Positions 1 through 64,000 of a DNA stretch of 64,000 nucleotides are shown here, in pieces. The notes under the pieces were generated by a model. That model saw only the letters and a program-made list of their open reading frames with translations, had not been told where the DNA came from and searched no databases. Numbering within the stretch: the first letter of the stretch is position 1; the number at the start of each line of letters is the position of its first letter. Source of the DNA: Candidatus Terrybacteria bacterium RIFCSPHIGHO2_01_FULL_43_35 (GTDB taxonomy: Bacteria > Patescibacteriota > Minisyncoccia > Terrybacterales > GWB1-40-14); NCBI GenBank assembly GCA_001822815.1, contig MHSR01000008.1, forward strand, positions 49,602 to 113,601. The letters run 5' to 3'. The position numbers were made by a program, and so were the translations under genes.

Positions 1-194
1 TGCCAAGAAGGATGGGCGAGGTTGTGACAAAAAAACAGCTTGTCGCTCCCATTTCTTTATCCGCCTTGGCTCCTAAAAATAATTCTTCCGATTCCAACTC
101 TAAAGAACGCAAACCTCCCGATATAGAAGGTCTGCGGGAATTACTACATGGAGTAATGAGAGAAGAGGATTCAGATAAAAACGAAACCAAATAG
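1..194 (+). CDS. 3' end of a hypothetical protein; the reading frame is open to the window start (partial)
   Basis: No in-frame stop between position 1 and the listed 12..194 ORF. The sequence is low-complexity and Ser/Asp/Glu/Lys-rich with no recognisable domain. Confidence 0.3.
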   Translation, partial: PRRMGEVVTKKQLVAPISLSALAPKNNSSDSNSKERKPPDIEGLRELLHGVMREEDSDKNETK

Positions 195-240
195 CGATTT
201 TGAATCATTCTTAAAAATTCGTTGTCACCAACTATATATC

Positions 241-270
241 AAAAGCCGCTTTAGCGGCTTTTGTGTTTTG
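241..270 (+). terminator. Rho-independent terminator hairpin (aaaagccgctttagcggctttt + T-run)
   Basis: Perfect GC-rich stem 'agccgc ttt gcggct' followed by 'tttgtgtttt', downstream of the partial ORF. Confidence 0.55.
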
Positions 271-343
271 TTTACAAATCAAAATAATTATGATATAGTT
301 TCGGCAAGGAACATTGAAAATCCTGTATTCATAAGGAGAACAG

Positions 344-1717
344 ATGGAAGGTTCTAATTCTGTCAACAAGTCGCGCAAATCAATTTTTCATAAATTGAAG
401 TACAGAATAGCCGGAAGACACCTTTTTTATTTGGGGGGTCCCATAGATTCTAAAAAGGTTACGAATTATGGTTCCGATTGGCGCGAGCAATATTCGACCG
501 ATATAGTAACTTTGGGCGAAGAATTGGGGTTTAATTTTGCGGCTTACGATCCCTCGGAAGAAGAGCCTGATATGCTTGGCTACCCGTTTGAGGATTGGGG
601 CAACTTGAAAACTGCCTTGCGCATGAATAATGATTTTGCAACTTTTCGCAAGATGATGAGTGAGGTAATGAAGCTCGATCTCAAAAGAATATCACAGAGT
701 TGCACTGTGATCATGCGCTGGAAGAATGAAATACCGGCTTTCGGTACCATCCACGAACTTTTTTATGCCAGGCAGATCGGTATACCGGTAGTTCTGATCC
801 TTGAAGACAAACGTGAAGAACTTAATCCTTGGCTGGATTGCTTGACTGCGGATTTGGATATAGATATCTTTTATTCCTGGGCAGAGTTCTTAGCCGACCT
901 TCACGATAAACATAATCGCAGTTTGTGGTTTGCCTTCTTCATGCGTTATGGGCAAGTTATAAGAAGCTTGACCGTCGCATGGCGTAAATTACTATTTAGG
1001 TTGGTTGATATAATTGGTCCGCGCCCGTTTGCGTCATTCCGCGGGCGGCGTTCTTCGCAAGTTTATAAAGACGTTTCATCGCAGCATCAACCCTCGCATC
1101 CTTGGGCGATTATGCTAATAGGCCCTCCGTTAGGCGGCAAAACGACGCAGGCTGAAGAATTGTCCAGATTGCTTAACCTTCGTCATATAGAAACGAGCCA
1201 GCTTATACGTGATGCATTGGGTCTTTTACCAGAGAATTTGCAAGAGAACGAAGATTTCAGGATTGAACTATACGGTCAAAAATATTCACTTGTTGAAGAA
1301 AAACGAAAGTACGACGCGAAGGAATTAAATGATAGTAATTTTGTTTTCAGTCTTATTATTCAAGCCCTGGAAGAAGCTGCGGAGTCGCATAACGGCGTAG
1401 TTTTTAGCGGCTCGCCACGTCGTGTTGAAGAAGCTGAGCGTCTTGTTCCGAAACTTCGCGAAGTTTTACCGGAAGCCGTTACACGCGCCTTCGAGTTTGT
1501 TATTACGGACGATGTCGCTATAGCGCGGGCTTCTGAACGACAGCGCGAAGGGGATTTTGATACTCCTCAAAACGTTATAAAACGCATGCGTATTTACGAA
1601 GAACAGACGTATCCAGTTGTTGAATGGTTAAAGAAACATCGTGTAAGAGTAATACGCCTAGATGCCGGAAAGTCTAAAGCGCATATCACGCGCATGATAT
1701 TGCACAAAATAGACTAA
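344..1717 (+). CDS. Two-domain protein: N-terminal nucleoside 2-deoxyribosyltransferase-like domain fused to a C-terminal adenylate/nucleoside-monophosphate kinase-like P-loop domain
   Basis: N-terminus has 'LFYLGGPI' and '...AFGTIHELFYARQIGIPVV', reminiscent of NDT-family 'YLAGP' and 'GTxxExG...G.PV' motifs. C-terminus has 'MLIGPPLGGKTTQAEEL', resembling the adenylate kinase GxPGxGKGTQ P-loop. AGGAGA RBS 7 nt upstream. Confidence 0.5.
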   Translation: MEGSNSVNKSRKSIFHKLKYRIAGRHLFYLGGPIDSKKVTNYGSDWREQYSTDIVTLGEELGFNFAAYDPSEEEPDMLGYPFEDWGNLKTALRMNNDFATFRKMMSEVMKLDLKRISQSCTVIMRWKNEIPAFGTIHELFYARQIGIPVVLILEDKREELNPWLDCLTADLDIDIFYSWAEFLADLHDKHNRSLWFAFFMRYGQVIRSLTVAWRKLLFRLVDIIGPRPFASFRGRRSSQVYKDVSSQHQPSHPWAIMLIGPPLGGKTTQAEELSRLLNLRHIETSQLIRDALGLLPENLQENEDFRIELYGQKYSLVEEKRKYDAKELNDSNFVFSLIIQALEEAAESHNGVVFSGSPRRVEEAERLVPKLREVLPEAVTRAFEFVITDDVAIARASERQREGDFDTPQNVIKRMRIYEEQTYPVVEWLKKHRVRVIRLDAGKSKAHITRMILHKID

Positions 1718-1725
1718 AAAACACT

Positions 1726-1750
1726 CCGCCATACAGGCGGAGTTTTTAAA
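1726..1750 (+). terminator. Rho-independent terminator (actccgccatacaggcggagt + ttttt)
   Basis: Hairpin immediately after the stop at 1717, followed by a T-run. Confidence 0.55.
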
Positions 1751-1792
1751 TAATATATTGTGCAAATCGTTGATTTATTATAGAAATATCCC

Positions 1793-2881
1793 ATGGACAA
1801 TAAAACCAATAAAAAGATTTATGTGGGTTTGTCTGGAGGAGTAGACAGTTCAGTAGCCGCCGCCTTGCTTAAAGAGCAGGGTTTTGATGTTACGGGTATT
1901 TTCATTAAATGTTGGTCGCCGGAATTTGCCGGATTTTCTTCGGCAGAAGAATGCCCTTGGGAGCAGGATCAGAAAGATGCTGAAGATGTTGCTAAAAAAT
2001 TAGGCGTTCCGTTCAAATCGCTCAATTTGGAAAAGGAGTATTGGGAAAGGGTTTCTAGTCCGACAATTCAAGATTACGCGCGAGGGTTAACTCCAAACCC
2101 GGATGTTCTATGTAATAAAGAAATAAAATTCGGTTTATTTTTGGAATATGCCTTGCGTCAAGGAGCGGATTTGATAGCTACGGGTCATTACGTTAAAAAA
2201 TCAGCTGATAATTCTTTATTGTGCGCTGAAGACATCAATAAAGACCAGTCTTATTTCTTGTGGATGTTGAATAGAGTGCAGTTAGAAAAATGCCTATTTC
2301 CGATAGGAGATTATACAAAACAAGAGGTACGCGATATGGCCAGAAAATATGCTTTGCCTACCGCAGAAAAATCAGACAGTCAGGGCATATGTTTTGTAGG
2401 CAATGTTCCAATACGCCAATTCCTCAAGCATTATATTGAAGAGAGGCCGGGTGAAGTAGTAACCTTAAACGGTAAGGTTGTTGGACGTCATGAAGGCGTT
2501 GCATTCTATACTATCGGTCAACGTCGGGGGATCGGTTCATTCGGAGGCGAAGCACCGTATTATGTTACTAAAAAGGATTTATCCGCAAATACTATTACTG
2601 TTGTCCCGCCCTCGCAAATAGAACAGCTTTATCAAGACAAACTCGTCGCTTCAAATACAAATTGGATCAGTGGACTTCAGCCAGTTTTGCCATTAAAGTG
2701 TTTTTGCAGGATAAGATATAGGCAAGAATTGCAGAAATGTACCATTGTTGATTTTACTGACGGTTATTTGCAAGTTGAATTTAGTAAGCCTCAGAGAGGC
2801 ATAGCTGAGGGGCAATCAATCGTTTTTTATGACAAAGATGTTGTAATAGGCGGAGCAATTATCCACCACAATTTTACTTGA
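1793..2881 (+). CDS. mnmA: tRNA-specific 2-thiouridylase MnmA
   Basis: N-terminal 'KIYVGLSGGVDSSVAA' PP-loop and overall MnmA-like sequence; typical ~360 aa length. Confidence 0.9.
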   Translation: MDNKTNKKIYVGLSGGVDSSVAAALLKEQGFDVTGIFIKCWSPEFAGFSSAEECPWEQDQKDAEDVAKKLGVPFKSLNLEKEYWERVSSPTIQDYARGLTPNPDVLCNKEIKFGLFLEYALRQGADLIATGHYVKKSADNSLLCAEDINKDQSYFLWMLNRVQLEKCLFPIGDYTKQEVRDMARKYALPTAEKSDSQGICFVGNVPIRQFLKHYIEERPGEVVTLNGKVVGRHEGVAFYTIGQRRGIGSFGGEAPYYVTKKDLSANTITVVPPSQIEQLYQDKLVASNTNWISGLQPVLPLKCFCRIRYRQELQKCTIVDFTDGYLQVEFSKPQRGIAEGQSIVFYDKDVVIGGAIIHHNFT

Positions 2882-2896
2882 AGTTTTTAGAAACAT

Positions 2897-4762
2897 ATGA
2901 CTTTCAAAGAAATAAGAGAAAAATTTATAAAATTTTTTGAAAGGCATGGCCATACAGCTGTGCCATCTTCTTCTTTGATTCCCGACGATCCTTCGGTTTT
3001 ATTGACTACGGCAGGTATGCAGCAGTTTAAGCCCTATTGGGGGGAACTTGATCCGGAGCAAACTATACATCCCAGCATAGGCAAACCAGTTGGTAAAAAT
3101 GCCGTTTCTATACAGAAATCCTTTAGGACTTCGGATATAGATGAAGTGGGAGATGAAAGCCACCTTACTTTCTTTGAAATGATGGGCAATTTTAGCTTCG
3201 GCGGCTACTTTAAGAAAGAGGCTATTGCTTATGCGCATGAGTTTCTTACCAAAGAATTGGGTCTTAAAATTTCATATGTAACCGTATTTGAAGGAAATGA
3301 AGCTATGGGCGTTCCTGAAGATAAAGAGTCAGCTGCCATATGGAAAGAGCTTGATCCTGCTATAAGGATTGAAAAACAAGGCATGGAAAACGTTTTTTGG
3401 GGTCCTACAGGCGCTTCTGGTCCTTGTGGTCCCACCACGGAGGTTTATTTTAAAAATGCCCAGGGACAGGATATAGAAACGTGGAATTTAGTTTTTAACG
3501 AATATTTTTATCCTGGTTCACGCGAAGAATTATTAAACAGCGCGCCAGGAAAAAAGTTGGAAAAATTAAAAACACCAGGAGTTGATACGGGTATGGGGCT
3601 TGAACGGATAGCAATGATTGTTCAAGAAAAGAAAAATATTTTTGAAACTGATCTATTTGAACCTATATTAAGAGCCGTTATTGAAATTCAAGGAGATAAG
3701 CCAATTCAGCAGATTAGGTTAATCGCAGATCATTTGAGGGCAGTAACTTTTTTGATTGCCGATGGTCTTGAGCCAGGAATAGATGAGCGTAATTATATTC
3801 CGAGACGTTTAATACGAGATGCTATGACGGCTCATTATTTGTATATAGGGGCAGGTATAGATATCAATTTCTGTGTTGATCCTGTAAATACAATTATTGA
3901 TATATATAGAAAAGATTATCCGTATCTTTTAGAAAAGCGAGAAGAAATTATTTCGATAATACGAAAGGAGACAGAAAATTTTTCTAAGGTTTTAAAATTG
4001 GTTGGTAATGTTTTGGATCTAAAAAAACAATATATTAGTTTTAGTACAGAAAAGAAATGGCCCGAGGTTAGATCGGGAACAGATATAATTGATTTAGACG
4101 GCAAAATTTTATTCGATATACGTCAGTCTATAGGAGTAAGCTGGTCGCAAATGAAAATGGTTATAGAAAAAGAAGGATTTGAATTAGGCGATAAAGTGCT
4201 TACTGAATATGATGAGGCGTATAAAAAACACCAGGAATTGTCTCGTGCCGGTCAGGAAAGAAAATTCGGCGGACACGGGCTTCTTTTAGATACCGGCGAA
4301 CTCAAAGCCGCCAACGAGGAAGAGCTCAAAAAAGTTACCCGTCTTCATACCGCAACGCATATGCTCCAGGCGGCTTTGCGCCAGATTTTGGGTCAGGAGA
4401 TTTATCAGATGGGATCGGATATAACCGTTGAAAGACTTAGATTTGACTTCACTTTCTCAAGAAAAGTCACTCCCGAAGAATTATTACAAGTAGAATCTCT
4501 AGTGCGACGAAAGGTTAGTGAGAATTTGCCGGTTAACAAAACAGAAATGCCAATTGAAGATGCTAAAAATTCAGGAGCCCTTACTGTTGCAACAGCAAAA
4601 TATCCCCCGATGGTTAAAGTTTACTCTATAGATGATTTTTCAAGAGAAGTTTGCGGCGGACCCCATGTTTCCCGCACATCCGAAGTGGGTGAGTTCAAAA
4701 TAATTAAGGAAGAAGCTTCTTCAACCGGAATTCGCAGAATTAGAGCTGTAGTTTCGCCATAA
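2897..4762 (+). CDS. alaS: Alanyl-tRNA synthetase, short form (621 aa)
   Basis: AlaRS class-II N-terminus ('FKEIREKFIKFFERHGH...LLTTAGMQQFKPYW'). Editing-domain motifs 'HTATHML' (HxxxH) and 'CGGPHV' (CxxxH) are present. The C-terminal C-Ala domain appears absent. Confidence 0.85.
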   Translation: MTFKEIREKFIKFFERHGHTAVPSSSLIPDDPSVLLTTAGMQQFKPYWGELDPEQTIHPSIGKPVGKNAVSIQKSFRTSDIDEVGDESHLTFFEMMGNFSFGGYFKKEAIAYAHEFLTKELGLKISYVTVFEGNEAMGVPEDKESAAIWKELDPAIRIEKQGMENVFWGPTGASGPCGPTTEVYFKNAQGQDIETWNLVFNEYFYPGSREELLNSAPGKKLEKLKTPGVDTGMGLERIAMIVQEKKNIFETDLFEPILRAVIEIQGDKPIQQIRLIADHLRAVTFLIADGLEPGIDERNYIPRRLIRDAMTAHYLYIGAGIDINFCVDPVNTIIDIYRKDYPYLLEKREEIISIIRKETENFSKVLKLVGNVLDLKKQYISFSTEKKWPEVRSGTDIIDLDGKILFDIRQSIGVSWSQMKMVIEKEGFELGDKVLTEYDEAYKKHQELSRAGQERKFGGHGLLLDTGELKAANEEELKKVTRLHTATHMLQAALRQILGQEIYQMGSDITVERLRFDFTFSRKVTPEELLQVESLVRRKVSENLPVNKTEMPIEDAKNSGALTVATAKYPPMVKVYSIDDFSREVCGGPHVSRTSEVGEFKIIKEEASSTGIRRIRAVVSP

Positions 4763-4796
4763 ATTTGAGTTATCAACAATTGGTTTAAATGTAAAG

Positions 4797-6032
4797 ATGC
4801 ATTATAATAAGGGAGTAATGCGTTTTCCATTTTTTGATTCTTCAACCAGGAGCAAAAAAATTCTAATTATTCCGGATGGTGTTAAATCCAACGTTTTTGT
4901 TTTAAGTAATGATGGTAAATTGCAGCGTTTTGTGTTTTTGCTTGAAGATAGTGAAGATAGCAAACCAAATATTTTTGCCTTTGCTCCTTGGCTTGAAGCT
5001 CGCGAGCAATTTTTTTATAAAATAAAGTCGCAAATTAAAGATACATCAGACAGTATGTTGACCGTTGCTTTCCCGACGGGCGTATGCCGCCTTGTATCCA
5101 CGTCTTTTCGGCTTAACAGGCATAGACCATCAGATAAAATAGAGGAGCGGGAAATACAAAATCAAGTTTATTCAGTAATGCAGGAGGCGAGAGAAAATCT
5201 GCGCAAAGAACTTATAAACGAAGGTGGGGGAAGTTTTGTTTTGATCGACGTAACAATGGCAGATTTTAAAATAGATGATTTTGCTGTAAATAATCCAGTT
5301 GGCTTGAGGGGTAACGTAGTGGAAGCAAAATTAATAGCCATTTTTGTTTTTGCCGAGGCGGTTAATTTTGCCGAAAACCTTGCCCAAAGTTTAGGAGTAA
5401 AATTTCTGCACCAAACTTCTTTTGCCGCATTGGTTGTCCCATCCATATCTTCTATGTTTAAAAATGATAAAATTGGCTGTGGTATACTTTTTCGCGAACA
5501 GGCAACGGATATATTAATGTTTGTATCGGGAACCTTAAAATCCGTGCACACCATTTCTATGGGACGTAATGATTTCGTTAAGATTATCGCAGAAACTTTT
5601 GCACTACCGTTTATAGAAGCAGACCGAGCATTACTTGCCGATGCTCAAGGATTGTTGAGTCGAAGCATGAGCAATAGGATAAGGAAAGTTTTGAATTCAT
5701 CTACAAAACAATGGCTTTCTGCCCTCGAAATTATTTTGAATGAAAAAATAGTAAAGAATAATATACTTCCCTCCAGACTTGTTTTTTGTGGAAGCGCGTC
5801 ATTCCCTAGGGATATAATTATGAATCTTGGTTTAAGCTCTCCAGAACATGAGTCTTCACGGACAATTATCCAACCCGAAAATCTTTTTTCTTCGATTGCT
5901 CAAAAGGAATTATCACAATTCAATCTTGTCAATTTGGTTTATCCGTGGATAGCAGCAAAAGTCGATAAACAAAAAGCCATTATCGGGCCAGCTTTAATAC
6001 TTAAGGTATTTCCAACCGTAAACAGAGTATGA
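4797..6032 (+). CDS. Actin-fold ATPase, FtsA-like (divergent)
   Basis: 'NNPVGLRGNVVEAKLIAIFV' matches the FtsA 'NPVGLSGVRMQAKVHLI' segment; ~410 aa. The N-terminal phosphate-binding motif is not obvious and no ftsZ is adjacent. Confidence 0.4.
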   Translation: MHYNKGVMRFPFFDSSTRSKKILIIPDGVKSNVFVLSNDGKLQRFVFLLEDSEDSKPNIFAFAPWLEAREQFFYKIKSQIKDTSDSMLTVAFPTGVCRLVSTSFRLNRHRPSDKIEEREIQNQVYSVMQEARENLRKELINEGGGSFVLIDVTMADFKIDDFAVNNPVGLRGNVVEAKLIAIFVFAEAVNFAENLAQSLGVKFLHQTSFAALVVPSISSMFKNDKIGCGILFREQATDILMFVSGTLKSVHTISMGRNDFVKIIAETFALPFIEADRALLADAQGLLSRSMSNRIRKVLNSSTKQWLSALEIILNEKIVKNNILPSRLVFCGSASFPRDIIMNLGLSSPEHESSRTIIQPENLFSSIAQKELSQFNLVNLVYPWIAAKVDKQKAIIGPALILKVFPTVNRV

Positions 6033-7750
6033 TTACGATCAATGTTTTACCGGAAGAAGAGTTATTGTCGGTTATAGACAAAATTGTCACGTCTCAGCAA
6101 CCAGATATCCGTTTGATCATTCCCAACGGCGCTAGAATCCTTGAAAGTGTTGAAAATTTCTCGCTTATCAAGCGTGAAGCCGAGGGTGCGGGTAAAGTAG
6201 TGTCTGTTGCCACAGCCGATCCAAGGGCGCGATCTTTTGCGCAATCGGTCGGTTTGGCGGTTTTTGCTGTTCCGTTATCTTATCAGGATGAAAATTTGAA
6301 TGCCGCGGCTTTCCGGCCAAGCATGTCTGATATTTTGCCGCCGTCATTTTCTGTGCATAGCGTTGTACCTCGTGCAGGTCAAGTTAAACCGATCGCTAAT
6401 ATTAGCTCCGTTCACCCGGCAGAAGAACCAAAAGAAAGGCAGGTAGATAAGAATAAAGACCGCAATTTTATAACCGAAGAATCCAGGGATATTATAGATC
6501 CACTTTTATTTCCTGAATCAGGACACGAATTTACTGATACGAATGATAAGAAAGAATTATCCCAAAGAGATAAAAATATTTTTATCTCGGTAATCAAAAA
6601 ATTCGGCTCCTGGCCTTTTTTGATTACTATTAGCGGTGGATTGGCCGCAGTAATAGTTGCTTACGCGCTTTTTCTTTCACCGCGAGCTGAATTAACCATA
6701 ATTCCCAGAACCGATGATTTTTCTTCAGATTTTTCTTTTGTTGTCGCTACAGATCCTGGTTCAGATGACATATCTGGTCAGATGGTTGAAATACAAAAAG
6801 AAGCCAGCGCAGAAATTTCATCTTCAGGTACAGCTACCGTTGAAGATAAGGCGCATGGCACCGTAAAGATTTTCAATGCTTATAGTTCTTCTCAACAGAC
6901 TTTGGTTGAGACCACGCGGTTAGTTTCTCAGGACGGAAAACTTTTCAGAACAGCCGCAACCGTCGTTATACCAGGCGCTACTATAGATAACGGCGAAATA
7001 ATTCCTTCTTCTATAGATGTGCCCATAATCGCGAATGAAGCTGGGCCAGAATATAACATTGGTCCTTCAACTTTTTCCATTCCAGGTTTCCAGGGCACGC
7101 CAAAGTATACTAAATTTTTCGGACGTTCTTCAGAGGCAATGGTTGGCGGTGCTAAAGGTACGGTTAAAGTTGTTAGCGACACCGACGTAAAGAAAGCTGA
7201 AGACGCGGCCTCTAAAGATGCCTTAGCCCAAGCCGAAGAAGAATTTGCGCAAAAGATACCTGATGGGTTTAAACTTTTAGACAGCGCCCGTTTTTTAAAT
7301 CAAGAAACCTTATCTAATGCCGCCTCTGGCGATAAAATGGACTCGATCAGATCTATCTCTAAGGTTCGCATACGCGCCATGCTTTTCCGCGAAGACGATA
7401 TTTATTCCATGATAAATGTTTTGCTCGAGAAGCAGTTTACGGCTCAAGTTGAACCAGTAGCGGGTAGCATTAAAATCGATTATTCTGTGCCGACTTTGGA
7501 ATTAGACAAAGGTCGTATGAAACTTGAGGTTAAAGTAGATGAAAGGGTGGCATGGAAGGTTGATATTGCGGATATTAAGAACGAGATTGCCGGCAAGAGT
7601 GAAGAAGAAATAAAGCAAATTATCGGCGCCAGAAGTGATATTGCGTCTGGTAAGGCTACATTTAGACCGGCCTGGGTAGATAAGGCTCCAAGCGATGTTT
7701 CTCGTATCACTATTAAACTTATTTTGGATGCAAATACCTCCTCTGAATAA
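6029..7750 (+). CDS. Hypothetical membrane-anchored protein (573 aa), probably co-transcribed with the FtsA-like gene
   Basis: Overlaps the upstream stop by 4 nt. Has one central TM segment ('FLITISGGLAAVIVAYALFL') and a Ser/Thr-rich extracellular region; no recognisable domain. Confidence 0.4.
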   Translation: MITINVLPEEELLSVIDKIVTSQQPDIRLIIPNGARILESVENFSLIKREAEGAGKVVSVATADPRARSFAQSVGLAVFAVPLSYQDENLNAAAFRPSMSDILPPSFSVHSVVPRAGQVKPIANISSVHPAEEPKERQVDKNKDRNFITEESRDIIDPLLFPESGHEFTDTNDKKELSQRDKNIFISVIKKFGSWPFLITISGGLAAVIVAYALFLSPRAELTIIPRTDDFSSDFSFVVATDPGSDDISGQMVEIQKEASAEISSSGTATVEDKAHGTVKIFNAYSSSQQTLVETTRLVSQDGKLFRTAATVVIPGATIDNGEIIPSSIDVPIIANEAGPEYNIGPSTFSIPGFQGTPKYTKFFGRSSEAMVGGAKGTVKVVSDTDVKKAEDAASKDALAQAEEEFAQKIPDGFKLLDSARFLNQETLSNAASGDKMDSIRSISKVRIRAMLFREDDIYSMINVLLEKQFTAQVEPVAGSIKIDYSVPTLELDKGRMKLEVKVDERVAWKVDIADIKNEIAGKSEEEIKQIIGARSDIASGKATFRPAWVDKAPSDVSRITIKLILDANTSSE

Positions 7751-7783
7751 CAAACCAGAGTGGTCTTTTTGTAAATATAAAAC

Positions 7784-7806
7784 GGCTGGGTAACCCAGCC
7801 TTTTCT
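7784..7806 (+). terminator. Rho-independent terminator (ggctgggtaacccagcc + ttttc)
   Basis: Perfect 7-bp GC stem with a 3-nt loop and T-run, 34 nt after the stop at 7750. Confidence 0.65.
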
Positions 7807-7925
7807 TGCTCTCTAGCTTAAACGCGGAGCTTTATGCCTCTACTGCAGAGACCGCGCCCCAGCGCTCGGCGCGTCTAAGGCGTCTAAGGGATCCGTGGGG
7901 CGAGCCTTGTCTCTAACGGGGTTGA

Positions 7926-8054
7926 CCCCGTTAGAAATTTACAGCAGTTATTTACTATTTATTGTAAGCTTTAGCCTTTGTAGCGTATGGCAATGGCGAG
8001 AAAAGGCAAAGGCCTTTTCTCATGGCTAAATATAGCCGTAAACTTCTAACGGGG
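7926..8054. repeat. MITE-like repeat, copy A (~129 bp) with ~19-bp terminal inverted repeats
   Basis: Left end 'ccccgttagaaatttacagcag', right end 'gccgtaaacttctaacgggg' (reverse-complement related). Near-identical to the copy at 13796..13923. Flanked on both sides by 'TTGAC'. Confidence 0.6.
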
Positions 8055-8082
8055 TTGACACATTCGTATTAAACATGATAAT
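8055..8082 (+). promoter_or_regulatory. Putative sigma70-like promoter formed at the right junction of the MITE (TTGACA-16-GATAAT) upstream of infA
   Basis: 'ttgaca' directly follows the repeat end; 'gataat' sits 16 nt downstream; infA ATG is at 8162. Confidence 0.35.
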
Positions 8083-8161
8083 CTCGGTTTTGTTGTGTGG
8101 TTTGCACAAAATCTTAAGTATTAATGCCGATGAAGCATTTTTATTTTGTTTATAACCTATT

Positions 8162-8374
8162 ATGGGCAGTTTAGGAGTGCGTAAGTCCGGAACAGTTACT
8201 GAAGCATTGCCCGCTACCTTATTTAAGGTGCGCCTTGAAGAAGGACAAGAAATTTTGGCCCATCTATCAGGCAAAATGCGAGTAAATTTCATACGGATTT
8301 TACCAGGAGATCGTGTTGTAGTTGAACTGCCAGATGCTAATTCTTCTCGCGGCAGGATTGTTTATCGCGAGTAA
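8162..8374 (+). CDS. infA: Translation initiation factor IF-1
   Basis: S1-like OB fold: '...[47 protein letters not shown]...GRIVYR' matches IF-1 over its full length. Confidence 0.9.
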
Positions 8375-8399
8375 ATTTAGCGTCGCAAGTCTTTATTTT

Positions 8400-8513
8400 A
8401 TGAAAGTTAGGGCCTCTGTTAAAAAAATGTGTCGGGATTGTAAGATAGTCCGAAGACGCGGACGGGTTTCCGTTATCTGCAAAAATCCTAAGCACAAACA
8501 AAGACAAGGTTAA
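8400..8513 (+). CDS. rpmJ: 50S ribosomal protein L36
   Basis: '[37 protein letters not shown]' is canonical L36. It is the internal ATG of listed ORF 8322..8513, whose upstream extension is spurious. Confidence 0.9.
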
Positions 8514-8612
8514 GCGGCCCCCGGTATAAATGAAAAAGTAAAATAAAAGATGGTCGTCTATGGCAATAAACCAAAATTTTAAATTTTCCATTTTTAATTT
8601 TAAATTTGAAAC

Positions 8613-8999
8613 ATGCCGCGTATTGCAGGAATAAATATACCAGAAAATAAAAATATAGAAATTTCCCTCTGTTCCATTTATGGTATCGGACGTAGTCGGG
8701 CGCGTGGGATTTTGAAGGCCGCGCAAGTCAATGCGCAGCGTAAAACTTCGGAATTATCTGCCGTAGAAGTTGCGCGCATCCGCGATTTTATAGAGAAAAA
8801 TTATCGTGTGGAGGGAGAATTGCGTCAGGAAAAATTGGCCAATATTAAGCTTCTAAAAGATATTGCTAGCTACCGTGGTATACGCCATGCTAAACGCCTT
8901 CCAGTTCGCGGTCAGCGCACCAAGACTAATTCACGAACTATACGTGGTAATGTAAGACGCACCGTCGGAAGTGGTAGAAGGAAACTGGAAAAAACATAG
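8613..8999 (+). CDS. rpsM: 30S ribosomal protein S13
   Basis: 'MPRIAGINIPENKNIEISLCSIYGIGRSRA...' is the canonical S13 N-terminus. Confidence 0.95.
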   Translation: MPRIAGINIPENKNIEISLCSIYGIGRSRARGILKAAQVNAQRKTSELSAVEVARIRDFIEKNYRVEGELRQEKLANIKLLKDIASYRGIRHAKRLPVRGQRTKTNSRTIRGNVRRTVGSGRRKLEKT

Positions 9000-9031
9000 T
9001 TTATCATAATTTCGAATGTAGAATTTTTATT

Positions 9032-9490
9032 ATGGGTAAGAAACACATAATTCTAAAAACTGATGAAGAGCTTATTCGCGAAAGAGAGGCGGTGGAAGCT
9101 GGTGTACAGCGTGCTGTCACGGCGATTAAACCTATAGTTAAAAAACTAGCCAACGCACAGGTACACATACTTGCTTCTTATAATAATGTTATAGTTTCAC
9201 TTACTGATGAAGATGGGAATGTTATGGCGTGGTCATCCTCCGGAACATTGGGTTTTAGAGGATCAAAGAAAGCTACCCCCTTTGCGGCCTCGCGAGTTGC
9301 CGAAGCGGTCGCAGAAAAAGGTAAAACTTTAGGCGTCGTGTCCGTTTCAGTTTTCGTAAAGGGCATAGGTAGCGGCAGAGAATCGGCTATACGTTCTCTA
9401 GCTTCTCATGGTCTTGATATACGAGCCATTCAGGACGTTACGCCTATTCCGCATAATGGGCCACGACCACGAAAGCCGCGCAGAGTATAA
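9032..9490 (+). CDS. rpsK: 30S ribosomal protein S11
   Basis: '...HILASYNNVIVSLTDEDGNVMAWSSSGTLGFRGSKKATPFAA...' matches S11; it has a short N-terminal extension. Confidence 0.95.
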   Translation: MGKKHIILKTDEELIREREAVEAGVQRAVTAIKPIVKKLANAQVHILASYNNVIVSLTDEDGNVMAWSSSGTLGFRGSKKATPFAASRVAEAVAEKGKTLGVVSVSVFVKGIGSGRESAIRSLASHGLDIRAIQDVTPIPHNGPRPRKPRRV

Positions 9491-9535
9491 AATATCCTTA
9501 AACAATTATTTAATTATTTTTAAATTTAAATAAAA

Positions 9536-10165
9536 ATGATAGGCGCAAAATGTAAAATTTGCAGAAGGGCTGGTCAAAAATTGTTTTTGAAAGGGGACAG
9601 GTGTTTTAGTCCTAAGTGCGCTATAGTCAGAAGACCATATCCACCGGGGGTTCACGGGCAAAAATCACGGCCTTCCCGTTCCGAATTCGGACTACAGCTT
9701 GCGGAAAAGCGCAAGCTTGAAGCTTCTTATCATATCGATGAACGCGACTTAAAAAGGATAGTCAAAGAAGGCAGTAGCACGCGGCCTCAAAATTTGGATA
9801 TAGCCGATATGATAGTAAACCGTCTCGAATCTCGTTTAGATAACGTAATTTACAGATTAGGTTTTGTCGTATCAAGATCCGTTGCGAGACAGCTGGTTTC
9901 ACACGGCCATTTTTATATAAATGATCGGCGCATGGATATTCCTTCGTATTTACTTCGCATTGGTGATAAGGTTTCTATACGTCCGGCAAGTAAGGATAAG
10001 AGTCCGTTTAAAAATATGGCTTCGCATCTTGAAAAATACACCCCTCCTTCGTGGATTGAATTAGACAAACAAGAATTAAACGGGAAGGTTATTGGCGTTC
10101 CCAACCGTAGTGAAATTGGCTTGCCCGTGGATTTGAGCATGATTGTAGCTTATTATTCTCGTTAA
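9536..10165 (+). CDS. rpsD: 30S ribosomal protein S4
   Basis: 'KCKICRRAGQKLFLKGDRCFSPKCA' zinc-ribbon N-terminus and an S4 domain. Confidence 0.95.
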   Translation: MIGAKCKICRRAGQKLFLKGDRCFSPKCAIVRRPYPPGVHGQKSRPSRSEFGLQLAEKRKLEASYHIDERDLKRIVKEGSSTRPQNLDIADMIVNRLESRLDNVIYRLGFVVSRSVARQLVSHGHFYINDRRMDIPSYLLRIGDKVSIRPASKDKSPFKNMASHLEKYTPPSWIELDKQELNGKVIGVPNRSEIGLPVDLSMIVAYYSR

Positions 10166-10200
10166 TATTTTATCTTTTATTTTGTTAAATCATCAAAATT

Positions 10201-10956
10201 ATGATTTCTTTACCAACCAAACCAGCAATTATTAAACACGAAGGCAATAATGCCGTATTTGAAATAACACAACTTTATCCAGGTTACGGTGTAACATTAG
10301 GCAACGTTTTAAGAAGAATACTGTTATCTTCTTTGCCTGGAGCCGCGGTGACCGAAGTTAAAATAAGGAATATTGACCACGAGTTCACATCTATACCAGG
10401 AGTAAAAGAAAATGTTGTTGATCTTTTACTTAACGTCAAGAAGCTTAGGTTTAGAGTAAACGGTAATGAACCACAGAATGTTAAGCTTGAAGTTAAAGGA
10501 GAAAGAAAAGTTAGTGGAGTGGATCTTGAAGCTCCCGGTCAAGTCGAAGTGGTTTCAACTCAAGAACACATTGCCACTCTTACTGATAAGAAGGCAGAGT
10601 TGTATATGGAGCTGACTGTTGAAAGCGGCGTGGGTTATCTGCCAGTTGAAATGAGAAAAAAGGAAAAGCTTTCTGTCGGCAATATTTCCGTGGACGCCAT
10701 TTTTACTCCAGTCAGGAAGGTCAATTTTTCTGTAGAAAATATGCGCGTTGGCGACAGAACAGATTACAATCGTTTGATTTTAGAAATAGAGACCGATGGA
10801 ACTATTTCTCCTGAAAATGCTTTGATCGGAGCGGCAACAATTTTGGTTGAACAGGCTGCGGCAATAGCCGATTGGTCTCTGCCACCAAGGGAAGGATTGG
10901 AATTGAAAACATTGAGTGACGGCGTAGCAAAAAAGACTAAACGTTCTAAGAAGTAA
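10201..10956 (+). CDS. rpoA: DNA-directed RNA polymerase alpha subunit, N-terminal domain only (251 aa)
   Basis: Alpha-NTD dimerisation/assembly region is recognisable. The protein ends about 80-90 aa short of a typical alpha subunit, so no C-terminal domain is encoded. Confidence 0.85.
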   Translation: MISLPTKPAIIKHEGNNAVFEITQLYPGYGVTLGNVLRRILLSSLPGAAVTEVKIRNIDHEFTSIPGVKENVVDLLLNVKKLRFRVNGNEPQNVKLEVKGERKVSGVDLEAPGQVEVVSTQEHIATLTDKKAELYMELTVESGVGYLPVEMRKKEKLSVGNISVDAIFTPVRKVNFSVENMRVGDRTDYNRLILEIETDGTISPENALIGAATILVEQAAAIADWSLPPREGLELKTLSDGVAKKTKRSKK

Positions 10957-10976
10957 TTTATAAGGATAACCGCGTC

Positions 10977-11324
10977 ATGCGCAAGAGGAAAAGAGGGAGA
11001 AAATTTCATCGCGAGAGTTCACAAAGAAAAGCTATGATGTCTCATTTGACATCAGCTTTATTCATTAACGGAAAAATAAAAACTACCGAAGCCAAGGCAA
11101 AAGAACTGAAGCCTCTAGCCGAGCAGATGATAACACGAGCTAAAAAAGGAACCTTGGCAAATCGCAGGCAACTAGCACAAACACTTCCCAATAAAGTCGT
11201 TAAGGTTTTGGTTGATGAAATAGCGCCGAGACTATCCGCAAGAAACGGCGGCTATACGCGTATTACTAAATTGGCTGCCAGAAAAAGCGATGGCGCGTCA
11301 CAGGCCGTGATAGAAATCATGTAA
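10977..11324 (+). CDS. rplQ: 50S ribosomal protein L17
   Basis: 'MRKRKRGRKFHRESSQRKAMMSHLTSALF...GGYTRITKL' matches L17. Confidence 0.9.
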   Translation: MRKRKRGRKFHRESSQRKAMMSHLTSALFINGKIKTTEAKAKELKPLAEQMITRAKKGTLANRRQLAQTLPNKVVKVLVDEIAPRLSARNGGYTRITKLAARKSDGASQAVIEIM

Positions 11325-11337
11325 ACATTTTCCAAAT

Positions 11338-11703
11338 ATGCAGAGAAAAAATATCACCATTGATGCTTCCGGCAAAAAAGTAGGCCGTTTGGCTGTTCAG
11401 ATAGCAAATATTTTGCGCGGTAAAGACGCGTCTAATTTTGCGCCCAATCTTGATCCCGGCGTCAGTGTCTCGGTTATCAATGTGGGCAGAATGGAATTTT
11501 CCAAACGAAAACAGCGCAGCAAGACATATTGGCGACATTCTGGTTATCTTGGAGGTATTAAATTTACCTCCGCTGAATATCTATGGAAGAAAAACCCCAA
11601 TGAAGTATTACGTCGAGCGATTTGGGGCATGTTGCCGAGTAATCGTTTACGGGCAAGAATGATGAGACATTTGGAAATTTTATCTGGAGAAAAGAATAAA
11701 TAA
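11338..11703 (+). CDS. rplM: 50S ribosomal protein L13
   Basis: '...ASGKKVGRLAVQIANILRGKD...' matches the L13 family. Confidence 0.9.
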   Translation: MQRKNITIDASGKKVGRLAVQIANILRGKDASNFAPNLDPGVSVSVINVGRMEFSKRKQRSKTYWRHSGYLGGIKFTSAEYLWKKNPNEVLRRAIWGMLPSNRLRARMMRHLEILSGEKNK

Positions 11704-11714
11704 AGTTGTAAAAT

Positions 11715-12245
11715 ATGCCCAAAAAGGTTGCTACAACAAAGAAAAAGAAACCTAAAGCTAAAATTACTCATTCCGTATCAAAAACGGCAGAACATTCTGT
11801 TATTGAGGAAATTAAACCAGATTTGAAAAAGACGAGCGAAGATAAAGGGAAAGAAAAATTCTTTTCAGCCGTGGGAAGACGCAAAACCGCTATCGCCAGA
11901 GTCCGTCTCTTTACTAAAGGAGATAAAGGTGCAGTAGTCAACGGTAAATCTTTGGATGACTATTTCCACAATAATCTTGAGTTCGCCACGCTCGCGGCTT
12001 CATCATTAAGTCGCATGAAGGTTACAGATAAATTTCGCGCTATAATCAATGTTTCTGGTGGCGGTCTTCATGCGCAAGCCGAAGCCATAAGGCATGCCAC
12101 AGCGCGAGCCCTTGTTTTGTTTAATCCCGACTTCAGAAAGAGATTAAAGAGAGCCGGATTCTTAACTCGCGATTCACGCATGGTTGAACGCAAGAAATAC
12201 GGATTAAAAAAGGCTCGCCGAGCCCCGCAGTGGCAGAAACGATAG
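11715..12245 (+). CDS. rpsI: 30S ribosomal protein S9 with a Lys-rich N-terminal extension
   Basis: C-terminus '...GGGLHAQAEAIRHATARALV...KKARRAPQWQKR' is canonical S9; the first ~45 aa are low-complexity and basic. Confidence 0.9.
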   Translation: MPKKVATTKKKKPKAKITHSVSKTAEHSVIEEIKPDLKKTSEDKGKEKFFSAVGRRKTAIARVRLFTKGDKGAVVNGKSLDDYFHNNLEFATLAASSLSRMKVTDKFRAIINVSGGGLHAQAEAIRHATARALVLFNPDFRKRLKRAGFLTRDSRMVERKKYGLKKARRAPQWQKR

Positions 12246-12295
12246 CATTGTTGACAGTGTTATTAATTTGTTAGGACTAACAGAAAATAAAAGAT

Positions 12296-12325
12296 TTAAA
12301 AATCACTTGATGATAAGTGGTTTTT
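12296..12325. terminator. Bidirectional terminator hairpin between convergent rpsI (+) and the minus-strand gene
   Basis: 'aaaaatcacttgatgataagtggttttt': stem 'atcactt/aagtggt' with A-run and T-run on both sides. Confidence 0.4.
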
Positions 12326-12335
12326 ATATATGTGT

Positions 12336-13745
12336 CTAAAATCCAAATAAACCTTCAATGCGCGGAACTTCGGTTGAATAAAGTTCCTTACCATCTGTGG
12401 CTAAAAATTCCTGGGTTTGGCGCAGGGCTTGTATTTTAGTCGCGTCATTCAGCAGTATTCCGGTGTTGATATTATCCCTGACATCTATCTCATATATCAG
12501 AAGCCTATTCCCATCTTGAATCATCACATGCTCGTTTTGATGATGCCACCAGACATTGCTTAATTCTGTGCTCAACCTTGCAATAAGATCATGACTTCCG
12601 GTTTTGTGGTCGGGATTAAAAATATCCTTTAGGTAATAGATAAGTATTTCATGATCAGAAGCCAGTAGAACCTTTTTGTTATCTGCAGAGAAAGAAAGAT
12701 GATTTATATTGTCAGCTATCGGCTCAAAGCTCCCGTTTTGTTTGTTTAGAAGCCAAATATGCCCTCCGTTAATTCTTTGTACGGCAACGTTTTCCCCTTG
12801 TTCGTCAACAAAAATTCTAATATCTGCTCCATCTTGGAAGGGTAGCGTATATGGCGAAATTTGTTTAAGTCCAGAACCGTCAGGTTCAATACGCAAAACC
12901 ATATTCGCCTTATCAACAAAAAATATTTCTTTAGACGTTGCAGCAAAAGCTTTTACGTCTTTGGCTATTTCATGTGGTGCGGAAAATATATTTTTATCTC
13001 TTTTATAATCCACACTTGCTAATGAAGGCAGTTTGTCGTTGCGCCTTTCTATTAATCCAGCAACAAAAACGCCATTCGCTGACAAAAGTTCAGGGTTTTT
13101 CAAACCGAAAATTGATGCGGGGTTGTAGGGACTTGTTTTATAAATATCCAGTAGTTCGGTTTTGATCGCACCGGAATTACTTTCATTAATAAGCAGGAAA
13201 TTGCCATCTGGCGACCATTCTTGAGGCAAAGCCTTTAGGGTCCAAGGTAAGAATGCGTCATTGCCTCGATCCCATATTTTTATCTTGCCGGATGAATATT
13301 TTAGCGCCACTGTGTTTCCTTTAGGTGCGGCCGAAAAATCAACAATATTTTCCGGATCTTGAGATGTTAGCAGAATCTTTTTATCTATCTTTTGCGGCAA
13401 CAATAGTATGTTGGCAAACCGCGCTGTTTTTTCTGAATCAATATTTACTTCTTTTTGCCAACTATCAAATCCTTCTTTTTCTACGCGGATTTTTTTTATT
13501 CCAGGTAGCAAGTTTCTTATAAGGACGCTTGAATTAATGGGAGAAACGGTTTTTTCAAGATTATTATCAATAAATATTCTTGCTCCGCGTACATTCATAT
13601 TCAAAAATACCGCTCCTGTTTGAACAAGTTTTCTTTGGTTAATATCTAATCTCCAGCCATTGGCATAAAGCAATAGCGAAGGCGCGGCAACCGCAAATAC
13701 GCATATAAATAGAGCAAATATTACTAAGCGGAGTCTGGACATCAC
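12336..13745 (-). CDS. Membrane-anchored PEGA-domain / beta-propeller (TolB/PD40-like) protein
   Basis: GTG/ATG start and an N-terminal TM helix. A PEGA-like segment ('NMNVRGARIFIDNNLEKTVSP...'), then repeated 'PDG/SPDG' propeller-like motifs. Confidence 0.45.
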   Translation of the reverse strand: MMSRLRLVIFALFICVFAVAAPSLLLYANGWRLDINQRKLVQTGAVFLNMNVRGARIFIDNNLEKTVSPINSSVLIRNLLPGIKKIRVEKEGFDSWQKEVNIDSEKTARFANILLLPQKIDKKILLTSQDPENIVDFSAAPKGNTVALKYSSGKIKIWDRGNDAFLPWTLKALPQEWSPDGNFLLINESNSGAIKTELLDIYKTSPYNPASIFGLKNPELLSANGVFVAGLIERRNDKLPSLASVDYKRDKNIFSAPHEIAKDVKAFAATSKEIFFVDKANMVLRIEPDGSGLKQISPYTLPFQDGADIRIFVDEQGENVAVQRINGGHIWLLNKQNGSFEPIADNINHLSFSADNKKVLLASDHEILIYYLKDIFNPDHKTGSHDLIARLSTELSNVWWHHQNEHVMIQDGNRLLIYEIDVRDNINTGILLNDATKIQALRQTQEFLATDGKELYSTEVPRIEGLFGF

Positions 13746-13795
13746 CTATTAGTATAACCCGCCCAGCCTTAATTTTTAAATTAGAGCTGAGCTTG

Positions 13796-13923
13796 CCCCG
13801 TTAGAAATTTACAGCAGTTATTTCATATTTGTTGTAAATCTAGGCCTTTGTGGCATATGCAACAGTGAGAAAAGGCCGTTGCCTTTTCTCACGGCTAGAT
13901 ATCACCGTAAACTTCTAACGGGG
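13796..13923. repeat. MITE-like repeat, copy B (~128 bp), same family as 7926..8054
   Basis: Ends 'ccccgttagaaatttacagcag' and 'cgtaaacttctaacgggg'; the interior is near-identical to copy A with a few substitutions. Flanked by 'cttg' on both sides and by a 14-bp direct repeat 'gccttaatttttaa' at 13767 and 13965. Confidence 0.6.
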
Positions 13924-14002
13924 CTTGCTATATATGTATAATTGGGTTATTATTTTGTTGGCTGGCCTTAATTTTTAACTATTTTTAAGCGCCTCCAATT
14001 TC

Positions 14003-15271
14003 ATGAACGGCCGTTTCTTAATAAAAGGTGGAAGGGCATTAAATGGCGACGTTTCGGTTTGGGGTTCAAAGAACTCCGCCACGAAGCTTCTTGCCGCTTG
14101 CCTTTTGACTAAAGAACCTTGTTATATAGAAAATGTTCCCAAGATTGCCGACGTTTTTACAATGATAGATATTTTAAGAGGTCTTGGGGCCGATATAGAA
14201 TGGAATAATGAGCGATCATTACATGTTGTCTGTGCCAACATTAATCCTGAAAAACTTAATAGAGAATTAGTCGGTCATTTGCGCTCATCGGTTGTGTTGC
14301 TGGGACCGCTTTTTGCAAGATTCCACGAGGTTAAATCTCCCTATCCCGGTGGTGATCGTATAGGCGCCCGTCCCATAAAAACCCATCTGGACGTTTTTCG
14401 TGCTTTGGGTGCCGAAATTTTAGAGGAATCTGATGGCGTAACTATAAAAAGAGACTCTGTCGTGTCTGGTAGCAAAGTAGTCCTGCGTGAGCTTTCGGTG
14501 ACGGCTACGGAAAACGCTTTAATGGCCGCAAGTCTTGTAACGCATGAAACTAAAATTTATATCGCGGCGGCAGAGCCCAGTATTCATGACTTGATTGCCT
14601 TTTTAAGAAGTATGGGCGTGGATATCAGTGGAGACGGAACCCACACTTTGGTTGTTCGCGGTAAGGAAAAGTTGGGCGGAGGCAGGTTGGCGGTTAGCCC
14701 GGATTATTTAGATGCGGCAACATTTACCATTGCGGCTATCGCGACAAAAGGCCATGTTAAAATCCATGGCTCAAATCCGGATCATTTGCTGTTGGTTTTT
14801 GAAAAATTAAAAGAAATGGGCGCAGACATAAGGCTTAATAAGGACGTTATAGAGATAGTGCCAGTTAGTGCTCCGCTTCGCGCAGTTAATATACAAGCGA
14901 TGGTCTATCCCGGCATACCCACCGATCTGCAGTCTATTTTTGGAGTTTTGGCAACTCAGATGGTAGGCACAACTCTTATACACGACCCTCTTTTTGAAGG
15001 ACGATTCCGTTATATAGAAGAGCTTAACCGCATGGGTGCCAACGCTTTTGTTATAGACCCCCATCGTGCTTTAATAAATGGGCCAACGGCCCTGACCGGT
15101 ATTCCTATAAGTAGTTTGGACATAAGAAGTGGCGCTGCTCTGGTAATAGCGGGGTTGGTTGCAAACGGTGAGACCTTGATTAATGATGTTTATCAGATAG
15201 ATCGCGGCTATGAAGCTATTGATCAGCGTTTAAAGATACTAGGAGCGGACATAATAAGATTGTCGGAATAA
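14003..15271 (+). CDS. murA: UDP-N-acetylglucosamine 1-carboxyvinyltransferase
   Basis: EPSP-synthase fold: 'FLIKGGRALNGDVSVWGSKNSATKLLAACLL' is the MurA N-terminus; ~420 aa. Confidence 0.9.
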   Translation: MNGRFLIKGGRALNGDVSVWGSKNSATKLLAACLLTKEPCYIENVPKIADVFTMIDILRGLGADIEWNNERSLHVVCANINPEKLNRELVGHLRSSVVLLGPLFARFHEVKSPYPGGDRIGARPIKTHLDVFRALGAEILEESDGVTIKRDSVVSGSKVVLRELSVTATENALMAASLVTHETKIYIAAAEPSIHDLIAFLRSMGVDISGDGTHTLVVRGKEKLGGGRLAVSPDYLDAATFTIAAIATKGHVKIHGSNPDHLLLVFEKLKEMGADIRLNKDVIEIVPVSAPLRAVNIQAMVYPGIPTDLQSIFGVLATQMVGTTLIHDPLFEGRFRYIEELNRMGANAFVIDPHRALINGPTALTGIPISSLDIRSGAALVIAGLVANGETLINDVYQIDRGYEAIDQRLKILGADIIRLSE

Positions 15272-15307
15272 AATATACGCTAAAAATATAATTTAATTTT
15301 AAATTCT

Positions 15308-16330
15308 GTGCACATGTCCTTATTTATTAAAAAATTAGGAATAGATCTTGGCACCACCAATTCTTTGGTGTTTGTCCCCGGCAAAGGAATTATTTTAAAC
15401 GAGCCTACGGTCGTAGCCATTTCTACCATCGATAATAAAGTTCTTGCCGTGGGTGCGGAAGCCAAAGAAATGATCGGTCGCACGCCAGAGACAATCGTTG
15501 CTCATCGTCCAATGAAGGACGGTGTTATTTCCGATTACCGCATAACCGAAGCCATGCTGCGCTATTTTATAGGGCGGGCCGTGGGCTCTTTTATGATTCT
15601 AAAGCCGGATGTTATGGTGTCTGTTCCGGCCGGTATCACCTCAACCGAGAGACGGGCGGTAACTGAAGCGACGGTTCGTTCGGGCGCCAAAGCGGCTTAT
15701 GTCGTTAAAGAACCTATTTTAGCGGCTATAGGCGCAGGGTTGCCGATAAATTCCGCTTACGGAAACATGATTGTTAATATAGGCGGCGGCACTAGCGAAG
15801 TTGCCGTAATCGCCCTTGGCGGTATTGTCAGTTGGGCTTCGGTGCGCGTGGCGGGAAATAAAATAGATCAGGCCATCGCCGATTATATAAAGAAAAAGCA
15901 CAATCTTGCTATTGGCGAGCGCACGGCGGAATATATAAAAGTTAACATTGGCAGTGCTGTGGCCGAAAAAGGTAAAGACGAGAGTATGGAAATAAGAGGT
16001 CGCGATCTCTTAAATGGTTTGCCGCGTACCATAGTCGTAAAATCCAGCGAAATCACCGAGGCAATTTACGATCCTTTAAGAGAAATAATTCTTGCTATAA
16101 AGACCGTATTGCGGGAAACGCCTCCGGAATTAGCCGCTGACATAATTGAGCACGGCATGGTTCTGTCTGGCGGCACGGCTTTGTTGCGTAATATTGATCA
16201 ATTTATAAGCACATCCTGTGGTGTTAATGCCAGTGTTGCTGATGAACCGTTGTTATGCGTCGCCAAGGGTACCGGAGTCGCGCTTGAAAATTTAGACGCA
16301 TATAAGAAAAGCATCATTACGCGTAGGTAA
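15308..16330 (+). CDS. mreB: Rod shape-determining protein MreB (paralog 1)
   Basis: 'GIDLGTTNSLVFV...EPTVVA...GRTPE...' are actin-fold MreB signatures; 340 aa. Confidence 0.9.
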   Translation: MHMSLFIKKLGIDLGTTNSLVFVPGKGIILNEPTVVAISTIDNKVLAVGAEAKEMIGRTPETIVAHRPMKDGVISDYRITEAMLRYFIGRAVGSFMILKPDVMVSVPAGITSTERRAVTEATVRSGAKAAYVVKEPILAAIGAGLPINSAYGNMIVNIGGGTSEVAVIALGGIVSWASVRVAGNKIDQAIADYIKKKHNLAIGERTAEYIKVNIGSAVAEKGKDESMEIRGRDLLNGLPRTIVVKSSEITEAIYDPLREIILAIKTVLRETPPELAADIIEHGMVLSGGTALLRNIDQFISTSCGVNASVADEPLLCVAKGTGVALENLDAYKKSIITRR

Positions 16331-16334
16331 ATGT

Positions 16335-17438
16335 ATGATTATCGGAGTACATGCCGGAAGCCAAATAAACGGTTTGCGCACTGGGGTTGAAGAATATATA
16401 TATCAGCTTTCGCGAAGTTTTAGTCAATTGGCAGATGCCAAAAAGCATACATTTATTTTTTATAGCAAGGACGGCAATATTCTAGATCAGTCATTGATCG
16501 CTAAAGATAACGGCCCGGAGGCGGGCCGCTTTGTTTCCAAAAAGTTGCGCTGGCCATTTTTTTGGACGCAAATGCGTCTTTCCGCCGAATGCATACTTAA
16601 TCCGCCGGATGTTTTATTTTCACCTGTTCAGGTTCCACCTCTTTTGACAAAAGTCAAAACAGTTATAACTGTCCATGGTTTAGAATTCTTGTATTTTCCG
16701 GATAAGTATTCCGCATTTAACCATAGCTATCTTTATTGGGGAACGCGAGCAGCATTAAAAAAAGCCGCGCATATAATCGCCGTATCCGAATCCACTAAAG
16801 CTGACTTGATAAATTATTTCAATCAGGATCCGACCAAGATCAGTGTTGTATACCATGGTTTCTCATCTCCAGAAAAAAATACGCCCTCCGCTCATGCTTT
16901 GGATGCGCCGTATTTTATATATATAGGCCGCATTGAAACCAAGAAGAATGTTGACGGCTTAATCCAAGCATTTGATATGTTTAAACAGCGCAAAGGGAGT
17001 GATCACCAATTGATGCTAGTAGGTAAAAATGGGTTTGGGTTTGATTCTATTTTGAAAGCGGCTAAAGAGTCAAAGAGTTTTAAAGACGTCATATTCGCCG
17101 GCTATTTAGATGAAGAGAGTAAATGGCGTTTGCTGCGGTATGCTGAAGCTTTAGTTTTCCCATCGTGGTATGAAGGTTTTGGCTTGCCGATACTTGAGGC
17201 TCAGGCTTTAGGCGTCCCCGTCATTTGCGGCAATAATTCCAGCATGCCGGAAGTTGCCGGCCAAGGCGCAATATTTGTTGATGTGTCGTCCGCTGACCAG
17301 ATAGCTGAAGCTTTGGATAAAATTTCATCGGATAAATATTTACGTCGTGATATAATTGATAAAGGTACAGATAATTCAAGACGTTTCAGTTGGGAACATT
17401 GCGCTCAAAATACGTTACAGATTCTTACGCAAATATGA
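16335..17438 (+). CDS. Glycosyltransferase family 4 (GT-B fold)
   Basis: C-terminal 'EGFGLPILEAQALGVPVI' (the ExFG...E motif typical of GT4). Confidence 0.8.
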   Translation: MIIGVHAGSQINGLRTGVEEYIYQLSRSFSQLADAKKHTFIFYSKDGNILDQSLIAKDNGPEAGRFVSKKLRWPFFWTQMRLSAECILNPPDVLFSPVQVPPLLTKVKTVITVHGLEFLYFPDKYSAFNHSYLYWGTRAALKKAAHIIAVSESTKADLINYFNQDPTKISVVYHGFSSPEKNTPSAHALDAPYFIYIGRIETKKNVDGLIQAFDMFKQRKGSDHQLMLVGKNGFGFDSILKAAKESKSFKDVIFAGYLDEESKWRLLRYAEALVFPSWYEGFGLPILEAQALGVPVICGNNSSMPEVAGQGAIFVDVSSADQIAEALDKISSDKYLRRDIIDKGTDNSRRFSWEHCAQNTLQILTQI

Positions 17439-18562
17439 AAATAGCATTAGTCCACGATTATTTAGTTCGTTTTGGCGGCGCGGAACGCGTGCTTTTTTCC
17501 ATACATAAGATTTTTCCGCGGGCGCCTATTTTCACGTTAGTATGGGATGAAAGGAAAATGCGTCAATATTTTCCGGATGCTAAAATTAAGCCATCTTTTT
17601 TAAATAAGTTTCCTAAATTTTTAAGTTTAAATCCACGCAGGCTGGCCTTTTTGTTGCCCATGGCCGTTGAGTCTATCGATTTCTCCGATTATGACATGGT
17701 GATTTCTTCATCTTCCGCTTTTGTTAAGGGAATTGTAACGCGTACTAATACCGTTCACATATGTTATTGCCATGCGCCATCAAGATTCATGTGGGAATGG
17801 TCTCATAATTATTTAAAGGATAGACGGTTTAATCGATTTTCACGTCCGTTTGCATCGTTTTTTTTGAATTACTTGCGTATATGGGACGTAAACGCTGCAC
17901 AGCGAGTGGATCATTTTCTGGCTAATTCTAATTTTACCGCCTCCCGCATCCATAAGTATTACCGTAAGGATTCTACGGTTCTTTATCCACCAGTGCGCCG
18001 GTCAGAAATCGCAATTGGCGGGGATAATCCTCTTGGTGATAAAAAATTCTTTATCATCGTTTCGCAATTGGCAAACGCCAAGCGTATAGATTTAGCGATT
18101 AATGCTTTCAAGAAGCTTGAAATACCCTTGGTAATAATAGGGGAAGGACCAGAAAAAAGAAGACTTGAAAAAGCAGCCGGTAAAGAAACAATATTTCTTG
18201 GACGTTTATCCGATCAAGAAGTGGATAAATACTTGGCGCACGCTCAGGGCTTTATTTTTCCAGGCGAGGACGATTTTGGTATAGCTCCAGTTGAGGCAAT
18301 GATGCACGGCAAACCGGTGCTGGCTTTGCGCAAAGGCGGGGCCACGGAAACAGTAATTGAAGGAGTGACCGGAGAGTTTTTTGATTCTTTGGACGTTGAG
18401 ACTATTGCCGATGGTGTCAGGCGCATGCGTAAAAATATATCTGAAGGCAAATATGATCCGAGAACCATCAAAAATCACGCCGAGAAATTTTCTGAAGAAC
18501 AATTTAAGCTCGGGTTGCTAGATTTTTTGAAGGAGCTGGAAATAACTAATGCGAGGCAATAA
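17435..18562 (+). CDS. Glycosyltransferase family 4 (GT-B fold); the listed ORF has a TTG-initiated N-terminal overlap
   Basis: 'EDDFGIAPVEAMMHGKPVLA...GGATETV' GT4 C-terminal motif; the ATG at 17435 gives 'MKIALVHDY...'. Confidence 0.8.
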   Translation: MKIALVHDYLVRFGGAERVLFSIHKIFPRAPIFTLVWDERKMRQYFPDAKIKPSFLNKFPKFLSLNPRRLAFLLPMAVESIDFSDYDMVISSSSAFVKGIVTRTNTVHICYCHAPSRFMWEWSHNYLKDRRFNRFSRPFASFFLNYLRIWDVNAAQRVDHFLANSNFTASRIHKYYRKDSTVLYPPVRRSEIAIGGDNPLGDKKFFIIVSQLANAKRIDLAINAFKKLEIPLVIIGEGPEKRRLEKAAGKETIFLGRLSDQEVDKYLAHAQGFIFPGEDDFGIAPVEAMMHGKPVLALRKGGATETVIEGVTGEFFDSLDVETIADGVRRMRKNISEGKYDPRTIKNHAEKFSEEQFKLGLLDFLKELEITNARQ

Positions 18563-18577
18563 GTATTAATTAAAATC

Positions 18578-19501
18578 ATGATGTTTGGACACGAAAAAGT
18601 AATTACTTACCTTGATCGCCTTATCCAAAAAGATAAGCTTGCCCACGCTTATGCTTTTTGCGGACCTGAAAATGTTGGCAAGCGCAGTACGGCTATTTAT
18701 ATTGCCCAAAATATTTTTTGTGCAGATGCCATGGACGTTCTTCACGATAGGATTAAATGTTCAATCTGCTTTGCTATAACCCAAGGGAATCACAAGAATG
18801 TTATTTTGCTGGACCCCGAAGCGGCTGCCGGCAAACTGAATATCTCTATTTCTGTTATACGCAAATTACGTCAAAGCCTTATCTTGAAAGAAATGGAAGG
18901 ACGCAAACGTATAATTATAATTGATGGTGCAGAATATATGAATAACGAAGCCGCAAACGCATTCTTGAAAGTTTTGGAAGAACCAAGGAGTCATATACAT
19001 TTTTTTCTTATGTGCGGCAGTCAATCTGCCCTCATGTCCACCATTGTTTCGCGTCTGCAATGCGTTAGATTCAATACCGTTTCTAATGTTAAAATAGAAA
19101 CAGCTTTGATTGATTACGGTCTTTCCGCTAAAATAGCCAGGGAATATACGCATTTAAGTTACGGTCGTCCCGGACGAGCCATCTCATTTGTGAAAAACCC
19201 AGCTTTATTTATGCGTGCGCAAGAAGAGGCCAAGCATGCTCACTATCTAATATCAGATTTTATAACTGAACGCATGAAATTGATTACTAGTTTATCTGGT
19301 GAAACAAACGATGCTTATGCGCAGCTGAATAGTTGGCTATTGGCCCTTGCAAAAATTCTTGAGGATCAAACAAAAAATGGAGACAGTCGTTCTCAAAGCA
19401 CCGCGCGTCGTATAAAAGATTTATTAGCTGCAGCCCGGTTGCTTAATAGCACAAATATAAATTTGCGTCTTGCGCTTGAGAAGATAATTTTTTCGTTTTA
19501 A
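18578..19501 (+). CDS. holB: DNA polymerase III delta' subunit
   Basis: 'LAHAYAFCGPENVGKRSTA' degenerate AAA+ P-loop and 'IIIDGAEYMNNEAANAFLKVLEEP' box; ~300 aa. Confidence 0.75.
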   Translation: MMFGHEKVITYLDRLIQKDKLAHAYAFCGPENVGKRSTAIYIAQNIFCADAMDVLHDRIKCSICFAITQGNHKNVILLDPEAAAGKLNISISVIRKLRQSLILKEMEGRKRIIIIDGAEYMNNEAANAFLKVLEEPRSHIHFFLMCGSQSALMSTIVSRLQCVRFNTVSNVKIETALIDYGLSAKIAREYTHLSYGRPGRAISFVKNPALFMRAQEEAKHAHYLISDFITERMKLITSLSGETNDAYAQLNSWLLALAKILEDQTKNGDSRSQSTARRIKDLLAAARLLNSTNINLRLALEKIIFSF

Positions 19502-19518
19502 TGCAATTATTTATTTGA

Positions 19519-20631
19519 TTGAATATGCAAACAGCATTCAAGATAATAATTATTTCTTTTTTTATCGCCTTGATAAGCGCTGGTGTTGGTATTGTTTTGA
19601 AAGGCAATAAGCTCACTTCTTCAAGCAGTGGCCCCGGTACCCCAGTTAGCGGTTCGGGCATCCTTTACTCCGAAGACATGGGCAATACTTGGATTCAACG
19701 CTCGCAAGTTTCTCAAGGGCAGAATATATCAAGATTTGATATTACCGATATAGTTATTTATCCAAAAGATACTAGTATTGTTTTTGCCGGCACCAGTGGC
19801 GGCGGCCTTTTTAGATCGCGCGACAGCGGTCAAAACTGGGACAATATATCAGATGCCAACAAAGTTTTGACTAATCGTGCGGTCATTAAATCTATTGCCG
19901 TTGATTCGGAAGACTCCAAAAATCTCTTTGTAGCGGCATATCAAGGCACCCGCGGCAGTATTTTGAGGAGTCAGGATGGCGGAGACAGTTTCACGGAATT
20001 ATTTTTTACTTCCAGATCAAAAGCTGCCGTGAATGCGGTGATTTTTTCTTTTAATGATCATAAACAAGTGTTTGCCGGAACTGATGAAGGCTTGGTTTTG
20101 GAGAGTATTGATAACGGCAACTCTTGGCGGACTATAGGAGAATTTGCATATCCTGTGCGCAAATTAGCGCATACGTCAGCCGGAGTGCTTATAGCCGTGG
20201 TTCAAAATAAGGGCCTGTTGAGAAGTTCGGATTTTGGAGCCAATTGGTTATCGAGTGAAGATACCACGACCGGGAAAAAGCTAGAGTCTTTTGCTTCCGG
20301 AATAAATATAGAGTATATGGCTCTAGACCCGCAAAATCCTAACAACATTTATCTTGGTACCGGTTACGGATTACTTCGTAGTCGTGACGGCGGGATATCG
20401 TTTGACGCGCCGCCAGTAGTAATTCCGCCGCGGTCTCTTCCTGTGATGAGCGTTGGCGTATCTTCTAATGATTCGCGCATTATCTTAGTTGGTGCCGGTC
20501 AAGCCATATATCGTTCTCAAGACGGCGGCGAACATTGGAGTTTGCATGCCGTACCGACAAATAAACGCTTGCGGGTTATGACCGTATTTCCGCACGAGGG
20601 CAGTAAGATATTTTTGGGCTTGAGCAGATAG
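19519..20631 (+). CDS. Secreted BNR/Asp-box repeat protein (beta-propeller)
   Basis: N-terminal TM/signal sequence. Seven 'SxDxGxTW'-type Asp-boxes, e.g. 'SEDMGNTW', 'SRDSGQNW', 'SQDGGDSF', 'SIDNGNSW', 'SSDFGANW', 'SRDGGISF', 'SQDGGEHW'. Confidence 0.6.
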   Translation: MNMQTAFKIIIISFFIALISAGVGIVLKGNKLTSSSSGPGTPVSGSGILYSEDMGNTWIQRSQVSQGQNISRFDITDIVIYPKDTSIVFAGTSGGGLFRSRDSGQNWDNISDANKVLTNRAVIKSIAVDSEDSKNLFVAAYQGTRGSILRSQDGGDSFTELFFTSRSKAAVNAVIFSFNDHKQVFAGTDEGLVLESIDNGNSWRTIGEFAYPVRKLAHTSAGVLIAVVQNKGLLRSSDFGANWLSSEDTTTGKKLESFASGINIEYMALDPQNPNNIYLGTGYGLLRSRDGGISFDAPPVVIPPRSLPVMSVGVSSNDSRIILVGAGQAIYRSQDGGEHWSLHAVPTNKRLRVMTVFPHEGSKIFLGLSR

Positions 20632-20633
20632 TT

Positions 20634-21194
20634 ATGTTGATTCAAAACTTAGTTAAAAATTTAGAATCGCATTTGGCGCTCATAGAGCAGAAGTTTTCAA
20701 ATGATCTGCATGCTTTGCGTACAGATCGGGCTAATCCTGCGCTTGTGGAGGAAATTGTGGTTGATGCCTACCAATCGCGGATGAAAATAAAGGAACTGGC
20801 TTCAGTCACCATTCCAGAAGCCAGGGTTATTGTTATTCAACCTTGGGATAAATCAATCATTTCAGCAGTAAACAAAGCGCTCGAAGTTTCGGACCTGGGC
20901 ACTTCCCCGGTTATCCAAGGCGAAATAATAAGAATAGTTTTGCCGTCGATGAATGAAGAAAGGCGCAAGGAATTGACTAAGTTAGTAGGTAAAAAGATTG
21001 AGGAAGCCAAAATATCAATACGGCAGGCAAGGGAAGGGGCCATCAAGGTCTTAGATGAACAACAAAAAGAAAACATTATTAGTGAAGATGAGAAGTTTAA
21101 AACGCGCGATGTCATACAAAAAAAGGTTGATGCTTGCCAGCAGAGGCTTATTTCTTTGGGCCAGGAAAAAGAGAACGAGATTTTGACTATTTAA
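20634..21194 (+). CDS. frr: Ribosome recycling factor
   Basis: 186 aa; '...LRTDRANPALVEEIVVDAYQSRMKIKELASVTIPEARVIVIQPWDKS...' matches Frr. Confidence 0.9.
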   Translation: MLIQNLVKNLESHLALIEQKFSNDLHALRTDRANPALVEEIVVDAYQSRMKIKELASVTIPEARVIVIQPWDKSIISAVNKALEVSDLGTSPVIQGEIIRIVLPSMNEERRKELTKLVGKKIEEAKISIRQAREGAIKVLDEQQKENIISEDEKFKTRDVIQKKVDACQQRLISLGQEKENEILTI

Positions 21195-21219
21195 AACCAA
21201 CAACTTATAAGTTCATCAA

Positions 21220-22377
21220 ATGGATATTTTTAATACTGCTACTCATATTTTTTACGTTGCCGCGGTTTTTATACCCGTGTTGGCTTTGCTTATATTTGTT
21301 CACGAATTCGGGCATTTTATTGTGGCAAAAAAATCCGGCGTCAAGGTCAACGAATTTGGTTTTGGTTTTCCGCCTCGCATTTGGGGCAAACGCGTCGGCG
21401 AAACTATTTATTCTATAAACCTTTTACCATTGGGCGGATTTGTGAATGTTGAGGGTGAAAACGGTGAAGACCTCGTTGAACAAGGACAAAATCAGGTTAG
21501 CCGCCGGGAAGGTATAAGAGATAATTTTGACCCTGCGCGCAGTTTTGTATCCAAACCACTGCATATAAAATTATCTATACTGTATGCCGGTGTACTTATG
21601 AACATATTTCTGGCCTTCGTTATTTTTTCTTTGCTTCAGGTTATAGGTGTGCCAACCGGCATATCAGATGAGGCCAACGATCCAAACGCCAAGGTATTAA
21701 TCAGTGATGTGGTAAAAGGTAGTCCGGCCTGGATTGCCGGCATCAAGACTAACGATTTGATCAAGGAGATGCGTATAGAAAATAATGTATTTTATCCGAA
21801 TAAACTTACTCAAACCCAGAAATTGATAAAAGATAATGCTGGACGGGAAATAACATTGGTTATCTTAAGAGGAAAGGAAATTAAGGAATTTAATATTATT
21901 CCACGTGTTAACCCCCCGCCAGGGGAAGGCGCTTTGGGCATAGGACTATTACTTGCCGGCAATATTTCTTATCCGTGGTATGAAGCTCCATGGCGCGGCG
22001 CTTGGATCACCGTGGCGACAACGATAACCATGATAAGCGGTGTGGCGCATCTTTTAGGTCAGCTTTTTTACGAGCATACTTTAAGCGGTGATGTGGCCGG
22101 TCCTATAGGCATAGCTAGTTTGACTTGGCAAATCAGCGCTTTGGGACTTTCGCATTTATTGTATTTTGTGGCTATAATTTCTTTGAACCTAGCCGTATTG
22201 AACGCCTTGCCATTACCGGCTCTAGACGGCGGAAGAGCTTTTATTTTGCTTATCGAAAAAATACGTCGCAAGAATTTTTCTTTAAGAACCATGCAATGGG
22301 TTAACGGCATTGTTTTTGCACTGCTCATCCTTTTTGTTCTGTTGGTATCTATACGTGATATAGAGCGAATGTTATGA
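21220..22377 (+). CDS. rseP: RIP metalloprotease RseP (site-2 protease, M50 family) with PDZ domain
   Basis: 'HEFGHFIVAK' HExxH in the first TM, PDZ-like middle segment, 'LNLLPLGG' and C-terminal 'NLAVLNALPLPALDGG'. Confidence 0.85.
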   Translation: MDIFNTATHIFYVAAVFIPVLALLIFVHEFGHFIVAKKSGVKVNEFGFGFPPRIWGKRVGETIYSINLLPLGGFVNVEGENGEDLVEQGQNQVSRREGIRDNFDPARSFVSKPLHIKLSILYAGVLMNIFLAFVIFSLLQVIGVPTGISDEANDPNAKVLISDVVKGSPAWIAGIKTNDLIKEMRIENNVFYPNKLTQTQKLIKDNAGREITLVILRGKEIKEFNIIPRVNPPPGEGALGIGLLLAGNISYPWYEAPWRGAWITVATTITMISGVAHLLGQLFYEHTLSGDVAGPIGIASLTWQISALGLSHLLYFVAIISLNLAVLNALPLPALDGGRAFILLIEKIRRKNFSLRTMQWVNGIVFALLILFVLLVSIRDIERML

Positions 22378-22507
22378 TCCAGTTAGAAGTCTTCGGCATA
22401 AAAATTTATTAAATTTTTATGCGTAGAATTAGCGGGGAATTGTAAAAATAAAAGTCCGCCAAGCCTTAATTGCCACGCAATTATTGTTAATACAGACTTC
22501 TAACGGG

Positions 22508-23770
22508 ATGAAACAAAGTTTATTTTTTGCAAAAACCAGGAAAGAGAGTCCAAAAGACGCCGTTGCGGCAAGCCACAAATTTTTATTGCGCGCAGATTAT
22601 ATAGATCAGCTTGCGGCTGGCATATACACTCTTTTGCCCTTAGGCCAAAAAGCACACCAGAAATTGTTGAAGATCATACGCGAAGAGATGGATGCCATAG
22701 GCGCGCAAGAGTTGCTTATGCCCGCATTGCATCCCAAAGCTATTTGGGAAAGTTCCGGTAGATGGGAAGTATATAAAGGTGAGATGTACCAGTTTCAGGA
22801 TAAATCTAAACATTGGTTTGGACTTGGTCCCACGCACGAAGAGATTATCACTGCCATAGTAGCCAGCCGCGTAAGTTCATTCCGCGATCTGCCCGTTGCT
22901 TTGTATCAGATACAAGGCAAATTTCGTGATGAAGCTAGGCCTAAGGCAGGGTTAATGCGGGGTAAGGAATTTATAATGAAGGATCTTTATAGTTTTCATG
23001 CCACCAAAGAGGATTTTGACGATTTTTATAATAAAGCCAGCGAGGCCTACCTGCGTATTTTTAAACGATGCGGCGTTGAAGCCTTTCCAGTATTGGCTTC
23101 TGGCGGAGCGTTTACCAAGGATATGACCAAAGAATTTATGATTAAGACTAAGGCGGGTGAAGATATAACTTTGATTTGCGAACATTGTGGTTGGGCGGCC
23201 AATAAGGAAATTTCGGCCAATGTCAGTAAGAATTGTCCGGTTTGTAAAGAAAAAGTTAGCGAGCATGTTACTCTCGAAGCGGGCCACATTTTCCATCTTG
23301 GCACGCGCTATTCGGAAAAATTAGGCGCTTTTTTTCTGGATGAAAACGGTAAGCGTCAGCCAATGATAATGGGCTGTTATGGCTTGGGGACCACGCGGCT
23401 TCTTGCGGCAATTGTTGAGGTCCATTACGACAAAAAAGGTATTATGTGGCCGGAAAGTATCGCGCCATTCGATATACATCTCCTGGCTTTAGGCAAGGAT
23501 AATAAGATAAAACAGGAAGCCGAAGCTATTGAAGGACATTTACAAAAAGAAGGAATCGGGGTATTGTATGACGACCGGGACATTTCGGCCGGAGAGAAGT
23601 TCGCTGATGCCGACTTGATCGGTATCCCTTTGAGAGTAGTAATAAGCGAAAAAACACTCGGTCAGGGCATGGTGGAGATAAAATATCGTAAAGAAGATGC
23701 GGCGCGTATGGTTACAAGAGGCGAATTGATTAATATTGCTAAAGCCGATTTAAACCGCGTAAATAATTAG
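22508..23770 (+). CDS. proS: Prolyl-tRNA synthetase, short form without the editing insertion
   Basis: Class-II motifs: 'AAGIYTLLPLGQKAHQKLLKIIREEMDAIGAQEL', 'FRDEARPKAGLMRGKEFIMKDLYSFH', and zinc-like 'CEHCGW...CPVCKE'. The ATG at 22508 gives 'MKQSLFF...'; listed ORF 22484 starts at an upstream TTG. Confidence 0.8.
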   Translation: MKQSLFFAKTRKESPKDAVAASHKFLLRADYIDQLAAGIYTLLPLGQKAHQKLLKIIREEMDAIGAQELLMPALHPKAIWESSGRWEVYKGEMYQFQDKSKHWFGLGPTHEEIITAIVASRVSSFRDLPVALYQIQGKFRDEARPKAGLMRGKEFIMKDLYSFHATKEDFDDFYNKASEAYLRIFKRCGVEAFPVLASGGAFTKDMTKEFMIKTKAGEDITLICEHCGWAANKEISANVSKNCPVCKEKVSEHVTLEAGHIFHLGTRYSEKLGAFFLDENGKRQPMIMGCYGLGTTRLLAAIVEVHYDKKGIMWPESIAPFDIHLLALGKDNKIKQEAEAIEGHLQKEGIGVLYDDRDISAGEKFADADLIGIPLRVVISEKTLGQGMVEIKYRKEDAARMVTRGELINIAKADLNRVNN

Positions 23771-23791
23771 AATCATTATTTTATATAATAT

Positions 23792-23936
23792 ATGCCAGGT
23801 AGTGAAAGTTCGACCGTTCTCCGAAGACGAACAACCGATTTCGTGATACTTGGCTCTACCATTAATTCGTTTAACATTAATCATTAACTAGAAATTCGGC
23901 AGCACATTATAAGTCGAACTTCTACTACCTGGTATG
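23792..23936 (+). promoter_or_regulatory. Structured ~145-nt element immediately upstream of, and overlapping, the mreB-paralog start codon (copy 1 of 2)
   Basis: 5' 'atgccaggtagtgaaag' pairs with 3' 'cttctactacctggtATG'. Inner stem is 'gttcgac/gtcgaac'. A related element lies at 25054..25217. Confidence 0.4.
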
Positions 23937-24989
23937 TTTGGTCTTATACCCAAAAATTTATTTGTTCAAGATATCGGTATAGATTTGGGAACGGCCAACA
24001 CGCTTGTTTATGTTCGCGGCAAAGGCATTCTTATTAATGAGCCTTCGGTAGTTGCCCTGAATAAGAAAACTAATCAGATTTTGGCTATAGGCAATGAAGC
24101 GCGCAAAATGGTTGGTCGCACGCCAGCCCATATTGTTGCTAGTCGTCCCTTAACCAAAGGCGTTATATCTGATTTTGAGATTACCGAACAGATGCTGGCG
24201 CATTTTTTTTCGAGCGTCCGTGAGCATGCTCGTTTTCCATTCAGCAGGCCGCGTGTAGTTATAGGCATTCCTTCAGGCGTGACCGAGGTTGAAAAGCGCG
24301 CGGTTGAAGATGCGTGCAAGAACGCCGGCGCAAAAGAAGTTTATCTTATTGAAGAACCAATGGCCGCGGCCATAGGTGCTCGTCTTCCAGTCCAGGAAGC
24401 TTCTGGAAGCATGATTGTTGATATAGGTGGAGGGACAACAGAAATCGCTGTGATTTCATTGGGCGGCATAGTGGCCTTTCGGTCTTTGCGTATAGCTGGT
24501 GATCGTTTGAATGATGATATCATCAATTTTGCGCATGAAGAAATGAAAATGGTTTTGGGCGAACGCACGGCCGAAGAAATAAAGATTGCCACGGGTTCCG
24601 CAAAAGAGGTCGATGATCCGATAATAAGCCCTATGCGTGGACGCGATGTTTTGACCGGCCTGCCTAAAGAAATAATGGTGAGCGACACGCATATCCGCCG
24701 AGCGATTTCGCATTCAGTTTACACCATCATAGAAGCGATCAAAGCCACTATTGAAGAAACGCCACCAGAACTTGTAGCGGATATCATGAATAGAGGTATC
24801 ACCCTGGCTGGTGGAGGTTCTCTCTTGCGCAATCTGGACAAGTTAATAGCCCAAGAAACGCTCATGCCGGTTCAGGTTACGGAAGATCCATTAACTGCCG
24901 TTGTTCGTGGGACGGGTATAGTACTTGAAAATATAGACGAGCTTCATGAGATTTTGGTTAGTGCCGACAACGCCGCAATACCGCTGTAA
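23934..24989 (+). CDS. mreB: Rod shape-determining protein MreB (paralog 2), first gene of a mreBCD-PBP2 cluster
   Basis: 'GIDLGTANTLVYV...EPSVVA...GRTPAHIVASRPL' MreB signatures; 351 aa. Confidence 0.85.
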   Translation: MFGLIPKNLFVQDIGIDLGTANTLVYVRGKGILINEPSVVALNKKTNQILAIGNEARKMVGRTPAHIVASRPLTKGVISDFEITEQMLAHFFSSVREHARFPFSRPRVVIGIPSGVTEVEKRAVEDACKNAGAKEVYLIEEPMAAAIGARLPVQEASGSMIVDIGGGTTEIAVISLGGIVAFRSLRIAGDRLNDDIINFAHEEMKMVLGERTAEEIKIATGSAKEVDDPIISPMRGRDVLTGLPKEIMVSDTHIRRAISHSVYTIIEAIKATIEETPPELVADIMNRGITLAGGGSLLRNLDKLIAQETLMPVQVTEDPLTAVVRGTGIVLENIDELHEILVSADNAAIPL

Positions 24990-25053
24990 TTTTATGCACG
25001 TTTTTTAAACCAGACTTGCGTTTTGTCGTGTCAATCCTTACTTCTAGTGTGGT

Positions 25054-25217
25054 ATGCCAGGTAGTGAAAACGCGACCATTCGTTTCCGTCAGCTGACGGA
25101 GACGAATAAAAACCATCTGGCCACAATCACCGTCAGTATTAAAATTCAATACGTAATACTTAAGAATAGCGCAATTTTTATCGAAATAATGTAGTCGCAT
25201 TTCTACTACCTGGTATG
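25054..25217 (+). promoter_or_regulatory. Structured ~164-nt element immediately upstream of, and overlapping, the mreC start codon (copy 2 of 2)
   Basis: 5' 'atgccaggtagtgaaaa' pairs with 3' 'tttctactacctggtATG'. Inner stem 'gcgac/gtcgc' is compensatory relative to copy 1. Flanked by 'ggtatg' direct repeats. Confidence 0.4.
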
Positions 25218-25958
25218 CGCAAAAAAAATAGTTTTACTTTAAAAAAATCCTATATTATTATTTGTGCCATAATCCTTTTGGCACTTTTTTACATACTGGG
25301 CGGGCGAGGTTTTATTATCGACAGTCTGAGCGCTATTTTAGGTCCCATGCTTTCACGAATTTCTTATTTGCCCACGCGTGATGATATCTTAGAAAAAGAA
25401 AATGTTAAATTACGTCAAGAAAACGCCATATTGTCTGAAAGAGTCATCGCGCAAGAGGCTTTGTTGAAAGATAAAAATATAGATATTAAATTTCCTGGCC
25501 CAAAGTTATTGACCAGGATTTTATGGTTTAATTTACTGCCGTCAAAACGTGTTGCTCATATAAATAGAGGTTCATCGCAAGGGGTATATTCTGATATGGT
25601 GGCGCTTGATCCGGGCGGCTCATTTTTAGGTAAGGTGATAAACGTCTTTAATGATTCTGCCGATATTTTGTTGCTTGGCGATAAGTCTTTAAGGATTAGC
25701 GTGCGCATAGGCGACACTATAGGCGCTCTTGAAGCCACAAGCGACAATAAGCTTATGGTTAATTTGGTTGGAAGTGATTCTAATATTGAGGTTGGTATGC
25801 CCGTTTACACGGCTGGCCAAGGAGATGCTCTGCCGCAAGGTATTGCTATAGGGCGTGTAAGTGAAGTCTCGCCATCCGGAGTCGAACCATTTTTAACCAT
25901 AAAGGTTAACGCATTTTCTGATGCCAGGGCACAAGAATACATTTTTTTGATCCCATGA
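25215..25958 (+). CDS. mreC: Rod shape-determining protein MreC
   Basis: N-terminal TM and a coiled coil ('ENVKLRQENAILSERVIAQEALLKDKN'), followed by an MreC beta-barrel-like domain; position is directly after mreB. Confidence 0.75.
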   Translation: MRKKNSFTLKKSYIIICAIILLALFYILGGRGFIIDSLSAILGPMLSRISYLPTRDDILEKENVKLRQENAILSERVIAQEALLKDKNIDIKFPGPKLLTRILWFNLLPSKRVAHINRGSSQGVYSDMVALDPGGSFLGKVINVFNDSADILLLGDKSLRISVRIGDTIGALEATSDNKLMVNLVGSDSNIEVGMPVYTAGQGDALPQGIAIGRVSEVSPSGVEPFLTIKVNAFSDARAQEYIFLIP

Positions 25959-26443
25959 CAATTTTTATCGCGGTCCTATTTTCACCTATAGTTGATCTGT
26001 TTTTATCTTCAATCGATTTACACGGACCGTTTTCTATATTCAGATTAACGCCATTGGTTTTGACAATAGTTTACGTTTATAATTATCACCGTTTGTTTTG
26101 GGCGGCGATTATTTCTTCGGTTGTATTTGTGTTTCTGAGCAGTCCAAGCGAACTAGCCGCTGTTTTTATCGTTGTTAGTCCGCTTATCGTTTTCGTATTC
26201 AGGCGAAGGCTGGAATTCTTATCTGAACAGTGGCGCAATGCCGCGGTTTTTATTCTGGTTTTTTTGGTTAGCTATGGCATTTTATCGGCGGAACTTTTCA
26301 TTAACGATTTTGGATTGGTTTATATCGCACCTAGATTTTTATCTAGCGTTATTCTCTCAACCATCATTTCGTTTATTATCCTTTTTATTTTAAAGCTTTT
26401 TAATCCGAGCGCTTCCTATGAAATTTCCAGGAACCGAATTTGA
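25955..26443 (+). CDS. mreD: Rod shape-determining protein MreD (polytopic membrane protein)
   Basis: 162 aa with 4-5 TM helices and a 4-nt overlap with mreC; assignment is by operon position. Confidence 0.5.
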   Translation: MTIFIAVLFSPIVDLFLSSIDLHGPFSIFRLTPLVLTIVYVYNYHRLFWAAIISSVVFVFLSSPSELAAVFIVVSPLIVFVFRRRLEFLSEQWRNAAVFILVFLVSYGILSAELFINDFGLVYIAPRFLSSVILSTIISFIILFILKLFNPSASYEISRNRI

Positions 26444-28298
26444 AGAAATCATTGCAGATGTATCGCGTCAAGACGATTCCAAGGGATTGCAGCTTGAAGT
26501 GCCTATCAATCGCCGCGCGCCACAAGTTTTATTATTAATTATCATAATAGTTTTTTCTTTGTTCTGGATTCGTACCGCGTGGTTGACCGTGTTTAAGGGT
26601 GCGCAATTGGCGGCTATCGCCGTCAAAAATACCGAGCGCATATTCCCAATTATTGCTCCTCGAGGCATAGTTTATGATCGTAATGGCGAAGAGTTGGTTA
26701 AAAATACAGCTTCGTTTCGGGTTATTGTTGACAGGACGCGTTTGCCGCAAGATAAAAGTGTTTTTTCCGCCCAAATTGAAAAAATTGCCGGAATATTGAG
26801 TATGTCGTTAGCGGATCTTGAAGATAAAATAATGCAGGCGCCTCAAGCGCCTTACTTCGTACTTTTACGCGAAATAACACAGGAGAATGCCGTAGCGTTA
26901 TCAGTATTTCAGTCGGAAAACGATATTTTCTGGCTAGACGTTGAGTCGGTTCCAAAACGAAAATATAAAGACGGCAGTTTTTTTTCGCATATTCTAGGTT
27001 ATACCGGTGAAATGACCAAAGATGACTTGGCTTCGCACAGCAACGCATTTTTGACAGAAGAAATAGGCAAGACCGGAGTAGAGTTTTCTTTTGATAATAT
27101 ATTACGAGGCATCACCGGAGAGCATGTATTTGTAGTCAATGCCGATGGTAAAACCAATCGTAATTTTGTAGCTCGTGAAAGCAAAAGCGGGGATAATATT
27201 CGTTTGAAGATAGATGCTAAACTTCAACGTGCTATTTATGCTTCTTTACAAAAAGAAACCAGGCAATCTGGGGCAAAAGCGGCTGCCGCGGTAGCTTTGG
27301 ACCCCAGGGATGGATCTGTCAGGGCTTTGGTTAGTCTGCCTGGTTTTGATAATAATGTTTTTTCGCAAGGAATAAGTAGCGAAGATTACAACAAGCTTAT
27401 ACAGGATAACGCCAAACCATTACTTAATAGGGTAATTAGTGGTCTTTACCCTGTCGGCTCTACAATAAAACCAATGGTCGGTTTGGCGGCTTTAGCCGAA
27501 AATGTTATCAGTCCCACTAAACGTATTTTTGATCCAGGTTTCATTACTGTAAAGAATATTTATAATCCTTCAATAACTTATACGTATAAAGACTGGCGCG
27601 CGCACGGTGGGATTAGTTTCGTGGATGCTATTGCGGAATCCTGTGATGTTTACTTTTATACCATCGGCGGAGGATATGGTGATGTCGTCGGTCTAGGGAT
27701 AGATCGTCTCGCGGCATGGCTAAAAAATTTCAATTTTGATCAGAAAACCGGAATAGATTTGTCGGGCGAATTGAGTGGTACGGTTCCGGATCCGGCCTGG
27801 AAACAGGAAAAAAAGAATGAGTCGTGGGTTTTGGGCGATACTTATCATTTATCCATTGGCCAAGGCGATTTTTTAGCGACGCCGCTTGAACTGGCCGTGG
27901 CAACGGCTGCTGTGGTCAACGACGGCACTATATACAAGCCCAACCTGGTGGACGCTATTATAAAATCCGATGGCACCGAAGACAAAAAAGCCTCTCAAGT
28001 AATCAAGTATATAGATGCGGATAAAGATTATTTTGATTTGGTTAAAAAAGGCATGCGGGGTACAGTGAATTCTCCGGAAGGGACGGCTAAACTTTTAGCG
28101 AATGTGAGCGTTCCGGTTTCAGCAAAAACCGGTACTGCGGAAGTCGGCAGTAAGGTACCGCATGCGTGGGTTACTGCTTTTGCGCCCTCTGATAATCCGG
28201 AGCTTGTAATTGCGATTATAATTGAGCATGCCGGCGAGGGGAGTGCATTTGCAGTACCAGTAGTCAGAGACGCCTTCGACGCTTATTTTACTAAATAA
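26418..28298 (+). CDS. mrdA: Penicillin-binding protein 2 (peptidoglycan D,D-transpeptidase)
   Basis: N-terminal TM. 'STIKP' (SxxK) is present, and 'KTGTAE' is consistent with the KTG triad, with a PBP dimerisation domain upstream. Confidence 0.85.
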   Translation: MKFPGTEFEEIIADVSRQDDSKGLQLEVPINRRAPQVLLLIIIIVFSLFWIRTAWLTVFKGAQLAAIAVKNTERIFPIIAPRGIVYDRNGEELVKNTASFRVIVDRTRLPQDKSVFSAQIEKIAGILSMSLADLEDKIMQAPQAPYFVLLREITQENAVALSVFQSENDIFWLDVESVPKRKYKDGSFFSHILGYTGEMTKDDLASHSNAFLTEEIGKTGVEFSFDNILRGITGEHVFVVNADGKTNRNFVARESKSGDNIRLKIDAKLQRAIYASLQKETRQSGAKAAAAVALDPRDGSVRALVSLPGFDNNVFSQGISSEDYNKLIQDNAKPLLNRVISGLYPVGSTIKPMVGLAALAENVISPTKRIFDPGFITVKNIYNPSITYTYKDWRAHGGISFVDAIAESCDVYFYTIGGGYGDVVGLGIDRLAAWLKNFNFDQKTGIDLSGELSGTVPDPAWKQEKKNESWVLGDTYHLSIGQGDFLATPLELAVATAAVVNDGTIYKPNLVDAIIKSDGTEDKKASQVIKYIDADKDYFDLVKKGMRGTVNSPEGTAKLLANVSVPVSAKTGTAEVGSKVPHAWVTAFAPSDNPELVIAIIIEHAGEGSAFAVPVVRDAFDAYFTK

Positions 28299-28601
28299 TG
28301 ATTTGACAGATCTTTCTTCTAGAAATGACCTTTCCGTTTGTTATCAACTCTTGACACATTTCTTGGTTTAGATACTATTGAGTATTAAGACCGCGCATTA
28401 GCGCGGCATTAAATTTAAATTAAGTTTATCCCTCGCTTTCGCCAGAGTCTTAATGACGTATAAGGACATTCGGCGCGGCTCGTGGGTAATATAAAAGGTA
28501 ATCCTTCGCTTCGCTCAGGTCTTCGACTCTTAAAGAGTCTCAGACTCGAGGAGATGCACGTGGTTGTATCCTCTCGTGTGGCTCGAGGACAACCACGGCA
28601 C

Positions 28602-29075
28602 ATGCCATCAAATTATATTACTAAAGACGGTTTAGAAAAATTGAAGCAGGAGCTTGAGGAACTAAAGACAGTCAAGCGACTAGAAATAGCCGAGAAACTT
28701 CAGAGGTCTATTGCTTTTGGTGATTTGTCTGAAAATGCCGAATATCAGGAAGCTAAAGAAGAGCAGGCTTTTCTTGAAGGCCGCATTGATGAACTTGAGG
28801 CTGCTGTTGAATCAGCTGTCATCATTGAAACAAATCACAATAACGGTTCCAGAGTCGTCTCCATTGGTTCTAAAGTTGTTGTTGAACAAACAAACCCGCC
28901 CGGCCCAAAATCAACTTTCGTTATTGTGGGTTCAGAAGAAGCGTCACCGTCTGAAGGCCGGATCTCTAATGCTTCACCCATAGGCATGATGCTCTTGGGG
29001 CACGGAGTAGAAGAAACCGTTTCGGCCAGAACGCCGGCAGGCGTAAAACAGTATAGGATTGTAAGTATTGAATAA
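28602..29075 (+). CDS. greA: Transcription elongation factor GreA
   Basis: 'ITKDGLEKLKQELEELKTVKRLEIAEKLQRSIAFGDLSENAEYQEAKEEQAFLEGRIDELE' is canonical GreA. Listed ORF 28482 adds an implausible 40-aa N-terminal extension that reads through a GC-rich leader. Confidence 0.85.
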   Translation: MPSNYITKDGLEKLKQELEELKTVKRLEIAEKLQRSIAFGDLSENAEYQEAKEEQAFLEGRIDELEAAVESAVIIETNHNNGSRVVSIGSKVVVEQTNPPGPKSTFVIVGSEEASPSEGRISNASPIGMMLLGHGVEETVSARTPAGVKQYRIVSIE

Positions 29076-29104
29076 CGCGAATACACCCAGCGATTTTTGA
29101 AGTT

Positions 29105-29141
29105 AAACGGTCCAAATAGTTATCGATGGACCGTTTTTGTT
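29105..29141 (+). terminator. Rho-independent terminator after greA (acggtcca...tggaccgt + ttttt)
   Basis: 8-bp stem plus T-run, 30 nt after the stop. Confidence 0.6.
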
Positions 29142-29188
29142 TAAGCCAGGTTTAAGATATAATAGATTTATATTCTAAATCTTAAAAA

Positions 29189-30658
29189 ATGGTTCAGCTC
29201 AACGATATAATTGCCGAACGCAGAAGGAAACGTGATGCCTTGAAATCACTTGGCGTAAATCCTTATCCAGCTGGAATTAAGCGTTCGCATGAAATCAAAA
29301 AAGCTATCGCGGATTTCGACGCGCTCTCAAAAAAGAAAACCAAAATCCGTCTTGCCGGGCGTGTTTTGCTTTTAAGGCCATATGGGGCGATAACTTTCAT
29401 GAAGATAGCCGATGGATCGGATGAAATACAGCTTCTTGTCCGTAGAGCCTCTCTAGACAAAAATCAGACCAAGTTTATGTCTTACGTGGATCTCGGCGAT
29501 TTCGTTGCCGTACGAGGCATTCTCGCTTTAAGCAAAAGCGGCGAAAAAACATTGGAAGTCGAAAATATTGAAATTATAACTAAAGCCCTGCGTTCGTTGC
29601 CCGATAAGTGGCATGGTTTAACGGACGTTGAAGAAAGATTCAGAAGACGGTATCTTGATCTTTTAATGAGTCAAGGAAATAAAAACCGTTTTATTTTGAG
29701 AGCTAAAATTTCAAATATAATCCGTGAACAGTTCATCAAGGACGGTTTTTTGGAAGTTGAAACACCCACCTTACAGAGCGTTCCTGCTGGCGCCGCAGCC
29801 CGGCCCTTTAAAACTCATCTCGCGGCCTTAGATATACCTCTTTACTTGCGTATTGCTCCCGAGCTGTATCTCAAAGAATTGCTGGTCGGAGGATTTGATA
29901 AGGTTTTTGAGATGGGCAGGATGTTCAGGAATGAAGGCATGGACGCCACGCATAATCCAGAATTCACGGCGCTTGAAGGTTATTGGGCTTATCAGGATGC
30001 GCAGGGCCTTATGGATTATCTTGAGAAATTTATAATTAAGGTACTTGATAAAAGCGGCGTTGGCAGAAAAATGATTTTTCGCGATCACAAAATAGAGTGG
30101 AATTTGTCTATCCCTAAAAAAAGTTTTAATGAAATAGTTAAAACCTATGCCAAAATAGATTTGGCAAAGTCAAATATAGAAGAAATTGCCGACGTATTGA
30201 TTAAAAGCGGGCATGATATTCCAAAAATAAAAACAGAGAGCGAGTTCTGTGAAGCTGTTTTCAAGAAGATGTGTTTGCCGCATTTGATACAGCCGATATT
30301 CGTTACCGAACATCCCTTGGCGCTCTCGCCTTTAGCCAAAAAGAAAGCTGGTAGCGATGTTGCTGACCGTTTCCAGCTTGTTGTCGGTGGTTTTGAGCTA
30401 ATCAACGGATATAGTGAATTGAATGACCCAGACGAACAGCGTGAACGTTTTGAAAAATCAGAAGCCGATATTGGCAAGGGTGCCCAGGAAGCCCAGCTTG
30501 GGGATGAAGATTTTGTTGAAGCCTTGGAATATGGCATGCCGCCTGCGGCCGGGTTTGGTATAGGCATGGATCGTTTAGTGATGTTGCTTACCGATTCGGC
30601 TAACATCAGAGAGGTGATTCTTTTCCCAACCATGCGGCCGAAGAAAAATGGAGAGTAG
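29189..30658 (+). CDS. lysS: Lysyl-tRNA synthetase (class II)
   Basis: N-terminal OB-fold anticodon-binding region and class-II core ('FLEVETPTLQ...', 'FRNEGMDATHNPEFT', 'GFGIGMDRLVMLLT'). Confidence 0.9.
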   Translation: MVQLNDIIAERRRKRDALKSLGVNPYPAGIKRSHEIKKAIADFDALSKKKTKIRLAGRVLLLRPYGAITFMKIADGSDEIQLLVRRASLDKNQTKFMSYVDLGDFVAVRGILALSKSGEKTLEVENIEIITKALRSLPDKWHGLTDVEERFRRRYLDLLMSQGNKNRFILRAKISNIIREQFIKDGFLEVETPTLQSVPAGAAARPFKTHLAALDIPLYLRIAPELYLKELLVGGFDKVFEMGRMFRNEGMDATHNPEFTALEGYWAYQDAQGLMDYLEKFIIKVLDKSGVGRKMIFRDHKIEWNLSIPKKSFNEIVKTYAKIDLAKSNIEEIADVLIKSGHDIPKIKTESEFCEAVFKKMCLPHLIQPIFVTEHPLALSPLAKKKAGSDVADRFQLVVGGFELINGYSELNDPDEQRERFEKSEADIGKGAQEAQLGDEDFVEALEYGMPPAAGFGIGMDRLVMLLTDSANIREVILFPTMRPKKNGE

Positions 30659-30790
30659 ATGCAAGCAACAATTCTGTTCGCGTCTACAAGGAATCCCTCC
30701 ATACCGAAAGCCGTTCCAGCAAGAGGTTCGTGGCCTTAATGACGCTCACAGAACAGTTGCTTGAATTAAGATGATCTTAAGGCTTTATAT

Positions 30791-31399
30791 ATGCGTTTGA
30801 TTTTGGCAACCAAAAACCAGGGGAAATTACAGGAGATGAGAGAGGTTATGTCGGGTTTACCGTTTGAGTTGGTTTCGCTTCAAGAGTTGGGTGATATCGA
30901 TAAGGTTGAAGAGGACGGTGCAACATTCCTGGATAACGCGCTTATCAAGGCGCGTTATTTTGCGACGAAATACAAATGTCCCGCGCTGGCCGATGATGGT
31001 GGACTTGAAATTGATGTTTTGGGAGGGGAGCCGGGAGTGCGCACGCGCCGTTGGCCTGGATACGAAGCAAGCGATGAGGAACTTATAGATTATACTTTAG
31101 AAAAACTCAAAGGTGTTCCTTTTGAAAAACGCACTGCGCGGTTAACCACTGTTGTAGCTGTTGCTTTTCTGGATGGTTCTTTTATCTCCGCAACTTCAAG
31201 CAGGGGAGGTATTATTTCCGAAAAACCGCATCCCAAGCGTCAGGAGGGTTATCCGTTCCGGTCTTTGCATATCTTGCCAGAGTTGAACAAGTTTTATATA
31301 GAACTTACCGAAGAAGAAAATCAGAAACTTAATCATCGTCGGGAGGCACTTAATATTTTGCGCATGGAACTGGAAGAAAACCCTCTGCTTGACATATAA
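30791..31399 (+). CDS. rdgB: Non-canonical purine NTP pyrophosphatase (Ham1/RdgB family)
   Basis: 'LILATKNQGKLQEMREV', 'DDGGLEIDVLGGEPGVRTRRW'; ~200 aa. Confidence 0.85.
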   Translation: MRLILATKNQGKLQEMREVMSGLPFELVSLQELGDIDKVEEDGATFLDNALIKARYFATKYKCPALADDGGLEIDVLGGEPGVRTRRWPGYEASDEELIDYTLEKLKGVPFEKRTARLTTVVAVAFLDGSFISATSSRGGIISEKPHPKRQEGYPFRSLHILPELNKFYIELTEEENQKLNHRREALNILRMELEENPLLDI

Positions 31400-31417
31400 T
31401 AAAATATTTGATATAAT
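31389..31417 (+). promoter_or_regulatory. Consensus sigma70-type promoter TTGACA-17-TATAAT overlapping the rdgB stop codon and driving the GC-rich cassette gene
   Basis: 'cTTGACAtataataaaatatttgaTATAATa': perfect -35 and -10 with a 17-nt spacer. Confidence 0.5.
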
Positions 31418-31518
31418 ATAAGCACATGTTAAGTAGCATGTCGCTTGCGGCGTTATGCCGTAGGTTAGAGCCGTTCTGTCTGGGCTAACACGGGCAGAGA
31501 AATCAAGGAGGTGCCGTG

Positions 31519-31998
31519 ATGGCATCAGGCAGCGACGTACTCAGCAGGATCAGAGATCGTGAGGACGGGGTCAACGAGTCCAAACCGTACTTCGCGATCA
31601 CGAACGCTCCCGGTCCTTTCCGTCTCTTGACCACAATGATCGAGATGTACGAGAAGCACGGGAATTCCCACGTCGTGGATCTCACGGTGCGGGCGATCTT
31701 GGACTCAGGTCTAGAATTGCTCGGCCACGATCGGGAATTCAAGATTCCCTTCGAGTTCGTGCTTCAAGGACCGACCACCAGCGTAGGCCACGGTTCTGAT
31801 CAGCCCAGGAACATCCGATTGCTCGGACGGTTCCTGATCACGAACCACGTGCAGAGTGGCTACTCTCCATACGTCGATCCGCGGAAAGCGGCTCCGGTGC
31901 TTGATGAGTGGCAGTGGGAAGCCATCTTCAACCCAGAGACTCGCAAGGGGCTGGTGCTCAGGCTCAAGGAACCTCTTCCTTGGGAATGGACCCTCTAG
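31519..31998 (+). CDS. Hypothetical 160-aa protein with foreign (GC-rich) composition, in a self-contained cassette
   Basis: Strong RBS 'AAGGAGG' 7 nt before the ATG (a GTG 3 nt upstream is also in frame). Codons end mainly in G or C, unlike the neighbours. No TM segment or recognisable motif. Followed by a strong terminator. Confidence 0.6.
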   Translation: MASGSDVLSRIRDREDGVNESKPYFAITNAPGPFRLLTTMIEMYEKHGNSHVVDLTVRAILDSGLELLGHDREFKIPFEFVLQGPTTSVGHGSDQPRNIRLLGRFLITNHVQSGYSPYVDPRKAAPVLDEWQWEAIFNPETRKGLVLRLKEPLPWEWTL

Positions 31999-32038
31999 TT
32001 CGTTCAATTAGGTATAGCTCCTACCTCAAACAGGAGCA

Positions 32039-32070
32039 GGGCGTAACGCTTCGGGCGACGCCCTTTTTCT
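32039..32070 (+). terminator. Rho-independent terminator (gggcgtaacgcttcgggcgacgccc + ttttt)
   Basis: GC-rich hairpin plus T-run ends the GC-rich cassette before serS. Confidence 0.65.
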
Positions 32071-32119
32071 TTGGTCTGGAATTAATATAACAAATTTGAA
32101 AAAATGATATTTTTAGCGT

Positions 32120-33376
32120 ATGCTTTCTATTGTTATGCTTGATATTAAACTAATTCGCGAAAATCCAGAAATAGTCAAAGACGCCATTTTAAAGAAGGGC
32201 GTTAAAGTTGATTTGGACAAAATAATCCTTTTGGACAAGCAGAAACGAGAACTTTTGACTGAAGTTGAACAATTGCGTGCCCGCCAGAAAAAAGAAGGCA
32301 CAGCTTCTGCGCGTCAGGCAATGCAGGAGCTAAAGTCAGAGATTAAAAACAAAGAAGAAGCTCTGTCTAAGATAGAGCCGGAGCTTGAAATGCTCCTGTT
32401 GGAATTGCCCAATATTCCAAATGCTGATGTACCTGAAGGCAAAGACGAAACCGGGAATGTTGTCGTACGCGAAGCCGGCTCCAAAAGAGAATTCTCATTT
32501 AAGCCGCTTTCATATATAGAGTTGGCCCAGAAGCATGAACTTATTGATACCGAGCGCGCCGGCAAAGTTTCTGGAAGCCGCTTTGGTTATCTGCTTCGCG
32601 AGGCCGCGTTAATTGAAATGGCGCTTGTGCGTTATGCTTATGATATTTTGCTTAAAGAAGAATTTATTCCGGTTATTCCTCCGGTGATGATTAAACCCGA
32701 TGTTTACCGCGGTATGGGCCGCTTAACTCGCGCACAGGAAGAGGAAAGGTATTATTTGCCTGCCGATGATTTATATCTTACAGGTAGCTCCGAGCACACC
32801 ATAGGACCGTTTCATGCCGATGAAATATTTAATATTAAAGATTTACCAAAGCGTTATGTGGGTTTCTCCTCGTGTTTTCGAAGGGAGGCCGGTTCATACG
32901 GCAAGGATACCAAGGGCATATTGCGTGTACACCAGTTTGATAAGGTTGAAATGTTCTCTTTTGTCTTGCCGGAAAATTCGTCCGCGGAACTTGAAAATTT
33001 AGTTAGCTTTCAGGAAAAGCTATATTCCGGTCTCAAGATTCCCTACAGAGTTGTTTCTATATGCGCGGGCGATATGGGCTTTACTGACGCCAAACAATAC
33101 GACATAGAGGCCTGGCTTCCTGGACAGGATGACGGACTTGGGCAATACCGCGAAACTCATTCTGCTTCAAATACAACAGATTTTCAAGCCAGAGGCGAAA
33201 ATATAAAATACCGCGCCATCAACGGTAAAACAGATTACGTGCATATGTTAAACGCTACCACTCTGGCGCTAGGCCGCACCATAATTGCCATACTTGAGAA
33301 TTATCAGAATAAGGATGGTTCAGTTGACATGCCGGAAGCGCTCGTGCCGTATCTTGGTTTTGATACGATAAAATAA
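32120..33376 (+). CDS. serS: Seryl-tRNA synthetase
   Basis: N-terminal coiled-coil arm and class-II core ('FRREAGSYGKDTKGILRVHQFDKVE', 'TTLALGRTIIAILENYQ'). Confidence 0.9.
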   Translation: MLSIVMLDIKLIRENPEIVKDAILKKGVKVDLDKIILLDKQKRELLTEVEQLRARQKKEGTASARQAMQELKSEIKNKEEALSKIEPELEMLLLELPNIPNADVPEGKDETGNVVVREAGSKREFSFKPLSYIELAQKHELIDTERAGKVSGSRFGYLLREAALIEMALVRYAYDILLKEEFIPVIPPVMIKPDVYRGMGRLTRAQEEERYYLPADDLYLTGSSEHTIGPFHADEIFNIKDLPKRYVGFSSCFRREAGSYGKDTKGILRVHQFDKVEMFSFVLPENSSAELENLVSFQEKLYSGLKIPYRVVSICAGDMGFTDAKQYDIEAWLPGQDDGLGQYRETHSASNTTDFQARGENIKYRAINGKTDYVHMLNATTLALGRTIIAILENYQNKDGSVDMPEALVPYLGFDTIK

Positions 33377-33386
33377 TTTTAGAATT

Positions 33387-33950
33387 ATGTTGGGACATAC
33401 AGATTTAACCGTGGGAACGGTATTTGTCATGGACGGCGATCCGTGGCAAGTAATGGAAACTCAATTCGTTAAAATGGCTCAGCGCACCGGGCATGTGCAG
33501 GCGAAGATAAAGAATTTACGCACCGGCTCCATGCTTTCGCGTGCCTTCAAGCAGGCAGATCGTTTTGAAGAAGCCGATTTGGAAACCATCAAATCAATGT
33601 TTGTTTTTGCGCATCGCGGCAAATATGTTTTCGCCGAAATCGCTAATCCTAAGAATCGCTTTGAATTTACGGAAGAACAGGTTGGCGATAATAAATATTA
33701 TCTTAAAAACAATCTTGAAGTCGGCGCCATGAAATTTCAAGGACAGTTCATTGGTATAATCGTCCCACCTAAAGTTGATCTTAAAGTTACAGAGGCTGCG
33801 CCTGGCGTTAGAGGTAATAGCGCGCAGGGCGGCACCAAAACCGTAGTTTGTGAGAGCGGTCTTGAACTGACAACTCCTCTGTTTATTGAAGAAGGAGATA
33901 TAATCAGAGTAAATACCAAAACCGGAGAATACGTTGAAAGAGCGAAATAA
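33387..33950 (+). CDS. efp: Elongation factor P
   Basis: 187 aa; KOW-like N-terminus 'GTVFVMDGDPWQVMETQFVKMAQRTGHVQAKIKNLRTG' and EF-P OB domains. Confidence 0.9.
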   Translation: MLGHTDLTVGTVFVMDGDPWQVMETQFVKMAQRTGHVQAKIKNLRTGSMLSRAFKQADRFEEADLETIKSMFVFAHRGKYVFAEIANPKNRFEFTEEQVGDNKYYLKNNLEVGAMKFQGQFIGIIVPPKVDLKVTEAAPGVRGNSAQGGTKTVVCESGLELTTPLFIEEGDIIRVNTKTGEYVERAK

Positions 33951-34021
33951 TCTTCAGATAAAAAACAAAAACCCGTCCAGCTCTAATTTTTTTAAAATTA
34001 GGGCGTGGGCGGGTAATATTT

Positions 34022-34444
34022 TTAGCGGTGAAGGAGGCCCCCGGTCTTTTCAAGTCCGTTTGAGATGAGAGTCACAAGAAGTTTGACCGCGGCTTTCAAG
34101 AGTCGGTAAATCATACGCGGAATAAAGGTAAGTATTTTAACTGCTATAGCTACTGGCTTTTTATTTAGGAAAGCTTCTATAATTAGATATATGGCCGCAT
34201 TAACGGTCCAAAAGAACGTTAACCAGCCCAGTAGCAAACCCAAGGCGAATTTCCTTTTTTGTTCCGGTGTAAGTTCTTGTTCATGTACATACCAAGCAAA
34301 CCGCATACAGCAGAATCCGATCAATGGCCACATTATTGCCAACCATATCCAAAGTTGCAGACCAAAGAATACGGTTTGAGTTAAGGCTTCATAAGCCAAT
34401 GTCATAGCCTTAAGCATCAAGGCGATAATGTCTAAGAAAGACAT
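34022..34444 (-). CDS. Hypothetical small membrane protein (4 TM)
   Basis: Hydrophobic helices throughout; convergent with efp, with a hairpin between them. Confidence 0.35.
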   Translation of the reverse strand: MSFLDIIALMLKAMTLAYEALTQTVFFGLQLWIWLAIMWPLIGFCCMRFAWYVHEQELTPEQKRKFALGLLLGWLTFFWTVNAAIYLIIEAFLNKKPVAIAVKILTFIPRMIYRLLKAAVKLLVTLISNGLEKTGGLLHR

Positions 34445-34524
34445 TTTTGCTCCTTCGTGATATCAATGTGCCCTGTTTAATGTTTTACAATCATAATCGG
34501 ATATAGTCAATAACTAGAGATCGA

Positions 34525-35685
34525 ATGAATGCTAAGGTAAATCACAATTTAAGAAATTGGGTGGAAATATCCAAATCGGCTCTTCTGTCAAGCATATATT
34601 CTTTCCGTTCAATAATCGGTCAAGATATTGCCTTAATGGCCGTGGTTAAGGCCAATGCTTATGGCCACGGTTTAAATATTATTACGCCGCTGGTGCAGGA
34701 AGCAGGTAGCGTATCTTGGTTGGGAGTCGACTCCCTAAGCGAAGCATTGGCATGCAGAGAAAGCGGCGCCTCCTTGCCAATTCTTATTCTTGGCTATACC
34801 ACGCGCGAAGATTTGTCTAATATAGTGAATTATGATTTTCGCCAAGCGGTTTATGATCTGGCCACATTGAACGTTATTTCTTTTGAAGCTAAACGTCTGG
34901 ATAAAAAAGCGTTTGTGCATTTAAAAATAGAAACCGGAACCAATCGTCAGGGCGTAGGGCCGGATGAGCTTGATCCTTTTATAGAGTTTTTTAATGAACA
35001 TCCCGAAGTGATACTTGAGGGTGTTTACACGCATTTTGCCGATGTGGAATCAGAAGATAATTTTGCTTATGCCCAGCAGCAATTGGCCGAATATCAACGC
35101 GCGCTGCAATTTCTCATAGACGGTAGTATTAATATTCCTTTCCGCCATACAGCCTCATCGGCCGCTATACTTCTTGTACCGGAATCGCATCTTAATATGG
35201 TTCGGTTGGGTATTTCATTGTATGGCTTGTGGCCGTCTAAAGACACAAAGGAGAAATTTTTAAACACTGGCCGCAAAATGAATTTATCTCCAGTTTTGCA
35301 ATGGAAGACGGTTATTGCCCAGGTTAAAAACATTAAAAAAGACCAGCCTATAGGTTACGGTCTAACTGAACGCGTAAGCCGTGATTCGGTTATAGCCGTT
35401 TTACCGGTAGGTTATTACGACGGTTATGATCGCAAACTTTCTTCGGTGGGTGAGGTTTTGGTCCATGGCGCTCGCGCCAAAGTTCTGGGCCGAATATGCA
35501 TGAATATGTTTATGATTGATATAACGGATATCGATGGCGTCATGCCCGAAGATGAAGTGGTTTTGCTTGGGTCACAAGGCGCGGAAAACATAACCGCCGA
35601 AGAATTGGCTCAAAAAGTAGATACCATCAATTATGAAATAGTCGCGCGTATAAATCCATTAATTCCGCGTATTATCGTAGATTAG
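34525..35685 (+). CDS. alr: Alanine racemase
   Basis: PLP-binding 'AVVKANAYGHG' motif near the N-terminus; ~386 aa. Confidence 0.85.
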   Translation: MNAKVNHNLRNWVEISKSALLSSIYSFRSIIGQDIALMAVVKANAYGHGLNIITPLVQEAGSVSWLGVDSLSEALACRESGASLPILILGYTTREDLSNIVNYDFRQAVYDLATLNVISFEAKRLDKKAFVHLKIETGTNRQGVGPDELDPFIEFFNEHPEVILEGVYTHFADVESEDNFAYAQQQLAEYQRALQFLIDGSINIPFRHTASSAAILLVPESHLNMVRLGISLYGLWPSKDTKEKFLNTGRKMNLSPVLQWKTVIAQVKNIKKDQPIGYGLTERVSRDSVIAVLPVGYYDGYDRKLSSVGEVLVHGARAKVLGRICMNMFMIDITDIDGVMPEDEVVLLGSQGAENITAEELAQKVDTINYEIVARINPLIPRIIVD

Positions 35686-35689
35686 TATT

Positions 35690-36508
35690 ATGTCTAAATC
35701 CCGCTTGCGCCGTCTGCGCAAAAAAGAACAGGTTGTTTTTAAGTTTTTGTTACGGTTCATTTGGCCGGCTTTTTTTGCTTTTGCCGTGTTTGCTTTTGGA
35801 TTGTTTTTTTGGGGCACATCACGGTTTGACCCTTCGGTCATTAAAATTGAAGGCAATAAAAGAGTAAAGGCCGAAGAAATAGTGGTCGTCGTCAAGCCGT
35901 TCTTTACAGATAAACACATGTTTTTATTTTCCGGCAACGTCTTTATATTTAACCACAAAGGCGCGCGCGCAAGGCTCATGGAATTTTTTCCTAGGATTGC
36001 CGATGCTTCTTTTAAAGTTGACTGGCACATGCGCGAAGTTACGGTTTTGGTTGAGGAACGCACAAAAACCGCCGCTATCTGGTGCGGCTCTCCCGCCGGT
36101 ATAGACGCTTGTTATAACATCGATGAAGACGGAGTCGCTTTTGAAGAAGCATTACCAAGCCAGGGCTTGTTGTTGCTTACGGTTAAAAATGAACGTGACC
36201 AGGATTTGAAACAAATAGGCGAGGCGGTTATAGATAAGGATTTCCTAACTCAATTGATACGTATACGCGACGTTTTGAAAGAAACTTCTCAAGTTGGCGT
36301 CTCGCGTATTATTTTAGAAAAACCCGATGAAGTCGTGGCCGAAACTCTTGAAGGTTGGCGCGTTATTTTCGTGGATTCGCGTCCCATTCAAGATCAAATA
36401 GTCGCCTTGCGCGAGATTTTAAAGGCACAAATACCTAAGGAAAAAAGAGCTGGTCTCGACTACATAGATTTACGCGTGTCTGAAAGAGCTTATTATAAGT
36501 ATAAATGA
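35690..36508 (+). CDS. Cell division protein FtsQ/DivIB-like (POTRA domain)
   Basis: Basic N-terminus, one TM helix, then a POTRA-like segment ('VIKIEGNKRVKAEEIVVVVKP') and a C-terminal beta domain. Confidence 0.5.
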   Translation: MSKSRLRRLRKKEQVVFKFLLRFIWPAFFAFAVFAFGLFFWGTSRFDPSVIKIEGNKRVKAEEIVVVVKPFFTDKHMFLFSGNVFIFNHKGARARLMEFFPRIADASFKVDWHMREVTVLVEERTKTAAIWCGSPAGIDACYNIDEDGVAFEEALPSQGLLLLTVKNERDQDLKQIGEAVIDKDFLTQLIRIRDVLKETSQVGVSRIILEKPDEVVAETLEGWRVIFVDSRPIQDQIVALREILKAQIPKEKRAGLDYIDLRVSERAYYKYK

Positions 36509-36589
36509 TTTTTTACCTTCTCGTAATTTTTTAATGAAAAATCGTCCCGCAACGGTGGGACGATTTTTATTTTACAATTACCTTATATT

Positions 36590-38428
36590 TTACGGCAGGT
36601 TATAAACAAATATTGAGTTGCCAATTATCGCCACTGGCTGGTAATCATTCAGCCAGCAATAGTAATCGGTTGGATGACTCCAGCCCTTGGCTGGAGTCGC
36701 GCAGCCTTCTTGTTTATATGTTGCAGATAGGGCAAACCAGCCGTGCGGTCGGGTTTTTTCTTTCCACCAAGGTTCAAATTTGTCACCCAAATAATATTCC
36801 GGCGGCGCCCAGCCGAAATAATTTACGTTTATTTTTTCTATTTTGTTGTCTTCCACGAATTTGGCAAGATAGCGTAAGTCCTGACCCCAATCTAGGTTAG
36901 AATCAACCGTGATGTTATGGCCGCCGCCTTTCAAGGGCGCAAGTTCATTATACCAGGCTATATAGTGCGGCCAGGCTATAAGCGCTCCGCCGACATACCA
37001 AATAAGCAGCGGCAGAATAAGCATAAGTTTTATGCCCATCCTGGCCATATTTTTGAGAGTATCCAAAAGCTGGGCTAAAGGCGCCATAGATGTCATCTGG
37101 TCGTTTTTTAACCAGTTTATGGCACCAAGAGATATCAACAATATTGTGAATGGGAACACCGGCATTAAGTGTCTGACGCCGATGTTCAAGTTGCTTGATA
37201 TAGAAGTTAGCCAATACATGCCGATATACATCAGTGAGGCCAGAATTATAAAATTTTCAAACGCTATTTTAAATAACCAATTCATGCCAGCTTTAATACT
37301 GGGGACACGCATCATTTTAGCCAAAATATTCTTTATGCCTATGAATATCGTAAGAACGCTTAAAATATGGAATGACAGCGGCACTTTGAACAAATAAACA
37401 ACAGGGAAATATGATTGCCAAGCCGTTGAGGCTACTTGGCCCATGAAGAAAGCGGTATTTCCGCCAGTGGCTCTTTGCAGGACCATAAATAATCCCAGCA
37501 GATATTGAGCCAAGGGTCTCAAAACTGGTATCTGGGTCATCGCTATCACCAGATTCGCGAGGAAAGGTGAACCAAAAGAGCTCAATAACATTTTGGCATC
37601 GTTCATCTGGCGCTCGACAGGATAATTCCACACATGCCATACATATACGATATAAACCACAACGTATCCGATTATGCCTACGGCTATTGTTCCGCCTACG
37701 ATTGTCAGAAAATCTTTGAAGTGTTTTTTAAATGAGCCGTAATCTTCTTTTATCATTTTTAGTATGATCCAGGTAAAAGCCAGAACACCAAAATATGGAA
37801 TGAGCAAGAAATTTGAGAATTTGAATAACTGCGCTATGCCAAACGTGAATCCAGCTGCGAGTAAGGATTTTCTGTCAGGCTTTTTGAAATATTTAAGCAG
37901 GAAATATGTAGCTATAAAACTTCCCGCGGCCGCCGGCACGTCTGTCGTGACCAGTCTTCCGTGCGCCAGGATTACTGGCGAGAAGGCGTATAAGATTATG
38001 GCTATAAGTCCGCCGCCAGCGCCTCCGAGCTCAAAACTTGCACGAAAAACGAACCAACCCAAAGTGATCATTATGGCCAATGGTGCCAGGCGGGCTAAAA
38101 ATACTATTAAGTTGGCGTCATTTCCCGAATAAAAAATAAATTTGCGGCCGAAATCCCACTGTCCATTAATATCCTCTGTCCATGATTTATCATCCGTGGG
38201 CACTTTAAGATTCTTCATGAAAAGCAGGGGTAGGGCTGCCAAGTCTTTCATTAGTGGCGGATGTTCGGGATTGATTCGCATATCTTTTTGCGTGATATAA
38301 GATATGCCCGCGCCTATATGCGGGTCTTCGTCATTGGTCAAGGCATCATTGCGCATGCTTGTTGCGCCCAGGATGATCATCGCAATAAGGCATATTATGG
38401 CTAGGCCTCGTGTTATAGCTGAACTCAT
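36590..38428 (-). CDS. GT-C fold glycosyltransferase (ArnT/PMT/GT39-like), polytopic membrane protein
   Basis: More than 10 TM helices; the N-terminal loop has 'DEDPH' after the first TM, resembling the GT-C catalytic Asp motif; 612 aa. Confidence 0.55.
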   Translation of the reverse strand: MSSAITRGLAIICLIAMIILGATSMRNDALTNDEDPHIGAGISYITQKDMRINPEHPPLMKDLAALPLLFMKNLKVPTDDKSWTEDINGQWDFGRKFIFYSGNDANLIVFLARLAPLAIMITLGWFVFRASFELGGAGGGLIAIILYAFSPVILAHGRLVTTDVPAAAGSFIATYFLLKYFKKPDRKSLLAAGFTFGIAQLFKFSNFLLIPYFGVLAFTWIILKMIKEDYGSFKKHFKDFLTIVGGTIAVGIIGYVVVYIVYVWHVWNYPVERQMNDAKMLLSSFGSPFLANLVIAMTQIPVLRPLAQYLLGLFMVLQRATGGNTAFFMGQVASTAWQSYFPVVYLFKVPLSFHILSVLTIFIGIKNILAKMMRVPSIKAGMNWLFKIAFENFIILASLMYIGMYWLTSISSNLNIGVRHLMPVFPFTILLISLGAINWLKNDQMTSMAPLAQLLDTLKNMARMGIKLMLILPLLIWYVGGALIAWPHYIAWYNELAPLKGGGHNITVDSNLDWGQDLRYLAKFVEDNKIEKINVNYFGWAPPEYYLGDKFEPWWKEKTRPHGWFALSATYKQEGCATPAKGWSHPTDYYCWLNDYQPVAIIGNSIFVYNLP

Positions 38429-38431
38429 AGA

Positions 38432-40045
38432 CTAATTATTTACCTGATAATACGTGAAATCATCGGAATTTTTCTGGATATTGGGAAAAAGATCATAAAT
38501 CTTATTATTTAGTTCGTTGTCATCCTTGTTGGTTAAGACTATTATCGTTTTCTTACCAGACTCTGTTTGAATTTCGTCAAGACGATCGGAGGTCAAATAG
38601 CGTATAGTGTTGTCTTCATTCGTTAAAAAACGTATGGTTGCCGAAGGCATGGGGATGTTGTCCAGGAGCGTTGCGTTTTCGTTCACCACCACGTATTTTA
38701 GCGTATTTTCGTCTTGGTCATTTAAAAATTTAGATATTAATACCAGATCTTGCCGAAAGGCGCCACGGATATTTGGATCATTGGCCCAAGCCACGAAATA
38801 ACGGTTGTAGTTCTCGATTCCCACGGCAAATAGGGCAAGTATAAGCAACGCGGCGGCCAGCTTCACATTTTTTATCTTTAAGTTCCTGCGCCAGAAATCC
38901 CATATCCAGATAAGTCCTATCGTGGCCAGTATTATTACTGGCGGTATAGCTCCGATAGATCTTAGCGCATGGGGCAAGCCTTCGTTGGTCAGCATTGCCG
39001 GCATAAGCATGACAAAGAGCCAGCCGAAAATAAACACAACAGGGAAAGCTCCGGCAATATTTTTTTCTTTGAACGCCAAGAATGTATTTTTGATCAAAAT
39101 CAACGCGCCTATTAGAAATACAGCGCTTACCAGTAAGGTTAGTTGTGGCGCGCCGGCCAGGTTATGCCGCCAGTTCCAGTCTCCGGCGATATTGAACATT
39201 AACGCTGTTTTGGCCGCGCTTTCTAAAAAAGTAAGTATAGGATTTGTTGAAGCGAATACAGATATACCGCTTGAGCGACTGGAAATATCCTGTGGGTGTG
39301 AAAGTAAATATCCCAAAAGCGGTATCATGGTGACCACGGTCGCGATGCCAAGAACAATATAATGCGAGAAAAACGTCTTGAAGCTTTCTGTCTTGCGATG
39401 CACTCGCCACGAAACTGCGTCAAATATAAAAACGGCTAAACCAAGAATGGGGGAGAGTCTGAAGCCGATATATGAATAAAAACCCAGGCCCCACCAAAAT
39501 CCAGAAAGGATATAATTTTTTATTTGCTTTGTGCGCATGCCGCGTAAAAGAAATAACAGGGCCAAGGACAATAAAAAAGAAACCATTATGGCCCGGAAGC
39601 CTATACGTGAAAAGTGTACATGCCACGAGTTTACGGCAAGAAGGAAAGTGGCCGTTGGCACAAAGTATTCATTATTAAAAAACGAAAACGCCTCATTATT
39701 TTTAGTGAGACGTTCTTTAAAGAAACTCAAAAATTCTTTCAAAAGGAAATAGAAGATTAAAACCGTTAACGTGCCTATGGCGGCGCTGGTGGCGCGTAAG
39801 GACCAGGCCGTTGGACCGAATATTTGTACGGAAAGGACCTGCAGGTTTATGAATAGACCTTCCCGCCCGTTGTTTTCAGGGTAAAAAGCCTCGAAATCGG
39901 CGTTATTGAGGGCATGAATAGCATTTACGCCATTCATGGCTTCATCTGGATAAAGGCCCGGCGGTAGCTCATTAAGATGCCAAAAGCGAAAAAATGCCCC
40001 GATGGCAACGATGATTATTAGTGTAAGGGCCGTTTTTCTGTCCAT
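38432..40045 (-). CDS. GT-C fold glycosyltransferase (GT39/ArnT-like), second tandem copy
   Basis: 'LYPDEAMNGVNAIH' DE-motif in the first periplasmic loop and many TM helices; 537 aa. Confidence 0.55.
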   Translation of the reverse strand: MDRKTALTLIIIVAIGAFFRFWHLNELPPGLYPDEAMNGVNAIHALNNADFEAFYPENNGREGLFINLQVLSVQIFGPTAWSLRATSAAIGTLTVLIFYFLLKEFLSFFKERLTKNNEAFSFFNNEYFVPTATFLLAVNSWHVHFSRIGFRAIMVSFLLSLALLFLLRGMRTKQIKNYILSGFWWGLGFYSYIGFRLSPILGLAVFIFDAVSWRVHRKTESFKTFFSHYIVLGIATVVTMIPLLGYLLSHPQDISSRSSGISVFASTNPILTFLESAAKTALMFNIAGDWNWRHNLAGAPQLTLLVSAVFLIGALILIKNTFLAFKEKNIAGAFPVVFIFGWLFVMLMPAMLTNEGLPHALRSIGAIPPVIILATIGLIWIWDFWRRNLKIKNVKLAAALLILALFAVGIENYNRYFVAWANDPNIRGAFRQDLVLISKFLNDQDENTLKYVVVNENATLLDNIPMPSATIRFLTNEDNTIRYLTSDRLDEIQTESGKKTIIVLTNKDDNELNNKIYDLFPNIQKNSDDFTYYQVNN

Positions 40046-40126
40046 AAGATAAATTATAACATTTTTAAACCTTAATCTTTAGATGTTTATGCGACAGGAA
40101 AAGCTTTTGGGGTTATAATATTATTC

Positions 40127-40801
40127 ATGACCAGCGTTTTGGGGCTTCAGCCTCTTAAAATCAAAGATATCGTCATTGTAGCGGTTTTGGGCGAAATAGT
40201 CGGTGCTTTTGGGTTTGCGATAGTAAACAATCAGCCGGCCCTAGAGGGCATTTTCACTAAAATATTGCCACAATTCGTTTTGTTGCCGCTTTTTGTTTTG
40301 GGTGTGCCGATGGCCGCCGTTGTGGCTCTGCTGTTCGCCTATTTTTTAGCCAAGAAAATAAAACCAATATTTTTCCAGATGGGCAAGTTTGCCGCGGTGG
40401 GGTTTTCTAATACCGCAATTGATTGGGGGATCTTCAATCTAATTTTGGCTCCTATCGGTTTTTCCAGCGCCGGACAAGTTATTTATGCTTTAGGCAAGGG
40501 TATTTCTTTTGCCTTTGCAACGCTCAACTCTTTCGTATGGAATAAATTCTGGTCTTTTGAGAAGAAAGAAACCAAGGGAGTCGGCAAGGAGGCCGCAAAA
40601 TTTTACGCCTTTACGGCAGTGGGTCTTGTCATCAATGTTACAGTTGCTCTTATTGTCCGAAACATAGGTCCGCATTCTGATTTATGGGGCGGGGTGGTTT
40701 CTCCAGCCTTGGCCACGGCCGTTTCCATGATTTGGGATTTTTTCGCCTACAAATTTTTCGTTTTTAAATCTGGGCAGCCGGCCGTTGAGCCGGAGAAGTA
40801 A
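40127..40801 (+). CDS. GtrA-family membrane protein (polysaccharide-precursor flippase-like) with an N-terminal extension
   Basis: 'MGKFAAVGFSNTAIDWGIFNLIL' is the canonical GtrA start of the 4-TM domain, located after ~85 extra residues. Confidence 0.65.
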   Translation: MTSVLGLQPLKIKDIVIVAVLGEIVGAFGFAIVNNQPALEGIFTKILPQFVLLPLFVLGVPMAAVVALLFAYFLAKKIKPIFFQMGKFAAVGFSNTAIDWGIFNLILAPIGFSSAGQVIYALGKGISFAFATLNSFVWNKFWSFEKKETKGVGKEAAKFYAFTAVGLVINVTVALIVRNIGPHSDLWGGVVSPALATAVSMIWDFFAYKFFVFKSGQPAVEPEK

Positions 40802-40832
40802 TTTTAAAACCCCGCCTGAAGCGGGGTTTTGG

Positions 40833-41324
40833 TTAGAGTATTTTTTGCGTTAACCACGGCAATATTATTTTATATATTCCTGTCCAGATGAGCAGGCCTT
40901 GCGTCATGGCCATTACTGATCCCAGCATTGCGACCGCAATCGCCCGCCTCTTTTTAATATTCAGCATGAAAGCCGCTGGAATGGCGAACCAAGCCCCTGT
41001 TACCGGCAGAGGGAACGCCATGATGGCTATTACGCCAAGCTCTGGAATTCCCTTGAATCTTTCCAGGTTTATTTTTTGTGCGCGGGAAATGATTTTTTTA
41101 GCAAGAATGTGTTTTTCAGCAAAATCCAGGCCGTGTTTATACAATACGTGTGAAAGGATCAGTATTAGCGTAAAATGCCCGCCAAGCAGCAATACTGCGG
41201 CTGGCAATAGTTCAAGTTTGGCTATTATCAGAGCAAACGGCACGCCCCACGGCATTTCAACAAACGGCATCATTACCACAAATGGCACGAACACTTTTAG
41301 AATTGTTTCAAAGCCAATATCCAT
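40833..41324 (-). CDS. Hypothetical small polytopic membrane protein (COG2426-like)
   Basis: 163 aa with 4-5 TM helices. Preferred over the overlapping + strand ORF 40888..41337, which has odd composition. Confidence 0.35.
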   Translation of the reverse strand: MDIGFETILKVFVPFVVMMPFVEMPWGVPFALIIAKLELLPAAVLLLGGHFTLILILSHVLYKHGLDFAEKHILAKKIISRAQKINLERFKGIPELGVIAIMAFPLPVTGAWFAIPAAFMLNIKKRRAIAVAMLGSVMAMTQGLLIWTGIYKIILPWLTQKIL

Positions 41325-41389
41325 ATCCGAATTGTAATTGATAAGGCGTATTTATTAAAGCCCTTTTCAGCGGCAAAAATTGTGTTAAA

Positions 41390-42562
41390 ATGACGGCGCA
41401 TATGGCGAACCAAGTTTTATATAGGAAATATCGACCTTCGACCTTCGCTGAGATTGTGGGACAGGAGCATGTGGTGCGCACGTTGACCAACGCTTTGTTG
41501 TTGGATAAGGTCGCTCACGCCTATCTCTTCAACGGTCCGCGCGGCACGGGCAAAACCACCACCGCACGCCTTTTGGCAAGGTATTTGAATTGTGCCGTGT
41601 TGTCCGCCAAGCGAAGCGAGGCGATGATAACACGAGCATCCGCCGAGGCTTTTAGCGAAGGCGGATTCCAATCTGTTTGTTCTAAAGAAAACGCCTGTAT
41701 AAATTGTTCCTCTTTTTTTCTGGGCAACCATCCTGATTTAATAGAAATAGATGCCGCTTCAAACCGCGGCATAGACGAGATACGCGCTTTAAAAGAAGGC
41801 ATACGTTTTTCGCCGGTGCAGGCTCCTTTCAAGTTTTTCATTGTGGACGAAGTGCACATGCTCACTAAAGAAGCTTTCAACGCTCTTTTAAAAACTTTGG
41901 AAGAGCCTCCAAAGCATGCAATCTTTGTTTTGGCTACCACCGAAATACATAAAGTTCCCGCAACCGTAATTTCTCGCTGTCAGCGTTTCGATTTCCGGCG
42001 TCTGAATCTGGACGAAATAAAAAATAGGCTCTCATCGATTGCTCAGCAGGAAAAAGTTGCTGCGGACGATGAAGCGCTCGAGCTTATAGCTTCCTACGCC
42101 GATGGTTCTCAACGCGATGCTGAAAGTTTGCTTGATCAGGTTATGGCATTCAATGACCGGCATATAACCTTGGCCGATGTTGCTTCGGTCTTGGGCTTGA
42201 TAGGCTTGCCATTTATACGTTCATTTGTGGATGCTTTAGCCCTAAAAAACGCGCCCAGAGCTCTTTCATTGGTGGGTGAAGCAATTGAAGGCGGCTACGA
42301 CGTTGAGCAATTCCTTAAAGTCCTGATTTCTTATCTGCGCGATGTTTTATTGCTGGCAATTAATCCGCAAGTTATAGAATATATAGCCAAACGCTCTGGA
42401 AACGATTACGCCCAAGCCGCGTTGGCTCATGCGCAAATGCTTCAACCAAATATATTAACCGGTCTAATTGAGCGGTTCCTGGAGGCCGGAAAACAGATAA
42501 AATATTCTCCTTCACCGCAGTTGCCCCTTGAAGTAGCCGTGGTTGAATTACTCAGTTCTTAA
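41390..42562 (+). CDS. dnaX: DNA polymerase III subunit gamma/tau, short form (390 aa)
   Basis: 'YRKYRPSTFAEIVGQEHVV...AHAYLFNGPRGTGKTTTARLLA' AAA+ clamp-loader motifs, a Cys-rich zinc-module region, and 'IVDEVHML'. Confidence 0.85.
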   Translation: MTAHMANQVLYRKYRPSTFAEIVGQEHVVRTLTNALLLDKVAHAYLFNGPRGTGKTTTARLLARYLNCAVLSAKRSEAMITRASAEAFSEGGFQSVCSKENACINCSSFFLGNHPDLIEIDAASNRGIDEIRALKEGIRFSPVQAPFKFFIVDEVHMLTKEAFNALLKTLEEPPKHAIFVLATTEIHKVPATVISRCQRFDFRRLNLDEIKNRLSSIAQQEKVAADDEALELIASYADGSQRDAESLLDQVMAFNDRHITLADVASVLGLIGLPFIRSFVDALALKNAPRALSLVGEAIEGGYDVEQFLKVLISYLRDVLLLAINPQVIEYIAKRSGNDYAQAALAHAQMLQPNILTGLIERFLEAGKQIKYSPSPQLPLEVAVVELLSS

Positions 42563-42725
42563 AACACTCAAAATTTGGTGTCTAAGGCTGCGGGGTCGTC
42601 TAATGGGCTCGAGACAACCGCTTGTCTCGAGCGGGCATTTTAGCAATTTGTCCTCAAATTGCGTTAAGGAATGCCCGGGCAAGACAGAGACTTTGAAGTT
42701 ACATTTAAAAATTTATAGCCAGCGC

Positions 42726-42796
42726 TGCGGGATCGTCTAATGGTAGGACATGAGCCTTTGAAGCTCAGTATCTTGGTTCGAATCCAAGTCCCGCAG
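42726..42796 (+). tRNA. tRNA-Gln (anticodon UUG)
   Basis: Hand-folded cloverleaf. Acceptor 'tgcggga/tcccgca' with a U1:A72 pair, as in bacterial tRNA-Gln. D-stem 'gtct/ggac'. Anticodon stem 'tgagc/gctca' with loop 'ctTTGaa'. T-stem 'cttgg/ccaag' with loop 'ttcgaat'. Discriminator G; no encoded CCA. Confidence 0.8.
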
Positions 42797-42893
42797 CGCT
42801 GGCTATAAAATATATTATTAGTTTTCGGATCCAAGCCCCGCAGTCACTTACATTTTTTATCGACCAATTGAAGACGCGTAATCCGATTGCTAA

Positions 42894-42925
42894 TAAAAAA
42901 AGGCCGTTCATGTCGAACGGTCTAA
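42894..42925 (-). terminator. Rho-independent terminator for the minus-strand gene 42975..43556
   Basis: On the minus strand this reads 'agaccgttcgacatgaacggcct' + 'ttttttt'. Confidence 0.55.
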
Positions 42926-42974
42926 TATTATTTTTTACTGCACTTTATGAACTCGCGCAAAGCGCATTACTTAG

Positions 42975-43556
42975 TTACTTGCGTTGATAATATTTAGTGC
43001 CTTTGTTTGTAGGCGCTACGTCGCTTCCATTGCGCGCGATGGCAACGAGTCGCAATGCCACAGTTAACAGAATTCCCCATACCACCGATAGTACAATCAT
43101 AAGAAGAAGGGCGATATTCAGTCCAGGTATACTAATTCCGTCTTCGGATCTGTATAACTGCGAGGTAGTGTTTGACGTTGAAACTGTTATGGTAATGGTT
43201 TCTGGCTGGGCTTTGTCTTGTGTTTCGTATGTAATGTAGACGATATGTTTGCCTGACGGCATCGGATGAGGTTTTATTACCGCCATGCCGTCTTGGTCAG
43301 TTACCGTCCTTCCGAGTTCAACTTTGCCAGTTACACCTAAAAAAGATTCATCGGCGCGGAGTGTTACAATGGCATTGGCAAGCGGTAAGTTGGTTTTTGC
43401 GGAACGAATCGCAATTTGAAATTCTTCTGCGCCGTTCTGGTTAATTATCGACACCTCTGCCATTGCGTGAGAGGCGTTAACGTTGTTAGCCGGGAAGAAA
43501 ACGGTGGCAGAAATAACTACCGTAATAGCGATCAGTTTAACAGTCGTCTTCATCAT
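42975..43556 (-). CDS. Secreted/membrane-anchored hypothetical protein with a carboxypeptidase-regulatory-like beta-sandwich segment
   Basis: N-terminal signal/TM sequence and C-terminal TM sequence; the 'VTDQDGMAV' region resembles a CarbopepD_reg-like fold. Confidence 0.4.
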   Translation of the reverse strand: MMKTTVKLIAITVVISATVFFPANNVNASHAMAEVSIINQNGAEEFQIAIRSAKTNLPLANAIVTLRADESFLGVTGKVELGRTVTDQDGMAVIKPHPMPSGKHIVYITYETQDKAQPETITITVSTSNTTSQLYRSEDGISIPGLNIALLLMIVLSVVWGILLTVALRLVAIARNGSDVAPTNKGTKYYQRK

Positions 43557-43979
43557 TTCTTCAGTCCTTTTTTCAAAGAATTATCGTACTGTTAGACAAT
43601 AACAGAACTTAGTGTAAGGATCAAGTGATTTATATTTCTGCAAGGGAATAGTCAGATGATGTCTTTTTGTATCTTATCTGCACTAAAAAAGCCACACAAG
43701 AAAGTATCATTTTTGCGGCACTTTTTGTTAGAATAAAATTGCTCGAGACACGTCGTTTGTGATAAGATTTAAATAGCTAAGAATCCTTACCGGGTTTGAC
43801 AGGTTGTCGGTTCTAGCTCGAGGACGCCAGCTGATAGAAAATCTTTCTCGCTCTTAGCGAGATTAGATTTTCATCATCCCGAGGATCCACGCGACGAGGG
43901 GCTACCATTCGTGATAGGCCATTCGGCTCTGAGAGCCTCAGACTCGATGAGTTATCCCGCTCGAGGTGCTTTAAGATTT

Positions 43980-44540
43980 ATGAAAAAAATAATAAGATGC
44001 CAGTGGGTTAGGAGTGGCGATTCCTTGATGGCAAAATACCACGATACAGAGTGGGGCGTGCCGATTAAGGATGATAATAAAATATTTGAATTCCTGGTAC
44101 TGGAGAGTTTTCAGGCCGGTTTAAGCTGGCGAACTATATTGAATAAGAGAGTAAATTTTGAGAAGGCCTTTGCCAGATTTAATCCAAAAAAAGTTGTGGC
44201 GTTCACCGCGCACGACAAAGCCCGTCTTATGAAGAATAAAGGGATTGTCCGCAACCGGGCTAAAATTGAAGCGGCCATCAATAATGCCACCAAGTTTCTG
44301 GAGATCCAAAAGGAATTCGGAACATTCTCAAAATACATGTGGGACTTTGTTGGTGGAAAGCCGATAGTCCATACAATAAAGAAAATGGACGAGTACCCAA
44401 CATCAATCTCCGAAGCGGAAGTGTGGGCAAAAGATTTAAAGAAAAGGGGATTTAAGTTTTTGGGGCCTACCACGCTCTATGCCCACATGCAGGCCGTTGG
44501 GATGGTCAATGACCACATGGTCAGGTGTTTTAAGAGATAA
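43980..44540 (+). CDS. tag: DNA-3-methyladenine glycosylase I
   Basis: 'CQWVRSGDSLMAKYHDTEWGVPIKDDNKIFEFLVLESFQAGLSWRTILNKR' is the canonical Tag start (HhH-GPD with a Zn site). Listed ORF 43911 reads through the GC-rich leader. Confidence 0.85.
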   Translation: MKKIIRCQWVRSGDSLMAKYHDTEWGVPIKDDNKIFEFLVLESFQAGLSWRTILNKRVNFEKAFARFNPKKVVAFTAHDKARLMKNKGIVRNRAKIEAAINNATKFLEIQKEFGTFSKYMWDFVGGKPIVHTIKKMDEYPTSISEAEVWAKDLKKRGFKFLGPTTLYAHMQAVGMVNDHMVRCFKR

Positions 44541-44676
44541 TAGATCTGCGGATGGTTCTAGCCCGAGGTGGTCTGTAATACAGAACACGGTCTGCCCGAC
44601 TACGAAGCATAAAGTCGAAGGGGGTTTCGTGATACAATGAGGTCATGCGACGGCTCGCTTTTTCATTAGAGGCTTC

Positions 44677-44880
44677 ATGGAAGAGCTTATTGAAGACGGC
44701 AAAACGGGTTTTGTTTTAGAGAGTAATATTGATGCCCTGATTGGTGCCATGCAGAAGATTGATACAATTGATAGATCTCAAGTCCGCAGGCCTGTTGAGC
44801 AGAAGTTTAGTAAAGAGAGAATGACCGATGAATATGAGAAATTATATTACGAATTATGCCAAAACGGAGCTCAAAAATAG
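44677..44880 (+). pseudogene. Remnant: C-terminal ~65 aa of a GT4 glycosyltransferase
   Basis: 'EELIEDGKTGFVLESNIDAL...' is the GT4 E..G..G C-terminal motif; no N-terminal domain is encoded upstream. Confidence 0.45.
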
Positions 44881-46019
44881 AAGAGCTCAAATTTAAATTG
44901 CATGACGATATCAAGACCCTAGAGGATCCGCAATTTGGTTATATACGTGCTGGTTTGCCCAGGTTCGGTGCATTATTCGGCAGAGATGCCTGCATAGTTT
45001 CTTGGGAATTGATAAATTATGAATCTTCGATTGCCAGACGCGCCATTGATATACTTGCAAGGATGCAGGGCAAGGAGATTAATATCCTGCGCGAAGAAGA
45101 GCCGGGTAAGATCATCCATGAATGGCATCCTAACCCGGCCGAATATAAAGATCTGCCATGGCCGCTACCGTATTATGGGTCGGTAGATTCGACCCCTATT
45201 TTTATTTTTCTTTGCGGTTTTTATTACAATAAGACTTTAGATATTCAGTGGCTGCATACTTATTGGCCTAATATTATTTCAGCCATTGAATGGTGTGTTA
45301 AATACGGAGATTTCGACGGTGATATTTTGCTTGAATACGAAAGGAAAAATCCCCAAGGCCTCTTAAACCAAGGCTGGAAGGATAGCGATGAAAGCCTAAA
45401 TCTTCAAGCCCCAATCGCGCTTATAGAAGTACAGGGTTATTATTACGCCGCTCTTTACTCGGCGAGTGAACTCGCTTTAAAGTTAAATGATAGATTGCTT
45501 GCGGATAATTTGATAAACCGTGCCGCCAAACTCAAAGCAAACTGCTTAAAAACTTTTTGGATGCCAGACAAGAATTTTTTTGCGACCGCTGTGTCTGCTG
45601 ACAAAAAACCTGCCGATGCCATTACTTCTAATCCGGGCCACCTTCTTTTCTCCGGTATTTTGGACGGAAACGAAGACAAGATAAACGCTTTGGTAAAGCG
45701 GTTGTTTCGTGATGATATGTGGACGCTGTGGGGCATACGCACGCACGCCACATCAAACAAAGATTTTGACCCCATGAGTTATCATCTAGGTTCTGTTTGG
45801 CCGCATGATAACTGGATAATCGCCCAGGGGTTGAAGCGTTATGGATTCAACGAAGAGTACGGCCGCATAAAAAATGCTATGCTGAATGCATACGAAGCCC
45901 TGGGAGGAATACCCGAGCTATATGCCGTATCCGGAAACAATATTGTCAGTATTCCGCGCGCCTGTACGACGCAAGCATGGGCAAGCGGCGCTCTTCTTAA
46001 TTTCATTTTAGAATCATGA
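44856..46019 (+). CDS. (alpha/alpha)6-barrel glycoside hydrolase, GDE_C/GH63-like (amylo-alpha-1,6-glucosidase family)
   Basis: 'FGALFGRDACIVSWEL' resembles the glycogen-debranching GDE_C motif, followed by a helical barrel; 387 aa. The true start may lie downstream of 44856. Confidence 0.5.
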   Translation: MPKRSSKIEELKFKLHDDIKTLEDPQFGYIRAGLPRFGALFGRDACIVSWELINYESSIARRAIDILARMQGKEINILREEEPGKIIHEWHPNPAEYKDLPWPLPYYGSVDSTPIFIFLCGFYYNKTLDIQWLHTYWPNIISAIEWCVKYGDFDGDILLEYERKNPQGLLNQGWKDSDESLNLQAPIALIEVQGYYYAALYSASELALKLNDRLLADNLINRAAKLKANCLKTFWMPDKNFFATAVSADKKPADAITSNPGHLLFSGILDGNEDKINALVKRLFRDDMWTLWGIRTHATSNKDFDPMSYHLGSVWPHDNWIIAQGLKRYGFNEEYGRIKNAMLNAYEALGGIPELYAVSGNNIVSIPRACTTQAWASGALLNFILES

Positions 46020-46180
46020 ACAAAATGCGTATTGCCACAATGGTTACGGGTCATTACACCACTCCACCGCCTTTCGGCGTGATCTATGCCCTTTATGGAT
46101 ATTGCGATTGAAGTAAGTGAAGGTTTGGCCACGCGTGGACACGAAATAACTTTTTTGGGCCGATAGGCCTCGCAACTTAA
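46020..46180 (+). pseudogene. Frameshifted N-terminal fragment of a GT4/GT5-type glycosyltransferase
   Basis: 'MNKMRIATMVTGHYTTPPPFGVIYA' then a frameshift. The next frame reads 'DIAIEVSEGLATRGHEITFLGR*'. This is a typical GT-B N-terminus broken in two. Confidence 0.4.
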
Positions 46181-46389
46181 AGGAGTACATGTAGAATCTG
46201 GCGGTTTGGTGCCCCTACGCAATGACGGCGAATTGCCTATACTAAAAAGCGATAAAGCCGGACCGATTGAGCGCGACAAGATATTCACTTTATGGGATCA
46301 ATATCTGCTTGGACTAGCCTATAAAGGGGCTGCCGAAGGCAGGTTTGATATATATTTTGCCCGATAGCGATACTGGTTACTACTGGACG

Positions 46390-46616
46390 AATGGAATTCT
46401 TCTCGGGAGCACGTTAAAGAAGTAATACTTCTTAACGACAAACACAGTTTCATCCATAAAGCAGTTGGCTGGATGCTGCGCGAAGTGGGGAATAAATCTT
46501 TGCCAGCCGAGAAGAATTTTTTGAAGAAAAATGCGGCCATTATGCCTCGTACAATGTTACGATACGCAATCGAGAAATTCCCCGAGAAAAAGCGCAGAAA
46601 CAAAGAATTTCTATGA
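46390..46616 (+). pseudogene. C-terminal fragment of a DNA alkylation repair (AlkC/AlkD-like HEAT-repeat) protein
   Basis: '...[50 protein letters not shown]' matches the conserved C-terminus of the DNA_alkylation family; no N-terminal part is present. Confidence 0.45.
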
Positions 46617-48071
46617 ATTGCTCATTTTTTCGTATAACTGCGCGTATTTGCCGGCCGAAGCGTTCCAGGAGAAATCTTGCGATGCGGCGCTTGCTTGCAT
46701 CTGGCGCCACGTAGTTTTCTTTTGCTTAAACGTATTTGCGGCGCGAGCTATAGTTTTGACCAAAGCGACGGATGAATAATCTTCAAAAGAAAATCCCATT
46801 TTTCCGTCTTGTACCGTGTCTCTGAGGCCGCCTGTCGCGCGCACTATCGGCAATGTGCCATAACGCATTGCTATCATTTGACCCAAACCGCAGGGTTCAA
46901 AGCGGGATGGCATTAAAAAAGCATCGCTTCCCGCATATATTTTATGGGCGAGAGCGGCATCGAATTTATTAATAAACGATAGTTGTTCCGGAAAACGATT
47001 TTGCAGAGCAGCTAATTGGCCGGCGTATTCTCTATTGCCGGAAGCAAGGATAATAAGTTGTATATTTTTGTCGTTAAACAGTTTATCAATGGCGGCATTT
47101 ATGATATCAAAGCCTTTTTGTTCAGCCAATCTTGAGACCACGCCCATCAAAAACGCATCTTTTTTGTTGGGCAAATGCATCTTTGTTTGCAGGTCCTCTT
47201 TGTTAAGAATCTTTTTATCCAGTGTTTTATTATCGTAGGTAGCGATTATATCTTTATCATTTTGCGGATTCCACTCCGTCGTATTTATACCATTTAAAAT
47301 GCCGCTAAAATTTTCAGCACGTTCTGCAAGGGCCCAATCAAGTCCTGCGCCATATGCGGGTAAAATAATTTCATCGCGATAGCTTGGACTGACGGTGTTT
47401 ATGAAATCAGCATAAAATATCGCATTCAAAAGCAAGTTCACGGTATTATCGGGGCGTACGGCCTCAGGATGCAATCGTGAGAAATTTTCACCGAGCGCGT
47501 CTTTGACCAGGGCGGTTTCATATACGCCTTGATATGCAAGATTATGAATGGTCAATAAAAATTTTGGGGAAGAACCATTTCTTTCAAAACACGAAGGAAT
47601 GAATCCCACGTGCCAATCATTTATATGTATCACGTCCGGGATAAGTTCTAATTTATCAAGAAGTTTTGGCACAAAAAGCGAGAATGAATTGAAGCGACCA
47701 AATTCTGTTTCTGTTCCGCCAGATGACGCGTCAAGTTCAATATATATGCCGCCTGAGCTTATCAGATTTTTTTCTTCTATTAAATAAAGCGGTACATCAG
47801 AATCAGGAAGATGTCCCTCAAATACCGATGCGCTCAACCCATCTTTTTTCCACGGAATTTCGATACTTCCCTCAAGACGTTTTAGGTTCCAGGTTTGTTC
47901 AGAAATAATGGAATACTTTGGCATTATTACGCGGACATCAATACCTAATCTACGTAAGGCTATCGGCAAAGAGCCAGCCACGTCGGCTAAGCCGCCTACC
48001 TTGGCTAACGGTGAAACCTCAGCGGAAACCAATATAACAAGAAGTTTTTTCATAAGCGTTTTATTAGCCAT
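46611..48071 (-). CDS. glgA: Glycogen/starch synthase (GT5)
   Basis: '[32 protein letters not shown]' KxGGL motif and C-terminal '[33 protein letters not shown]'. Confidence 0.85.
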
Positions 48072-49042
48072 TTAATACGCTGCTTATCGTTATATGGATC
48101 GCCCCAGACAAGAAGGTTGGTTATGGCGGCGATGCGGTAATAGTTCTCGATCATCTTTATATTCTCAAGCTCTTTAGCAGATAAGGGTTTTACGTTTTTG
48201 TTCCAGGCAACTAAGATATCATTTTTTATCTTTAGTCGTTGTCGATTAGATATGTTCAGTTTCGGATAACTTTCTATTTGCGATAATAGTCCGGCTAAGT
48301 CCCAATAGCGGGGAGCAAGGGTCGCACGATCAAAATCAATGAGAGTAAGCTGTTCGCAATCAACATAAATATTTTTTGGGTTCATGTCGCCGTGAGCAAA
48401 GTAAAAATTTTTGCGAGCAATGTCAGGCCAAGACTTTTTCCAGACAAGCCACGCATCAATGGCGGGTTTTACCCGAAATCCATATTTCTTTTTGGCAAGA
48501 TCCAGATCACGTTCCAGCCAAAATAAATTATTATTTCTCAGAAAGAACAGATCGCGTTTCGACAATTTTTCAAAATTATGTAACACCAAAATTATTTTCT
48601 TCAACAATTGGGGCGGAATAGTACCATATTTATTTATTGTCTGAACCAAGGAACTGCCTTTTGCGTATGAGGTCAATAAAAAATTCCTGTTTTTGTCCAC
48701 AAGATACGGTTTTGGAATGTTTATATTTAATTTTTTATGCGTAGCAATATATCGTAAGGTCAAATACTCGTGCCAGCTGTTATTATTTGGTCGCGCTAAG
48801 CCAACTAAGCGCACCTTTTTGTTCGATGAAATTATATCGTAGAAAGCCACAAAAGATAACGTTTTCGGATCATGATTATTCTTAATTATTTTTATGCGAA
48901 TGTGCGCCCCATCAACATGAACGCCAGCGCTTTTTAATTCTTGGCGATGACGGATAAAAAAACGTCTTGCCTCGGGCGTTTCAAGCAGGGCAAACATTAA
49001 TGTATGTCGCGGCCTCAAACTGATCTTTCTGTGTTTAGTCAT
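48050..49042 (-). CDS. APH/choline-kinase-fold phosphotransferase (possible sugar kinase or maltokinase-like)
   Basis: 'FAHGDMNPKNIYVD' (HGDxxxxN catalytic loop) and 'LIDFDRA' (DFD/DxD); overlaps the glgA start, so probably co-transcribed. Confidence 0.55.
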   Translation of the reverse strand: MTKHRKISLRPRHTLMFALLETPEARRFFIRHRQELKSAGVHVDGAHIRIKIIKNNHDPKTLSFVAFYDIISSNKKVRLVGLARPNNNSWHEYLTLRYIATHKKLNINIPKPYLVDKNRNFLLTSYAKGSSLVQTINKYGTIPPQLLKKIILVLHNFEKLSKRDLFFLRNNNLFWLERDLDLAKKKYGFRVKPAIDAWLVWKKSWPDIARKNFYFAHGDMNPKNIYVDCEQLTLIDFDRATLAPRYWDLAGLLSQIESYPKLNISNRQRLKIKNDILVAWNKNVKPLSAKELENIKMIENYYRIAAITNLLVWGDPYNDKQRIKWLIKRL

Positions 49043-49046
49043 GTTT

Positions 49047-50537
49047 TTATATATCGCGCTGTTCAGGCTGACCAGGCTTGATTTTTTTGTATTGCTCTTT
49101 GTAGCTATCCATGAGTTCGCGCAATTGCCAGTCGGCTACTTCTGCGCGCAGCAGATCGGTCGCGTGTATGGCATCATAAATGTCATTTTTATTCTCAAGC
49201 TTCCATACCGCATCCCGCCAAAGAACGGCCTTTTCAAATTCTTGGTTTCCGGACGCCTCTTTCATTTTTCGCTTCATCATTTCTATAAAAGCGTCGTAAA
49301 CCTCGGGCCTGCCCGCATCCGCGGTTCTTTCCTTAAAAGGTATTCTTGCGCTTTCACGGTAATCCAGCGCCAGTTTTTTGATATATCCTGTGCGCTGCCA
49401 CTCAAAAGCCGTGTTTATAATATCCTGATAAAATCGTTCGCCGTCTTTAAGGTCGGGTTCGTTTATATCCGGCACTGCTTTTAAGGTTTCAAGCAGGCGC
49501 CATGCGCCCCGTTCAACCATTTCAATTGACCACCACGGTTTCCCCGAAGCCCACCAAAAATGATCGGAAGCTATAGCTTCATCCATTTTTGAACGAGCTT
49601 CTTCACACTTTGTGCCGCGCGCCTCGCAGGTCTCAACGCGCGAGAGGACAAAATTCAAGAATTCCCATTGTAGCGCGTGTATAGCGTTTTCCGGGTCTTT
49701 CCACGAGCGGAATTGTTTTCCTTCTTCAAGATCTTTCTCGGTGGACGACCAGGTTGAGTCGTGGGGAGCGCAAATTTCATTTTGTGGAAAGTATTTTGGT
49801 ATTTCAGAAATAGTAATATGTTTGAAAGATTCATCCCGCCATATTTCGAACAGGAGCCGTTCAAGCCCCGGTCTGTGGTGGCCAAATGTCTCACCATCCA
49901 TAGCCGTCAGAAGGTACCGATTTTTTTGTTCTCCTTTATTTAATGCTTCGGTCAGGGAACTGGCAGAGCGAACTACCGCGCTCATTATTAAATTTGAAGT
50001 TCGGCGTTCGCGGAAAAACAATTTAAGATTGGAATGTTGTTCGTGTATAAAGAAATTATCATACGATAGAGAATCAACTTTTCCATGCGCTGTTATCTCA
50101 TCCAAGAGCATCCACTCATAGCCAAGTTCGGTCACGACTTCGGCTACCTGCTTATTGTAGGCCATTTCGGGCGAAAAAAACCCCTTAGGTTCATAAATAT
50201 CGCCGAATATTCTTTTGTTCGTTTCATGATTAAGCTTGATCTGCCTCACGATCTCTTTCTTAGGTATTAACGGAAGAAAGGCGTGGAATTTAGCACTTTC
50301 AGTGAACTCAATTTGTTTTTCCGCCGCAAGTTTTTTAATGTTCTCTATAACGTCATTGTATTCGTATTTGGCTAAAAGCTCTGCCAAAACAGCGTTTATG
50401 TTCAGTGTTACGCGCGCGCGTTTTATATCAAGCAAGCCGTTAATTATAGGTCGATAACTCTCGTTGACGACACGTTGCAGAATATCTGGCATTTGCTGCG
50501 CCGGCTGGTAAATGTGTAGAAAATTGGCCCAGTACAT
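49047..50537 (-). CDS. Glycoside hydrolase family 57 protein (alpha-glucan branching/amylase-like)
   Basis: N-terminal 'ANFLHIYQP' (GH57 hxHxxQP), 'LTAMDGETFGHH' (DGE motif) and 'HFWWASG'; 496 aa. Confidence 0.7.
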   Translation of the reverse strand: MYWANFLHIYQPAQQMPDILQRVVNESYRPIINGLLDIKRARVTLNINAVLAELLAKYEYNDVIENIKKLAAEKQIEFTESAKFHAFLPLIPKKEIVRQIKLNHETNKRIFGDIYEPKGFFSPEMAYNKQVAEVVTELGYEWMLLDEITAHGKVDSLSYDNFFIHEQHSNLKLFFRERRTSNLIMSAVVRSASSLTEALNKGEQKNRYLLTAMDGETFGHHRPGLERLLFEIWRDESFKHITISEIPKYFPQNEICAPHDSTWSSTEKDLEEGKQFRSWKDPENAIHALQWEFLNFVLSRVETCEARGTKCEEARSKMDEAIASDHFWWASGKPWWSIEMVERGAWRLLETLKAVPDINEPDLKDGERFYQDIINTAFEWQRTGYIKKLALDYRESARIPFKERTADAGRPEVYDAFIEMMKRKMKEASGNQEFEKAVLWRDAVWKLENKNDIYDAIHATDLLRAEVADWQLRELMDSYKEQYKKIKPGQPEQRDI

Positions 50538-50547
50538 AAAAATATGA

Positions 50548-52011
50548 TTACTTTTCGCTTTTGTGTTTCCGTAATGCTCGCTTGAATAATGAAACGTATT
50601 TTTTGGCAGGCAATTCCCAAGAGTAAACTTCGCTCATCGAGGTCTTTATTAAATTATTCCACATAACGCCGTTTCGTTTTAGATTCTCAAGGGCTCGTAC
50701 TATGGCAGTGAGTATAGCGCGAGAGTCATATGAAGTGAATACAAAACCATTACCTTTTCCGGTCTTTGGATTGAAGTCCGTGACCGTATCGGAAAGCCCT
50801 CCCACGCCATGAACTATTGGTATTGAGCCGTATCGTAAGCTTAGTAATTGTCCGAGGCCGCATGGCTCAAAACGGGAAGGCATCAGAAAAAAATTCGAGC
50901 CAGAATAGACCAAGGTTTCATATCTTTGATCATAAGAGCGATAGCCAAATTTTTTAGGATATTTTTTATGCGCTTGGCCGAACGTATCCTCGTATCTTTT
51001 ATCACCGCTGCCCATTATTACCAGTTGAAGATCAAGTTTCATTAGCGCGGGTAATATTTCTATTAGAAGATCAAAGCCCTTTTGTTCGGTTATTCGTGAG
51101 ACCATTCCGATCAGCGGTTTTGTAGGATTACGTTCAATGTCGAAATATTCTTGTAAGGCAAGTTTGTTTTTCCTATTGCGGTCAAAAGTATCGATATTAT
51201 ATTTTATAGGTAAGCCGGGGTCGGTTTCTGGATTATACTCGTTATAATCAATGCCGTTAATTATGCCAAAAATATCACGGCGCCGGTCTTTTAGTTGTCG
51301 TTCAAGATTTTCACCGAAGCGTTTGGTCATTATTTCTTGCGCGTAATGTTCAGAAACGGTCGATATCAGGTCGGCGCATAAAATACCCCTCAAGGTGAAA
51401 TTAAGGTTCTTTATTCTGGCCTCATCGGTAAAATCTGGCAGTGGCGATATGCCGTTGTCGCGTTCCTTTTCGGGAATGAGCCACCAGTCGCTACCAAGCT
51501 GGAAGGCTAAGTTGTGGATGGTAAAAACAGTGGCTGGATTCTTTATATTTTTGCCGGCGTGAATAAGGCATGGCAGAAGGCCGGTATGCCAGTCGTGGCA
51601 TTGTATAATATCCGGATTGAAACCCAATTCTTTTAAAGTTTGAATTACCGCGAAGTTGAAAAACAAAAACCTTTTGTTATCAAAAGGTGAGCCGTAAATT
51701 ACGGGTATTTCAGAAAAAAACGAAGGTTTGTCAATGAAGTAGACTTTAACGCCTTCATTCAATGTGCCTTCGTATACATCCGCAGCTAGTTCGGTTTTTT
51801 GGACGGCGAAAGGCATATTTTTAATGACCAGTTTTAATCCCCGTGTATTTTCCGCTATTTTTTTATAAAAAGGAGTTATAATTATTACATTATGGCCGAG
51901 TTTAGCAAGAGCTTGCGGGAGATTATTCGCAACTATACCAAGCCCTCCGGTCTTTACAAAAGGGGACAGTTCCGCGGTAACGCTTACTATATTTAGATTT
52001 TTTGTGGGCAT
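50548..52011 (-). CDS. glgA: Glycogen/starch synthase (GT5), second paralog
   Basis: 'IVSVTAELSPFVKTGGLGIVANNLPQAL' and '[33 protein letters not shown]'. Confidence 0.85.
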   Translation of the reverse strand: MPTKNLNIVSVTAELSPFVKTGGLGIVANNLPQALAKLGHNVIIITPFYKKIAENTRGLKLVIKNMPFAVQKTELAADVYEGTLNEGVKVYFIDKPSFFSEIPVIYGSPFDNKRFLFFNFAVIQTLKELGFNPDIIQCHDWHTGLLPCLIHAGKNIKNPATVFTIHNLAFQLGSDWWLIPEKERDNGISPLPDFTDEARIKNLNFTLRGILCADLISTVSEHYAQEIMTKRFGENLERQLKDRRRDIFGIINGIDYNEYNPETDPGLPIKYNIDTFDRNRKNKLALQEYFDIERNPTKPLIGMVSRITEQKGFDLLIEILPALMKLDLQLVIMGSGDKRYEDTFGQAHKKYPKKFGYRSYDQRYETLVYSGSNFFLMPSRFEPCGLGQLLSLRYGSIPIVHGVGGLSDTVTDFNPKTGKGNGFVFTSYDSRAILTAIVRALENLKRNGVMWNNLIKTSMSEVYSWELPAKKYVSLFKRALRKHKSEK

Positions 52012-52179
52012 AAAAAAAGCGAACCGTTTTTGTTCATTTTAGTATTATATCACAATCTATAAAAATATTTTTTGCTTGTTTGGCCTGTATGTATTTTATC
52101 GTTGTTGTGTCCGTTTTGCAATTTGCCAAAATGATCCCATTACATAAAAAGCCACACGCATATAAGCTAAACCAAAAAA

Positions 52180-52215
52180 AGAAATAAACCTCCTTATAAC
52201 GGAGGTTTTTGTTCA
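52180..52215. terminator. Bidirectional terminator hairpin (cctccttataacggagg) flanked by A-run and T-run
   Basis: 'aaaaaaagaaataaacctccttataacggaggtttttgttc'. Confidence 0.45.
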
Positions 52216-52595
52216 ATAGTTTCGAATGAGGCGACAGGATGTATTTCTATCCAGCTATGTTTGGTGTTTAAAACGCAGCTCCCGACAACTCTGACGTGCG
52301 ACCCGCGAGGCGGGATATCGATAGTTTGTCTGAAATTCCCGCAGGTATTTTTCGCTTCTTCTTGGTCGGTTTCGCGCTGGCGCATCGGCTCAACTATTAG
52401 CAATCAGTATGGCATTGAAGTGCTATAATGGATGTGCTTGTTGATGTCATGAGCGCATTGGTGGCCATCAAGCGAAGCGATGTCCGCGCGCATGTGGATA
52501 TAAATTTCAGCATGAGTCATATGGTATATGGTTATGAATCAGCGTTTTCTCGTTTGATTGGCGATAAAAAATTAGCCGTATAACCTTTAGTTTTT

Positions 52596-52922
52596 ATGCA
52601 AATGCTCAATAAACTTTCTGTCAAAACAATCGGTTTTCTGCAAGCCACGTGTCTTGTCGTTTATGTTTCTGTTGTTGCGTTGGCTATGCACTATTTATCG
52701 CAAAACACGATTTTTATAAGCCAGATTTTATCAATAATAATTTTTCTGCTGGTTTTTGTTATTTCGGCTCTTATTTCATCTTCAATTATCTTGGGTTATC
52801 CCTTAATAATGTTTTTTAACGGCAAAAAAGAAGAAGCTGTAAGAATTGTTTTATGGAGCATAGTTTGGTTGGTAATTTTTGCGGCTGTTTTTATTCTAAT
52901 AGGATTAATCTGGCTTACATGA
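52596..52922 (+). CDS. Hypothetical small membrane protein (3 TM)
   Basis: 108 aa, hydrophobic throughout; overlaps the start of the downstream methyltransferase. Confidence 0.35.
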   Translation: MQMLNKLSVKTIGFLQATCLVVYVSVVALAMHYLSQNTIFISQILSIIIFLLVFVISALISSSIILGYPLIMFFNGKKEEAVRIVLWSIVWLVIFAAVFILIGLIWLT

Positions 52923-53545
52923 AAAGTCCTCTTTACAGTAATTCGTATATTTATACCCTCGGTTTGATATTGCTGCATAAGGGTACGTTTTTCAGGCGTT
53001 ACAGGCACATGGCTGCTTATGTTCACGATAACGAGAGCGTTTTGGAACCAGGCTGCGGACCGGCGATTTTTGCCAAGTTTTTGCCCAAAAGCGTTGCCTA
53101 TCGCGGTTTCGATGCCAACGGGTCATTTATTGATCATGCCGCCCAAAAAGGGTTAAACGTAGTTTTGGGTAATGCTCTTGACCCAGCAAGTTATAGCCCA
53201 GCCGATGTAGTGATGTTATGCGATGTTTTGCATCATTTACCCCCAAGCGAAAGACAAAAATGCATTGCATTTTGTTGGCAGGCCGCCAAGCGCTTGCTGA
53301 TAATTTGTGAAGAAGGCCGGCCCGATTCTTCGGCCGGGGGACCATTTTACTGGATTAATAAAAAATGGTGTGAATTCATAGAAAAAGATGGCACCAACAA
53401 TCCTAAATTTGAAGAAGTTTGGACTAAAGGAGCCTTGAGGGAGTATATGGAAAAAGGATTTGACGTGGTGCCGTCATCAACCCAAAACAAAATAAAAGAA
53501 GTCGGTGAAGACCTTATCATTACATATTCCAAAGGAAGATGGTAA
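52919..53545 (+). CDS. Class I SAM-dependent methyltransferase
   Basis: 'VLEPGCGPAIFAKF' motif I (GxGxG), 'YRGFDAN' acidic motif II and 'VVMLCDVLHHL' motif III. Internal ATG of listed ORF 52853. Confidence 0.65.
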   Translation: MKSPLYSNSYIYTLGLILLHKGTFFRRYRHMAAYVHDNESVLEPGCGPAIFAKFLPKSVAYRGFDANGSFIDHAAQKGLNVVLGNALDPASYSPADVVMLCDVLHHLPPSERQKCIAFCWQAAKRLLIICEEGRPDSSAGGPFYWINKKWCEFIEKDGTNNPKFEEVWTKGALREYMEKGFDVVPSSTQNKIKEVGEDLIITYSKGRW

Positions 53546-53657
53546 GGTCATATTGTTTCTGCGCTTTTAAAAATAAGTTTATATACTCCGACCCAGTGAT
53601 CGAACTCAATATAGCTATTGATACGGGTATAAGATAATGCTTTTCTTATAAACGATA

Positions 53658-53697
53658 AACGGCTGTTTATAACACCAGCCGTTTTTGTTTACAATAT
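53658..53697 (+). terminator. Rho-independent terminator after the methyltransferase (acggctg...cagccgt + ttttt)
   Basis: 7-bp stem, 10-nt loop and T-run. Confidence 0.5.
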
Positions 53698-53702
53698 GGC
53701 TT

Positions 53703-54149
53703 ATGCGTGATATTGCAAAGATAAGATCATTGAAAACTAGTAAAATGGATGTTGAGATGAGTAAGCCAATAGAGGCAATTCCGGAAGTTCTTTTTCTATC
53801 TACGGGCGAGTTCGGGATTATCACTACATCTTCGGAAGAACTTTTTGTACGACTATTCTTGGTGCCGGTTTCACCTCCTTTTGAAGTTAATAAACTTATA
53901 ACTCTGGCCGCTGATCAAGACGAAAAAGATGATTATGAAGCAGTTGTTAGGGCCGAATATATAGAACAAAATGATAGCGATATGCGCTACGTTTTGCTTG
54001 ATATAAAAATAGATGGCAAATCAACTACTTATTTACTGCCCAAGACGGATCTTATTGATGTTTTAGCGGATAATGAAGATTCGGATTTCGTCTTTGACCG
54101 TGTTCATACTGGCTTTCGCTGGAATTCTGACCAAAAGCAGTTTGAATAA
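53703..54149 (+). CDS. Hypothetical acidic protein
   Basis: The listed ORF's TTG start lies inside the upstream terminator, so the first ATG after it is used here. No motifs seen. Confidence 0.3.
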   Translation: MRDIAKIRSLKTSKMDVEMSKPIEAIPEVLFLSTGEFGIITTSSEELFVRLFLVPVSPPFEVNKLITLAADQDEKDDYEAVVRAEYIEQNDSDMRYVLLDIKIDGKSTTYLLPKTDLIDVLADNEDSDFVFDRVHTGFRWNSDQKQFE

Positions 54150-54181
54150 ATTTAAATAAAAAACAGCTTTCATAGCTGTTT

Positions 54182-54601
54182 TTAGTTTGGAGGTTTATTA
54201 TCGAGAGGCGTAGGCAGACCTAAGGATTCAAGACTATATAAGATTTTTTCCTGAAGCCAAGACGGCAGATTATTTAATCTCATTTTCCAGCACATTATTT
54301 CAAATGATTTTTCAAAACTATAAGCCTGCAATGCTCCGGCGTTTTGATACGAAAATGATCTGTCGGTATTACTGAAATCAAAATAGGCTACAGTAATTCC
54401 TACGTATTCCGTTTCACCCCAATAGCAAAGCAACCAATACTTTTTGTGTTTTAACACAGCGCGTAGGCGTAAAATACCAGTAGCAGTATCGTATTTGTTT
54501 ACTAACGCTATTTTGTTACCATCTTCTGAATACAACTCGGGGCGCAAATTGTCATCTGGAAGCGTGTTTAGAATTTCGTATTCAAAAATATGTTTTTCCA
54601 T
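54182..54601 (-). CDS. Hypothetical protein (139 aa, aromatic-rich)
   Basis: Clean ORF convergent with the upstream gene, with a bidirectional hairpin 'aaaaacagctttcatagctgttttt' between them. Confidence 0.4.
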   Translation of the reverse strand: MEKHIFEYEILNTLPDDNLRPELYSEDGNKIALVNKYDTATGILRLRAVLKHKKYWLLCYWGETEYVGITVAYFDFSNTDRSFSYQNAGALQAYSFEKSFEIMCWKMRLNNLPSWLQEKILYSLESLGLPTPLDNKPPN

Positions 54602-54660
54602 TTATCTCTCAAGGTGCGTTGATGTTATCCTATAATTATTCATTGTTTAGGTCAAAAATT

Positions 54661-55740
54661 ATGCCTAAGATTATAGCCCATCTGGATTTAGATGCCTTTT
54701 TCGCCTCAGTTGAAGAGCGCGACAAGCCGCGTTTGGCCGGTAAGCCTATTGTTGTTGGTGCGGATCCGGAAGGCGGCAAGGGTAGAGGCGTCGTCTCTAC
54801 GGCGAATTATAAAGCCCGTGAATATGGAATACATTCGGCCATGCCAATATCTCACGCTTGGCAGTTGTCGGAAAACGCGCGCAGGCAAGGCAAGCCGCCG
54901 GCGATTTTTATGAGCGGAAACTATGCTAAATATTCGCAGGTATCGCAAAAAATAATGGATATAATCCGTAAGTTTTCACCTCAAGTAGAGCAGGCAAGTG
55001 TGGACGAGGCTTATTTTAATTTGACCCAAGAGGGATCTTTTGAAAAAGCTAAAACCATTTGCCAAAATCTTAAGAAGGATATACAAGTTAAGCAAGGGCT
55101 CAGCGCATCCATAGGCTTGGGGCCAAATAAGCTTATCGCCAAGATAGCTTCAGATATGCAAAAGCCTAATGGCCTAACCATCGTTAAGGATGGAGAGGCG
55201 GCAACGTTTTTAGCGCCTTTATCTTTGCGTAAAATACCAGGCGTCGGTCCAAAAACCGAGGCTCTTTTTAATAAGATGGGCTGGAAATACGTGCGCGATC
55301 TGCAAAAGCTCAAGAAAGATGAGCTTATGGATATCCTTGGCAAGTTGGGTGAAGATATTTATTATAAGGTTCATGGTTTGGATGATTCTCTAATAGTTGA
55401 GGATTACGAAGCAAAATCAATAGGCGAGCAGGAAACTTTTCGGCAAGACGTCCGCAACCCGCAGATTTTATTTGATGCTTTGAAAGTAATGTCGCAGCAT
55501 ATTGCTGTTAGCCTTAAAAAAGATGGATTCAAAAATTTTCGCGCAGTCGTCATCACAGTACGTTTCGGTGATTTTGAAACAAAAACTCGCATGCGTACCA
55601 TAAAATCTTCTGAATCTTCGGCCGGCAAAATATATTCCGAAGGTATGAAGCTTTTAATGTCTTTTTTGGACAAACGAGAGAATCCGAAGAATAAGGCAAT
55701 ACGTTTGATCGGCGTGCGAGTAGAAAAGTTGACAAAATAA
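54661..55740 (+). CDS. dinB: DNA polymerase IV (Y-family translesion polymerase)
   Basis: 'IIAHLDLDAFFASVEERDKPRLAGKPIVVG' is the canonical DinB start; 'SVDEAYFNLT' and the little-finger domain are present. Confidence 0.85.
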   Translation: MPKIIAHLDLDAFFASVEERDKPRLAGKPIVVGADPEGGKGRGVVSTANYKAREYGIHSAMPISHAWQLSENARRQGKPPAIFMSGNYAKYSQVSQKIMDIIRKFSPQVEQASVDEAYFNLTQEGSFEKAKTICQNLKKDIQVKQGLSASIGLGPNKLIAKIASDMQKPNGLTIVKDGEAATFLAPLSLRKIPGVGPKTEALFNKMGWKYVRDLQKLKKDELMDILGKLGEDIYYKVHGLDDSLIVEDYEAKSIGEQETFRQDVRNPQILFDALKVMSQHIAVSLKKDGFKNFRAVVITVRFGDFETKTRMRTIKSSESSAGKIYSEGMKLLMSFLDKRENPKNKAIRLIGVRVEKLTK

Positions 55741-55801
55741 ATTAAATAGTTTATATTGTTAGTTAAAGAAAAAGGCAGTTCTTTTCAAGAGGAGACGGCT
55801 G

Positions 55802-55921
55802 ATGTTCAATACGACTTGGCTTGTCACTGTCTTCGTCTTCGTTGTTTCGAGGGTGACTGGTATGGGTACTATCGCTTCGCCGCCGTCAGCAAGTAGCTCC
55901 AACCTTTTTAGGTTCTTGTAA
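55802..55921 (+). CDS. Unlisted 39-codon sORF with the strongest Shine-Dalgarno seen in the window (AAGAGGAG, 7-nt spacer); hydrophobic peptide
   Basis: 'MFNTTWLVTVFVFVVSRVTGMGTIASPPSASSSNLFRFL' from my own translation. Followed by a terminator at ~55935..55973. Confidence 0.3.
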   Translation: MFNTTWLVTVFVFVVSRVTGMGTIASPPSASSSNLFRFL

Positions 55922-55934
55922 CCTTAGAAACGTA

Positions 55935-55973
55935 CCCCTGCACAGCAAAACTGTGTGGGGGTTTATTCTTTTT
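55935..55973 (+). terminator. Rho-independent terminator (cccctgcacag caaaa ctgtgtggggg + tttattcttttt)
   Basis: 11-bp stem with a G-U pair and a long T-run. Confidence 0.55.
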
Positions 55974-56000
55974 ATATATCGTGATATTTATATTTTGAGC

Positions 56001-57152
56001 ATGATTTCATTTCAAATTATCAAAAAATCAAAACGAAGTCGCGCGAGAATCGGTATACTCGAAACCGAACATGGTTTTGTTGAGACCCCTTCTTTGGTTC
56101 CCGTGGCAACGCAGGCGGCGGTGAAAACCTTATCCAGCCAGGAAGTTCTACAGACAAGAAGCCAGATGCTTATTGCCAACACCTTTCATTTGCATCTCAA
56201 ATCAGGTGAGAAATACGTAAAACAAGCGGGGGGTTTACATAAATTTATGAATTGGACCAGGCCATTAATGACCGATTCAGCCGGTTTCCAGGTATTTAGT
56301 TTGGGGTTTGGGAGTGATCTGCAGGTCGGTAAAGTTACTAAGTATTTCCCAAGAGATAGAAATAAACGCGATGTAATAACCAAAAACTCTCAACCCAAAA
56401 CCGTTAAAATTACTCCAGACGGCGTTTTCTTCCGCTCACCACTGGACGGACGGCAACTATTTATAGGTCCTAAGGAGTCCATGGCTATACAGCAGGCTTT
56501 GGGTGCGGATATTATTTTTGCTTTTGATGAATGCACATCGCCGTTTTCAACGCCTGCTTATGTGAAAGATGCGCTTAAGCGCACGCATAAATGGGCTAAA
56601 ACTTGTCTTGAAAGTAAAAAAAGCAGGCAGGCGCTTTTTGGCATTGTACAGGGCTCAAAATATAAAGAATTGCGAATTCAAAGCGCAAAGTATATCAGCT
56701 CGTTGCCATTTGACGGTTTTGGCATAGGCGGCGATCTTGGCGATAGTAAGGAAACAATGAAGAAAATTTTAAATTGGACCATTCCTTATCTGTCAGACCG
56801 AAAGCCTCGGCATTTGCTGGGTATCGGCTATTTGGAAGACATGGAAAATATCATCAAAGCTGGTATAGATTTATTCGATTGCACAGTTCCGACGCATTAT
56901 GGTCGGCGAGGCATTGCGTTTACATCCGTTGGCAAACTTAACATGAGACAGGTCCGTTTTTTGACGGATAAAAAGCCGCTTGACCCTAAGTGTTCATGCG
57001 TAGTTTGTCAGGAGTATCGTCGCAATTACATCAGTCATCTTTTCCGCGCTGGCGAAATAAGCGGCATGAAATTTCTTACACTGCATAACCTTTATTATTT
57101 CAATACTTTCGTTGAGAACATCCGTGAAAATATAAAAAATGGTAAGATATAA
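56001..57152 (+). CDS. tgt: Queuine tRNA-ribosyltransferase
   Basis: 'RSRARIGILETEHGFVETPSLVPVAT...ANTFHLHL...MTDSAGFQVFSL' and the zinc motif 'CSCVVCQEY...H'. Confidence 0.9.
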   Translation: MISFQIIKKSKRSRARIGILETEHGFVETPSLVPVATQAAVKTLSSQEVLQTRSQMLIANTFHLHLKSGEKYVKQAGGLHKFMNWTRPLMTDSAGFQVFSLGFGSDLQVGKVTKYFPRDRNKRDVITKNSQPKTVKITPDGVFFRSPLDGRQLFIGPKESMAIQQALGADIIFAFDECTSPFSTPAYVKDALKRTHKWAKTCLESKKSRQALFGIVQGSKYKELRIQSAKYISSLPFDGFGIGGDLGDSKETMKKILNWTIPYLSDRKPRHLLGIGYLEDMENIIKAGIDLFDCTVPTHYGRRGIAFTSVGKLNMRQVRFLTDKKPLDPKCSCVVCQEYRRNYISHLFRAGEISGMKFLTLHNLYYFNTFVENIRENIKNGKI

Positions 57153-57154
57153 AT

Positions 57155-57625
57155 ATGTCTTTGGCTTATCAAAAATTAATAAATCCGGTCGTAATGTGGA
57201 TGTTTGTTATCGTCGGAATTGCGGCAAGTTTTATTGTTGTGCCGGCAGGATACATATTTGAGCCCACTTTCAGCCGCCTGTTCATTTTATTCGGTATTAT
57301 CTATTGGCCGTATTTTTATTTGAACGCCGTTTATGTAAATACCGAGGCTATCAAAAGCGCCTCCGCCGTAGAGAAACTTATAACCCACGGCGTATATGGC
57401 ACAGTTCGCCATCCAATGTATTCCGCTGACCTGGTCTTGGCGTGGTCGGCATTCTTCTATGCCCCGGATTTAAGGATGTTATTCAGCGTTTTATGGACTA
57501 CTGGCGTGATTTTTTTATGGATAGAAGTTGAAGAAACGGTTCTTACGGGAAAATTTGGCAATAAATATAAGGAGTACAAATTGCAGGTACCGAAAATTAT
57601 TCCAAGGTTGCACCGCAGAAAATGA
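57155..57625 (+). CDS. Membrane methyltransferase of the ICMT/PEMT-like family
   Basis: 4-5 TM helices and 'GVYGTVRHPMYSADLV' (RHPxY motif of isoprenylcysteine/phospholipid methyltransferases). Confidence 0.55.
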   Translation: MSLAYQKLINPVVMWMFVIVGIAASFIVVPAGYIFEPTFSRLFILFGIIYWPYFYLNAVYVNTEAIKSASAVEKLITHGVYGTVRHPMYSADLVLAWSAFFYAPDLRMLFSVLWTTGVIFLWIEVEETVLTGKFGNKYKEYKLQVPKIIPRLHRRK

Positions 57626-58563
57626 GAAGGCTGATCAATATAATTGAAGTTTTGGTTGTAGCAGGTATTTTAGGCGCCATAATATATTTTTATGGCGACA
57701 AAGTGCAAATAGCCCTGCGTGTGCTAGAGCAGCGTTATTTGCCATGTCAGGCGCCCATACAATATTCACTAGGCGATTTCAGTCCAAAATTTGGTTTAAC
57801 TCAAACAGATTTTATACACGCAATTTCCGAGGCGGAAAACATTTGGGAAGAACCAATAAGCAAAGATCTTTTTGAATACAACGATGGCGGTGCGCTTAAA
57901 ATAAATTTTGTTTATGATTATCGCCAGGAAGCCACAGACCGTCTCAAAAAAATGGGGCTCACCATCAACAGCGATAAGGCCACTTACGATGCGTTGGTGA
58001 TAAGACATGATGCCTTGGTGACCCAATACAACCGGGATAAGGCTCAATATGATAAGGCCGTAAGTTTATTTGAGCAGCGCAAAAAAGCATATGAGAAAGA
58101 GGTTGATTATTGGAACAGCAAGGGCGGTGCGCCAGCGGCAGTATATGATCGTTTGAACCAAGAAAAAATAGAATTAGATATGCAAGCCGCTCAGCTTAAT
58201 CAAACGCAAGATAAAATAAATTCTTTGGTTGATGACATAAATGCGTTAGTGAGCGTTATTAACCGTCTTGTTTCGGAACTTAATCTTGATGTAGATAAAT
58301 ATAATACCGTAAGCGGCCAGCGCGGCGAGGAATTCCAGGAGGGGATATATAAAATTGATGCCACGGGGCAAGAGATCGATATTTATGAGTTTGATAATCA
58401 AACGCAGCTTGTGCGTGTTCTGACTCATGAAATGGGCCACGCTTTGGATTTAGAGCACTCCGATGATCCAACGGCCATAATGTATCGTCTAAATCAGGCT
58501 TCAAACGAGAAACTATCCCAAAGCGACATAGACTCGCTAAAAGCCAAATGCGGAGTTAAATAG
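57622..58563 (+). CDS. Membrane-anchored matrixin-like zinc metalloprotease (metzincin)
   Basis: 'VLTHEMGHALDLEHSDDPTAIMYR' gives the HExxHxxGxxH zinc site (with D for G) plus a Met-turn; N-terminal TM and a coiled-coil middle. Confidence 0.65.
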   Translation: MRRLINIIEVLVVAGILGAIIYFYGDKVQIALRVLEQRYLPCQAPIQYSLGDFSPKFGLTQTDFIHAISEAENIWEEPISKDLFEYNDGGALKINFVYDYRQEATDRLKKMGLTINSDKATYDALVIRHDALVTQYNRDKAQYDKAVSLFEQRKKAYEKEVDYWNSKGGAPAAVYDRLNQEKIELDMQAAQLNQTQDKINSLVDDINALVSVINRLVSELNLDVDKYNTVSGQRGEEFQEGIYKIDATGQEIDIYEFDNQTQLVRVLTHEMGHALDLEHSDDPTAIMYRLNQASNEKLSQSDIDSLKAKCGVK

Positions 58564-58627
58564 ACGAATGGGCGGGTTTTGCGTTCTCGCCGCCACTATT
58601 TTAGTTCCACGGTCAAGCCGTGTTAAT

Positions 58628-58656
58628 TTGACTTTTAGTAAATTTTGTAGTATAAT
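58628..58656 (+). promoter_or_regulatory. Consensus sigma70-type promoter TTGACT-17-TATAAT
   Basis: 'tTTGACTtttagtaaattttgtagTATAATg', directly upstream of a GC-rich segment with no convincing ORF. Confidence 0.5.
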
Positions 58657-58662
58657 GATATT

Positions 58663-59025
58663 ATAGAATATTGAAAAAATTCACGTCCCTCCGGCCGCGT
58701 TTCTTGATGTTTAAAGCAACGCAGCTGGAGGGAAGTGACCACGAAAGCTGGTCAGGTTGCGTAAAGGTCGGCGCAACACCAAGCCTCCCTTCAAGATTCA
58801 CTCATATGCGAATCTTCGGAGCAATAGGGCTGGGCCTGACTATCGTGGTCCTGGAGACTCTCGTGCCGAAGATCTTTGCGGCACTTGAAGAGACCCTCCT
58901 TAAGTTCTTTGTGCTTGCCCAAATGGTCATAGACAATGTCCAGGCAAGTTTAATGCGCGGTGGCCTTTAGGTCACCAGCCCCAAGAAGTAGGTCGCTTAA
59001 CCAAGCGGCCTTTTCTAGTTTTTGC
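58663..59025 (+). ncRNA. Candidate non-coding RNA (~360 nt, GC-rich, highly hairpinned), identity unknown
   Basis: Starts ~7 nt after a perfect -10. Visibly GC-rich against AT-rich flanks. Only a compositionally odd TTG-initiated 99-aa ORF without RBS is present. Ends with hairpin 'ggtggcc ttta ggtcacc' and a T-rich stretch. Confidence 0.3.
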
Positions 59026-59055
59026 ATTTTAAATTCTATTCTTTATAATGAATAT

Positions 59056-59319
59056 ATGTTTCATTTAGTACGTAAACATAAACATAATATATTTCCTCTC
59101 GTGGTTATGGTTTTGCTGGTTCTGTTTTTCTGGATATTGGCCATGTATTGGGCGCTGCACGCCAAAAACTTTTCAGAGACTACGCCGGAAATTGCTTGTG
59201 TTCAAGATTCCGACTGCTTATGCAGGACTTTTTCAGACGGTAAAATATTACCCGGGCAAGGGTTTTCTCCAGGATGCGATTTTCAAATTAACCGCTGTTT
59301 CCCTTGCGAATATTATTAA
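59056..59319 (+). CDS. Hypothetical small membrane-anchored Cys-rich protein (~87 aa)
   Basis: Internal ATG of listed ORF 58960. TM 'IFPLVVMVLLVLFFWILAMYWAL', then a region with 6 Cys. Confidence 0.3.
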   Translation: MFHLVRKHKHNIFPLVVMVLLVLFFWILAMYWALHAKNFSETTPEIACVQDSDCLCRTFSDGKILPGQGFSPGCDFQINRCFPCEYY

Positions 59320-59327
59320 ATTAATTT

Positions 59328-60557
59328 ATGAAAAAAACAAATATTTTTATCGCAAGCATATTTATTTTATCAGCCGGATTTATGCCTTCAACTGCTGTTT
59401 TGGCAGTAGCTAATTGTGACGACCAGGCTAAACCGGCTTTAGCTTGCCCCGAGGGCTACACTATGAGTTGTGTGCCCGTTGGTGGTGATCATTGGGCCTG
59501 CGCCAAATTGATAAACGGCCAATTCGTTATGACGTCAGATAACAGCCATATGCAGGATGTGGGGGTCGTCAGCCACATGACCGTATCTGATCTGGGCATC
59601 CCAAATGTCGGCATGCTGCCAAACAATCCGCTATATTTTTTGAAAGAATGGGGCAGAAAACTCAACCGCTTTTTTATTTTCGATAAAGTAAAAAAGACTG
59701 AATTTGAACTTAAGGTTGCCAACGAAAAAGCCGCAGAACTTTTAGAATTGCACGCAGATAATCCTAACAACTCTGAGGCTATATTCAAAGCCGAACAAAA
59801 TTACCAGCAAGCTATGGATCGTCTGAAAGATAACCTGGAACGGCTTAAAGATAATTCGCAGAACCCCAATGTACAAACACTTATTGATAGATTGGATGAG
59901 CGTATTTCTAAACACCAGGACCTTTTCACAAAATTAGAGGAACGGCATTTTGGCGATACGCAGTTTGAGACTATGGTGATGGGTGCGCGCGATAAGATGG
60001 AGAAAGTTTTATCTTTTGTTGCCGAAAAGAATATCAATATCCAGCAAAAAGCCCAGGAAGCGATTAAGAGTGCTGAGGTAGTCATCACCGAACTTCAAAT
60101 CGCGTTGCCCGTTGGATCAACAAACCGTATCGCTTGCAATGAGAATATAGCTCCGGTCTGCGAAGAACCCAAAATATTAGAATGTCTCAATGGTGAATGG
60201 GTTTGTGTGGGGCCGGCAAGTCCGGGCGGAATAATTGATATGATGTCAAACGTTGCGGGAAGAGAGATAGTAGCCAACAATTTTCTGGAACAGGCACAAA
60301 ACAGACTTGTCCGAGCAAAGGAGAATTATGATGCGCAAAAATACGGTGAAGCATTTGGCCAGGCGCGTTCTGCAGAAGCGTTGGCCCGCGCTGCTTTGCA
60401 TATGTTAGAACAAATGTCCGGTATGCCTTCACCACCGTCTCTGCCGTCATCAGCAACACCGCCGCAGGCTTGCACTCAGGAAGCAATGGTTTGTCCGGAT
60501 GGTTCATATGTTGGCCGCACCGGGCCCAACTGCGAATTCGAGCCTTGCCCCAAGTAA
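59328..60557 (+). CDS. Secreted hypothetical protein with Cys-rich N- and C-terminal modules and a helical core
   Basis: Signal/TM sequence 'MKKTNIFIASIFILSAGFM' and Cys pairs at both ends (e.g. 'ACTQEAMVCPDGSYVGRTGPNCEFEPCPK'). Confidence 0.45.
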   Translation: MKKTNIFIASIFILSAGFMPSTAVLAVANCDDQAKPALACPEGYTMSCVPVGGDHWACAKLINGQFVMTSDNSHMQDVGVVSHMTVSDLGIPNVGMLPNNPLYFLKEWGRKLNRFFIFDKVKKTEFELKVANEKAAELLELHADNPNNSEAIFKAEQNYQQAMDRLKDNLERLKDNSQNPNVQTLIDRLDERISKHQDLFTKLEERHFGDTQFETMVMGARDKMEKVLSFVAEKNINIQQKAQEAIKSAEVVITELQIALPVGSTNRIACNENIAPVCEEPKILECLNGEWVCVGPASPGGIIDMMSNVAGREIVANNFLEQAQNRLVRAKENYDAQKYGEAFGQARSAEALARAALHMLEQMSGMPSPPSLPSSATPPQACTQEAMVCPDGSYVGRTGPNCEFEPCPK

Positions 60558-60678
60558 AATTGACAAGTATATCTTTGCCTGTTATAGTGTCCAGGCAAAG
60601 AGTTGAGTTTTAGAAATATCGTCGAGTTTCATAAATCTACTTGTATTTGCAACTTAATCTTTAAAAGTTTTAAGAACC

Positions 60679-60876
60679 ATGAAAGGTGCAATCAAAAAAC
60701 TTACCGACAAAGGTTACGGCTTTATCACCGTAGAAGGCCAGGAAAAAGACCTCTTTTTCCATAGCAATTCTTTGGTGGATGCCCAATATAGCGATCTTCA
60801 CGAGGGCGACGCAGTCACGTTTGACGTGGAAGAGTCCCCAAAGGGACCGAATGCAGTTAACGTAAAACGCGGTTAA
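60679..60876 (+). CDS. Cold-shock protein (CspA family)
   Basis: 'KGAIKKLTDKGYGFITVEG...DLFFH' contains the RNP1-like 'KGYGFI' and RNP2-like 'DLFFH' cold-shock-domain motifs. Confidence 0.85.
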   Translation: MKGAIKKLTDKGYGFITVEGQEKDLFFHSNSLVDAQYSDLHEGDAVTFDVEESPKGPNAVNVKRG

Positions 60877-60889
60877 TCTTTTGTCTTTT

Positions 60890-60922
60890 AAAAGCCTCCC
60901 CGAAAGGGGAGGCTTTTATTTT
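60890..60922 (+). terminator. Rho-independent terminator (aaagcctccccgaaaggggaggcttt + tattttat)
   Basis: Perfect 9-bp GC stem with a GAAA loop. Confidence 0.7.
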
Positions 60923-60951
60923 ATAGCAAAAATTGTAGTATAATTAAGGCT

Positions 60952-61338
60952 ATGGCAACTATAAATATTAAAACCAGGAAACAAAAACAGGTTATCGATA
61001 TTACAGATTTGGTTTATAAGGAGATTGCAAAGCAAAGTAACGGCGTATGTATTCTGTTTTTGACTCATACTACCGCAGCATTAACCACAGCCGATTTGGA
61101 TCCCGGTTCTGATTTGGATATGCTAGACGCTTTCCAGGTTATGGTGCCGGTAATGAAGTATCGTCATCCGCATAATCCCGATCATATGCCCGACCACATT
61201 TTATCTTCGCTTATCGGTTCATCGCTTTCAATTCCGGTGCGCGACGGGAAACTTGTTTTGGGTCAATGGCAAAAGATTGTCTTGATTGAGCTTGATGGGC
61301 CGCGTGATAGGCAGATCATCCTATCTTTTTTGAGTTGA
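60952..61338 (+). CDS. YjbQ/UPF0047 family protein (secondary thiamine-phosphate synthase-like)
   Basis: '...LTHTTAALTTADLDPGSD...HILSSLIGSSLSIPVRDGKLVLGQWQKIVLIELDGPR' are YjbQ signatures. Confidence 0.8.
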   Translation: MATINIKTRKQKQVIDITDLVYKEIAKQSNGVCILFLTHTTAALTTADLDPGSDLDMLDAFQVMVPVMKYRHPHNPDHMPDHILSSLIGSSLSIPVRDGKLVLGQWQKIVLIELDGPRDRQIILSFLS

Positions 61339-61426
61339 ACCAGTAGTAGGAAGCATAAAAGATTGACAAAATTATTGTATTATGGCATTATGTGAATAAG
61401 CAAACTTTGAAAACAAGGAGCTATAG

Positions 61427-62149
61427 ATGGGCGAAGATGCTCTAAAACAAAAAGTCTTTGAGGCACTTGCTTTTGATCCGCTGGCTACGGCCGAGCATAT
61501 TACCGGTCAGCATTATACTGAAGATCGTGAAACCTCTGGTCTTGGTTTGCGGTTATCAATGCGTAATAATTTTGTTAAAAATGTCATTCTTGGTGAACTT
61601 GGCGATACTCACTATAGGATTTCTTGGAAGAAATTTTTGGAAATTATTGATGATTTGGGTTTTGATATCGTGGAGGACCGGCAGTTTGAATATGTTTTGG
61701 GTCTGGGGACTATAATTTTGTATCCCACGAATTTAATAGCCGCTCATCCAAATCTTAATCTTTTACTTCACGCCACATCGTATCTTACTGAAGGAGCAGA
61801 CGAAGACCAGGAAACTTTAAATAGCGGCAATATTTATGGAACTCTTCGCATAACCGAGCCGGATAGAGAGAAGGTTTGGGAAGCGCTGGGCGCATGTCAT
61901 TGCTCGTTTGCTTTTCATGGCGACGACATAGAGCTTAACATTGATGTTCGCGAGGGCTTAAAGCTTAAGCTTGAGCGTTTGGCGACGCAAGGCCGGTTTG
62001 TTCCTTGGGGCGATACCGAGCGGTCAATGACTGTATGGCTTGCTGATTATGTTGAACATAAACACCCCGAATATTCTTCATCTCTGCGCTGGGAAAGGTT
62101 TTTGGCCGAATCTCCCCCATGGGTACGTGATTTTATAACCAAGCCATAA
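61427..62149 (+). CDS. Hypothetical cytoplasmic protein (240 aa)
   Basis: Clean ORF with an AGGAG RBS and a terminator at 62149..62176; no recognisable motif. Confidence 0.4.
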   Translation: MGEDALKQKVFEALAFDPLATAEHITGQHYTEDRETSGLGLRLSMRNNFVKNVILGELGDTHYRISWKKFLEIIDDLGFDIVEDRQFEYVLGLGTIILYPTNLIAAHPNLNLLLHATSYLTEGADEDQETLNSGNIYGTLRITEPDREKVWEALGACHCSFAFHGDDIELNIDVREGLKLKLERLATQGRFVPWGDTERSMTVWLADYVEHKHPEYSSSLRWERFLAESPPWVRDFITKP

Positions 62150-62176
62150 TCCCGCAAAAACGGGATTTTGTTTTTA
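62149..62176 (+). terminator. Rho-independent terminator (atcccgcaaaaacgggat + tttgttttt)
   Basis: Hairpin plus T-run immediately after the stop. Confidence 0.6.
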
Positions 62177-62571
62177 TTGCATCTGAATGGCTTGCGAGAA
62201 TTCTATCCAAGGGTTGTTTGCGGCGGTAGTTGTTTCGTCTTCAGGTAAGTCGGTAGCATTATCATCACCAAAACTGTGCGTGGCAGTTCTATTTGTTGTT
62301 GAGGTATTGAAGGAGCGTGTTCCGTATTCTATAACTATTCGGTCGCCGGCTTGAGCAGTTACTGAAGTGACGGCTGTAGAAGCAGGGGATTGTCTAGCGC
62401 AAGCCCCTAGTTTTCTTGGATGGCGGCATGGATGTTAAGGTGGGTGAAAAGGTGTTTACTTGCGGTCCGTGTGATAGAATTCTGATACTTGGTAATATCG
62501 AACATTCAGCAAAAGTCGGCCGGTCTGGTTGCAATTTTTTCCGGCAGAGAAAATATAATTATTTTTAAAAT

Positions 62572-62901
62572 ATGACATTTGAAGAATATCAGAAGATCTC
62601 GCGCGAAACCGCGGAATATCCGGATAAGGATAATAATTATATTTATCCTGTTTTGGGTCTGACGGGGGAGGCCGGTGAGGTGGCCGAAAAGGTAAAGAAA
62701 GTTATACGTAATGACGGCGGTAAGATGAGTGAAGATAAAAAGATAGAAATAGCCAAGGAGCTTGGAGACGTTCTTTGGTATTTAGCCCAGATCGCCACAG
62801 AATTGGGATTGAAACTTGAAGACGTGGCAAGAATGAATATTGATAAATTGAAATCGCGTAAGGAAAGAGGAACTATTGCGAGTAGCGGTGATAACAGATA
62901 A
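62572..62901 (+). CDS. MazG-like nucleotide pyrophosphohydrolase (all-alpha NTP-PPase)
   Basis: 'YPVLGLTGEAGEVAEKV' and 'ELGDVLWYLAQIATELG' are the EExxE/D metal-binding helices of MazG-family enzymes. Confidence 0.75.
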   Translation: MTFEEYQKISRETAEYPDKDNNYIYPVLGLTGEAGEVAEKVKKVIRNDGGKMSEDKKIEIAKELGDVLWYLAQIATELGLKLEDVARMNIDKLKSRKERGTIASSGDNR

Positions 62902-62919
62902 AATGACCACCGTTGATTA

Positions 62920-63426
62920 ATGGAAATAAGTATTATGAAGACAAGCAAAAATCTTATTATTGTTGGTGGCGTAGCTGCAGTTGTTGTAGTTATAATTGTC
63001 GTTTATTTGTTGATAGGAAGTTATTCTCCTGCAGGTACTAATTATACTGCGCCGGAGGAAAGCTCATCGCAAAATGTTGCGTCTTCGCCGACGCCAATTC
63101 CACCACCCGAATCTGCTCCAACGCCATCACCCGAGCCGCCGCCAGTTACATTGCCTCCACCGGCGCATTCTTCCGAAACCTTCAATGTGGCCATTTCCAA
63201 TTTTGCTTACGCGCCATCGGAAATACATATTAAAGTTGGAGATAAGATAATTTGGACAAATGAAGATTCTGTCGGACATACGGTAACAAGTGATAGCGGC
63301 AGCGAATTAGACAGCGCTCTTTTTGGCAAAAACGAAACTTATGAGCACGTATTTAATACATCCGGAAATTTCACATATCACTGTACGCCACATAAGTTTA
63401 TGACCGGTAAGGTTATAGTTGAGTAA
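62920..63426 (+). CDS. Membrane-anchored cupredoxin (type-1 blue copper protein, plastocyanin/amicyanin-like)
   Basis: N-terminal TM, Pro-rich linker, then a cupredoxin domain with 'GHTVT' (His ligand) and 'YHCTPHKFM' (the Cys-x-Pro-His-x-x-Met copper-ligand loop). Confidence 0.7.
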   Translation: MEISIMKTSKNLIIVGGVAAVVVVIIVVYLLIGSYSPAGTNYTAPEESSSQNVASSPTPIPPPESAPTPSPEPPPVTLPPPAHSSETFNVAISNFAYAPSEIHIKVGDKIIWTNEDSVGHTVTSDSGSELDSALFGKNETYEHVFNTSGNFTYHCTPHKFMTGKVIVE

Positions 63427-63478
63427 GTTTTTATACGACAAACGGCCCGCCAAATTTATGGCGGGTCTTTAAATTAAT

Positions 63479-64000
63479 ATGAAAAAGAGGATTTTTATTG
63501 CCATTCCGATATCGGCATCTTTGCAGGAAAGGATCTTAAAATGGGAAAAAGGCTTTAAATTTTTGCCCGTAAGATGGCTATCCGGAAAGAATTTGCACCT
63601 AACAATAGTTCCGCCTTGGTATGAGGATGATATTGAAGGTAGTCGTGATAAATTGCGAGATCTTGCTGGAAAATTTAGACAGATGGACTTGAATTTTACC
63701 CAAGTGGAATTTGGACCAACCATGCGCCAGCCGCGTTTGATTTGGGTGCGCGGTGAAGTCAACAAAGAACTTATTGCACTGAAAGAAGCAGTAGATAGGG
63801 CATTTAAGAAAAACTCCCCAAAAAGGCAGTTTATACCGCATTTTACTTTGGCGCGTTTTAGATCAGAAGACTTTGTCGATTTTAAAATTAAAGAATTGGA
63901 CGAAACAGTATTTTGGATAAATAAGGCGTCATCCATCGTAATCATGCAAGCGCATTTGTCGCCAAAAGGCGCAGATTATGAAATAATTGAAGCGATAAAC
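63479..64000 (+). CDS. thpR: RNA 2',3'-cyclic phosphodiesterase (2H family, LigT/ThpR), 3'-truncated by the window end
   Basis: My translation from the ATG at 63479 gives 'MKKRIFIAIPIS...NLHLTIVPPW...FIPHFTLARF', i.e. the two H-x-T/S-x motifs of 2H phosphoesterases. Not in the ORF table because no stop falls within the window. Confidence 0.7.
   Translation, partial: MKKRIFIAIPISASLQERILKWEKGFKFLPVRWLSGKNLHLTIVPPWYEDDIEGSRDKLRDLAGKFRQMDLNFTQVEFGPTMRQPRLIWVRGEVNKELIALKEAVDRAFKKNSPKRQFIPHFTLARFRSEDFVDFKIKELDETVFWINKASSIVIMQAHLSPKGADYEIIEAIN

Follow-up and report, generated by a model that had tools for sequence, protein, structure and literature searches.

The described systems closest to the locus reported here are translational attenuators, the mRNAs of type I toxins, riboswitches built on a three-way junction, and dual-function RNAs. 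In attenuators of the ermC and cat kind, successive segments of the leader pair alternately (1:2 and 3:4, or else 2:3), a leader-peptide ORF lies over segment 1, and the Shine-Dalgarno (SD) sequence of the regulated gene is masked. The mRNAs of type I toxins (such as hok, tisB, and aapA1/aapA3 of H. pylori) have structured 5' UTRs with successive anti-SD-like sequences; they encode small hydrophobic helical peptides, and their initiation regions are sequestered. Three-way-junction riboswitches (purine, TPP), together with the orphan candidates, are 5' UTR elements in which covarying junction helices are opposed by a competing helix. Dual-function RNAs (S. aureus RNAIII/delta-haemolysin, B. subtilis SR1/SR1P) are structured transcripts of a few hundred nt that contain C-rich tracts and encode a short amphipathic or hydrophobic helical peptide. 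Here we describe a small gene with a structured leader in a 64-kb stretch of Candidatus Terrybacteria DNA (64,000 nt, hereafter the window) that shares traits with each of these systems. The locus is not a new kind of system; it is a cis-regulatory 5' leader joined to a small-protein gene, with a mechanism that we infer. Compared feature by feature, the leader appears most like those of ermC-type attenuators and type I toxin mRNAs, although a defining feature of each, a leader peptide in the first case and an antitoxin RNA in the second, was not found.

The transcription unit lies on the + strand. Its sigma-70-type promoter, TTGACT-17-TATAAT at 58628..58656, which the initial annotation of this DNA had recognised, matches the consensus at 11/12 positions and is the top-scoring site within the 2.5 kb scanned; the transcription start is predicted at ~58663. 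At the T-rich 3' end mentioned in the same annotation, the terminator scan predicts an intrinsic terminator (58990..59022, + strand), with a hairpin at 58990-59011 that has a 9-bp stem with 5 G-C pairs, followed by the T run TTTTCTAGTTTTT. Similar signals are found in the homologous loci: promoters with at least a 9/12 consensus match precede the gene in 9/12 loci, where the 5' UTR is predicted to measure 142-186 nt, and hairpin-plus-U-run terminators lie 3' of the stop codon in 9/12. The locus had been called GC-rich, and relative to its immediate flanks it is (0.50-0.55 over 58700-58950 vs 0.25-0.43); the value is not exceptional, however, because neighbouring coding regions reach 0.54-0.59 too. 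Taken as a whole, the locus is likely to be a monocistronic protein-coding gene that consists of a promoter, a ~350-nt transcript with predicted ends, a 143-nt structured leader, a 54-codon ORF and a terminator.

The small-protein gene is free-standing in the homologous loci, and its neighbours vary between clades. In the window it lies downstream of an M10 peptidase gene; among the relatives of that peptidase in GTDB genomes and contigs, none has the element next to it, so the small-protein gene is not syntenic. The 99-100-aa ORFs found beside some M10 peptidase relatives were considered as homologues and rejected, being unrelated membrane proteins. No association of the gene with phage or defence genes was found. 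A search of 58500-59150 against Rfam 15 returned no family at the gathering thresholds (RNase P, SRP, tmRNA, 6S and the riboswitch classes included) and only chance-level matches at E<=10, the best being WsnRNA46 with 21.8 bits vs a gathering score of 65.3. ARAGORN found no tmRNA in the window, its sole call being a tRNA-Gln at 42726-42797. The earlier judgement that this is not RNase P RNA, SRP RNA or tmRNA is thus borne out.

The same cannot be said of the view that the locus lacks a credible ORF. The 54-codon frame that runs from ATG 58806 to the stop codon TAG 58970 (58806..58970, + strand; MRIFGAIGLGLTIVVLETLVPKIFAALEETLLKFFVLAQMVIDNVQASLMRGGL) encodes a member of a conserved, unannotated small-protein family of Parcubacteria. 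With exhaustive phmmer, 51 relatives at E<=1e-3 were retrieved from 1.84 billion cluster representatives, and a family-profile search found 77 clusters, the named ones being assigned to Terrybacteria, Taylorbacteria, "Parcubacteria group" and Paceibacterota. The phmmer query was the 99-aa reading of the frame, and nearly all matches align to its residues 46-9x, which correspond to the 54-aa peptide from ATG 58806; most of the matches are 47-60 aa long and align from their own Met1. The family became visible to exhaustive phmmer only; a word-indexed protein search with the 99-aa ORF retrieved nothing except the ORF itself, as an 87-aa hypothetical protein of Candidatus Terrybacteria RIFCSPLOWO2_01_FULL_4x.

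Family members are 47-72 aa long and all start with M[RK]IF.A.GLG; after trimming, the Met start is identical in all 48 aligned members (the window peptide and 47 relatives), and the consensus reads M[RK]IF.A[IV]GLG[LI].I[IV].L..L[MV]P.[VI]F..[LF]E.TLL.FF. Identity of 40-60% is maintained, with invariant residues, across divergent Parcubacteria with GC contents from 27 to 58%. Among 12 distinct homologous loci, collected by a metagenome scan and contig look-ups, differences per codon position amount to 0.45/0.22/0.62 and the median dN/dS is about 0.19. This is a coding-type substitution pattern (third position > first > second, dN/dS < 1), and so the codon-substitution check that had been suggested for deciding between ORF and ncRNA came out on the side of coding. 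The transcript is very probably a protein-coding mRNA. Because the 54-aa ORF has a homologous family with coding-type variation, an observation that the initial annotation had itself set against its proposal of a novel structured ncRNA, the locus is not a stand-alone ncRNA gene.

AlphaFold2, run with the family alignment, predicts one continuous helix over residues 3-51 (pLDDT 93.8). The N-terminal half of the protein is hydrophobic and the remainder amphipathic, and the product is probably membrane-associated. Searches of Pfam, NCBIfam, PDB sequences, PADLOC and PHROGs gave no match at E<=1 for the window protein, and only scattered single-member matches (E>=0.004) when all 48 family members were compared with the same libraries. 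No relatives were found in viral contigs or phage genomes, and our literature search found no description of either the leader motif or the protein family. Judged by these sequence comparisons, the family is contained in no curated family library.

The GenBank annotation of the window places here an 87-aa hypothetical protein that starts at ATG 58707, a codon located in the apical loop of one of the leader hairpins (P2, see below), and the leader happens to be free of stops in this frame still further back, to TTG 58671, which gives the 99-aa reading. These longer frames would favour a reading in which the locus makes an 87-aa or 99-aa protein, and the strong folding of the transcript one in which there is no protein product and the locus is a structured RNA gene. 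We rejected both longer products, and the initial annotation had already found the N-terminal half of the 99-aa ORF implausible: only the 54-aa part is conserved, the N-terminal extensions of longer homologue gene calls are mutually unrelated, and an in-frame stop lies 4-7 codons upstream of the conserved ATG in 5/12 homologues. Because of these unrelated extensions and upstream stops, we attribute both longer readings to a leader frame that is open by chance in this genome. With the coding-type substitutions, and with a window CDS that is no more structured than chance, an RNA gene without a protein product or a longer protein is extremely unlikely. The missing SD sequence had also been held against ATG 58806. 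An SD-like motif precedes only 4/54 long ORFs of the window, which is the background rate, and several genes of the window look leaderless; because the genome hardly uses SD sequences, a missing SD is no argument against this start codon.

The 54-codon ORF is preceded by a 143-nt 5' leader (58663..58805, + strand) whose architecture is common to the 12 distinct homologous loci. From 5' to 3', it consists of a pyrimidine tract (Y1), a hairpin (P2), a purine tract (R), two further hairpins (P3 and P4), a second pyrimidine tract (Y2), an AU-rich spacer and the AUG. Y1 (UCCCUCCGGC, 58686-58695) pairs with the R side (GCUGGAGGGA, 58724-58733), and this pairing extends the variable hairpin P2 (58696-58723), which it encloses, into one long hairpin, H1 (58686..58733, + strand), with a ~20-bp H1/P2 helix. 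H1 is present in all predicted folds. The purine tract itself (GGAGGGAAG, 58727..58735) has a nearly invariant core, GGAGGG. Hairpin P3 (UGACCA / UGGUCA, 58736..58754) has the loop sequence UUAG in 6/12 loci, and hairpin P4 (GUUGCG / CGCAAC, 58756..58777) carries the loop GUCG at 58767-58770, in which GUC is invariant and the full GUCG is found in 11/12 loci. Y2 (CCUCCCUUC, 58784..58792) has a fixed position directly after P4 and 13-16 nt before the AUG. The AU-rich spacer measures 10-17 nt, and two leaders deviate (L015 and L019), with a duplicated R and a spacer of about 50 nt.

Covariation among homologues, which had been proposed as a check on the RNA, was observed in these helices. P3 shows standard pairs in 61/61 cells, with 6/6 pairs changing on both sides among the 12 loci; P4 is paired in 79/79 cells, with double changes in 7/8 pairs; together they have compensatory changes in 13/14 pairs. 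For H1, ten pairs were counted (seven Y1:R and three at the base of P2), which are 82% paired, with 7/10 changed on both sides. The alignment of the 12 leaders was made by hand and therefore leans towards the structure. Over H1, P3 and P4 combined, it shows 92.5% pairing and double changes in 20/24 pairs; none of 500 shuffles reaches the observed values, and slid controls are 47-53% paired. A plain MAFFT alignment of the leaders was dropped since it mis-aligned the hairpins, and the hand-made structural alignment and a CM-fitted one were used instead. A CM built from the window sequence alone aligned four homologues (L021, L022, L029 and L020) in the same register, and a second CM, built without the window sequence, recovered the window leader with 78 bits (E about 6e-14). 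In the alignment of five sequences, including that of the window, fitted to this second model, 95.9% of cells are paired and 26/30 pairs are changed on both sides, and the H1 helix is 94% paired with 15/18 double changes. Thus one alignment is manual and the other model-fitted, and the sample of 12 loci is small. An extra CM match in L022 (2609-2734) was examined as a second leader and rejected, being a repeated palindromic element. The 143-nt leader is a conserved RNA element with covarying helices, absent from Rfam, and to this extent the earlier proposal of a novel structured RNA stands, although the RNA is part of an mRNA. That the leader is conserved and functional we regard as quite probable.

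The distribution of structure along the mRNA points to the same region. Compared with dinucleotide shuffles, the 360-nt transcript is strongly over-structured (z = -6.76 on the + strand, -4.49 on the - strand). The leader, with an MFE of -55 kcal/mol, has z = -6.28, none of 200 shuffles being as stable, whereas the coding part (58806-58970) has z = -0.38, with 64/200 shuffles as stable. The exceptional structure in the window is confined to the leader and does not extend into the coding part. The initial annotation had pointed to many perfect hairpins and named four examples, and all four exist: aagattc/gaatctt (58793-99/58810-16), gtgccg/cggcac (58863-68/58879-84), cttgcc/ggcaag (58914-19/58943-48) and ggtggcc/ggtcacc (58959-65/58970-76). 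The last of them contains one G.U pair, however, and most of those listed fall in the coding part, where they do not exceed chance in the window. In the homologues, leader z values range from -1.4 to -6.1. Most homologous coding regions are over-structured as well, with z averaging about -2.4 under dinucleotide shuffles and a mean z of -1.98 under synonymous-codon shuffles (negative in 11/12 loci), and a hairpin across codons 18-29 is found in 10/12 loci; the window copy shows no excess (+0.30).

Selected structure along the whole mRNA, CDS included, in most homologues is one of the observations that would suit a dual-function RNA of the RNAIII/hld or SR1/SR1P kind, in which the ~350-nt transcript would act in trans on purine-rich targets via its C/U-rich tracts and also encode the peptide. 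Tracts of the CCUCC type are similar to the seeds with which such RNAs bind, and the strong promoter and clean terminator would fit as well. In the window, however, the structure is concentrated in a leader coupled to the ORF start, Y1 is buried in H1, no trans target was found and nothing demands a trans function; plausible targets are in any case few because the genome is SD-poor. We therefore consider a dual-function RNA most improbable.

The start codon of the 54-aa ORF sits, as had been noticed initially, in the loop of a local hairpin, AAGAUUC / GAAUCUU (58793..58816, + strand), within the translation-initiation region. The MFE of the segment from -20 to +24 is -10.9 kcal/mol, compared with a mean of -4.1 kcal/mol (sd 3.2) for the same segment of 54 other ORFs in the window. 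A local hairpin contains the start codon in 8/12 loci (-7.6 to -11.5 kcal/mol for -20..+24) and is weak or absent in 4/12; it is built from differing sequences in different clades, and several versions involve the 3' part of Y2. A long-range duplex between Y2 and the CDS was also considered; it is not conserved when compared with synonymous shuffles (mean z = -0.45), and the local start-codon hairpin is better supported.

A masked start codon behind a long structured leader recalls the mRNAs of type I toxins, and the transcript might accordingly be read as a toxin mRNA that is translationally inert until processed. The product is a single hydrophobic/amphipathic helix of 54 aa, which falls within the <60-aa size used for small hydrophobic peptides, the promoter is strong, the mRNA is over-structured across the family, and one of the 48 members has a faint TisB_toxin match (E = 0.067). 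The leader also shares with such mRNAs a repetition of CU-rich tracts complementary to a GGAGG-like tract. Here, however, the genome makes hardly any use of SD sequences, and 70 nt separate the GGAGG tract from the AUG. Nor was an antitoxin RNA found: the minus strand across the gene showed no antisense promoter and no complementary small RNA, with no promoter-like site in 58663-59022 and two weak minus-strand sites upstream that point away from the gene. The gene is present in a single copy in the 64-kb window, has no PADLOC or phage link, and encodes a protein that is conserved across a bacterial class. Such broad conservation with invariant residues resembles that of a housekeeping protein rather than a fast-evolving toxin, and a type I toxin-antitoxin-like system is very unlikely.

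We consider instead that the leader is probably a cis-acting regulator of translation initiation, and perhaps also of mRNA stability. One observation on how it might work is that R has two complementary tracts, Y1 and, in antiparallel orientation, Y2. With R paired to Y2, a three-way junction that contains P3 and P4 would be closed. In the six core pairs of R:Y2, standard pairs occupy 72/72 cells, and the whole helix is 88.5% paired; these values are to be read against a high background (48-55% in slid controls, 81/104 in column shuffles), which arises because R, Y1 and Y2 are low-complexity sequence. Where R deviates from its usual sequence, R:Y2 shows compensatory changes (GGAGAG in L028, AGAGAG in L032 and GGAGGUU in L015), and in L028 and L032 R covaries with both Y tracts, the R:Y2 covariation resting mainly on 3-4 loci. 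When tracts were swapped between loci, cognate duplexes were more stable than swapped ones for both pairings, with p about 0.009 for R:Y1 and p about 0.035 for R:Y2.

Other roles for these tracts were tried. Y2 is the exact parallel complement of R in the window. A Hoogsteen triplex was rejected: judged by eye, antiparallel Watson-Crick/GU pairing is at least as good a fit in every locus, and the antiparallel R:Y2 fit is clearly better than the parallel one in L015, L022 and L032. R was also rejected as a functional Shine-Dalgarno sequence, since the AUG is about 70 nt away and the genome shows no SD enrichment.

In the switch that we propose, the default and thermodynamically dominant fold would have Y1 holding R, with Y2 and the spacer folding onto the first codons and masking the AUG, so that translation would be low. 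A factor or ligand bound at the P3/P4 junction is one candidate trigger; processing (cleavage) of the ~20-bp H1/P2 helix is another. Once freed, R would capture Y2 and the three-way junction would close, and this capture would loosen the start-codon hairpin and raise translation. The likeness to ermC and cat is apparent, as Y1 holds R in the manner of segments 1 and 2, and R could pair with a third segment, Y2, which helps to mask the start of the regulated ORF. In contrast to those attenuators, there is no conserved leader-peptide ORF over segment 1, and no SD sequence is involved, the AUG and first codons being masked in its place. Upstream ORFs with an ATG vary in position, frame and length among the leaders, and the motif of L020 and that of L032 contain none; as no uORF is conserved, leader-peptide attenuation was rejected. 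We put this particular R/Y1/Y2 translational switch forward tentatively, as possible rather than probable.

The main rival is a passive leader, that is, a 5' UTR that would shield a highly expressed small mRNA from decay, and perhaps damp its translation, but would not switch, the complementarity of Y2 to R being a by-product of repeated tracts. Thermodynamics favours such a leader: in every homologue, H1 is the prevailing structure of the ensemble (P about 1), and R:Y2 is disfavoured relative to H1 by 2-29 kcal/mol. When Y1 is removed in silico, just 2-4 of 10 loci change their fold and no clean switch results, because the mRNA holds several further purine/pyrimidine tracts (CUCC, GGAG). The over-structured coding part of most homologues, described above, points in turn to general selection for a compact, stable mRNA. 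What a passive leader accounts for less well is the fixed position of Y2 between P4 and the AUG and the way in which Y2 follows the changes of R in L028 and L032, with the swap-test result for R:Y2. The conserved GUC(G) loop and the covarying P3 and P4 exceed what a stabiliser needs, and the predicted 5' end is single-stranded for ~20 nt, with no 5'-terminal protective stem. We regard a passive leader as a serious but unlikely explanation.

In another rival reading, the three-way junction formed by R:Y2, P3 and P4 would be an aptamer for a metabolite or an ion, and the leader a new riboswitch with a small membrane protein under its control. The helices at the junction covary, Y1:R is a competitor whose pairing excludes R:Y2, and there are conserved loop nucleotides (GUCG and, in half of the P3 loops, UUAG), and, like riboswitches, the element is always found upstream of one gene family. 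In contrast to the purine and TPP riboswitches, however, conserved nucleotides outside the helices are few, also in the junction, and a typical metabolite aptamer has more of them; the competitor helix precedes the putative aptamer and far exceeds it in stability; no Rfam family is similar, as the matches at E<=10 do not exceed chance; and the regulated gene hints at no ligand. A riboswitch in this sense is decidedly improbable. More broadly, the leader could represent a new class of bistable RNA in CPR/Parcubacteria that gates translation of a near-universal, unrecognised small membrane protein in organisms largely without SD-dependent initiation, a reading that we think improbable; in such a class the sensor might be a ligand- or factor-sensing three-way junction or a switch activated by processing, and the whole over-structured mRNA might perhaps be dual-function.

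For the annotation of these genomes, the locus replaces an 87-aa hypothetical protein in GenBank with a conserved 54-aa product, and it defines a small-protein family that is conserved in Parcubacteria and has no entry in Pfam or NCBIfam. In CPR genomes, whose biology is still poorly charted, proteins this small regularly escape annotation. The leader adds a candidate cis-regulatory RNA motif with clear limits and covarying helices in CPR bacteria, a part of the tree from which, to our knowledge, very few regulatory RNAs are known. Because regulatory RNAs known from these bacteria are so few, and because initiation in this genome is mostly SD-independent, the motif offers a tractable entry to translational control in CPR.

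The public annotation of the small protein, A3A80_01630, describes a product of 87 amino acids that begins at ATG 58707. This ATG lies in the structured 5' leader, within the apical loop of its variable hairpin P2 (58696-58723). In the comparative data, however, the start conserved across the homologues is ATG 58806, and the deposited model is therefore probably too long by 33 codons.

The coding region of the small gene carries excess RNA structure in most of its homologues. When synonymous codons were shuffled, RNA structure exceeded what the protein sequence requires in 11 of the 12 homologues (mean z = -1.98), including those at loci L021, L015, L020 and L029; by the same procedure, the effect was absent from the window copy. 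A hairpin recurs among the homologous loci at codons 18-29. Eleven loci have the Phe-Phe pair of the protein; ten of them encode it as UUC UUU and the remaining one, L031, as UUC UUC.

Two further loci bear sequences of other kinds. In L022, palindromic units (actcattgag...ctcaatgagtggacagttcctgtaagg) are present in two to three copies at 2560-2790, in an intergenic region of 475 nt that precedes the small-gene homologue; they look like REP-like repeats. The match of the covariance model of the leader in this intergenic region was rejected as spurious, since it is caused by the repeated units. Separately, two tRNA-like sequences, GGGCTCGTAGCTCAGCTGG... and GGGCCTGTAGTTCAGTGG..., were recognized by eye in L013 at about 4520-4690, directly 5' of the ORF that precedes the homologue of the M10 peptidase.

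Within the window, some ORFs have upstream sequences in common. The identical 14-nt sequence TTCTACTACCTGGT lies within 23914-23933 and 25195-25214, preceding the ORFs at ATG 23934 and ATG 25215, respectively; these are spaced about 1.3 kb apart and may be tandem paralogues or may have a common upstream motif. Another motif, CTCAGACTCG, is common to two other upstream regions, one at about 28534-28553 (ORF start at 28554) and one at about 43927-43946 (ORF start at 43947).

The gene downstream of the small gene (within 59021-59319, ATG 59056) encodes a protein of 87 aa that contains many cysteines and has a hydrophobic segment at its N-terminus. The promoter-like site of this gene (TTTGCA-17-TATAAT) has its last base at 59049, just 7 nt ahead of the ATG, and the mRNA is probably leaderless. 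Across the whole window, an SD-like motif occurs no more than 20 nt upstream in only 4 of the 54 long ORFs (those of at least 150 aa), which equals the random background of 8%, and a TATAAT-like box stands immediately 5' of the ATG in several long ORFs, for example at 40127 and 40045. Taken together, these two features suggest that translation initiation in this genome is largely SD-independent or leaderless.
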